Source of the DNA: Promethearchaeia archaeon
GTDB lineage: Archaea > Asgardarchaeota > Lokiarchaeia > Sigyniarchaeales > SOKP01
Reading direction: 5' to 3'
Length of the DNA: 38,253 nucleotides
NCBI GenBank assembly: GCA_029856155.1
Contig: JAHQWL010000051.1
Location: 1-38,253, forward strand
Part shown: in pieces, positions 1-38,253 of the stretch
Numbering within the stretch: the first letter of the stretch is position 1
Layout: the number at the start of each line of letters is the position of its first letter
Notes under the pieces: generated by a model
Seen by the model: the letters and a program-made list of their open reading frames with translations, nothing else
What the model was told of the DNA's origin: nothing
The model's database searches: none
Program-made: the position numbers and the translations under genes

Positions 1-97
1 TGAAATAAAATAATATAAGCCATATATTTAAATAATTTAGGGCAAAAAAATTAATTAGATATTTTGTAGATCTTTTTAAAATAGAATTAAATTAAAG

Positions 98-1768
98 TTG
101 AAAACAATGGATTCAAATTTATTTACATTTATTGTTGGCGGTAAAGCTGGAGAAGGGGTAAAAAAAGCAGGCTCTGTTGCCGCTCATATATTTTCAAGCA
201 TGGGGCGACATGTGTTTCAAATGGATGATTATATGAGTTTAATAAGGGGTGGACATAACTTTTCGGTTGTAAGTACAACACCAAGATGGATAAGTAGTCA
301 ATATATGAAAGCAAACCTTGTGGTAAATTTTGACAAAAGAAGCTGTGATACACATACCAATGATATTGCAGAAAATGGGATTATGGTTTATAATTCAGAT
401 GAACAAGAACTTGAAACTGGCATTGATATCCCTTTAACAACAGAAGCAGAAAATTACCCAATGAAAAAATTAATGTTTGGTGTTGGTGCTGTAGCAATAT
501 TAGCCGCAACAATTGGATTTGAAGGAGAAGAAATGAATCAGATTATTAAAGAGGAATATCCAACAGGAATTGAAGAGAATATCGCCTTTGCAGATACAAT
601 TTATAATATGGTCTACCCTTATTGTGGAAAGAAATTTACCTTAGAGAAAGGTGATAAAAAGAGACCAATTATCACAGGAAATGAAGCAATCAGCTTAGGA
701 GCAATTGCTGGGGGTTTAAACGTTTACTATGGATATCCTATGACTCCTGCATCATCAATTTTACACTTTCTTGCTCAACAAGCTGAAAATTTTGGCTTAG
801 CTGTGGTTCATGCTGAAAGTGAAATAGCAGTTATTAATATGGCAATTGGTTCAGCTTTCACAGGAGCAAGAGCTATGGTTGGGACAAGTGGAGGTGGTTT
901 TGCTCTTATGACTGAAGGCTTCTCATTAGCAGGTATTACGGAAACCCCTTTATTAGTCATATTATCTCAGAGACCAGGACCCGCGACAGGAGTTCCTACT
1001 TATACAGAACAAGCTGACTTAGCTTTTGCATTAACTGCAGGTCATGGAGATTTCTTAAGAATAGTTGCTTCACCTAGAACCGTTAGAGAAGCGTATTATC
1101 TAACCGCCGAAATGTTAGATTTGGTATGGAAATTTCAGACTCCAGGGATATTACTTACTGAAAAACATCTCTCAGAAAGTAGTATGACAGTCGAAATTGA
1201 TTTAGAAAAGGCGAAATGGGCTGAGCCTAAAATGCATGAAAATGGTGAGTATAAACGATATTTAGATACTGATGATGGAATTTCTCCTATGATGTTTCCA
1301 CCATCAAAAAAAGTAATTAAATGGAATAGTTATGAACATGATGAATTTGGGATAACAACAGAAAATGGTGAAAAGATATCTTTTATGCATGATAAAAGAA
1401 ATAAAAAGTTAGAAACCCTTATAGAATATTTGAAAAAGCAAGATACTGTGAGAATAATTCGTGGTGAAAATCCTACTAATATCTTTACCTACGGATCAAC
1501 CTATATGAGTGTTTTAGAGGCTCTCAAGTATGGAAGAATGAATCCTACCACTATTGCACCAATATATTTGAGTCCTTTGCCGATTTGGGACTTAGAGGAA
1601 TTCAAGGATCAAGATAATATTGTTGTTGAACAGAGTTCTTCAGGACAATTTACTAATCTTCTTAAAGAAAAAGCGGGATTAAAGATTAGAAATACAATAA
1701 AGCAATATAACGGACGTCCATTTGATCCAGTTGAATTATCAAAAAAAATAAAGGAGGTGCTTCAATAA
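98..1768 (+). CDS. korA: 2-oxoacid:ferredoxin oxidoreductase alpha subunit (with fused N-terminal gamma domain)
   Basis: 556 aa. N-terminal GGKAGEG and IRGGHN gamma-domain motifs; YGYPMTPAS, ESEIAVI, TSGGGFALM and QRPGPATG motifs. Start is TTG 98 or ATG 107. Substrate specificity cannot be determined. Confidence 0.9.
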   Translation: MKTMDSNLFTFIVGGKAGEGVKKAGSVAAHIFSSMGRHVFQMDDYMSLIRGGHNFSVVSTTPRWISSQYMKANLVVNFDKRSCDTHTNDIAENGIMVYNSDEQELETGIDIPLTTEAENYPMKKLMFGVGAVAILAATIGFEGEEMNQIIKEEYPTGIEENIAFADTIYNMVYPYCGKKFTLEKGDKKRPIITGNEAISLGAIAGGLNVYYGYPMTPASSILHFLAQQAENFGLAVVHAESEIAVINMAIGSAFTGARAMVGTSGGGFALMTEGFSLAGITETPLLVILSQRPGPATGVPTYTEQADLAFALTAGHGDFLRIVASPRTVREAYYLTAEMLDLVWKFQTPGILLTEKHLSESSMTVEIDLEKAKWAEPKMHENGEYKRYLDTDDGISPMMFPPSKKVIKWNSYEHDEFGITTENGEKISFMHDKRNKKLETLIEYLKKQDTVRIIRGENPTNIFTYGSTYMSVLEALKYGRMNPTTIAPIYLSPLPIWDLEEFKDQDNIVVEQSSSGQFTNLLKEKAGLKIRNTIKQYNGRPFDPVELSKKIKEVLQ

Positions 1769-1769
1769 G

Positions 1770-2609
1770 ATGGAAGATCTTAAAACTTATGCTGAAATTA
1801 CATGGTGTCCAGGATGTGGAAATTTTGGAATTTTTACTGCGATGAGAAATGCAATCCCTCTATTAGAGCAAAAAGGTATCAAAAGAGAGAATATAGTTAT
1901 GACTGCCGGAATAGGTTGTCATGCAAAAATTTTCGATTACCTTAATTTAAGTGGAATTTATGGATTGCATGGACGTAATTGTTCAAATTCTGAAGGTATC
2001 AAAATAGCAAATCCCGATTTAAAAGTAATTAACTTTTCGGGAGACGCAAATGGATTAGCGGAAGGTTTGGCACATACTATGTTCGCAGCAAAAAGGAACC
2101 AAGATATAACATTTATTTTACATAATAACAGTGTGTATGCTCTCACTACGGGTCAATTTTCGCCATTAGCAGAAAAAGGTTGGAAAGGACCATCTACTCC
2201 CAGGGGTAGCTATGAAGAACCATTTAATCCAATGTCTTTAATGATCGAAGCTGGTGCTACTTTTGTTGCAAGAGGTTTTTCTGGAGATATTAAACATCTC
2301 ACTGATCTTATAGTACAAGGAGTAGAACATGAAGGTTTCACTTTCATAGAAGTCTTGCAACCAGCTGTTCCGTACCATAAGTGGGAAGAATATAGGGAAA
2401 ACATTGAGTATCTTGAAAACGAACCAGAAAATTACATAGATGCGATAAAAATATCTAAAGAAAAGCATAAATTTACTTTAGGTGTGTTTTATCGAACTCA
2501 CCGATCTATTTATCACAAGGAACTTTATGGAGATCATAATCCTATTGCTAATAGACTGTCAAGGGAAACACGGCTAAATAAAATCCGCAAAATTCTTGGA
2601 TCTAAATAA
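1770..2609 (+). CDS. korB: 2-oxoacid:ferredoxin oxidoreductase beta subunit (TPP-binding)
   Basis: WCPGCGNFG, GIGC, LHGR, GD..HNN TPP motif and TTGQFSP. Starts 1 nt after the alpha-subunit stop; GGAGGTG upstream. Confidence 0.92.
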   Translation: MEDLKTYAEITWCPGCGNFGIFTAMRNAIPLLEQKGIKRENIVMTAGIGCHAKIFDYLNLSGIYGLHGRNCSNSEGIKIANPDLKVINFSGDANGLAEGLAHTMFAAKRNQDITFILHNNSVYALTTGQFSPLAEKGWKGPSTPRGSYEEPFNPMSLMIEAGATFVARGFSGDIKHLTDLIVQGVEHEGFTFIEVLQPAVPYHKWEEYRENIEYLENEPENYIDAIKISKEKHKFTLGVFYRTHRSIYHKELYGDHNPIANRLSRETRLNKIRKILGSK

Positions 2610-2681
2610 TGAATAAGTTTTATTTTTAATTTTTTTAAGTACCATTACAAAAATTTATAGTATAGGATATACTCGAAGTAT

Positions 2682-3662
2682 TTACCTAGGAGAAAATGTT
2701 CCTTGATCTACATCTTTGATAAATTTTATTAATCCATCAAAATATATCTTCTGATCGTCATAAAAGGCACAATGGCTACCATTGGGGCATAAAAGAAATT
2801 GTCCCTGCTGTACTTGGGTTGATACCCATCTCATATGTTCTGGATCCATAGTATCGTGAGTAGCTCCGATTACTAATGTAGGTATTTTTATTTTTGGCAA
2901 ATCAGAGATTCTATCCCAATTTTCTAACTTTCCACTGATACCAAATTCACTAGGTCCCTGCATTGGTATATAGACATCTTCATTAAGGTGTTTGAACGTT
3001 CGATTAATAGGTTCTGGCCACTGATCAATTGGTATACGAAGAAAACGTTCAGCATAATAATTAGGCAGCAATAACTCCATGTAACGAGGATTATCAAAAT
3101 TTCCTTTGGCTTCCAACTCCCTAATTTCAGCTAATACTTTTGGATTAAGTTTAGGCCCTAATACTTCATCAGCATATTTCCCATAAGCTGGGGCGCTCAT
3201 CATCATATTAGAGATAACTAGAGCCTTGAGATTATCCTGATATTTCAGAGCATACTCAACTGCTAGTATACCACCCCAAGATTGCCCTAACAGGTAGAAG
3301 TTTGATTTGTTTAATTTTAGGGCTTTTCTAACCTGCTCTACTTCCTCGACAAATCTGGATGTCTCCCATAAGCTGGGTTCTGTAGGTTGGTCACTATAAT
3401 AGGATCCCAACTGGTCGTAATAGTAGTATTCAATTCCCTCTGCTGGAAAAAAGCTATCAAAACATTCAAAATATTCATGGGTTCCACCAGGACCTCCATG
3501 CAAAAGAAGTATTTTGATTCTGGGATTATTTCCAATCCTTTTCGTCCAGACTTTAAATTCACCGAATGGAGTCTGGATGGGTATCATCCTTATTCCACCC
3601 GTTAAAATATCTTCTCGACCGGTAGTATTAAAGTAATCACTTAGAGTTTTTTCAGATGGCAT
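2682..3662 (-). CDS. pip: Proline iminopeptidase-family alpha/beta hydrolase (S33, tricorn-interacting factor F1-like)
   Basis: LHGGPG oxyanion motif, YDQLGS, GQSWGG nucleophile, GPSEF, C-terminal Asp (HDT) and His (GSH). Confidence 0.88.
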   Translation of the reverse strand: MPSEKTLSDYFNTTGREDILTGGIRMIPIQTPFGEFKVWTKRIGNNPRIKILLLHGGPGGTHEYFECFDSFFPAEGIEYYYYDQLGSYYSDQPTEPSLWETSRFVEEVEQVRKALKLNKSNFYLLGQSWGGILAVEYALKYQDNLKALVISNMMMSAPAYGKYADEVLGPKLNPKVLAEIRELEAKGNFDNPRYMELLLPNYYAERFLRIPIDQWPEPINRTFKHLNEDVYIPMQGPSEFGISGKLENWDRISDLPKIKIPTLVIGATHDTMDPEHMRWVSTQVQQGQFLLCPNGSHCAFYDDQKIYFDGLIKFIKDVDQGTFSPR

Positions 3663-3760
3663 AATAAAAATTACCTTGTTTAAAATTGGCTTTTTACGCT
3701 TTGGATTAATAGTATAATTTTAAGAGAATTTATTATTTAATTTTTATGTTTTGAAAATTT

Positions 3761-4027
3761 TTTATAGAAGTTTTACAACCAGCTGTTCCCTACCATATTT
3801 GGGCTGAATAAAGAGAACGAGTTGAATATCTCGAAAAAGAACCAGAAACATATTTTGAAGCCATTAAGGCCGCTAAGGAGAGACATAAGTTTATAATAGG
3901 AGTATTTCATAGAACGACTAGACCAGTTTATCATAAAGAGTTATATGGGGATCATAACCCTATTATTAAAAGACAGTCGAAGGATACACGATTAGATGAA
4001 ATTCGCAAAATTCTTGAATCAAAATAA
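3761..4027 (+). pseudogene. Orphan, diverged copy of the 3' end of korB
   Basis: Translates to FIEVLQPAVPYHIWAE*RERVEYLEKEP...HKELYGDHNPIIKRQSKDTRLDEIRKILESK*. Collinear with korB 2343-2609, 62/88 aa identical by hand alignment. No start codon; internal TAA at 3809-3811. Confidence 0.92.
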
Positions 4028-4172
4028 CGAAAAATTTTTAACTTTAATCGATTGCAGTTTCTATTATTGGAATATTAAGGTTATTCATTTCCAATTTATA
4101 TGGCAATTTTAAATTGAAATATTTCATTTTTCCAATTTATTACCAAATAGTTAGTTATAAATAATCAATTTT

Positions 4173-5381
4173 ATGAAGTCTATCCATAATAAATCCAGCT
4201 TTTCGCAGCAAATAGTCATTTTAATGACAATTTTTATTGATGCTACTGGTTATGCTATGATAAGACCTCTAATATCATTTTATGCATTATCTTTTAACGT
4301 AGGAGCTTTCGCTTTGGGAATTTTAATGAATATGTTTGCTTTAATGCAATTCATTTTTTCTCCAATTTTAGGCAGATTATCAGATAAGTATGGTAGACGA
4401 TCTCTGCTTTTAATTTCAATTTCTATTTCAAGTTTTAGCTTTTTATTATTTACAATTGCAGATTCTTTTTGGATGCTCCTCTTATCAAGGTCCATTTCTG
4501 GCATGGCTACTGAAATATCTATTGCTCAAGCTTATATGGCCGATATAACTACAAATGAAAAAAGAACAGCTGGTTTGGGAAAAGTTAGAGCTGCCTTCTC
4601 TGCAGGAGTGATTATAGGCCCCTCAATAGGGGGTTTTTTAAGCATTTTTGGATATTGGGTTCCAGGAGTATTAACAATAGCTTTAACAATTATTAATCTT
4701 ATCATGGTATATTTTTTCCTACCTGAGACGAGAGTAATTGTTAAGGATAATAAAATACAAAAATCAAAAACTGAAGGTTTTATAAAAAATTTGAAAAACG
4801 CATTTAAAAAGCCTTTAATACCCTCACTACTCTTAATTTACTTTATCGTTGTTCTATCATTTGCGGCAATTCCTGTATTAATACCATTATTTACAATAGA
4901 TTTTTTTTATTTTGATGAAATTCAATTATCATTTGTATTCATGTTCATAGGAATTCTGCAATTTATCACCCAAGGATTTTTTATGGGAATACTTTCAGAA
5001 AGGATGGGAGAGGGAAAACTTATAATGGTTGGGATAATCTTTGTCTTTATTGGTACTTTATTAATGCCAATTATTCCAATTGTGATTGCTTTTTATTTTT
5101 TTATTGCGTTAATATCAACAGGTAGTGGTTTTGTTAGAACTTCCATTCCCAGCTTAATTTCTAAATTGAGTAGTGAAGATGAACAAGGAGGATTTTTGGG
5201 AATTTCACAATCAGTTGTTAGCTTTGCTTTTATACCAGGTCCACTAATTGCGGGTTACTTTTATGAGTTTATTGCCATTTCAGCACCATTTTTCTTTAGT
5301 GCTATATTGCTAGTAGCTTCATTTATTTTAAGTTTGAAAATCTATTTTCAATTGAAAAAAGTAATAGGATTGGAGAAATAA
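4173..5381 (+). CDS. MFS transporter (TetA/DHA1-like)
   Basis: 402 aa, about 12 hydrophobic segments; MFS motif A GRLSDKYGRR and antiporter motif GVIIGPSIGG. Confidence 0.88.
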   Translation: MKSIHNKSSFSQQIVILMTIFIDATGYAMIRPLISFYALSFNVGAFALGILMNMFALMQFIFSPILGRLSDKYGRRSLLLISISISSFSFLLFTIADSFWMLLLSRSISGMATEISIAQAYMADITTNEKRTAGLGKVRAAFSAGVIIGPSIGGFLSIFGYWVPGVLTIALTIINLIMVYFFLPETRVIVKDNKIQKSKTEGFIKNLKNAFKKPLIPSLLLIYFIVVLSFAAIPVLIPLFTIDFFYFDEIQLSFVFMFIGILQFITQGFFMGILSERMGEGKLIMVGIIFVFIGTLLMPIIPIVIAFYFFIALISTGSGFVRTSIPSLISKLSSEDEQGGFLGISQSVVSFAFIPGPLIAGYFYEFIAISAPFFFSAILLVASFILSLKIYFQLKKVIGLEK

Positions 5382-5448
5382 TATAAAAGTAAACAAAAAG
5401 GTAATAAATCTATGTAAATGTCTTTATATTCTTTTAAAATTTTTTTAA

Positions 5449-6804
5449 TTAGAGATTAATGCGCCCTATTACTCTAAATGGTAAGGATTCAATGAATTTA
5501 TCGTAATCATAGATTCTTCTTCCATCCACAAGGTTAGGCGTTTTCATGTGTTTCTTAAAATCATCGGGAGTAAGTACTGAAAAATCTTCCCATTCAGTAA
5601 TTAATAAAGCACATTCAGAATCTTTTAAGGCTTCTTCTATGGAGTTAGCATATTTAATTTTATCCCCTATTTCTTCTTCTGCTGTTTTGAGAGCTTTAGG
5701 ATCATAGCCAATGATATCAGTTACTCCTCTTCTTCTTAATTCATTGATAACTCTGATACTTGCTGCTTCTCGCATGTCATCTGTACCTGGTTTGAAAGCA
5801 AGACCAAGTAATGTAACTTTCTTGCCAGCTAGTTTTCCAGCTAATTCTTCTGCAATATCTACAATATGAATAGCTTGATCATCGTTTATCTCTAGAACCG
5901 CCTCTAATAATCTTGAAGTGTATCCTTTAGATTTCGACCATGCCTTTATCGCATTTACATCTTTATGAAAGCAAGAACCGCCAAAGCCTACACCTGCGCG
6001 CAAAAATCTCGAATTTATTCTATAATCAAGGCCTACACCTTTCATAACTTGCGATATATCTACATTTGGGACTAATTCTGCAAAATTAGCGAATTCATTA
6101 GCATAGCTTATTTTTGTTGATAACAAGCAATTATTACCATATTTAACTAATTCAGCACTTTCCAAATTCATTCGTAAAATAGGGCATGTTTTTAAGTGAT
6201 CTCCATAAAAATATTCATAAAATTCTTGGAGCATCGCACCGCTTTTTTCATCGAATTCACCAATAACAATCCTATCTGGATGTAAGGTATCTTCAATTGA
6301 ACGCCCCTCAGCTAAAAATTCTGGTTGCATGCATAACCCATAATCTTTTCCCGGTTTTTTCCCAGAGACCTCCTCTATAATTTTGGAAACTAAATTTCTA
6401 GTAGTACCGGGAACAACCGTTGATCTTACTACTACTAAATGATACTTATTCTTACTCTTCAATGCTTCCCCGATTTCTCGAGCAGTACTCTCTATAAAAC
6501 TCAAATTAATACTTTTATCTTCTCTCATTGGAGTTCCTTGAGTAATCATAGAAATATCAGTTTCCAACACGGCTTTAACAGGATTAGTAAGACAACGTAA
6601 AAGTTCTGGATTCTTTTTTTTAATATCATCCATCATTTCTTGAAGTCCTGCTTCAAAAAAAGGAGCTTTTCCATCATTGATTATAGAAACTTTCATTTCG
6701 TTATGCGTAGATGCTAAAACTTTAATATCTTTATTAGCAAAACATGCTGCTGAGCAGAGGCCAATAAAGCCTGTCCCGAGAATTGATAAACTGTACTTAT
6801 ACAT
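5449..6804 (-). CDS. ugd: UDP-glucose/GDP-mannose dehydrogenase family protein
   Basis: GTGFIG Rossmann motif, STVVPGT, PEFLAEG, GFGGSCFHKD catalytic Cys and LAFKPGTDDMRE. Confidence 0.88.
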   Translation of the reverse strand: MYKYSLSILGTGFIGLCSAACFANKDIKVLASTHNEMKVSIINDGKAPFFEAGLQEMMDDIKKKNPELLRCLTNPVKAVLETDISMITQGTPMREDKSINLSFIESTAREIGEALKSKNKYHLVVVRSTVVPGTTRNLVSKIIEEVSGKKPGKDYGLCMQPEFLAEGRSIEDTLHPDRIVIGEFDEKSGAMLQEFYEYFYGDHLKTCPILRMNLESAELVKYGNNCLLSTKISYANEFANFAELVPNVDISQVMKGVGLDYRINSRFLRAGVGFGGSCFHKDVNAIKAWSKSKGYTSRLLEAVLEINDDQAIHIVDIAEELAGKLAGKKVTLLGLAFKPGTDDMREAASIRVINELRRRGVTDIIGYDPKALKTAEEEIGDKIKYANSIEEALKDSECALLITEWEDFSVLTPDDFKKHMKTPNLVDGRRIYDYDKFIESLPFRVIGRINL

Positions 6805-6968
6805 TTTTAATCTTTTTCTTAGTTTTTGATAATAACAGAAATATTATATTTTAGTTTAAATCTTTCGATTCTCTTGATTCATTATAATATGAAGTAGTTC
6901 AGAGAAAAATTTATTACAATAAGAAAATAGATAAATCTATAAAATTTTAAAAGAGATTTAAAAAAAAA

Positions 6969-8249
6969 ATGAGTGATTTAAGAAAAAAATTAAAAATTAC
7001 AAATAAGGCTTTAGATGCGGTAAATAAATTTCTTACTGACGAGAATAATGTTTTAATATATGAATTAATTAAAATAATCGATAAATACGGTGGAGTGAAT
7101 GAAATAAATAAAAAAGCTAGAGAAGCAAGAAATTTAAATAACTTATTAGAAAGACTTAGAGCTAAAAAACCAGAATATTCAAAAGATCTTCAATGGCTAA
7201 TTGACCAGAGAGATAATAATGCTTTTATAAGTATATCAGATTATAGGAAAAAGATCCTTGGCGACAAATTATCAGAAATGGAATTTGATAAAGATTATGC
7301 AGTAACCTTGGAACTTTCTGCTTGCCAATATTTTCCCTTCTTTATTGATATAGCTAAAGCTGCGATTAATGATAAAAATTTAATGCCAGGAAGAATAATT
7401 CGTGTAAGAAAAATGAAAGAGCAAGAAGAAGATGGAGATCTATTAGCGATGGCCGCTGCTATGCAAATTATAGGAGCAACATATGTTGAGACCCTTGATA
7501 CAAAAGGTACTGCTCTTGGCTCTGATGGAATGCCTGTAAATGTCCACTTGGGAGGACCCGAAACTATTACAGGATATTTTGGTGGGGTTGGTCAACCAAA
7601 TGATTTTGCTTTAAAATGGATTGATGAATATCTTTATTATTATACAAACTATGGGATTAAACAAGTCTTAAATGTTAATCCTGGAACAGTATTGCTTGGG
7701 TATTTTATCCATAAATTAGGAATAGATAACGAATTTAAAATTTCAGTTTATATGGGTAATGATAATCCTTATGCATGTCTTTGGACTTTATTAACAGCTA
7801 AATTATTTGCCCGTGAAGATGGAACAAGTCCTTTGATCGGCTTTAACCTAGCTAATTCAATTAATAATGAAACTCTTGAACTTTCCGCATATATTAGAAA
7901 GGAATTTGGTTTTGAGGATGTTGTGAGATTAGAACATCATGTAATTGAAACTCAAAAAAGTATTGTAAGGCAACCTTATGATAAGAGAGATGAATTAGTG
8001 GAAGTTGCTAAGAAAGTAAAAAATATTAGTGCTAAACATGAAGGTGGCGATGTGGAATTAGATGGGAGCAGAGAACATCCTTCAGATATATTAGATTATT
8101 TTAGAGATAAGCAAGAAATAATAGATTCGGGCCATTGGGAATTTATGCGAAGAAATCATCTTGATAGATATATTGCTATAAACACTACTGCTAAGATCTT
8201 GACTGAAAATGGTATTGATATTATTGCAGCTCAAAATTTACATAAATAA
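6969..8249 (+). CDS. Uncharacterised soluble 426-aa protein, enzyme-like
   Basis: Long ORF with Gly/His/acidic motifs (NVHLGGPETITGYFGG, LEHH, KHEGGD, HPSDILDY). No family recognised. Ends 28 nt before the aldolase-Fae gene. Confidence 0.8.
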   Translation: MSDLRKKLKITNKALDAVNKFLTDENNVLIYELIKIIDKYGGVNEINKKAREARNLNNLLERLRAKKPEYSKDLQWLIDQRDNNAFISISDYRKKILGDKLSEMEFDKDYAVTLELSACQYFPFFIDIAKAAINDKNLMPGRIIRVRKMKEQEEDGDLLAMAAAMQIIGATYVETLDTKGTALGSDGMPVNVHLGGPETITGYFGGVGQPNDFALKWIDEYLYYYTNYGIKQVLNVNPGTVLLGYFIHKLGIDNEFKISVYMGNDNPYACLWTLLTAKLFAREDGTSPLIGFNLANSINNETLELSAYIRKEFGFEDVVRLEHHVIETQKSIVRQPYDKRDELVEVAKKVKNISAKHEGGDVELDGSREHPSDILDYFRDKQEIIDSGHWEFMRRNHLDRYIAINTTAKILTENGIDIIAAQNLHK

Positions 8250-8277
8250 GAATTAATAATAAGGAGTGTAAGAAATA

Positions 8278-9765
8278 ATGGGAAAATTTGATTTTAGACC
8301 CTCTGGGGTGATGCCAGCAATGGTAACTCCCTTTAATAAGGATGAATCAATAAATGAAGAGAATTTGAGAAATTTAGTAAATCATCTTATAGATCAAGGA
8401 GTTACTGGGCTAGTTCCAGTAGGTACAACTGGAGAATTTGTTAATATGACCTTTGAGGAACGATTAAAGGTCATTAAAATCGTTGTTGATGAGGTAAATG
8501 GGAGGGTTCCCGTAATAGCGGGAACCGGAGAAACAGGAACTAAATTAGTAATTGATGCTACAAATGCCGCAACTGACATCGGTGCTGATGCAGTATTAAT
8601 AGTTACACCATATTTTTTAAAACCAAAAGCGAAAGGGCTATATGATCATTATTTTACAATTGCAGAAAAAACTGATATTCCTATAGTATTGTATAATATA
8701 CCCGTTTGTACAGGAGTAGAATTACCTTGGACGGTGGTGGAGGATCTCGTGGATATCGAAAATATTGTTGGAATTAAAGATTCGAGTGGAGACTATAAAT
8801 ATTTTTCAGCATTATTGGAAAAGGTAAGTGATAAAATTTCAGTTCTCATCGGCTGGGATGAAAATGTTTTGGGTGCTTTAGCTGGAGGTGCTGCTGGATG
8901 TATTCTAGGCTCTGCCAACGTTATTCCTAAAATCTGGATTGAGATCTATAATCATGTAAAAAATAATCGATTACAAGAAGCTCAAGCACTTCAGAAGAAA
9001 GTTCAAAAATTAGCTAGACTTTTGATAAATTCTGGAGCTTTAGGTGCAAAATCTTGCCTAAATATGATGAAAATTCCAGTAGGTAAAACCCGTCAACCAA
9101 TTATTATAGGTGATGCACTTTCCTATGAAATAAAGGATGAATTAAGAGTTGAGCTTGAAAAACTAGGTTTGATTGAAAAAACAGAAATCCAATTTGAAAT
9201 TGGAAAAAAATCCCTTACAAGTCGTTTTTATGCTGTTGGAATTACACCCAAGAAAATTTCTGATTTCGGATTAAAAGTAGGGGAATCTCTTGTAGGAGAT
9301 CGTGCTGAACTCGCACATATTGATATACTAATAGGTAAGAAAGATGGACCCGTTGGTAATGCCTATGCCCAAGCTTTAGCTAATCCAGAAGAGGGACGTG
9401 AAGGTCTTCAGGTTATCCTTGAACCTAATATGCAAGTAAAACCAGCGACGATAATGATTCCTACAGTTCGACCTACTTCTCTCCGTCATGCAAGTCTGAC
9501 TTATGGTCCCGCTCAAGCTGCTATAGCCAAAGCAGTAATACAATGTGTTGAAGATGGCATTCTTCCGAAAGAATTAGCAGAAGACCTTGTAATAATTGTA
9601 AATGTTTTTGTTCATCCTAGTGCTAGTGCTAGAAAAAGAATATTTATCAATAATTATAAAGCAACACGTAATTCAATAAGAAAAGCAATGGAAGGATTAC
9701 CAACAGTAGATGATGCTATTGAGAATGCTGAAAATGCACGGCATCCCTTTCGTAATGATCCATAA
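8278..9765 (+). CDS. Fusion: DapA/NAL-family class I aldolase (aa ~1-300) plus formaldehyde-activating enzyme Fae domain (aa ~332-495)
   Basis: N-terminal part: MVTPF, GTTGE, LYNIP and Schiff-base Lys in GIKDSSGD. C-terminal part: VGESLVG..ELAHIDILIGKKDGPVG, KPATIMIP, GPAQAAIAKAV, NYKAT and HPF, all typical of Fae. AAGGAG SD upstream. Confidence 0.88.
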   Translation: MGKFDFRPSGVMPAMVTPFNKDESINEENLRNLVNHLIDQGVTGLVPVGTTGEFVNMTFEERLKVIKIVVDEVNGRVPVIAGTGETGTKLVIDATNAATDIGADAVLIVTPYFLKPKAKGLYDHYFTIAEKTDIPIVLYNIPVCTGVELPWTVVEDLVDIENIVGIKDSSGDYKYFSALLEKVSDKISVLIGWDENVLGALAGGAAGCILGSANVIPKIWIEIYNHVKNNRLQEAQALQKKVQKLARLLINSGALGAKSCLNMMKIPVGKTRQPIIIGDALSYEIKDELRVELEKLGLIEKTEIQFEIGKKSLTSRFYAVGITPKKISDFGLKVGESLVGDRAELAHIDILIGKKDGPVGNAYAQALANPEEGREGLQVILEPNMQVKPATIMIPTVRPTSLRHASLTYGPAQAAIAKAVIQCVEDGILPKELAEDLVIIVNVFVHPSASARKRIFINNYKATRNSIRKAMEGLPTVDDAIENAENARHPFRNDP

Positions 9766-9800
9766 ATGAAACTAACTAATAGACAATAAAATGAGTATTA

Positions 9801-10376
9801 ATGATAAAATTCCCGAATAAATGTATAAAATGTAAAAAAGAAGATCTTCCTTTAAATGATTTTATTTATACAAGAATTTTATTTGTTCGGAAATTTAAAT
9901 CAATCTATTTTAAAATTCCTGTTTGCGATAAATGTAAAAAGGAATTAGCCAAATACGAGAGAATCTTGAGGTACTTAAAATTAAAAAATAGTTTTTTTTG
10001 TATATTTTGTATTTCAACATTTTTTATATATACATGGTCTAGCTATAATCAAAACGTAAGTCCAGCACTAATTATTTTTACAATTTTTATATCAATTCTT
10101 TCTGGATCGTTAACAGTACTGCTTTTAATATTACATATAATATTTTATTTGAAAAAATATGATAGAATTAGTAATTATGTTGAAGTTAATACAGATGGAT
10201 CAATTTTTATTAAAGATCCAGAATATAGGAAAGAATTTGAACAATTATCATTAGTTAATGAAGACGAAAAGGAAAATGAACTATATAATTGCCCCAATTG
10301 CAATACACTAGTTCTAATAGATATGGAATTTTGTCATGTCTGTGGGGAAGATTTAAGGAAAATTCCTAAGATATAA
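9801..10376 (+). CDS. Membrane protein with N- and C-terminal zinc-ribbon motifs
   Basis: CIKC...CDKC, two hydrophobic helices, then CPNC...CHVCG. Confidence 0.7.
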   Translation: MIKFPNKCIKCKKEDLPLNDFIYTRILFVRKFKSIYFKIPVCDKCKKELAKYERILRYLKLKNSFFCIFCISTFFIYTWSSYNQNVSPALIIFTIFISILSGSLTVLLLILHIIFYLKKYDRISNYVEVNTDGSIFIKDPEYRKEFEQLSLVNEDEKENELYNCPNCNTLVLIDMEFCHVCGEDLRKIPKI

Positions 10377-10496
10377 TCTTCCACATTAATTTTTTATATC
10401 TTATTAATAAAACTTAATAGGATATAAAATAAATAGTCATAATCTCAAGTAGATATTTAAAAGTAGAAGATTTACCAATCCAATTTGTTTCGTTTA

Positions 10497-10919
10497 TCAT
10501 TGAGCTTTCAGAATTCTGTGTTTTAAATCATCTGAAATAATTGCTCTTTTCTTTTTTTCATAATCATACCAAATAATATGAGCTTCACCTTCAGCAGCTA
10601 TTCGTTCTAAGTTTTTACTAGATAACACATGCTTTATAATTATTTTAGATCCTTCTATTCTAGTAATTTTTGCTCCAACATAAACAGTGTCTGGATAGAA
10701 CAGTGGTGCTTTATAAAAACAACTTTGAAAAGATAAAATTGGTCCTATACGTGCAGTTGTAGGTTCTTCATAAATATCTAAAAATTGAAATAATGCTATT
10801 CGTGAACTTTCAAAATAACGATAAAATATTGTATTATTTACATGCCCTCTAGCATCCATATCCCCCCATCGAACGGGTATCTCTTCTACTACAGTATAAT
10901 CTTTTAAAAACTCACTCAT
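10497..10919 (-). CDS. Acyl-CoA thioesterase (4HBT/YbgC hotdog fold)
   Basis: VRWGDMDARGHVNNTIFYRYFESSR signature and YKAPLFYPD; AGGAG SD. Confidence 0.88.
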   Translation of the reverse strand: MSEFLKDYTVVEEIPVRWGDMDARGHVNNTIFYRYFESSRIALFQFLDIYEEPTTARIGPILSFQSCFYKAPLFYPDTVYVGAKITRIEGSKIIIKHVLSSKNLERIAAEGEAHIIWYDYEKKKRAIISDDLKHRILKAQ

Positions 10920-11124
10920 CTTGTCTACTCCTATTCTTTAATAAATGTATCAATTGATTTTATAATTTATTAGTTAAAAGTCCTTATAATGTTAATTTAT
11001 TAAACTCTTTTAGTTTCTATTTAATACTTCATAACACGAATATTGATAACTCCAAGAATCAATTTTAAATTAATACTATTTTATTGAATCCAGAATTTAG
11101 AAACTCAAACAAAATGAAATAATT

Positions 11125-11610
11125 ATGACAGAACAAATAATAGAGTTAAAAGTTGGAGCAGAGGCACCTAATTTTTGTCTTCCAGATAAAGATAATAATA
11201 AAGTCTGTTTGGATGATTTTAAAGGAAAATTTGTTGTACTATACTTTTATCCGAAAGATAACACGCCTGGCTGTACTACTGAAGCGATAGGATTTACGGG
11301 AATTTTACCCAAACTGGAAAAATTAGATACTGTTGTAATTGGAGTTAGTCCTGATAGTCCTGAATCTCATGCTAAGTTTATTGAAAAGAAAAATTTGAAG
11401 GTTACATTACTTAGTGATATTGATAAAAAAGTCATTAAAAAATATGGTAAATGGGCTAAGAAGAAATTTCGAGGAAAAGAATATATGGGTGTTGTTCGAA
11501 GTACCTTCTTAATAGATCCTGATGGAAAGATAGCACATATATGGTCAAAGGTTTCCGTAAATGGGCATCCTGAAGATGTTCAAAAGGTTTTAACTAAATT
11601 AAGAAAATAA
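11125..11610 (+). CDS. bcp: Peroxiredoxin Bcp/PrxQ
   Basis: YFYPKDNTPGCTTEA, GVSPD, LLSD and RSTFLID motifs. Confidence 0.92.
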   Translation: MTEQIIELKVGAEAPNFCLPDKDNNKVCLDDFKGKFVVLYFYPKDNTPGCTTEAIGFTGILPKLEKLDTVVIGVSPDSPESHAKFIEKKNLKVTLLSDIDKKVIKKYGKWAKKKFRGKEYMGVVRSTFLIDPDGKIAHIWSKVSVNGHPEDVQKVLTKLRK

Positions 11611-11631
11611 TTTTAATTTTCACCTTAAATT

Positions 11632-12210
11632 TTGGAAATGGAACAAAATATGAATGTGAAAGAAGCAATTGAAGAGAGAAGAGCCTTTAGATCTCTTGAC
11701 CCTGTAGAGATTTCTGGTGATTTGATAAATGATTTAGTAAAAGTTGCCCAAATAGCTCCATCTTGTATGAATAAACAACCATGGAACTTTATTTTTATAA
11801 CTGGTCGGGAACAATTAATAAAAATATTTAGTATGCTTTCATCTGGAAATAAATGGGTCGAGAAAGCTTCAATGATTATAGCAGTATTCAGCAAACCTGA
11901 ATATGATTGCATTATTGGAGAACGCCAGTATTACTTATTTGACACAGGATTGGCTACCGCTTTTTTGATTTTACGAGCTACTGAGTTAGGTCTAGTTGCT
12001 CATCCTATAGCGGGATTCAAAGAAGATGAAGCTAAAAAAATCCTAGAGATCCCTGAGGAATTTAGGCTTATTACACTAATCATTATTGGAAAACATTCCG
12101 AAACCATTAATCCGGTTCTTTCTGAAGCAATGAAATTAGGAGAAAAGCAAAGACCTCCAAGGAAAAAATTGGAAGAATTTACATTTATGAATAGTTATAA
12201 TAATAGATAA
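11632..12210 (+). CDS. Nitroreductase family flavoprotein
   Basis: RRAFR, APSCMNKQPWNF and ATELGL motifs. Start may be ATG 11638 or 11650. Confidence 0.88.
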   Translation: MEMEQNMNVKEAIEERRAFRSLDPVEISGDLINDLVKVAQIAPSCMNKQPWNFIFITGREQLIKIFSMLSSGNKWVEKASMIIAVFSKPEYDCIIGERQYYLFDTGLATAFLILRATELGLVAHPIAGFKEDEAKKILEIPEEFRLITLIIIGKHSETINPVLSEAMKLGEKQRPPRKKLEEFTFMNSYNNR

Positions 12211-12233
12211 ATTTTGGAGATAGCCATTAAAAA

Positions 12234-14318
12234 ATGACTTCAAATTTAATAGAAGGAAAAAGAAATCATCTTTCAAGTGAAAAGAGTCCTTATTTACTTC
12301 AACATGCCAAGAATCCAGTAGATTGGTATCCTTGGGGAGAAGAAGCTTTTAATAAAGCAAAACAAGAAGATAAACCAATCTTTTTATCGATAGGGTATTC
12401 TACTTGCCACTGGTGTCATGTTTTTCTTCACGAATCATTTGAGGATGAAGAAGTAGCTGAATTGATGAATAAGATATTTGTATCAATAAAAGTGGATAGA
12501 GAAGAACGTCCCGATATAGATAAAATCTATATGACTGTATGTCAAATGATGACCGGCTCAGGAGGTTGGCCACTTACCATTATCATGACCCCTGATAAAA
12601 AACCTTTTTTTGCAGGAACTTATTTCCCTAAAGAGACTCGGTTTGGACGAATAGGGTTAATAGATTTAATTAAGCGTATTAAAGATCTATGGGCTAATCA
12701 AAGAAATGAGATATTAAATTCTGCGGATCAAATTACATTTAGTCTTCAAAATATTGATCAAGAATCACCTGGAGAGGTATTTTCAGAGAGCACTCTAAAA
12801 AAGACATATAAGCAATTATCAATACAATTTGACAGTGTAAATGGTGGTTTTGGAGATCGTCCTAAATTCCCTACACCGCACAATCTTATATTTTTATTAA
12901 GGTATTGGAAACGTACTGGAGAAAAAAAAGCATTAGAAATGGTAGAGAATACACTTCAGGCAATGAGAAAGGGAGGTATTTATGATCATATTGGTTTTGG
13001 ATTTCATAGATATTCAACTGATTCAATTTGGCTTGTTCCTCATTTTGAGAAAATGTTGTATGACCAAGCATTAATTGCAATTGCTTATATTGAAGCTTAT
13101 CAAGCTACTAAAAATGATTTTTACAGAAAAACAGCTCAAGAAATACTTTCCTATGTTCTAAGAGATATGACTTCTCCAGAAGGGGGATTTTATTCAGCTG
13201 AAGATGCAGATAGTGAAGGGGTGGAAGGAAAATTTTACGTATGGTCAAAAGAAGAAATGGAAAAAATTCTTGATAAGGATGAATTGAATTTAGCAATTAG
13301 AACGTTTAATATTGAGGAAGCTGGTAATTATCTTGAAGAAGCATCCGGGAGAGAGACGGGTAAGAATATTTTCCATTTAAAAAAATTTCCAGATAAAGAA
13401 TCACTTGAAGAAATTGAAAAAATACGGTTAGTTTTGTTTAATTTAAGAGAAAAGAGGATACATCCTCATAAAGATGATAAAATATTAACTGATTGGAATG
13501 GATTACTAATAGTTGCTCTTGCCAAGGCAGCAGTAACTTTTCAAGAAAAAGAGTATTTAGAGTTTGCAAAGAACGCAGTTGATTTTATACTTTCAAAGCT
13601 TCGAGACTCTAATAAAAAAATACTTCATCGATATAAAGATAGTAGTGCTGAAATTCAGGGTTATTTAACAGATTATGCTTTCTTCATTTGGGGTCTTATA
13701 GAATTATATGAAGCTACTTTTGATATTTTTTACTTAGAAACAGCTCTCGAATTACATCAGATCCAAATAGAAGATTTTTGGGATGAAAATATTGGTGGGT
13801 TTTATTTTACAGCTAAAGATGGAGAAAAATTATTAACTAGACAAAAAGAAATTTATGATGGAGCTATTCCCTCGGGGAATTCAATTGCGATGTTAAACTT
13901 GCTTAGATTAAGTAATATTACTGGAAATTATGAATTAGAGGAAAAAGCAGATATTTTAAGTAGAGTATTTTCTAGCAAAATAGAAGCGAGTCCTCTTGCA
14001 TATACTCAATTTTTGGTTGCAATAGATTTCGCTATTGGTCCAACTTATTCATTAGTTATAGCAGGTGATTCAGATACTAAAGATACTAATGAATTAATAA
14101 GAATTATTCAAAAGGAATATATTCCGAATAAAGTGATTATCCATAGAAACACAGAAGGTGAATCTTCAAGAATGGATGGATTGTCGAATTTTATCCAATT
14201 TTTCATTAAGTTAGATGATAAAGCAACGGGATATGTTTGTATTAATAAAACCTGCAAACCTGCAACATCAGATCCTGAAAAAATAATTGGACTACTAAAT
14301 GCAGAATGGAAAATTTAA
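12234..14318 (+). CDS. YyaL/SPATA20-like protein (thioredoxin-like domain plus six-hairpin glycosidase-like domain)
   Basis: [54 protein letters not shown] and [10 protein letters not shown]. Confidence 0.9.
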
Positions 14319-14415
14319 GAAGAATTAGTAAAATTTTCTCTTTTTAAAAAAATTAATTTATTTAAGAAATATATGAAGATTATTAATTCGTTAAAAAAAA
14401 TCTCTAGTTATCTCA

Positions 14416-14523
14416 TCAGTTATCGTCAAAATCTTCTTCAAAATCGCCATCGTTATCCCAATCTTCGTCCTCGTCCTCGTCATCATCATCCCAATCGTCT
14501 TCATCATCTTTCTTTTTTGCCAT
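14416..14523 (-). CDS. 35-aa hyper-acidic micropeptide MAKKKDDEDDWDDDDEDEDEDWDNDGDFEEDFDDN
   Basis: ATG at 14523 with GGGAGGA SD 7 nt upstream (14531-14537). Synonymous GAT/GAC and GAA/GAG codons are mixed, as expected of protein-level selection. Ends TGA TGA. Below the ORF-track length cutoff. Confidence 0.75.
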   Translation of the reverse strand: MAKKKDDEDDWDDDDEDEDEDWDNDGDFEEDFDDN

Positions 14524-14635
14524 TTGAATATCCTCCCATTATATTATTTTTTTTTCTATTTTATAATTACTTTAAGTAGAAATAATTTTAATAGTATATC
14601 AATTAAATGAAATATAATGTGGTTTATTTAAATGT

Positions 14636-14672
14636 TTCTATTAGAAACGATTATTATCAAATTCTAATAGAA
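14636..14672. promoter_or_regulatory. Pair of TTCTAWTAGAA palindromes forming an 11-bp perfect inverted repeat (candidate operator)
   Basis: TTCTATTAGAA at 14636-14646 and TTCTAATAGAA at 14662-14672. The same motif occurs at 31812-31822. Confidence 0.4.
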
Positions 14673-14847
14673 GGTAATTATTGATTAATCAATAGAAAAT
14701 CTCCATGATATTTACTTTAAAGAATAATGTAAGATCAATAGGAAAAATCTCAACACAAATTCCCAGAATGTTAAATTATTATTCAATTTTTTAAATAGAT
14801 TGGGAAAATAATAAGTTAAAATTTTGGTAGTTATAGTTATAACTGCT

Positions 14848-15097
14848 TTATATTTTAAATTCGTCAATTTTTTGATTAACTAATTCCGTTAATTCACCTA
14901 TCGATTCTACTGTGTTCATTTCATCTTGAGAGATGAATCAATCGAATCTTGATTTATCTAAAAAATATACTGATGAAAATTTTGCATCAGCTAAAACCGT
15001 AAGTTGATTTGCTGATATCTTAATTTAAAAATAATTTTTTCACAAATTTCTCGAAAATTTTATTTAATTTAGTTTTTGAGAGCCATTTATCGATCAT
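14848..15097 (-). pseudogene. Possible decayed acyl carrier protein-like gene
   Basis: 15024->14848 reads IKISANQLTVLADAKFSSVYFLDKSRFD*FISQDEMNTVESIGELTELVNQKIDEFKI*, resembling the ACP C-terminal half. Another frame (15097->15020) reads MIDKWLSKTKLNKIFEKFVKKLFLN*. The DSL motif is absent. Confidence 0.4.
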
Positions 15098-15204
15098 GGG
15101 TAAATAGATTATATTGTTTTTAGCAATTTCTTTATTTTTATTGAGAATATTGAATAATAAAAAAATAAGTTAAAATTTAAAGGATTTAAATTTACTTCTT
15201 GATT

Positions 15205-15495
15205 TTATTTTTCTCGATACTCTTCGCCATCAACAATTTGCATTTCAGCAATTGAATCGATTCCAATTCCTTTGACATTTTCATCCCATATTTTGCGGAT
15301 TGATTCAGCATCTTTTGCATTCCATTCACAATATAACTTTTCATGATCTAATACTGCCCAAGTTCTTATCCAATAGGCATCATAATTACATGCTTTTCTT
15401 AAATTAATAATCATTTTGTTTTCATCTGGTGGTATTTCTACCAATTTCTCTAAAGCCTTTTGGGGTACAGAGTGTACTACAATAAATTTTACCAT
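15205..15495 (-). CDS. DUF4242-like small protein
   Basis: KFIVVH...WIRTW...KLYCEWNAKDAESIRK pattern. Confidence 0.65.
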   Translation of the reverse strand: MVKFIVVHSVPQKALEKLVEIPPDENKMIINLRKACNYDAYWIRTWAVLDHEKLYCEWNAKDAESIRKIWDENVKGIGIDSIAEMQIVDGEEYREK

Positions 15496-15707
15496 ATTAT
15501 CAACTTAATTTTTATTTTTTCTAATATATTGAATGTTTTAACTTCATTATGGATCTTATTTTTAAATTAAAGACAATTAACAAATATGTCAAGACATAAT
15601 AAAAAATTTTCTTACAATTTATCAATCATAGGATAAATCATTCTGTATTTGGTTTGAAATATAAAAATTAAAGTATTTTTTGGAAAAAAAGAATCTATTA
15701 TTTAGTA

Positions 15708-17705
15708 CTATAATCTATCGGTGATTATTGAATAAATTTGTTCAGCTGTAAACCCTTTAATATCTATTGCAGAACATCTGCAATTTCCTGAACAAGCACC
15801 ACACCCTTTACAGAGTGCCTCATTGATTTTAGCTACAGTTCCAAACCATCGGTCTTCAACAAGTTCAATTGCTCCATAAGCACAATTCTCGACACACATA
15901 CCACATCCTATACATCTTTCAGGTCGAACAACTCCAAAAAAGGGTTCTACTTCAACTTCTCCCTTAGCCATTAATACAGCAGCACTTGATGCCGCTCCTT
16001 TAGCTTGAGCTACAGCATCTGGAATATCTTTTGGCCCCTGAGCAACACCAGCAATAAAAATACCATCTGTTAAAGTATCAACGGGTCTTAATTTTGGATG
16101 TGCTTCTAAAAAGAATCCATCAGCAGATCTTTGAATTCTTAATAGAGAAGTTATTATATCTGCATCTACTCGTGGTTCTATTCCGGTTGATAATATAAAT
16201 AAGTCAACTTTTAATTCAACTGGTTGCTGAAGTAAGGTATCTTCCGATCGGATAATAATATTATGATCTTCATCTTCGGTAACCTCTGCGATTCTGCCCC
16301 TCACATAACTAATTCCATAGTTTCGGCTAGCAGATTCGTAAAATTCCTCATATCCTTTTCCAAAAGCTCGAATATCTATATAGAAAATATATATATCAGC
16401 ATCAGGATGTTTTTCTTTATATTGTCTTGCTTGTTTTGTAGCATACATACAACAAACTCGAGAGCAATATTGATTCCCTCCTTCTCTAAAATTCCTACTT
16501 CCGACACATTGCAGGAAAGCGATGCTGTGTGGTTCTTTTAAGTCAGAAGGTCTTACTGGTTTTCCTATAACTGGTCCAAAAGAACTTAATAAACGTTCCA
16601 TTTGAAGCCCCGTAATAACATTTGGATATATTCCATATCCATATTGCTTTAACTCTGTTGGGTCATATAAATCCCATCCAGTTGCTACAATAATTGTTCC
16701 TACTTTAACTTTCAAATATTCTGGTTGATCATCATAAATTATAGCTTCTGGTTCACATACATCAATTCTTGCACAAATTCCGCACTTAATACAATTATCC
16801 ATATCTATTGTATATTGCCCAGGAATAGCTTGGGGAAATGGAATATATATTGCTTTTCGTGCAGCTAATCCTAATTCGAAATCATTCCCTACAGTAACAG
16901 GGCAATAATCAACACACACTCCACATCCAGTACATTTTTTTTGATCTACATAATGAGGTTTTTTTAATATTGTGACTTCAAAATTCCCTATATACCCAGA
17001 CACTTCTGTTACTTCAGAATATGTTAAGAGTTCTATATTTTTTTCTCGTGATATTTCAGACATTTTTGGAGTAAGGATACAACTTGAACAATCCATGGTT
17101 GGAAATGTTTTGTCCAGTTGAGCCATATGACCTCCAATTGTAGGAGTTTTTTCCACTAAATATATTTTGTATCCCTCTGCAGCAAGGTCTAAAGCCGCAT
17201 TCATACCTGCAATTCCTGCTCCAATTATTAAACAAGATGGTTCTACTTTTACTTTCTGTATTTCAAGAGGGACTAATTCTCTTGATTTTGCTACTGCCAT
17301 CCTAATATGATCTTTAGCAGTTTCATATGCCCCTTCTGGATCTTTCATATGAACCCATGTTGAGTGTTCTCTAATGTTTGCCATCTCAAACAGAAATGGA
17401 TTTAACCCTGCTTCTTTACAAGCAATTCTGAAAGTAGGTTCGTGCATTCTTGGAGAACATGCAGCAACTATAACTCTATTTACTAATCCCGCTTCAATAT
17501 CTTCTTTAATCATTTTTTGACCTACATCAGAACAAAAGAATTTATATTCTCGTGCAACTTCTACATTTGGAAGAGTTTTGGCATATTCCACTAAATCTGG
17601 GACCGAAACTACACCACCAATGTTTATTCCACAATGACAAACATAAACACCAATCCTAGATCTTTCATTGCCAGTAATCTCAATTTCTTTTTTCGTTTCT
17701 GTCAT
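15708..17705 (-). CDS. hdrA: Heterodisulfide reductase subunit A (FAD, Fe-S; electron-bifurcating family)
   Basis: GVYVCHCGINI, ACSPRMHE, GAGIAG, LDKTFPTMDC, QCVGSR, YCSRVCC and HPKLRP; four CxxCxxC ferredoxin motifs. GGAGG SD. Confidence 0.95.
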   Translation of the reverse strand: MTETKKEIEITGNERSRIGVYVCHCGINIGGVVSVPDLVEYAKTLPNVEVAREYKFFCSDVGQKMIKEDIEAGLVNRVIVAACSPRMHEPTFRIACKEAGLNPFLFEMANIREHSTWVHMKDPEGAYETAKDHIRMAVAKSRELVPLEIQKVKVEPSCLIIGAGIAGMNAALDLAAEGYKIYLVEKTPTIGGHMAQLDKTFPTMDCSSCILTPKMSEISREKNIELLTYSEVTEVSGYIGNFEVTILKKPHYVDQKKCTGCGVCVDYCPVTVGNDFELGLAARKAIYIPFPQAIPGQYTIDMDNCIKCGICARIDVCEPEAIIYDDQPEYLKVKVGTIIVATGWDLYDPTELKQYGYGIYPNVITGLQMERLLSSFGPVIGKPVRPSDLKEPHSIAFLQCVGSRNFREGGNQYCSRVCCMYATKQARQYKEKHPDADIYIFYIDIRAFGKGYEEFYESASRNYGISYVRGRIAEVTEDEDHNIIIRSEDTLLQQPVELKVDLFILSTGIEPRVDADIITSLLRIQRSADGFFLEAHPKLRPVDTLTDGIFIAGVAQGPKDIPDAVAQAKGAASSAAVLMAKGEVEVEPFFGVVRPERCIGCGMCVENCAYGAIELVEDRWFGTVAKINEALCKGCGACSGNCRCSAIDIKGFTAEQIYSIITDRL

Positions 17706-17715
17706 TTTTTTCCTC

Positions 17716-18666
17716 CTAAGTTAATTGCTGTTTAACTATATTCAAGAATGGATCTATAGAAATAAAGGGAGAAACTCCTTGCAATTCATGATTTTTAACT
17801 AAACCTAATAAATTAGGATCCATTCCAAACGCAACTCCTAAAAGTTGAGTTATATATATTACAGGAATGTGAAATGGTTCCCCTATGATATCTCCATAAA
17901 AATTGTTTACCTCAACCTGCCCTAGGTCCAATTGAAGGTGGCAGAAAGGACAGCAGTTAATAATAATGTCTACGCCTGCATCTCTCATATTCACCAATTT
18001 TTCCCGTGTAAAATCTGCTGCAACTTCTTTAACAGCAGTTCTAACCGCTCCACCAGCTCCGCAACACATATATTTATCTTTATAATCAATACTTTTAGCA
18101 CCTGTTATTTCAACAATCTCGTCAAGAAATTCAGGAGATTCATATTCTCCATTCCATGGTCTTTTTTCGCTTGGTTTTACTATATGACATCCATAATGTA
18201 CGCCTACCTTTAAATCTGAGAATTTTAATTTGATGAAATCTTTTAAATAATCTAATCCCATATCGAGATATAAAGCTTGAACAATATGTTTTGGTTCAAA
18301 AGTACCTGTATATTTTCGACCAATTTTGGCGAGATATTCATTTACTTCTTTCTTTTTTTCATAATCATGCTCAAGTTCATACCAAGCATCTCTAAGAGTT
18401 CCATAACAACCATTACAGCCGGTGATTGGACTTACTCCTAATTCTTCGGCGATAGAGATATTTCTTGCAGCAATAACAAACCAAGTTGGTATATGAAATG
18501 CTCTAAAGACACCTGGAGCAGGACAACATGACGCACCGGGCAAATCTAATAGTTCAGCTCCTAGATGATCAAAAACATTTCTTATTGAAATTTCGATCAT
18601 AGGATAACGATTAGGAATTACGCAACCTAAAAAAAAACCATATCGCCATTTATAATCTTCATTCAT
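17716..18666 (-). CDS. hdrB: Heterodisulfide reductase subunit B
   Basis: FLGCVIPNRYP, SCCPAPG, CNGC, HYGCH, CCGAGG and CPFCHLQLD motifs. Confidence 0.95.
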   Translation of the reverse strand: MNEDYKWRYGFFLGCVIPNRYPMIEISIRNVFDHLGAELLDLPGASCCPAPGVFRAFHIPTWFVIAARNISIAEELGVSPITGCNGCYGTLRDAWYELEHDYEKKKEVNEYLAKIGRKYTGTFEPKHIVQALYLDMGLDYLKDFIKLKFSDLKVGVHYGCHIVKPSEKRPWNGEYESPEFLDEIVEITGAKSIDYKDKYMCCGAGGAVRTAVKEVAADFTREKLVNMRDAGVDIIINCCPFCHLQLDLGQVEVNNFYGDIIGEPFHIPVIYITQLLGVAFGMDPNLLGLVKNHELQGVSPFISIDPFLNIVKQQLT

Positions 18667-18668
18667 AT

Positions 18669-19271
18669 TTATTTCTCCTCATTCTTTTTTTCTGCTTTTG
18701 CTCTTTCTTCTTTTAGTTTTGCTGCATTATCCAATAGTTTTTTAAATCCTACAGCATTCATCAAATCTTGGCACTCCTTTAAAGCTTCAGGATAAGAATG
18801 AACTGTTGGAGGTAAAGGGGGTAATCCATAGGATTCTCTTAAATCCCTCCATTTCTTATTTGCTTCTCCGTTCGCGGGTACACCATGCCCAGTAGCATAG
18901 AATATATCATTAGCTAATCCAAAATGTGAATCTAAAATATAACCTTCTTCCACAGCAATATTTCTGAGCTTTATAATCAAATCGGTTACTGGAATATCAC
19001 GAGGGCATCTTTCATAACAATAATAACAAGTTGAACACATCCAAATATCAATGTCTTGTAAAACAGATTCGTCACCTGTTAATGCACGACGGAGAGCAGA
19101 ACGAGTCCTATATGCTGTTCGACGTCCACTTGGACAACTTCCAGTACAAGTTCCACAATTGATACATGCTCTTATTTTTTCTAATCCCGCGTCAACAAAC
19201 TTTTGTGCAATTCTGGAGTTTGTAGACTTATAGACCTTTCTTTTTATATACTTTTCTACATTTTCGCTCAT
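18669..19271 (-). CDS. hdrC: Heterodisulfide reductase subunit C
   Basis: CINCGTCTGSCPSGRRT and WMCSTCYYCYERCPR. ATG 19271 (MSENVEK) is preferred over the TTG at 19361. Confidence 0.93.
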   Translation of the reverse strand: MSENVEKYIKRKVYKSTNSRIAQKFVDAGLEKIRACINCGTCTGSCPSGRRTAYRTRSALRRALTGDESVLQDIDIWMCSTCYYCYERCPRDIPVTDLIIKLRNIAVEEGYILDSHFGLANDIFYATGHGVPANGEANKKWRDLRESYGLPPLPPTVHSYPEALKECQDLMNAVGFKKLLDNAAKLKEERAKAEKKNEEK

Positions 19272-19541
19272 TAGTATACCAAATCCCCTATGTTGTGTAA
19301 AAATCGATTTGCGATTTTGTAAAAAAACAAGGTATTTACAATTAAATGTTTGATCAAACAAATTGATTGATAATCTTAAGAAGGTAAAAGTATTTTTATT
19401 AAAAAAATTTGTTATCGATAATTCATAACAAAATTCAAAATAACAATTATTTCTTATATTTTACATTTTTATAAGGATTAAAAAAAAAGAAATTTCCAAT
19501 AAATAGGTAAGTATAGTTTTAATAATTTTTTGAGGAAATAA

Positions 19542-19796
19542 CTAGTTATATTTCAGTTCATCTTTATTGTTAGTATTACTATTTAATTCATCTAAATATT
19601 CAATTTGCTTTTCTCTAGATAAAAATGCTAATTCTTTCTTAATTTTTTTCTTCTTTTCTTTATCTAAATCCAATTGTTTTAATTTCTCTCGTATCTCTTT
19701 TGATAAAACCGTATAAATTCTCATAAAATACTTCTTTATTTCTGGTATATCTTCCAAATCCTCTTCTTCATCAAGATCTCCGTTTATATTTACCAC
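19542..19796 (-). CDS. Small charged helical hypothetical protein
   Basis: 84 aa with acidic N-terminus and Lys-rich helical core; GTG start. Confidence 0.6.
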   Translation of the reverse strand: MVNINGDLDEEEDLEDIPEIKKYFMRIYTVLSKEIREKLKQLDLDKEKKKKIKKELAFLSREKQIEYLDELNSNTNNKDELKYN

Positions 19797-19926
19797 CTAA
19801 TTAGACTAATTTTCAATAAATTCATAGTTATCTAATTTTTTGTTTTTAAGTTTTTCTAAATAGAGTATAATTTAAATCTATAATAAAAAATTTGGAGTCC
19901 AATTATTCTATAAATTAATACACAAT

Positions 19927-20625
19927 TCATAAATTTTGCGCAATTCCATAATAGATTAAAAGTGCAAAAGGTATGACCGCTAAAGAAAGAAATGTCCAGA
20001 TTAATTTAAAAATTGGATTTTGCCATGTATTATATAATATAGCTCCATAAGAAATGAAAAACATTCCATAACTCCCAGCTCTAAAGTATCTTAGTTTCTT
20101 TTTTAACTCAATCTTCTCAAATTTATTATATAATTTCTTAAAATATATGGTACTTGGAATGATTATCATAACTGTGAATATTGTATAAATTACTAAAAGA
20201 AAATTCCAACTATAGATTGGAATCCAGTTCGTACTCTCATTAAAACTAAATCCTTCGGGAATGAAAAAAGGAATTGAGATTAATAATCCATAAACAAAAA
20301 TAATAAAGAAATCTACTTTAGAGTTGGTATCTATATCTAAATTTAGAAGGGTTCTAAGAAAAATAATAAGAAAAATCTGTCCAAATGATATTAAAAAAAA
20401 AGTTATAAAATATAAAATTGTACTTGTAGGATTATTCTTTATTGGTATAAGTATTAGATTGAAAAAAAGACCACTTGTACCTAATAAATAAAAAGTACTC
20501 AATATCGATGTGAGCCGATTTCTATTCCTTTTAAGAATTTTAAAGGTAATGGCAACGTATAAAATAATTGCGAATGATTGTATAACATAAACAACAAAAT
20601 ATCTTGTCCATTCAACGTCCGGCAT
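19927..20625 (-). CDS. Polytopic (about 7 TM) membrane protein of unknown function
   Basis: 232 aa with seven hydrophobic segments separated by basic loops; 100 nt downstream of the histidine kinase. Confidence 0.7.
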   Translation of the reverse strand: MPDVEWTRYFVVYVIQSFAIILYVAITFKILKRNRNRLTSILSTFYLLGTSGLFFNLILIPIKNNPTSTILYFITFFLISFGQIFLIIFLRTLLNLDIDTNSKVDFFIIFVYGLLISIPFFIPEGFSFNESTNWIPIYSWNFLLVIYTIFTVMIIIPSTIYFKKLYNKFEKIELKKKLRYFRAGSYGMFFISYGAILYNTWQNPIFKLIWTFLSLAVIPFALLIYYGIAQNL

Positions 20626-20725
20626 TTTTTCTAAATTCGAATAAGTAGATTATATTAAATTAAATACTTAGAGTCTTATTTAAGATTTGAGGGTGTAAAA
20701 AATAGATATAAATATAGAAGGTTTT

Positions 20726-23700
20726 TTAATTTTTTATGGGAATTGTAAAATAGAAAGTGCTTCCTTTATTTCTTCCCTCAGATTCAAGCCAAATTTTTCC
20801 CCCGTGTAATTCTATTAATTTTTTTGTTATATATAAACCAAGTCCTGTTCCTTCAATAGCGACATCCCAACCTTGACCATATCTCTCAATTTTTCCAAAT
20901 TGCATGAATGCTTGATCCCTTTCTTCGGGTGTAAATCCAATTCCATCATCCTTTACAGAAATTAAATATAAGCCCCCTTTAATAGCGGACTCAATAGTTA
21001 TTTTTCCACCGGGTGGTGTGTATTTAATAGCATTGACAAGCAAGTTGGAAAAAACTTCATAAATCCTTTCTTTATCAAATTGAGTTTCCAAGGTGTCATG
21101 TAATTTGAGGGTAATAGATTGATTTCGTAATTTTGTTAATCCTCTTAATTCCTTAACACAGAATCTAATTAAAAAACTTAGATTTTCGTTAGATAGACTT
21201 AGTTCTAATTGTTCCGCTTCTAATTTTGTACTTTCTAATAATAGATTAATAATTTTTTCAAGGCGTTTACTCCCTTCTTTAATTTCCTCTAAGATTGATA
21301 GAACTTCATTATCAAACTTAGGTTTATGGAACGTTAATAAAAGTTCTGTAAAACCTTTGATCGAGATAAGAGGGGTTTTTAATTCATGTGAAGTTCTTGA
21401 AAAAAGCTCTGATTTAAGATTATTAATTTTGTTTAATGTAATATTTTGTTCTTCTAAACCTCTTTGGACTTGCCAGCGTCTTTGTTCAATTTCAATTGCA
21501 TCGCATAATAAAAACATAACTAATTTATCTTGATTACTTATGACAGGATTTTGTTTATAAAAAACACAAACAGCGCTCTCTAAATCGTTATGTGATTTGA
21601 TTAATTTTCCGAAACATCCTTTTAAATTATATCTTGCAATAAAGGGATCCCTATTTGCAAAATCTATTTTATTTATATCATAAAATGTTTGAGGAAAATC
21701 ATGTGATTCGTAAAACAATTCACTAACAAACAATTTTTCAACAAAAAATTCAGTATCACACATAAACGATTTATTATCAGACGTAAGTATCTGAAATGTT
21801 TCTTTTCCTTCATGTTCAGTTTTGTTGATATATAAAACAAAATCACTATTAAGTAAATTTAAACACGTATTAAGTAATAATTGGATATTATTTCTAATAT
21901 CTGCTGTAAAATTCAGAAAATTTACATTTAATTCATATATTAAAGTCTCATATGATTTCTTTTCTGTTATATCCTCAAGCCATACCCTTATACTAATAAT
22001 TTGTCCATTTTCATTAAAGCGTGGTATTGTTTTACCAGATAACCATTTTAATTTCCCAAATTTATCGAATATTCTAAATTCTAATTCAGATTTCTCATTT
22101 GAATCTAAAAGTTTGCGTAAATCTTTAGGATGTATTAATTTATTTAAAAAATGGTTTTCAGTTAATTCATTTTCTTTATATCCGATAATTTCTATTAGTT
22201 TGGGATTCATATATTTAATTTGGTTCTTAATAAGATCAAGTTCGATTACTCCTACCGAAGAAGTTTCCAATATGTCACGATATCTTTTTTCACTTCTTTT
22301 TATAGTCTCTTCTGCTTCTTTCTGTGTGGTTACATTGTGTATAACTGCTAGAATATACTTTTGTCCTTTCATGTTAATCAGAGTGGATCTAACTTGTACC
22401 CAATTAATCTGATTATCCTTATGTTTGATCGGAAATTCCATAGTTCCTAATTTATTATCCTCTAATAAATCCTTATATCCCTCTAGTAATTTTTCTAACC
22501 CATTTTCAGGATATATATTTAAATTTATGAAATTTTTACCAATAAATTCTGTTGGAGAATATCCCGCAATAGATTTTATAGCAGAATTACATTCTATTAT
22601 ATTTCCTTTTAAATCGGTAAGTATAACTCCATCTGGAGATGTTTCAAATAATTCATGATACTTGGCTTCAGATTCTTTCAATTCTTGTTCTGCTTTCTTT
22701 TTTTCATCTATAACTTGAATAATTGCTTGGATTACTTTCTCATTTTCGTAATCAAACAATGATGCTTGAATATTAACCCATAATAAAGCTCCTTCTTTGG
22801 TGTGGAGTTGAATTTCTCTTGGTTTCATAACTATTCCCTTGACTAAAGCTCTGAGGTCTTCTAAAACAATAGGGAGAGCGCTTCTTGGTATAGCATTAAG
22901 ATTCCGAAGATTCTTTCCAATTAAATCATCTCTATTGAATCCAGATAATTCTTCTGAAATTAGATTACAATCTAATATTTCTCCATTCAAATTAAATAAG
23001 AGAATTGCGTTTGGAGAATTTTCATATAAATGACGATATTTTTGTTCTGATGATTGTACTTTTTGTTCTGCATTCATTTTGGCGCTGATATCTATCTGAG
23101 TTAATAAATCTGCTGTTTTTCCTTGAAATGTTATTGGATTAGAGTAATTTTCCACATATCGGATCTCCCCATTTTTTTTAATTATTTTCGCAATATAATG
23201 TGTAATTACATCTTTTGAACCTTGTTGTTTTTTAGTTATTTGATTTATTACCATTTCCGTAAAATCTGGATGTATAACTTTTATAAATTCTTTAGGTTTC
23301 CATTGCTTAATTTCATCAATAGGATAACCATAAATTTCTGCCATTTGTTGATTAAAATATTTAATTTCAAAATCTTGTATGATGCAGATTCCCATTAATG
23401 ATTGTTCAGCAATTGTTCTAAATTTATCTTCGGATTCCTTTAAATCTTGTTCTGCTATTATAAGATTATTAATGTCTGTTATGGTACCCCTTATTCCAAT
23501 AATTATTTTATTAATATAAACAGGTTTTGAATGAATTAAAGCAAAGAATTTCCTCCCATCTTTTTTAACTAATAAATATTCTTGTGGTGTTGTTTCTTTA
23601 TTTTCAAGTAGTAATTTAATATTTTTCATTGCCTTTTCTTTATATTTAGGATCAATAAACTGGGTTATATTCAAACCTGATCTTACATCTTCTTCATTAT

Positions 23701-25054
23701 ACCCAAATATATTATAAGCAATCGAATTTACATAAGTTAGATTTAAATTTAAATCTGTTTCGAATAATATGTCAGGTAATAATTCGGCAATATCTCTGTA
23801 TTTTTTTTCTGATTCTTCTAACCCTCTTTGTAAATTATATTTTTCTGTAATCTCAATAATAGTACCCTCAGCAGCAATAGGTATTCCTTTATCATCATTA
23901 ATTAAGTGAGAATTAATTTGTAATATAATCGTTTTACCATTAATTTTCTTAGCTAAAGCAACATAGTTTTTTACATATCCAGTTTTCATTAAATTTATAA
24001 GATATTTTTCTCGATCCTCCTGATTTTTCCAAAAATTAAGTGTTTTTTCACCGATTCGTCTTTCTAATGGAGAAATTCCAAAAATCTCGTTGCATTTTCG
24101 ATTGTGAATCAAAATAGTACCATCTAAACTTACACGAAAGAAGCCAACATCTAAATTATCAATCATTTCTCGATAACGTTCTTCAGATTCTTCTAATTTT
24201 TGTTCAGTTGACTTCAATTCAGTTACATCAATATTAACACCAATTATAAATTGAATTTCATCGTTTATATAAACAGGGCTTACAATATTATATAAATGAT
24301 GATAATTACCATTTATTTTAAATTTCACTTCACCAGTAACCATTTCTCCAGAAAAAGCTCTTGAATTATTATCTTTCCAGATTGCGAGAGTCTCTTGATC
24401 ATTTGCTACTTCTTCTGGACGTTTGCCAATAATATCTCCCCAAAACTCCTTACTAGTCGAATTTTGCATAGCATAATAGCCATCTTTATTAATCATAAAA
24501 ATATCAAAAGGTAAACATTCTATTGCTGTGTTAAGCAGAGCTTCACTCTCTTTTAGTGCTTGCTCATATTTTTTAGGTCTAAATATTTCCCAAAATCTGA
24601 TTTCTGGAACTGTTTTTGAAATTTTTTCTAAATGATTCTTTATTTCTTGTAAATTTTTCTCTAATTCTTTCCTTTTTGAAATGTCTCTTAATTTAACAAT
24701 TAATTTTTGTTGGTTTTTCTCATCATTAAACAATGTAGAAATAAACTCCACCCATGTAAGCTCTCCATTCTTTTTAATTACTTTAACATCTTGTATATTT
24801 TTATTCTGATGGATTATTTCTAATAATTCTGTTTTTGGAGATTTATTTCCAAAATCAACTAGATTTAAGAGAGATTTGCCTAACAATGTACACTCTGAAT
24901 ATCCCAATTGTTCCAGAAATTTACATTCATGAATATATTCGATTTTAAAAGAATTATCTAGTGAAACAATAATAAATAAATCCTCTATTGTTTCCAAAAT
25001 AAATGGAAAGATATTCTCAAAATTAATATATTTATTTTTTTTATCAGAAATCAT
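20726..25054 (-). CDS. Cytoplasmic multi-PAS (about 8) + GAF-like + HisKA + HATPase histidine kinase
   Basis: Repeated 'ESE.KYR/FR...GY...DITE' PAS units; H-box SHELKTPL; N-box NLLVNAIKY; DDGIG and GTGLGL boxes; no TM segment. Confidence 0.92.
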   Translation of the reverse strand: MISDKKNKYINFENIFPFILETIEDLFIIVSLDNSFKIEYIHECKFLEQLGYSECTLLGKSLLNLVDFGNKSPKTELLEIIHQNKNIQDVKVIKKNGELTWVEFISTLFNDEKNQQKLIVKLRDISKRKELEKNLQEIKNHLEKISKTVPEIRFWEIFRPKKYEQALKESEALLNTAIECLPFDIFMINKDGYYAMQNSTSKEFWGDIIGKRPEEVANDQETLAIWKDNNSRAFSGEMVTGEVKFKINGNYHHLYNIVSPVYINDEIQFIIGVNIDVTELKSTEQKLEESEERYREMIDNLDVGFFRVSLDGTILIHNRKCNEIFGISPLERRIGEKTLNFWKNQEDREKYLINLMKTGYVKNYVALAKKINGKTIILQINSHLINDDKGIPIAAEGTIIEITEKYNLQRGLEESEKKYRDIAELLPDILFETDLNLNLTYVNSIAYNIFGYNEEDVRSGLNITQFIDPKYKEKAMKNIKLLLENKETTPQEYLLVKKDGRKFFALIHSKPVYINKIIIGIRGTITDINNLIIAEQDLKESEDKFRTIAEQSLMGICIIQDFEIKYFNQQMAEIYGYPIDEIKQWKPKEFIKVIHPDFTEMVINQITKKQQGSKDVITHYIAKIIKKNGEIRYVENYSNPITFQGKTADLLTQIDISAKMNAEQKVQSSEQKYRHLYENSPNAILLFNLNGEILDCNLISEELSGFNRDDLIGKNLRNLNAIPRSALPIVLEDLRALVKGIVMKPREIQLHTKEGALLWVNIQASLFDYENEKVIQAIIQVIDEKKKAEQELKESEAKYHELFETSPDGVILTDLKGNIIECNSAIKSIAGYSPTEFIGKNFINLNIYPENGLEKLLEGYKDLLEDNKLGTMEFPIKHKDNQINWVQVRSTLINMKGQKYILAVIHNVTTQKEAEETIKRSEKRYRDILETSSVGVIELDLIKNQIKYMNPKLIEIIGYKENELTENHFLNKLIHPKDLRKLLDSNEKSELEFRIFDKFGKLKWLSGKTIPRFNENGQIISIRVWLEDITEKKSYETLIYELNVNFLNFTADIRNNIQLLLNTCLNLLNSDFVLYINKTEHEGKETFQILTSDNKSFMCDTEFFVEKLFVSELFYESHDFPQTFYDINKIDFANRDPFIARYNLKGCFGKLIKSHNDLESAVCVFYKQNPVISNQDKLVMFLLCDAIEIEQRRWQVQRGLEEQNITLNKINNLKSELFSRTSHELKTPLISIKGFTELLLTFHKPKFDNEVLSILEEIKEGSKRLEKIINLLLESTKLEAEQLELSLSNENLSFLIRFCVKELRGLTKLRNQSITLKLHDTLETQFDKERIYEVFSNLLVNAIKYTPPGGKITIESAIKGGLYLISVKDDGIGFTPEERDQAFMQFGKIERYGQGWDVAIEGTGLGLYITKKLIELHGGKIWLESEGRNKGSTFYFTIPIKN

Positions 25055-25209
25055 ATAAATAACACCAATATCCTAGGAAATTTTGATAATTATTTATTAA
25101 AATTATCTACTGGTATCCATAGATTCTTAGTAAAAGAGGTTTTATTTATATCTTAGTTTATATTAACATTTTCGTAATAGTTATATACACAAAAAGATTG
25201 TAAATTACT

Positions 25210-26238
25210 TTATAAAAGATAATGCTTCAAAATCTTATCATTTTCTATTTTAATGGTCATTTCTTCTGTTAATTTGTTATAATCAGTTCCATAGATTACT
25301 TGACCTTTTAGTTGTTTAAAATCAGAATACCGTAATGTCAATGTTGCAGCATATTTTAATGAATTCTTACTATAATCTTCTTGTACAATTGTAATTGGTC
25401 CGGGAACTCCTTTAGCTTCAAATATAAAATCATTAGGTTTTTTGAGAGTAAGTAGTTTATTGTTTTCGGATTCATTTCTTCCTACTATAATTTTTGTATT
25501 TTTATATCGGAAATGGCGTCCTACTTTTAAAATATTTATATCTTCAATTTTTGGATTCTTATGAAATTTGAGATAATCCTTCATACGATTTGCAAAATTC
25601 TCATCTGTTAGCAGACATCCTCCACAAGCATAATAATTATCTAGTAGACCATGGGTTCTAGCAAGATCCATTTGGATTTTTCTACCCCTTCCTTTTATTC
25701 CTAGTAATTGCTTTCGATCAATTAATCCCCGCTCTTCATAAATAGTGGGTTTTAGTTGGAGGGCAGATAAGGGTCTCAAAAGTCTACCTTCCAGACCTGT
25801 TTCTTTCTCAACAATCATTAACGCTCTCATATGTTGGGATTTTGGTCTCTGATTTAAAACTTCTCCAGTAAATATTAAATCTGCTCCTATTTCTTTCATA
25901 AGTTCTTTTGCTTTCTTTAATATATATATCCTACAATCAATACAAGGATTTAGATGTTTTCCATACCCAAATTTAGGATTCTGGATTATTTCTAAAAAAT
26001 CGTCTTTCAATGGTAAATAATGTAATTCAATTCCAAGCTTTTCTTGAAATAAATCTAAGTTACAATCAGGTTGACTAGTCTTCTTATCGTATTGACAAAA
26101 AGGAGATGTAAAGTTTAAACCAATTACTTTTGTCCCTTGTAATTGTAATAAAAGACATGCAGTTAAGCTATCTAGTCCTCCAGAAACTAATCCGAGCCCA
26201 ATTATTTGATCTTTTTTTTCACTTTTCTCATCTTTCAT
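25210..26238 (-). CDS. PP-loop tRNA sulfurtransferase-like protein (ThiI/MnmA-like) with C-terminal DUF814/NFACT-R-like domain
   Basis: SGGLDS PP-loop, NPCIDCR, TGEVLNQRPKSQ, GGCLLT, GRHFR and VGRNESEN. ATG 26238 preferred. Confidence 0.8.
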   Translation of the reverse strand: MKDEKSEKKDQIIGLGLVSGGLDSLTACLLLQLQGTKVIGLNFTSPFCQYDKKTSQPDCNLDLFQEKLGIELHYLPLKDDFLEIIQNPKFGYGKHLNPCIDCRIYILKKAKELMKEIGADLIFTGEVLNQRPKSQHMRALMIVEKETGLEGRLLRPLSALQLKPTIYEERGLIDRKQLLGIKGRGRKIQMDLARTHGLLDNYYACGGCLLTDENFANRMKDYLKFHKNPKIEDINILKVGRHFRYKNTKIIVGRNESENNKLLTLKKPNDFIFEAKGVPGPITIVQEDYSKNSLKYAATLTLRYSDFKQLKGQVIYGTDYNKLTEEMTIKIENDKILKHYLL

Positions 26239-26484
26239 AGTAACAAACAAAGAAGAATCTAACCAAGAATTATTAAAATTCTATATAATATATTTTTTTC
26301 TTTAATTTATTATAATCCTCGTGGTTGAATCAAGGTATTCAATATTATTCTTCAATCATAGCCCAATTAATTAGGATCGTGCTTGATAATATCATATTTT
26401 ATGAAAATTTTAAAGCCAAAACGTTTATAGATCGGGGTTTTTTTTCATTATTGTAAGTACATAATTTAATGATTACACTACTTG

Positions 26485-26520
26485 GAATGAACGGTATATG
26501 TTCATTCAGAAATTCTGAAT
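26485..26520. promoter_or_regulatory. Two overlapping inverted repeats in a divergent promoter region
   Basis: GAATGAAC-N7-GTTCATTC at 26485-26507 and ATTCAGAA-A-TTCTGAAT at 26504-26520. Confidence 0.4.
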
Positions 26521-26611
26521 TAATATTTTATTCTGAATATTTATATTTATTTCTAAGCTTGCATTTATATAATAGCAGAATAACAACAATATTTTTCATA
26601 GGTAAATTTCC

Positions 26612-27628
26612 TTGTCAAAAATATTAATAACAGGCGCAAATGGGTTTATCGGGGCGAATATTATACGTGCTGCCTTAGCAAAAGATTATGAAGTTAAGGC
26701 TTTTGTACGGCAAACTTCTAATCTTCAAACAATTCAAGATTTACCTATTGAGTTTGCGTATGGAGATTTAAGAGAAATTGATACAATCCATAAAGCATTA
26801 GATGACTGTAATTATATTATACATAATGGTGCGATATATCTATTCTTAGCAAAGTGGTTTTGGGCAGATCCTAAAAAGATTAAAGCTATGTACGATGTAA
26901 ACGTTAGAGCTACTGATAAATTATTGGAGTTAGCAAAGGATATTGGTATAAAAAAAGTAGTTTACACTAGTTCTGAAAGTGCAATTGGGATGCCGTCAGA
27001 AGGTTCGGTTGGTGATGAAAAATTATTTGCAACAAAAGAAGAATTACCAGGACACTATAAGAGATCTAAGTATTTGGGGGAATTAGTGGCTTTAAAATGG
27101 AATAAAAAAGGTTTACCACTGTGTACAATATTACCTACAACTCCCATGGGACCTTATGATATCAAACCAACACCTACTGGAAGGATTGTGATGGATTTCA
27201 TGAATGGAAAGATGCCAGGATTTGCTGATACTACCTTGAATGTTGTGCACGTTAAGGATGTTGCTATGGCTCATGTTTTGGCTATAGAAAATGGAAGACC
27301 AGGGGAAAGATATATTGCAGGGAATAAAAACTTAACATTCAGAGATCTTTTACGGTTAATAGCAGATGTTGCGGGTATGAAAGCACCTAATTTTGCGGTT
27401 CCCATGGTATTAGCAAAAGCTTTTGCATTTTTCGATGAATTTATATCATGTAAGATAAAACATACAAACCCAAAAACACCTATAGAAAGTGTTGCTTCTG
27501 CTATGTATAGAGCTTTTAATTGTACTAAAGCTTGGACTGAATTAAAAATGCCAAAAACAAATATACGTCTTGCTATTAGAGATCAAATTAATTGGTTCTA
27601 TGAGAATGGTTATACAAAAAGAAAATGA
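26612..27628 (+). CDS. Extended SDR NAD-dependent epimerase/dehydratase (HpnA/dihydroflavonol reductase-like)
   Basis: TGANGFIG, YTSS, YKRSK catalytic motif, GPYDIKPTPTG and GERYI; TTG start. Confidence 0.82.
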   Translation: MSKILITGANGFIGANIIRAALAKDYEVKAFVRQTSNLQTIQDLPIEFAYGDLREIDTIHKALDDCNYIIHNGAIYLFLAKWFWADPKKIKAMYDVNVRATDKLLELAKDIGIKKVVYTSSESAIGMPSEGSVGDEKLFATKEELPGHYKRSKYLGELVALKWNKKGLPLCTILPTTPMGPYDIKPTPTGRIVMDFMNGKMPGFADTTLNVVHVKDVAMAHVLAIENGRPGERYIAGNKNLTFRDLLRLIADVAGMKAPNFAVPMVLAKAFAFFDEFISCKIKHTNPKTPIESVASAMYRAFNCTKAWTELKMPKTNIRLAIRDQINWFYENGYTKRK

Positions 27629-27631
27629 AAA

Positions 27632-28855
27632 CTAATAAATAGCTTGCTTGACTAATTCTAAAAGTTCAATAACTTTAATTTTGGAATTTATTTCTTTTGC
27701 TGCATCTAAAAGATTACTTAGGCAAAATGGACAAGTAGTAGTTAATATATCTGCACCTGTTTCTTCAGCTTCTCTAACTCTATCAATAGCTATCTCAATA
27801 GCTAAATCTGGAAATCCTGATTTTAGACCGCCCCCTGCTCCGCAGCAATATGAATAGTTACGATTACGTCTCATCTCAATAAATTCATCTTGTTTTATAG
27901 CATTTATTACATTTCTCGGAGCATCATAAATACCAGAATGTCTACCTAAATGGCAAGGGTCATGATAGGTAATTTTTCCTTCAACTTTATTTGATATTTT
28001 AATTTTACCCTGATTAATCAATTGGTCAACTAATTCAATTGCATGAAGAACCTGAAAATCCCAATCCTTGACATATTTTGGATAATCATATTTGAGCGTT
28101 TTATAGCAACCAGCACAAGTAACTACTATTTTCTCTATACCTGCTTTTTTAAAGACATCCTTATTGTGCTCAACTAATGCTTTAAAAAGGTTTTCTGCTC
28201 CTGATCGTAAATTGATAGAACCACAACACCACTCATCTGCAGTTATGGATAATTGAATGCCTGCTTTGTTTGCAATTTCTATAAATGATTTTGATATTTC
28301 ATTTAATCGATAAGCGGAAGTACATCCTACAAAGAATAATGCATCTCCACCCTTAGGCAGAAACTCAAAATCTTTGGGGATCCAATTTAGTCGATCATAA
28401 TGATTTTCAAAATAGGGATTATGTTCTTTTACTTCATGAGCGAAAATCTCTTTATGTCTAACTAAAGGAGCCACTCCAATATCTACTAAATCTGCCCTTA
28501 ATGCTTCCCAAATTTCTACATGATCGTCGATACTTTCTCTTGCTGGATTGCTCATGCAAGGATTCTCTGGATTATTACAGACTTCCCTACATGCTCCACA
28601 TAGAGTACATTGATAAATAACCTCTGCAAGCCCTTCACTTGGTTCTATTTTTCCATCAAGTAATGCCCTGGCTATGGTAAATCTCCCCCTCGCGAAAAAA
28701 GCCTCAAAACCAGGACCATGATCCCTCATAGGACATGTGATTTCAAGTAAAGGATTGCTATATGGTCCTTTTAAAGCTCCTCTGCAATCACCAATTGCTA
28801 CACATGAGAGTATTCTTTCTTTTAATTCCTCAAGTCTCTTTAATTTTTCAGTCAT
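27632..28855 (-). CDS. Fe-S oxidoreductase with two CCG domains (GlcF/HdrD-like)
   Basis: CTLCGACREVC, FFVGC, WCCG, CAGC, YHDPCHLGR, CCGAGGG and CPFC; AAGGAG SD. Confidence 0.88.
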   Translation of the reverse strand: MTEKLKRLEELKERILSCVAIGDCRGALKGPYSNPLLEITCPMRDHGPGFEAFFARGRFTIARALLDGKIEPSEGLAEVIYQCTLCGACREVCNNPENPCMSNPARESIDDHVEIWEALRADLVDIGVAPLVRHKEIFAHEVKEHNPYFENHYDRLNWIPKDFEFLPKGGDALFFVGCTSAYRLNEISKSFIEIANKAGIQLSITADEWCCGSINLRSGAENLFKALVEHNKDVFKKAGIEKIVVTCAGCYKTLKYDYPKYVKDWDFQVLHAIELVDQLINQGKIKISNKVEGKITYHDPCHLGRHSGIYDAPRNVINAIKQDEFIEMRRNRNYSYCCGAGGGLKSGFPDLAIEIAIDRVREAEETGADILTTTCPFCLSNLLDAAKEINSKIKVIELLELVKQAIY

Positions 28856-28924
28856 TTTTTATTGCTCCTTCTCTCTTCTAAGTTTAATTATTAAATAAAA
28901 TGATTTATTATCGGTTTTAATTAG

Positions 28925-30400
28925 CTAAAATCTAAATTTTCCAGAGCTAATTATATTATTTGGATCAACTAAATTTTTTACTTTCTTTAAGAAATTATAA
29001 AACCTATCATCATATATTCTTGAATCGACTAAAACTTGTGAACCAATTTGCCCACACATGTAAATTACTCCACCAGCTTTCAGTAAAAGCTCAAATTGTT
29101 CTTTCCATAAACGAATAACCTCTTCCTTCAAATCCTCATCGGTTGTGGCAGTTAATCCACTTCCAATATAACAGCTATTATGATTTAACATGACAATATG
29201 ACTTGTTCCAGCCTCAGCTTCTGCATCCAAGAGTTCTTCATATTTTTCTTCTTCCCATTTATCTAATTTGTATAATATTTCTGGAAAACGTGATACTGGT
29301 ACGATTACTTCTGTAGTACATGCAAAATAATTTGGACCACATATAGAAAATAAAGGATGATATACTTGCCAATGACCTTGCTCACCATAATACCAATCTG
29401 TAATGTTTCCCTCATTAGCACTCGGACCTAATTCTCTTGTTGAATATTTCTCTGCAATACTCGCTAGGATTTCTGAATTCCTCTCTAAAACTTTTTCATC
29501 AAAAGCTTCAGTCACATAGAAAATTACTCCTCCTTTTATTTCTCCCCATGTCTCAATTAATTTATCAGTTGTAATTCCCATCACTGCTGGGGGTGGTGTA
29601 AAAAAGAAATCATAAATTCCTAATTCTCGAGACCAACCTTTTTTTTTCATTTCTAGTACAATTTTCTGTGCATTTTCATAAGTTTGTTCCTTGATATAAA
29701 ATGTTTTACCTGAAAAATATGGTGGTTTTGGATATATTTTCATTGTTGCCATTGTTTTTATCCCCATTATACCATTGTCTCCAAGAAATATACCCATTAA
29801 ATCTGGTCCTAATGCAAGTCGAACAAACGGTTTCTCGACATATCGATTCTCTTGAGAACCAAGTCTTATTACTTCACCCGTGCCTAATACAACTTCTAAT
29901 CCAATACAATTTTCACTACATTTTCCATACTTTGCACATCCACCTCCACCCCCAGAATGATGAGACAAACCTCCTCCAATCGAAGCATTAAGACCAGAAC
30001 CAGGACCCATATTCCCCGTATAAAAACCTTTATCAAAAAGAACTGCATTTAGCCTGGACCAATTAATTCCACATTGTACAGTAACAGTATGATTTTCTTC
30101 ATCAATATCTATTATTTTATCCATTCTGGTTAAATCAATAAGTAAAGTGTCTTTACTAATGGGTTTACTCCCTCCCATTAAACCACACCCACCTCCTCGA
30201 GGGAGAATAGGAGTATTATATTTATTTGCAACTTTAATAATTTCTGCTACCTGCTCAGTTGATTCGGGACGAATTGCTATTTGAGGTATAATTTCAGGCA
30301 AGCAAGGATCTAATCCTCTTGAATATGCTACACAGATAAAATCCTTATCAGAACAGTATTTATTTCCTACAATCTTTACTAATTCATCATATAACCCCAT
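28925..30400 (-). CDS. FAD-binding oxidoreductase (GlcD/VAO-PCMH superfamily)
   Basis: PRGGGCGLMGG, ASIGG, GLEVVLGTGE, GPDLMGIFLGDNGIMGI and C-terminal DPNNIISSGK. ATG 30400 preferred. Confidence 0.85.
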   Translation of the reverse strand: MGLYDELVKIVGNKYCSDKDFICVAYSRGLDPCLPEIIPQIAIRPESTEQVAEIIKVANKYNTPILPRGGGCGLMGGSKPISKDTLLIDLTRMDKIIDIDEENHTVTVQCGINWSRLNAVLFDKGFYTGNMGPGSGLNASIGGGLSHHSGGGGGCAKYGKCSENCIGLEVVLGTGEVIRLGSQENRYVEKPFVRLALGPDLMGIFLGDNGIMGIKTMATMKIYPKPPYFSGKTFYIKEQTYENAQKIVLEMKKKGWSRELGIYDFFFTPPPAVMGITTDKLIETWGEIKGGVIFYVTEAFDEKVLERNSEILASIAEKYSTRELGPSANEGNITDWYYGEQGHWQVYHPLFSICGPNYFACTTEVIVPVSRFPEILYKLDKWEEEKYEELLDAEAEAGTSHIVMLNHNSCYIGSGLTATTDEDLKEEVIRLWKEQFELLLKAGGVIYMCGQIGSQVLVDSRIYDDRFYNFLKKVKNLVDPNNIISSGKFRF

Positions 30401-30436
30401 AATTTTACACAATTAAGGCATAATTTTTATATTTTT

Positions 30437-31627
30437 TTATTCATCAATGGTTTTAATTAAATCTATACAAATCTTATAAACATTAACTAAATTTTTGAAA
30501 TCTAAATTTTCAATTACGTCATTTCTAGTATGATAATATAATTCTTTAGATGATTGTGGCATAGAACTCATTGATACAGTCGATATTTGTTTTCTAGAAA
30601 AACTCAATGAATCTGTATAAGCCTTACTTGAACATATTTTAGTTTTTATATTTAGATTTTTAGCTATTTTATTTATTAAATCAATTAAATTATAATCCAT
30701 TTTTACCAATCCAAGAATTTCTGATTTATGGATTAGAACTGGTGAATTTTTATACCCTACCATGTCCAAATTTATTACTTTTGCTTTCTTGATGGCATTA
30801 AAATATTTTTTCACAAAAAATTTGCTTCCTTTTGAGCCGATTTCTTCACATCCATATGCATTAATCCACACTTCTGTGTTCCTTGGTCTGTTCTCTGAAA
30901 GTCTATAATATAGTGCAATCCCATAGCATATAGCCATTCCTGATAAATTATCATTAGCCCCCATTACTGGCTGGTTTGATATTATAAAAAAGAATTGTAT
31001 TAATGCAATTGGAATTGAACCTATAAATATTAAATAAAAAATTAATTCAATATAGAAAAAATCAGTTTCTAATACAAGGAAATTAACAATAATCTTTATA
31101 GGTAAGATAATTAACAGAATTACATTTAAAATTAGATTTATAGATATAATAATTATAAATCAATATTTGATTTTTCTAATAAGGGGAAACTCCCAATTAG
31201 AATCTAGATGACTCCCAATTATTATTAAATTTTTAGCTTGATTTTGTGATTCTATTTTAGAGATTACATTTTGAGAATGTTTCTTAGGAAAAAAAACATC
31301 AATTACCTCTTTTACAAAATACATCTCTCCTATCAAAATTAAACAAGATATAATACTTATTATTAAACTTAACAACGGGTAAATCCAATAAAATATTACA
31401 GATAAGATAAAAAGGATCATAGGTAATCTGAATGAAGCTTTATAAGCTCCTGGATGAACAGTGAATTCTTCTGTTTTTACATTATAACCTAATGCCTTAA
31501 GCTTATTGTAAAATAATTTGGCTGCCTTGGCCTCATTATTACTACATGGAGATCTAGGTCCAACCTTTTCACAAAATTCACATATAAAATCTTTCATCTC
31601 AACAATAAGCAATTCATCTAAATCCAT
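30437..31627 (-). pseudogene. Membrane-bound M28-family metallopeptidase interrupted by a single in-frame TGA (31162-31160)
   Basis: Track ORFs 31160-31642 and 30437-30964 share one frame, and the 65 codons between them are open and encode two TM helices. SHLDS, GANDNLSG, GCEE, NLDMVG and YHTRND motifs are intact. Confidence 0.85.
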
Positions 31628-31787
31628 TTTTTTGAACTTCAACTTAGTATTTTTTAAGGAACACTTAAAGATAAGTAAGAACGGGTAAAAATCCTTATGG
31701 TTATAATTATATTTTACAATTTAAAAACACACATTACAATCATTAATACGTTGAAAATGGAAAAACTAAAAAAAAATCAATGATTAA

Positions 31788-31822
31788 TTTTTATATAATA
31801 TTAGTAAAATTTTCTAATAGAA
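31788..31822 (+). promoter_or_regulatory. Putative TATA box (TTTTTATATA) of tRNA-Cys with downstream TTCTAATAGAA palindrome
   Basis: TATA-like element at 31788-31797, about 45 nt upstream of the tRNA; palindrome at 31812-31822. Confidence 0.4.
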
Positions 31823-31839
31823 TACAATAGTTATTCAGT

Positions 31840-31923
31840 GCCAGCGTATCCTAGTAGTTAAGGAGGCGGCCTGCAGAGCCGTTGCTTTTAGCGTCATGGG
31901 TGCAAATCCCATCGCTGGCTCCA
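31840..31923 (+). tRNA. tRNA-Cys(GCA) with long variable arm and encoded CCA
   Basis: Acceptor GCCAGCG/CGCTGGC, D stem TCCT/AGGA, anticodon stem GCGGC/GCCGT with loop CT-GCA-GA, 13-nt variable region TGCTTTTAGCGTC, T stem ATGGG/CCCAT, discriminator T, then CCA. Confidence 0.93.
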
Positions 31924-31944
31924 TTTTTTATCTTTATTTTTTTT
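31924..31944 (+). terminator. Oligo(T) archaeal terminator after tRNA-Cys
   Basis: T6 immediately after CCA, followed by a T8 run. Confidence 0.5.
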
Positions 31945-32210
31945 CATTTCTCGTAATACAAGATTATATCTTAATTAATGAATTAATAAAATTCTCTTTA
32001 GTACACAAAAGATTAGAGAAAAATAAAAAATAATGAAAAATTGACCAATTATTTGTTGTTTGGCTTAAATAGGGATAAAAAATTTTTTAATGATAAAAGA
32101 ATGAATCAGTGCATTATAAAATCAAATTTAAAGACTTAAATCTATTAAATTTATATATTAGATTTTTAATAAACGATATTTCAATATTATGGGAAGGATT
32201 TAATGGTGCA

Positions 32211-32504
32211 TTATCTTTCGGTATATCCTACAAATCCCGCAATTAATACGAGGATACCCCCAATTAAACTGGTATAGACTATCATTATAATACCTATGAT
32301 TACACAGATAATCCAATTTAATTCAACGAATTTATGAGGAATAATTATACTTAATAAGATAATAGCCGCTAAAATAATTGCGATTACTAATAAAATTATT
32401 CTTGAACTATCTATATTTCTATCATCAAATCCCAGAATAGCTTCTATTAAGCTTATTGCACCCCCAAGAGCTGCTAAAAGTTTCATCAATTCTTCATTTC
32501 GCAT
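32211..32504 (-). CDS. Small membrane protein (3-4 TM)
   Basis: 97 aa, almost entirely hydrophobic; IGGILVLIAG motif. Confidence 0.7.
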   Translation of the reverse strand: MRNEELMKLLAALGGAISLIEAILGFDDRNIDSSRIILLVIAIILAAIILLSIIIPHKFVELNWIICVIIGIIMIVYTSLIGGILVLIAGFVGYTER

Positions 32505-32617
32505 TCTTGAATCCTAATTCTTGTTTATAAAAATAAAGACTATTACTATGACTATCTTAATTTAGTATATTTATTTTTTGCGAATATTTAAGAAAAAAAA
32601 GAAAGGATATGAAAATC

Positions 32618-34339
32618 TTAGGCTCCATTCATAATTTTAATTTTTGGAGTATAATATTCGCCAATCGAGTAGTTATTGAAGTTTATACTATAATGGTTTC
32701 GCCAATGTGCCTTGACATCTTGTAACATTGCTTCCATAACACTTTCTTTAACTTTTCCTTCTGCACATATAGTATTTCCCATTGGAGTTGCTACAATCTC
32801 TCCTTCTTTTACGACGATTTGACCATCTTTTATTGTATAGGCTGCTAAAGTAAATGCTTTTTCTATTGAATCCCCATCCATTTTTTTCGGATCTAAATTA
32901 TATATAGCTACATCACCAATTGCTCCTTTACCTAAATGACCTCTATCTGTCATACCTAAACATTTAGCAGTACCTGCTCGTGTTATAGTACTAATTTCAT
33001 ATAAATTCAATTCACGGTCAATATCTTTTAATTCTGTTTTTTCAGATGCCTTTTTGGAACATTGATTTAAAAGAACATCATCTCTTGATTTCTTATCCAT
33101 TAACCAGCGAATAATTTGAGGATAAGAAGTAAATGGTCCTCCATTTGGATGATCAGTCGTCATAAATATTTGCCATGGATTCTTAATAAGGAGCATAAGC
33201 TCTAATCCAACACACCATTGTATCGCATTAACGGCTACTTTAGGCTTGAAAAAATAAGGAACTATACCTGAACCGGACTCCCCTTCAACCTGACCATTTA
33301 TCCATTTAATTCCCGGTTTAGCCCCCCAAGCTGAAGTACCCCCGATATGATGAAGTGCAAATTCCCAAGGACCGTCTGCGGTCATTGTTGTAGTTGCCGC
33401 TTTCCCAAAAATAACTTGACCAGCATCAGTAGTAATATGATCGTGTGAATTTAAATATTCAGCAATATCAGCGGCCCCAGATTCGAAGTCACCCCAATTT
33501 GTACCTCCATATGCATTAAATTGGCAATGGGTCAAGTGAAAAGCAGATTTTCTTCCATTTTTTGGTTTAATCTTATCAACAGCTTTAAAAGTTTCAAGCG
33601 TATGTTCTTTATTCCCAGGATGTCCTAAATTATTAGCATGGACGTGAATCGTGTGTGGTAATTTTAGGATTTCATTAACTTTTGCTAAGCTTTCTAATAT
33701 TTCTCTTGGTGTAACCTCGAAATGAAAAACTGTAGAATCAAGGCTATCAACATTTTTTCCCCATGCCCAATTTTCAACACCCCCAGGATTTACTATTTTT
33801 ACGGCATACCCCTTGGTAACCTTTAAGATCCAGGCAATATATGCTGCTAATTTTTCATAATCCTTCTTTTTAATAAACTCCATTACGAACCAATTATTTC
33901 CGAAAAGAGGGAAGGCAGCTTTGTCTATAATTGGTGTAACCATAAATTCTTCATGAGTATGTCTTGCTTTAAGCAATGGCATTGCAGGTTCAACAACAGT
34001 GGTATACCCAAGTCGGGCATATCGATATCCAGTCGCCCATGTTGATGGTACTGACCAACCAGTTCCGCTTCGGGTTATTTTAGTCTTCTTTTCATTAAAT
34101 TCTTCAAGTTTATCATCAGGTCGAAATGAACGTCCGGCATTCACTTTAGTTCCTGCAATATGAGCATGAATATCGACCCCTCCTGGCATTACAACCATTC
34201 CAGAAGCGTCAATTATCTTAGCATCTCCATTGACTTTTTCTACAATAATACCATCTTTAATGTGAATTTCTTTCTTTTCGCCGTCAATCTTATTCAATGG
34301 GTCGTATACTAAGCCATTTTTAATTATTAGGTCTTTCAT
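32618..34339 (-). CDS. fwdA: Formylmethanofuran dehydrogenase subunit A (amidohydrolase)
   Basis: PGGVDIHAHIAG, GYTTVVEPAMP, KIVNPGG, HVHANNLGHPGN, HCQFNAY, TTDHPNGGP and TRAGTA. Confidence 0.95.
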   Translation of the reverse strand: MKDLIIKNGLVYDPLNKIDGEKKEIHIKDGIIVEKVNGDAKIIDASGMVVMPGGVDIHAHIAGTKVNAGRSFRPDDKLEEFNEKKTKITRSGTGWSVPSTWATGYRYARLGYTTVVEPAMPLLKARHTHEEFMVTPIIDKAAFPLFGNNWFVMEFIKKKDYEKLAAYIAWILKVTKGYAVKIVNPGGVENWAWGKNVDSLDSTVFHFEVTPREILESLAKVNEILKLPHTIHVHANNLGHPGNKEHTLETFKAVDKIKPKNGRKSAFHLTHCQFNAYGGTNWGDFESGAADIAEYLNSHDHITTDAGQVIFGKAATTTMTADGPWEFALHHIGGTSAWGAKPGIKWINGQVEGESGSGIVPYFFKPKVAVNAIQWCVGLELMLLIKNPWQIFMTTDHPNGGPFTSYPQIIRWLMDKKSRDDVLLNQCSKKASEKTELKDIDRELNLYEISTITRAGTAKCLGMTDRGHLGKGAIGDVAIYNLDPKKMDGDSIEKAFTLAAYTIKDGQIVVKEGEIVATPMGNTICAEGKVKESVMEAMLQDVKAHWRNHYSINFNNYSIGEYYTPKIKIMNGA

Positions 34340-34625
34340 CGTAATTTTCCTATGTAATTTCTCTGAATTTAATACTATTTTGCAATTTATATTATTTGGA
34401 ATAAATCCAATATTTTAAAGAATCTATTATTTTTATAAAATCTTATTATAAATTTTAGGCGTATAATAGCAATACTTTTCAAAATGATATCCACTACTTT
34501 TTTGTCTATGTTAAACTTAAATAATAGTTCTTTTTTGATTATCTTAATTCACCGAATAATTCTAAAGGGTTTTTAAAAAAAAGAATACTACTCAGACGAT
34601 TAAAAATATCTGTTAGGAATTTGTA

Positions 34626-35003
34626 ATGATAAAAGTTTTTATAGTAGATGATGACCATCCACTGCAGAGATTATATGAATTAATATTAAGAGAAGCTGGT
34701 TTTGAGGTAATTGGCATTGCAATTAACGGTAAAGATGCCCTTGAGAAATATAATAAGTTTATTGTAAAACCCGATGTAATACTTATGGATCATCGAATGC
34801 CGATTAAAAATGGATTAGATGCGATGACCGAAATCTTAAGAATTAATAAGCATGAGAAAATTATCCTTGCTAGTGCGGATATTAGTGTAAAACAAAAAGC
34901 TATTTCTCTTGGAGCATGCGCTTTTCTTGATAAACCCTTTAAAATGAAAGAATTGTTAAATAAAATTCAGCAGATCGTAAAAGAATTAACAAAAGAAAGC
35001 TAG
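34626..35003 (+). CDS. Stand-alone response regulator receiver (CheY-like)
   Basis: IVDDD, phospho-acceptor Asp in LMDHRMP, SAD and DKPF. Confidence 0.92.
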   Translation: MIKVFIVDDDHPLQRLYELILREAGFEVIGIAINGKDALEKYNKFIVKPDVILMDHRMPIKNGLDAMTEILRINKHEKIILASADISVKQKAISLGACAFLDKPFKMKELLNKIQQIVKELTKES

Positions 35004-35298
35004 TATTTATTTAGAGAGTTAATTAAGCTATTTTCTCTATAAATTAAAAAAAAAGAGTTAATTTGATAATTAATTTCTATATATGGCAATTTTTAACTTG
35101 TAAAGATGAAAACATGATGAATAAACATTAAATACTATTTCAACTATCTTTCTTAAAATCATCACATATGTTTTTAAATACATATGTTACCAGACAAATA
35201 TTAGGATACTAGTGGCGTTATATGATATAAAAATGTTTTTATAGTATTTTGTAACTTTTCAAGAATTAATTTATTAGTGATTTTTAAATATCTTGAGT

Positions 35299-35457
35299 TC
35301 ATTTGAATCCTTTGTATTTGGTGCATTTTCGATAAAACTCGTTACATCTATAGGAGTTTTCAGCTTCACTGCAATCTTTAGCATATTCACATTTAATATT
35401 CCTATTATTCATTTCAATTTTAACTCGATGTAATCTCTTCTCAATCTCATATCTCAA
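35299..35457 (-). CDS. 52-aa four-Cys microprotein MRYEIEKRLHRVKIEMNNRNIKCEYAKDCSEAENSYRCNEFYRKCTKYKGFK
   Basis: TTG at 35457 with AGGTG 8 nt upstream (alternative ATG 35412); C-x5-C-x8-C-x6-C; TGA stop. Below the track cutoff. Confidence 0.55.
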   Translation of the reverse strand: MRYEIEKRLHRVKIEMNNRNIKCEYAKDCSEAENSYRCNEFYRKCTKYKGFK

Positions 35458-35701
35458 GAATCCCGCACCTTTTTTTTACCTTAATTTTTCATTTCTTATT
35501 ACAGAATTGTGAAATTGTTTCAAAATTAATATATAGATTAGTCTAATCGAATCTAAATCTTTATTTTTCCTAGATTTCCCATGAAAGATTTTAAAAAGAT
35601 AATTTTATAAATTCAAATGATTATAATAGTTTTAAAGATTGAAGAATATATAATTATATTAAACATCACATTACCAAAATTAATTAAAAAGGTGTATTGC
35701 A

Positions 35702-36157
35702 ATTAGTATTGACACGAAAAGCTTCGATAATATTCTAAGTAAGATAATAAAAAGTGAGAGTGGTATCAAAAAAGTTATTTTGGTTGATAGAACAGGACTT
35801 ACTATTGCAAGTGTATCAAAATTTTCTTATTTCCCCGCAGATGTTGATGGGATTGGTGCAATAGCCTCAGCAGTGTTTTGTGCTTCAGAAGAACAAGGTA
35901 AGAACCTGGAACTTGGCAATCTTGAAATAGTTACCAGCGAATTTACGGGAGGTAAAATCTTTGCCTCTTCATGTGGCCCTAAGGGTGTGCTCACGCTAAT
36001 CTCCGACCCAGACATCAATATTGGGTTGATTAGATTAATATTAAAGAGATCTGGTGATGAACTTAAAGAAATACTTGATGAATTCCTAGCAGAAGCTCCT
36101 GAAATAATGGATAGTGGCTTAGATTTATCAGACCTAGATTCTCTTACACCTGATTAG
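35702..36157 (+). CDS. Roadblock/LC7 (MglB-like) domain protein, probable ATT start
   Basis: Frame is open upstream of the track TTG (35780) and reads ISIDTKSFDNILSKIIKSESGIKKVILVDRTGLTIA. Roadblock motifs GAIASAVF and NIGLIRL; AGGTG SD 7 nt before ATT 35702. Confidence 0.8.
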   Translation: MSIDTKSFDNILSKIIKSESGIKKVILVDRTGLTIASVSKFSYFPADVDGIGAIASAVFCASEEQGKNLELGNLEIVTSEFTGGKIFASSCGPKGVLTLISDPDINIGLIRLILKRSGDELKEILDEFLAEAPEIMDSGLDLSDLDSLTPD

Positions 36158-36261
36158 GATCAAAGATTTTTTTAGAGTTTCTATTAAAACTTATTTATTT
36201 CTCATTTCTTCTGTTAAATTAAATTAGAAGAACCATAAATAAGAAAAAAAAGTTAAATTAA

Positions 36262-37977
36262 TTAGGATTTACGTTTTTTGACTACAAATGCTACAATTAT
36301 TATTGCGATTACTGCTCCTTCCGCGAGAACTATAATCAATAAAATAGTGCTTATATCTAATGCTGAACCACCCGGTGCAGAACATATATTATTCTCAAAA
36401 AGATTACCCGTGCTTCCCGTTTCATTATAGCAGTCATCATTACCCACGAATGTATTATCAATGACTTTATTATTATTACTGCTATCTAAAAAAGTTCCGT
36501 TCTTGTTATTATTCGCGGTGTTAGAAATGATAGAATTAAAATTACTACTGAGTAAGTGAATTCCATTCTCTTCATTGGCATTAGCTGTATTTCCTGTTAG
36601 AACAATGTTATTGCTTGACGCTATAAAGATTCCATGTTCTTCATTATAATTTGCTATATTGTTTATTAGCAAATTATTGTTACTACTAAATATGTGAATT
36701 CCGCTTAAGTTGTTATATCGAGCAAGATTAGATTCTAGAATATTCAGTTGACTCCCACTATCTACCATTATACCATCGTAACCATTATGGTGAGCATTGT
36801 TTTTTTCAACTACAGATTCATCTGTATTAGCTAAGTATATACCAAACAATGTATTTTCATATGCTGTATTGTCTGAACACGTTATGTTTAAGCCATCTTC
36901 AATACATATCCCAAAGATTGTATTATTGTAAACTGAATTATCAGAAATAGTCGAATCTTCACAGGAAATTAAGTAAATTCCAATAGCATTGTGATTGGTG
37001 GTACAATGGGTTATAGTATTATCATCACTGTTGAAACCTAATATACCATAATTACCGTTCGAATTTGCAATGTTTTTAGAAATCATATTAGCATCGCAAT
37101 TGGAGTCTAAAAGAATCCCAAATCCGTTATGATTAGCCGTATTTGATAAAATACTATTACTCGTACTAAAGGCAAGGTAAATTCCATATTGTGTATTATC
37201 ATTCACTTCATTGTTAGAGATAGTGTTAAGATGACTGTCATCAAGAGAAATTCCATTCTCTCCATTACCATTTGCAGTATTACCGATTAAATCATTATAG
37301 TTACTCTCTATAGTTAACACTATTCCATCGAAATTTTGATTATCGTTAGCAATATTATTGGAAATGGTATTAGACATACTTATTGTGAGAAATATTCCTT
37401 GGTTTGTATTTGCTGAGACATTGTTATTAGAGATGGTGTTGAAACGAGAATTTGATAAATACATGCCATAAGTATTAGAATAAATATGGTTTCCCTCAAG
37501 TTCAGTATCATTTACATTAACTAATTCGAATCCTCTAGAATTCATATATGCATCACAATCAGTGACTTCTCCATTAGTAGTATTATAAATATATAATCCA
37601 GTATCAGTGGCACCTGAATCTCTGAAAGTACTATCTCTAATTCTAAAATGGACTCTTGAATTTCTTATTCTTAAACAATCTCCAAACCCAGAACTTTCAA
37701 AAATATGGTTTGCTATTACATATGGACTACCAGAAGTACCAGATCCAGTGCAAAGACCGGTTGCTTTTGCCCAAGTCCAATTACCGGAATTAGTAGTATT
37801 AGTAGTATCAAGTGCATCAATTTCAATATCGGTAAACGTAGCGGAAGTCTTTAATAATGTTGAATCATAATCACTTAAAGGTTGGCTATGAAAATTAGTG
37901 CTTATTGTGATTACTGTAATTGAACCTAATAAAAATATCAGTAAAAAAATAGCATATTTTTGTTTTTCTCTGTACAA
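36262..37977 (-). CDS. Surface-anchored right-handed parallel beta-helix repeat protein (NosD/CASH-like)
   Basis: N-terminal hydrophobic signal, GSGTSGSPYVI motif, many ~22-23-aa GI.L..S..N.I..N repeats, C-terminal TM helix with KKRKS tail; TTG start. Confidence 0.85.
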   Translation of the reverse strand: MYREKQKYAIFLLIFLLGSITVITISTNFHSQPLSDYDSTLLKTSATFTDIEIDALDTTNTTNSGNWTWAKATGLCTGSGTSGSPYVIANHIFESSGFGDCLRIRNSRVHFRIRDSTFRDSGATDTGLYIYNTTNGEVTDCDAYMNSRGFELVNVNDTELEGNHIYSNTYGMYLSNSRFNTISNNNVSANTNQGIFLTISMSNTISNNIANDNQNFDGIVLTIESNYNDLIGNTANGNGENGISLDDSHLNTISNNEVNDNTQYGIYLAFSTSNSILSNTANHNGFGILLDSNCDANMISKNIANSNGNYGILGFNSDDNTITHCTTNHNAIGIYLISCEDSTISDNSVYNNTIFGICIEDGLNITCSDNTAYENTLFGIYLANTDESVVEKNNAHHNGYDGIMVDSGSQLNILESNLARYNNLSGIHIFSSNNNLLINNIANYNEEHGIFIASSNNIVLTGNTANANEENGIHLLSSNFNSIISNTANNNKNGTFLDSSNNNKVIDNTFVGNDDCYNETGSTGNLFENNICSAPGGSALDISTILLIIVLAEGAVIAIIIVAFVVKKRKS

Positions 37978-38253
37978 TTTAAGATCAACCCTTTTTAATA
38001 GATTGTATGTTACTCAACGCAACCTTCTTATTTAAAGTTTATAGACTATTTCTTCCCACTTTCATTTCTCAGAAGGTTATTGCAAATTCTTTAATAGTTG
38101 AACAAGAAAACTAGATTTTATATTCGAATTAAAGGAGTTTATTCTTTTTAATAATATCTTTATAATGGTCTCTTTCTCTTCTCAATACCTTTAATTCTTT
38201 TTTCAAGTTTATAAGGTCATCTTTTTTTTTGCTTTTATCGGTATTATCAGAAG

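Follow-up and report, generated by a model that had tools for sequence, protein, structure and literature searches.

We describe a 495-amino-acid protein, encoded in the window (the whole 38,253-nucleotide stretch of Lokiarchaeia DNA analysed here) by a single uninterrupted open reading frame at positions 8278-9765 of the forward strand, in which an aldolase is joined to a formaldehyde-activating enzyme (Fae) domain. The fusion is a real and conserved feature made of two already known domains, undescribed in the searchable literature; as the preliminary description of this DNA had supposed, our literature searches returned no description of an aldolase-Fae fusion. We consider it likely that the protein moves a C1 unit, and somewhat probable that it is a two-domain 2-oxo-acid hydroxymethyltransferase, an analogue of PanB built from other parts. 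On the basis of gene context, its substrate is, with a probability slightly above even, 4-hydroxy-2-oxobutanoate (HOB). The features on which the analysis is based are the following:

6969-8249, forward strand: gene X, 28 nt upstream of the fusion, a 426-aa TIM-barrel protein, poor in Cys and apparently U32-like, that belongs to no named family.
8250-8277, forward strand: 28-nt spacer containing AGGAG, a ribosome-binding-like motif (from sequence).
8278-9153, forward strand: class I (DHDPS/NAL family) aldolase barrel with Thr50/51, Tyr139, Lys167, GWDE at 192-195 and Cys144 (from Pfam, alignment and fold).
8707-8709, forward strand: Cys144, where DHDPS has Arg138 (from alignment; invariant in 121 close homologues).
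9154-9273, forward strand: structured linker between aldolase and Fae, with a helix and a beta hairpin (from the AF2 model).
9274-9765, forward strand: complete Fae domain with His347, Gln413 and a C-terminal HPF arm (from Pfam, TIGR03126 and alignment).
32618-34339: solitary fwdA, 23 kb from the fusion and outside its locus.

The reading of one frame with a complete aldolase and a full Fae domain was confirmed: Pfam assigns residues 8-292 to DHDPS (E 2.5e-77) and residues 334-491 to Fae (158 of 159 model positions, E 4.9e-57), the latter starting at about nt 9274, and the AlphaFold (AF2) model is confident, with two domains (pLDDT 88, pTM 0.83). The 120 best clusters are near full-length, 85-92% identical and of identical two-domain make-up, and the fusion is present at 80 genome loci; therefore, an assembly artefact, an objection that the preliminary description had itself raised, is ruled out. 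All 121 sequences compared share T50, T51, Y139, C144, K167, D194, E195, H347 and Q413, and the equivalent of Tyr107 is Phe113 in this copy only, being Tyr in the other 120. Further, full-length fusions were found down to 35-50% identity in Thorarchaeia, other Asgard groups, Thermoproteota and Anaerolineae, and also on contigs adjoining Bathyarchaeia-like Y proteins (see below). The short spacer with its AGGAG motif suggests that X and the fusion form a two-gene operon; regarding expression, one RNA run contained an identical piece of 187 nt only, which is uninformative.

The barrel displays the class I hallmarks of the DHDPS/NAL family that had been read from the sequence beforehand, namely a TIM barrel, the GTTGE loop, and the equivalents of Tyr133 (Tyr139, nt 8692) and Lys161 (the Schiff-base Lys167, nt 8776); its fold matches that of DHDPS 2YXG with a TM score of 0.96. 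With the TIGR00674 dapA model the fusion scores 244.9, above the cut-off of 206.15, and it thus receives the database name dapA. That name implies a second true DHDPS for lysine synthesis, a reading with which the best PDB matches, also DHDPS, agree, and which we nevertheless regard as very improbable. The TGT codon at 8707-8709 encodes Cys144, aligned to the Arg of the DHDPS motif YNVPxRT as previously proposed; this position is Cys in 121 of 121 close homologues, and no aligned fusion homologue has an equivalent of Arg138. The fusion has GTTGEF and GWDE in place of the GTTGES and GDD of DHDPS, and a canonical dapA with the Arg motif, scoring 338 with the same model, is found elsewhere in the genome, adjoining both dapB and a gene resembling lysA. 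A quick tree placed a branch with SH-aLRT 99 between the fusion barrels and 38 further members of the family, two long-branch rows joining the fusion side, and its Arg-bearing DapA clade (SH-aLRT 99) included the genome's own dapA and excluded the fusion. A role as a lysine enzyme thus appears unlikely, as already suspected, and the gene is probably misannotated. Scores were also below the curated cut-offs for NanA (163 against 382 bits), KdgD (120 against 374), archaeal KDG aldolase (114 against 390) and HpaI (193 against 397). The fusion resembles DHDPS (DapA), NAL, KDG aldolase, YagE and YjhH in its fold and its Thr-Thr, Tyr and Lys core, and differs from them in the missing Arg138, the separate clade and the attached Fae. 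A 672-aa ORF (G000:C1:55016-55804; L003:1549-3567) joins a degenerate DHDPS-like domain, in which the canonical Tyr and Lys motifs are not evident, to a phosphotransferase-like C-terminal part.

The Fae domain scores 189 bits with TIGR03126 (cut-off 118). His347 (nt 9316), the conserved His named in the preliminary description, aligns to that of M. extorquens Fae (1Y5Y), and Gln413 to the Gln of its GPAQ motif; we take these residues to be His22 and Gln88, with their roles in Fae. The Fae-Hps model NF009833 matches the Fae part only (152.6, cut-off 274) and no Hps domain, and a true Fae-Hps is encoded at a separate place in this genome. Fae-Hps likewise holds a Fae domain and a formaldehyde aldol enzyme in one protein; in the fusion, however, Fae occupies the C-terminal end and is joined to a Schiff-base pyruvate aldolase. 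In the PDB, a chain named Avd (8UB7) matches Fae across residues 127-287, probably because it is an engineered fusion.

Tandem copies of the fusion occur in many genomes, including 20 of the 20 Anaerolineae loci fetched. Within a pair, the Fae His and the C-terminal arm tend to be missing from the first copy and the Gln from the second, complementary losses that fit an inter-subunit site common to both; the single gene of the window has both residues. These observations bear on the view that the two domains are uncoupled, the barrel being an ordinary 2-keto-3-deoxy-aldonate aldolase and Fae serving in oligomerisation or detoxification. The loss of single catalytic residues in some tandem copies would agree with this, as would the fact that Mch was not found in most bacterial carriers. 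Against it, the Fae His and Gln are invariant in the 121 close homologues, the retention of His in one copy and of Gln in the other suggests selection for a working site, and no conserved sugar genes lie beside the fusion, so we consider uncoupling quite improbable. Nor did anything tie the fusion itself to C4 sugar acids, a degradation route that had initially been put forward.

The partner gene X, which the preliminary description of the fusion did not take into account, is present at 78 of 81 fusion loci, directly upstream of the fusion save in two. Among 68 genomes of the family, 42 carry both genes, 21 neither and 5 are discordant; X and the fusion have been gained and lost together. X had no match in Pfam or NCBIfam, and searches by PDB sequence and Atlas features gave no name either. 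Its AF2 model is a TIM barrel (pLDDT 89), with a 312-aa U32 cluster (TM 0.75) and a 316-aa Chloroflexota cluster (TM 0.74) as best Atlas matches; the fold search in the PDB returned generic barrels overall, Mk0906 (Z 11.7) being level with many others. X may share its barrel fold class with the U32 proteins UbiU/UbiV, RlhA and TrhP, and we take the Lys-x-Glu-Gly motif of their strand 8 to be similar in X. The four-Cys motif of the Fe-S U32 hydroxylases (PMC10990095) is absent from X, which has 2 cysteines, none invariant, and from Y, which has 3.

Y is a 310-aa protein that flanks the fusion in Asgard lineages without X. Its feature search returned what appears to be the 316-aa Atlas cluster of X, and the two profiles are weakly similar and collinear (hhalign probability 18%, E 0.0013); we regard them as remote homologues, mainly on the basis of the structure clusters. 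Across 301 Asgard genomes, X was found in 180 and Y in 29, none listing both. The X family comprises at least 8000 unannotated clusters at 90% identity; viral contigs searched held neither X nor Y, and no aldolase fused to X or Y was seen among the top representatives. Distant Y paralogues, 37-46% identical to Y, are encoded after sugar-acid dehydratases or before DmpF/DmpG, which suggests that the family acts on 2-oxo acids, and no more than that. Examples are a truncated paralogue before dmpF/dmpG on a Mycobacterium plasmid (L204:9986-12542), and paralogues that, in Thermomicrobium and Streptomyces, follow a dehydratase of the mandelate-racemase family (L200, L203). On a Polaromonas plasmid (L098:7720-14026), a 51% identical X homologue under a sigma54 activator stands opposite a cluster of Arg-bearing DapA-like, TRAP and dehydrogenase genes, near a Cys/Met lyase-like gene.

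Given these contexts, X itself could be the formaldehyde-releasing aldolase, with Fae capturing the product and the fusion barrel hydrating, deaminating or cleaving a longer 2-oxo acid. The Lys residues kept on strands 5 and 8 of X and Y, the sugar-acid and DmpF/DmpG neighbours of the distant Y paralogues, the frequent proximity of X to aldehyde:ferredoxin oxidoreductase (AOR) and the likeness of GWDE to sugar-acid aldolases all speak for such a division of labour. It would, however, leave unexplained that a single PanB-type enzyme replaces both fusion domains, and the paralogues in sugar contexts are just 37-46% identical to Y, for which reasons we hold it to be unlikely.

The replacement by PanB bears on the proposed hydroxymethyltransferase activity. 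X directly adjoins panB on many Chloroflexota-like contigs, and Y also adjoins panB, so that the four pairings X-fusion, Y-fusion, X-panB and Y-panB were all seen, as in a two-by-two swap; among 30 Anaerolineae X loci, 14 have an adjacent panB and one has the fusion in its place. The X/Y-linked panB genes form a clade of their own, PanB2 (support 0.999), and often the genome encodes a canonical panB at another place as well. Searches of 151 Anaerolineae genomes detected Fae in 41, PanB2 in 35 and the two together in 1 (Fisher p 6.5e-5), a significance overstated by kinship, since the co-occurrence counts rest on related and incomplete genomes. X or Y is carried by 75 Anaerolineae genomes, 37 with the fusion and 29 with PanB2 (one or the other in 66), and 7 of the remaining 9 have PanB3, a sister clade that shows three changes of a similar kind; among the 76 non-carriers, the fusion or PanB2 is limited to 9. 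PanB catalyses hydroxymethyl transfer between a methylene-pterin and a 2-oxo acid (PMC7770189). The PanB reaction equals an aldolase step and a Fae step added together.

PanB2 keeps all catalytic residues and is bulkier at the positions of E. coli Val179, Ile202, Ile212 and Val214 (21-22 of 22 sequences, against 0-1 of 31). These four positions presumably line the methyl pocket in the E. coli PanB structure; if so, the bulkier side chains would favour a substrate smaller than ketoisovalerate. An alternative reading is that the same C1 transfer operates on another 2-oxo acid, either ketoisovalerate, giving ketopantoate as a stand-in for PanB in CoA synthesis, or 2-oxobutyrate. The interchange with PanB-family genes is as expected under this alternative, and panB was not found in some fusion-bearing Asgard lineages (g3, g5, g11, f11, f15 and f18). 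Yet a canonical panB is kept in this genome, together with PanE and PPS homologues, and in most Asgard carriers; the swapped PanB is usually an extra divergent paralogue, and the homoserine dehydrogenase cluster of Fae-less Asgard (see below) agrees poorly with pantoate. Another 2-oxo acid is in our judgement rather unlikely, and a simple replacement of the pantothenate PanB is rejected, since most Asgard genomes with the fusion have panB as well. Both PanB2 and PanB3, as divergent Anaerolineae clades (L176:5124-5987, L329-L368), pass or resemble panB models, and their panB labels are probably misannotations. A protein 62% identical to the Glu/Leu/Phe/Val dehydrogenase-CBS protein that flanks an Anaerolineae X-panB pair (L176:7264-9156) is encoded elsewhere in the genome of the window (G000:C44:66778-68589).

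A third setting of X is found in Fae-less Asgard, where it is followed by a class I aminotransferase, a homoserine dehydrogenase, AOR and sometimes a PatB C-S lyase, and where the genomes checked have only the canonical panB. HOB is both hydroxymethylated pyruvate and the keto acid of homoserine, and is therefore the simplest compound common to the fusion, PanB2 and aminotransferase-homoserine dehydrogenase modules. The reaction HOB = pyruvate + formaldehyde, proposed in the preliminary description, thus gains independent support, because in other settings the partner of X is a divergent PanB, or an aminotransferase and a homoserine dehydrogenase; its substrate, direction and channelling we infer. 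Under the HOB reading, the barrel would interconvert HOB with pyruvate and formaldehyde through a Schiff base on Lys167, and the Fae domain would condense the formaldehyde with H4MPT, for a net reaction HOB + H4MPT = pyruvate + methylene-H4MPT. X would supply or remove HOB. Most hosts ferment amino acids, and genes for C-S lyases turn up repeatedly close to X or PanB2. Our tentative preference is therefore that HOB is a product of X, made from a 4-substituted 2-oxobutanoate, for instance methionine's keto acid, and that its carbon passes on to fermentation and to the Mtd/Mch/Fwd branch. We lean slightly towards the catabolic direction; the reverse flow, which would yield homoserine from pyruvate and C1, is somewhat less probable. 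One arrangement counts against the HOB reading: in Prometheoarchaeum-like genomes, X lies downstream of and adjacent to an unrelated, divergent stand-alone DHDPS-like gene with 26% identity to the fusion barrel (L209:7778-8821, L210:7085-8128).

With regard to the C1 carrier, Mch, Mtd and FwdA were found in this genome and Fhs was not found (97% complete), so H4MPT is the likely carrier in this host. The earlier proposal of an H4MPT pathway accordingly stands for the host, where Fae-Hps is also present, and not for the family as a whole: Mch was found in 7 of 41 Fae-bearing Anaerolineae (none found in 34) against 5 of 110 other Anaerolineae, these being MAGs in which absence means not found. 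H4MPT is therefore doubtful as the sole acceptor across the fusion family, and bacterial carriers may use folate or another acceptor. The fwdA of the window, formerly cited as contextual support, was discarded as such, being 23 kb distant and unlinked.

Compared with PanB, the proposed net reaction is alike and the genes interchange with PanB2, but the fusion has no homology to PanB (no PF02548 match), relies on a Schiff-base barrel and Fae where PanB has a single Mg-dependent site, and probably acts with H4MPT and on a smaller substrate. DmpG/DmpF cleave a 4-hydroxy-2-oxo acid to pyruvate and capture the aldehyde on a carrier, as proposed for the fusion; in contrast, they comprise a class II aldolase, use acetaldehyde and CoA, and are two polypeptides. 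In the synthetic homoserine cycle, the HOB aldolase step carried out by RhmA or GarL shares the proposed pyruvate + formaldehyde = HOB chemistry and the link to homoserine, although there it is a side activity with free formaldehyde, whereas that of the fusion would be native and cofactor-coupled. Against the HOB reading, HOB has been called non-native in E. coli work, its formation otherwise being a side activity (PMC8879981); in its favour, in an engineering study P. putida PanB allowed partial HOB-dependent growth (10.1101/2025.02.17.638773).

A natural HOB-centred pathway in Asgard, Bathyarchaeia and Anaerolineae, in which X or Y feeds the fusion, a divergent PanB, or an aminotransferase and homoserine dehydrogenase, is to us a serious possibility just short of an even chance. 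If true, it would connect pyruvate and the aspartate family with pterin-bound C1 through a compound so far known mainly from synthetic biology, provide a native pyruvate/C1 link in abundant sediment anaerobes, and offer natural enzymes for a reaction that is left to side activities in the synthetic homoserine cycle. The dapA name now in wide use for such genes, and probably some panB names, would then need correction, and a large unannotated protein family, that of X, would gain a testable role.

Other genes of the window include 2-oxoacid:ferredoxin oxidoreductase alpha/beta, hdrABC, and a pair of GlcD-like and Fe-S CCG-type proteins (98-2609, 15708-19361 and 27632-30412). Of the 81 loci, 61 have a divergent UDP-sugar dehydrogenase (5449-6804) and 49-57 have a peroxiredoxin-nitroreductase-DUF255 block (11125-14318); both are syntenic in Lokiarchaeia and missing at distant fusion loci, and their sharing probably reflects kinship.

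Follow-up and report, generated by a model that had tools for sequence, protein, structure and literature searches.

A tRNA-Cys gene with a long variable arm and an A18/G55 elbow in a Promethearchaeia genome

The canonical archaeal tRNA-Cys is a class I molecule, charged by CysRS and, where SepRS is present, by that enzyme as well. CysRS is itself one of the class I synthetases, which by textbook geometry do not contact the variable side of the tRNA. A long variable arm is the marker of tRNA-Leu, tRNA-Ser and tRNA-Sec, together with bacterial tRNA-Tyr, and the contact between G18 and Psi55 is among the most conserved tertiary contacts in tRNA. The selC* tRNA-Cys molecules of bacteria are tRNA-Sec-like, possess a long arm, U73 and in many cases a GCA anticodon, and are charged by CysRS; they have an 8/4 geometry, in which A51a is bulged and the anticodon stem is long, and often occur with dedicated SelB*/CysRS* genes (Mukai et al. 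2017 NAR, PMC5389517; PMC7609411). In Methanosarcina mazei some tRNA-Cys isoacceptors are reportedly favoured by SepRS and others by CysRS (discussed in PMC8762117). Surveys of cysteine encoding that include Asgard archaea (PMC5424206, PMC8762117, PMC9499178) are silent on both long-arm tRNA-Cys and an A18/G55 pair, as is a paper on recoding in Asgard archaea, and no report of either in an archaeon was found in the literature searched, the coverage of which was incomplete.

Here we describe a tRNA-Cys gene that has both features. It lies in the window, by which we mean the whole stretch of 38,253 nucleotides that was analysed (contig C51), and the assembly that contains it, from a Loki-type Asgard archaeon (Promethearchaeota), comprises 4.1 Mb in 104 contigs, with an estimated completeness of 97% and 5.7% contamination. 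The gene is the sole ARAGORN call in the window and is also recognized by Rfam RF00005 (56.2 bits, E 1.2e-9; gathering cut-off 29), the alignment of which treats the extra nucleotides of the molecule as inserted within the variable region. The features of the locus are as follows.

31770..31799, + strand: A-run and TATA-like box, 41-70 nt before the gene; likely archaeal promoter region
31840..31923, + strand: tRNA-Cys(GCA) gene, 84 nt, with the CCA encoded (ARAGORN; Rfam RF00005)
31853..31860, + strand: D loop of 8 nt, AGUAGUUA, with A31856 in the position of G18 and G31857 as G19 (homology numbering)
31873..31875, + strand: anticodon GCA, followed by G37 at 31876 (sequence, ARAGORN; alignment of 100 genes)
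31883..31895, + strand: variable region of 13 nt, with a 4-bp stem (outer pair U-G), a 3-nt loop and then UC (fold; 18 arm variants)
31901..31907, + strand: T loop UGCAAAU, with G31902 in the position of U55 (sequence reading)
31920, + strand: discriminator U73 (sequence; T in 100 of 100 aligned genes)
31924..31929, + strand: run of six T directly 3' of the CCA; likely transcription stop

Read directly, the sequence gives a 7-bp acceptor stem that begins with G1-C72 and is followed by U8 and A9, a 4-bp D stem with U10-A25, a 5-bp anticodon stem closing the loop CUGCAGA, which contains GCA and G37, and a 5-bp T stem. The identity set of tRNA-Cys (GCA, U73 and G37) is thus complete, and each element named in an earlier, sequence-only reading of this DNA, namely an 84-nt tRNA with GCA, G37, U73, G1-C72 and U10-A25, was found in its place. 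The presence of a long-arm, A18/G55 tRNA-Cys is confirmed. Among 100 aligned tRNA-Cys genes of relatives the anticodon is invariant and G37 is found in 99, the exception being A37 in G051. The same reading had cited the encoded CCA, a TATA box and a T-run as signs of function. The CCA and the six T residues are indeed present, and the A-run and TATA-like box recur about as far upstream in nine species of the genus, the flanks of which otherwise diverge; the encoded CCA is not conserved among relatives. The behaviour of archaeal RNA polymerase at oligo-T runs is known and is the basis for reading the six T residues as a stop. The gene is probably transcribed from its own promoter, and the conserved upstream box could serve as a promoter model for the tRNA genes of this group.

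The minimum free energy fold of the window's tRNA-Cys is a cloverleaf with a 3-bp hairpin in the variable region, which a U44-G pair would bring to 4 bp. Since the single-sequence fold is unexceptional (z = -1.6), the case for the arm rests on comparison. About 120 tRNA-Cys genes were recovered by searching the DNA of 60 relatives and by applying a covariance model to 150 genomes of the class; the best hits were fetched, and covariation was assessed in a model-guided alignment of the 100 genes. In this alignment 93.6% of the cells are paired, a value to be compared with 84.3% in shuffled alignments and reached by none of 500 shuffles. Slid controls all fell far below the real alignment, and in 14 pairs both sides have changed. 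A long variable region is present in 46 rows and comes in 18 distinct versions, every one of which forms a stem of 3-4 bp, with compensatory changes among them. The first pair of the arm is U-A or U-G, the second is G-C with one case of G-U, the third is C-G, G-C or U-A and the fourth is U-A or C-G. The loops contain 3-4 nt, GNRA tetraloops among them, the length of the arm is kept at 10-12 nt, and two nucleotides, the second of them C48, always follow on its 3' side. On this comparative evidence the arm is a real, conserved structural helix. The molecule has what defines class II structurally, a variable region of more than 10 nt (here 13) with an evolutionarily kept stem-loop of 3-4 bp, although its Cys anticodon and U73 set it apart from the amino acid identities of that class (Leu, Ser, Sec and bacterial Tyr).

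The arm and the A18/G55 elbow are conserved among relatives and recur in several genera of the window's family as well as in another family of the order. The proposal of a lineage-specific tRNA-Cys architecture is therefore supported by conservation and covariation. This is so for the lineage; the architecture is not, however, fixed in the genus, because congeners of the window's organism carry short-arm G55 and short-arm C18/U55 forms at the syntenic locus.

Assignment of the elbow nucleotides requires some care, because the choice between A18-G19 and G18-U19 depends on how the D loop is numbered and one sequence cannot decide it. Genes of the same family whose backbone is near-identical and whose D loop is likewise 8 nt long carry GG at positions 4-5 of that loop and also a UUC T loop, and for this reason we read the D loop of the window's gene as A18 G19. 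Based on this numbering, the combination A18+G55 was counted 76 times, C18+U55 11 times, G18+U55 10 times and a mixed form never, the count covering 98 genes with a D loop parsed by script and one gene (G041) read by eye. Put differently, A18 accompanies G55 in all 76 script-parsed G55 genes, and G or C occupies position 18 in all 21 genes with U55. On a tree of RpoA1, positions 18 and 55 each change 8 times, always jointly. The independent pairs are concordant in 5 of 5 cases on well-supported branches and in 8 of 8 on all branches, with a sign test value of p = 0.0625 for the five pairs, the lowest attainable with five. The suggestion that both partners of the contact changed together agrees with what is seen in about 100 genes. 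Because whole-gene replacement is common in this group (see below), the coupling of 18 with 55 may in part be linkage.

The change is specific to tRNA-Cys. G55 is found only in this molecule among the 26 tRNAs of the genome with a parsed T loop, the other 25 of which have U55. The only other T-loop oddity among the 26 is a C in place of U54 in a tRNA-Thr(CGU) (G000 contig C5:6736-6843). For the altered elbow itself we infer an A-G contact chemistry at 18-55. Since G19 and C56 are both retained in the window's tRNA-Cys, the elbow should still have its outer stacking platform.

A second question is whether the extra nucleotides persist in the mature molecule or are removed after transcription in the manner of an intron, leaving a class I tRNA. 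Introns abound in the tRNA-Cys genes of relatives, where their positions are 33/34, 37/38, the D loop, the T loop and the junction of the variable region with the T stem, and this lends the idea some initial appeal. These real introns are 27-34 nt long, whereas the extra length of the arm is only 7-9 nt. A scan for BHB motifs (a 4-bp central helix and two 3-nt bulges) recovered the 33/34 introns of three relatives, which served as positive controls, and found in the window's gene no motif that would excise only the arm. When the scan was relaxed to three of four central pairs, one arm variant yielded a 7-nt candidate in 7 of the 46 rows; the candidate is missing from the window's gene and from most arm variants, all four central pairs are formed in none, and the match was set aside as the hairpin itself misread. 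The constant length of the arm (10-12 nt) and its stem with compensatory changes and GNRA loops are typical of a structural hairpin rather than of an intron. Excision of the arm, which the earlier reading had named as an outcome that would overturn it, is therefore very unlikely, and is not given a probability of zero because the scan is imperfect: under the strict setting it missed three control 37/38 introns and is thus not exhaustive. The reading we prefer is that the 13-nt variable hairpin is kept in the mature tRNA and that no splicing would be needed to produce it.

A separate observation concerns short-arm C18/U55 tRNA-Cys genes (G020, L024:1406-1530; also L029, L124 and L138). These genes contain a second intron, at the junction of the variable region with the T stem, and in G020 that intron holds a duplicate of the T loop and the 5' T-stem strand seen in the G55 form, which looks like the leftover of a partial gene replacement.

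A second tRNA-Cys was also sought. None was found in this 97%-complete genome by ARAGORN with and without introns or with RF00005, by a covariance model built from tRNA-Cys genes, or by BLAST with seven other tRNA-Cys forms of relatives. A 20-nt match on contig C52 that could have marked a hidden second copy turned out to be a tRNA-Leu(UAA) with an intron. This tRNA-Leu gene (G000 contig C52, about 71260-71385), in which a long variable arm is combined with a D-region insertion, escapes ARAGORN in intron mode too, from which it follows that the tRNA set of the genome is under-called; introns split many of its tRNA genes. The inventory of tRNA-Cys genes that had been called for thus leaves the window's gene as the only one detected.

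An inventory of the relevant enzymes, also suggested earlier, was carried out. The genome encodes a full-length CysRS (TIGR00435, 498 bits, no stops; G000 contig C70:913-2325, which is L031:913-2325), SerRS, a SepSecS that adjoins the gene for tRNA-Sec and a PSTK-like gene with a score of 156 bits, under the family cut-off of 290. SepRS (sepS) was not found in the genome: the best profile match, at 67 bits, is PheRS-like, and tblastn with the SepRS of a congener detects only the same PheRS-like stretch, with 31% identity, and no remnant. For SepCysS (pscS) the best score in the genome was 27 bits against a cut-off of 365, and no remnant was seen either. With neither sepS nor pscS found at 97% completeness, the indirect SepRS-SepCysS pathway is not apparent in this organism.

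This inventory bears directly on a speculative route that the sequence-only reading had put forward, in which SerRS charges the tRNA, a PSTK-like kinase converts Ser to Sep, and SepCysS completes the synthesis of Cys. More generally, the arm might recruit SerRS, with Cys (or Sec) then made on the tRNA by way of the PSTK-like kinase and a PLP enzyme. The comparison of the arm with a Ser-type arm was fair, since the arms of the genome's tRNA-Ser are similar in size and the arm therefore falls in the Ser-type size class, and SerRS, the PSTK-like gene (with the weak score already noted) and SepSecS are all present. However, because no SepCysS was found, the route from Ser through Sep to Cys lacks its last enzyme. 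Substrates of archaeal SerRS are identified by a G73 discriminator together with the long arm, and the tRNA-Ser(GCU) and tRNA-Ser(CGA) of this genome do have G73, whereas U73 is invariant in the 100 tRNA-Cys genes. Nor does the molecule resemble tRNA-Sec or selC*, which are marked by a 9/4 or 8/4 acceptor/T geometry and an extended D stem: its own geometry is 7/5, its D stem has 4 bp and its second acceptor pair is C2-G71, while the genome's own tRNA-Sec (C44) is 9/4. Further, a full CysRS is available, and a tRNA that is the sole tRNA-Cys must serve every Cys codon. A link between the arm and the Sec machinery was also considered and dropped as uninformative, for SepSecS is nearly universal in the class (142 of 151 genomes) and occurs irrespective of the form of tRNA-Cys. 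Taken with the failure to find SepRS, these observations tell against the indirect route as proposed, and recruitment of SerRS as the reason for the arm is exceedingly improbable. Some recognition by SerRS is conceivable, given the tRNA-Ser-like size of the arm.

Instead, the gene in the window is most probably a working, sole tRNA-Cys that retains its arm and is an ordinary substrate for CysRS. Cysteine would be attached directly by the class I CysRS by way of GCA, U73 and G37. The arm would then be a lineage-variable structural insertion, probably tolerated since class I synthetases approach from the side opposite the variable region, and the A18/G55 pair would be an older remodelling of the 18-55 elbow, order-wide and specific to tRNA-Cys, in which G19-C56 has been kept.

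The CysRS proteins fall into two lineages. The CysRS of the window's genome (type A, the members of which show at least 73% identity in a search of 150 genomes) is only 39% identical to the enzyme that is encoded beside tRNA-Cys in a congener (type B; L020:1585-3021). In the 150-genome protein search type A was restricted to the SepRS-less crown of the window's genus and all other genera had type B, which is 37-47% identical to type A. Two congeners, G015 and G020, keep both types. The closest relatives of type A outside the phylum are in DPANN archaea (55-58% identity), and this suggests that type A was acquired by transfer and replaced the resident enzyme. No type B cysS gene or remnant was found in the window's genome. 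Long-arm molecules are the sole detected tRNA-Cys in genomes with either CysRS lineage, so that the arm cannot be tied to one of them. This coexistence of a sole long-arm tRNA-Cys with two types of CysRS is what would be expected if the synthetase leaves the variable side unread.

In at least 27 long-arm genomes, drawn from three other genera and one congener, the tRNA gene lies 25-55 nt upstream of the type B cysS or is divergent from it at a distance of 110-180 nt, and the same arrangement is found with most short-arm forms. Against our main reading it must be said that this adjacency comes from relatives; in the window's genome tRNA-Cys and cysS are unlinked. The neighbours of the tRNA-Cys in the window are ordinary metabolic genes, and an origin of the locus in a mobile element was rejected, as the window contains no integrase and no duplicated tRNA end.

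SepRS, although not found in the window's genome, is present in 58 of the 151 genomes of the class, and a second, canonical tRNA-Cys with a GG D loop and a UUC T loop is usual in such genomes. By BLAST the canonical form was located in 33 genomes, 30 of which have SepRS. Within the window's family the long arm is found in 47 genomes without SepRS and in 3 with it, and the short-arm G55 form in 3 without SepRS and in 28 with it. At first sight these numbers suggest that the arm is a consequence of the loss of SepRS. A phylogenetic test on an RpoA1 tree of 81 genomes gave a minimum of 11 changes for the arm and 7 for SepRS, and of the independent pairs only about 2 are concordant and 0-1 discordant, the remainder showing no difference (p between 0.5 and 1). 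Two other families run contrary to the proposal, since a basal family combines the long arm with SepRS (3 of 3 genomes) and a sister family has the short arm without SepRS (5 of 5), and it was rejected. Because the independent contrasts are so few and the basal and sister families show these patterns, the association appears to be mostly the shared ancestry of two large crowns, and the link between arm and SepRS is weak.

The three exceptions within the family merit description. In G143 a SepRS fragment at the end of contig C13 (L157:1-861) contains an in-frame TAG at a position where relatives have a Trp codon; this may be a decaying gene, or the TAG may be read through. G133 has a canonical second tRNA-Cys with a T-loop intron (L148, contig C468:1986-2093), which ARAGORN misses, and the third exception is a genome of 72% completeness. 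Two long-arm genomes with SepRS, G133 and G041, have a second class I tRNA-Cys; none was found in three others, G128, G039 and G043, which are 72-88% complete.

A feature of the RpoA1 tree that bears on the history of the locus is the frequency with which the form of the gene changes. Arm state flips at least 11 times among 80 genomes, and three forms of tRNA-Cys occupy the same locus within the window's genus. G015, with a long arm, and G020, with a short-arm C18/U55 gene that contains two introns, are sisters on the tree, with branches of 0.016 each, and their 3-kb tRNA-cysS loci align from end to end with 81% identity. The window's locus, in turn, is syntenic with short-arm C18/U55 genes of three congeners. 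Eleven changes of arm state among 80 genomes suggest that the gene has been replaced at its locus, through recombination or transfer, and has not drifted slowly.

Two irregularities were noted in RpoA1 itself. The RpoA1 genes of G067, G139, G017, G128 and G143 (L206, L222, L236, L191 and L224) are about 30 nt longer than the others and contain 1-3 internal stops, which may reflect mini-introns in a protein-coding gene or sequencing artefacts. Those of G056, G095, G149 and G141 are split in frame by about 1.5 kb, as by inteins.

The distribution of SepRS and of the canonical tRNA raises another explanation, in which the arm and the altered elbow have been selected, either to mark a CysRS-dedicated tRNA-Cys apart from the canonical one that serves SepRS/SepCysS/SepCysE or, in the case of the arm, to stabilize a core weakened by A18/G55. 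Relatives with SepRS usually have two tRNA-Cys genes, an A18/G55 form beside cysS and a canonical form; the latter coincides closely with SepRS, mixed states at 18/55 were never seen in any of the independent pairs, and the isoacceptors reported for Methanosarcina mazei, with their SepRS or CysRS preferences, provide a precedent. On the other hand, the arm is commonest where SepRS and the canonical tRNA are gone and so is not needed for discrimination there, genomes of the sister family that have no SepRS rely on a short-arm A18/G55 form as their sole tRNA-Cys, and frequent whole-gene replacement could produce part of the coupling by linkage. Two single-contig genomes of the sister family have this short-arm A18/G55 form, so that cultured Loki-type strains probably carry it too. 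We consider selection of this kind distinctly unlikely. A related and still rather doubtful proposal is that Promethearchaeota possess two insulated routes to Cys-tRNA, with the canonical tRNA used by SepRS/SepCysS and the A18/G55 tRNA beside cysS used by CysRS. SepCysE, the helper of SepCysS, may grip the elbow of the canonical tRNA, and the arm may be a further divergence of the CysRS line. If this were true, A18/G55 would be a naturally occurring pair that functions in place of the near-universal G18-Psi55, and the long-arm form would be the first plain 7/5 tRNA-Cys of class II type.

Under the reading that we favour, in which CysRS charges a sole and ordinary tRNA-Cys, an essential single-copy molecule breaks the rules for both the variable arm and the elbow, and this would mean that the core of a tRNA can change where the synthetase does not read that face. 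Such genes offer a natural test bed for the function of the elbow, with A-G replacing G-Psi, and candidate parts for the design of orthogonal tRNAs. They also call for caution with isotype callers, which may mislabel them. Because a canonical tRNA-Cys accompanies SepRS in relatives, the long-standing question of cross-talk between the two routes to Cys, direct and indirect, becomes testable in the archaea closest to eukaryotes.

As a whole, the gene is best regarded as a new structural form of tRNA-Cys, and it may be placed among the known systems as follows. With the canonical archaeal tRNA-Cys(GCA) it shares GCA, U73, G37, G1-C72, the 7/5 geometry, G15, C48 and a cognate CysRS; it differs in its paired variable region of 13 nt rather than 4-5 nt, in A18/G55 and in the U-A pair at 10-25. 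The tRNA-Ser molecules of its own genome, like the window's tRNA-Cys, are 84 nt long and have an arm of about 4 bp with a loop of 3-4 nt followed by UC. However, the discriminator of tRNA-Ser is G73, an unpaired U precedes its arm, and its D loop has GG and its T loop UUC, whereas in the window's tRNA-Cys the discriminator is U73 and the arm is stacked directly after position 43. The case of two isoacceptors for two charging systems is paralleled by the relatives with SepRS, which likewise have two distinct tRNA-Cys; the isoacceptors in that case are ordinary class I molecules, while the window's genome has one tRNA-Cys and one system. The nearest described molecule is the bacterial selC* tRNA-Cys, which combines Cys identity with a long variable arm, as the window's does, and is charged by CysRS. 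Unlike selC*, the tRNA-Cys described here is archaeal and a plain 7/5 cloverleaf, and no such partner genes were seen with it.
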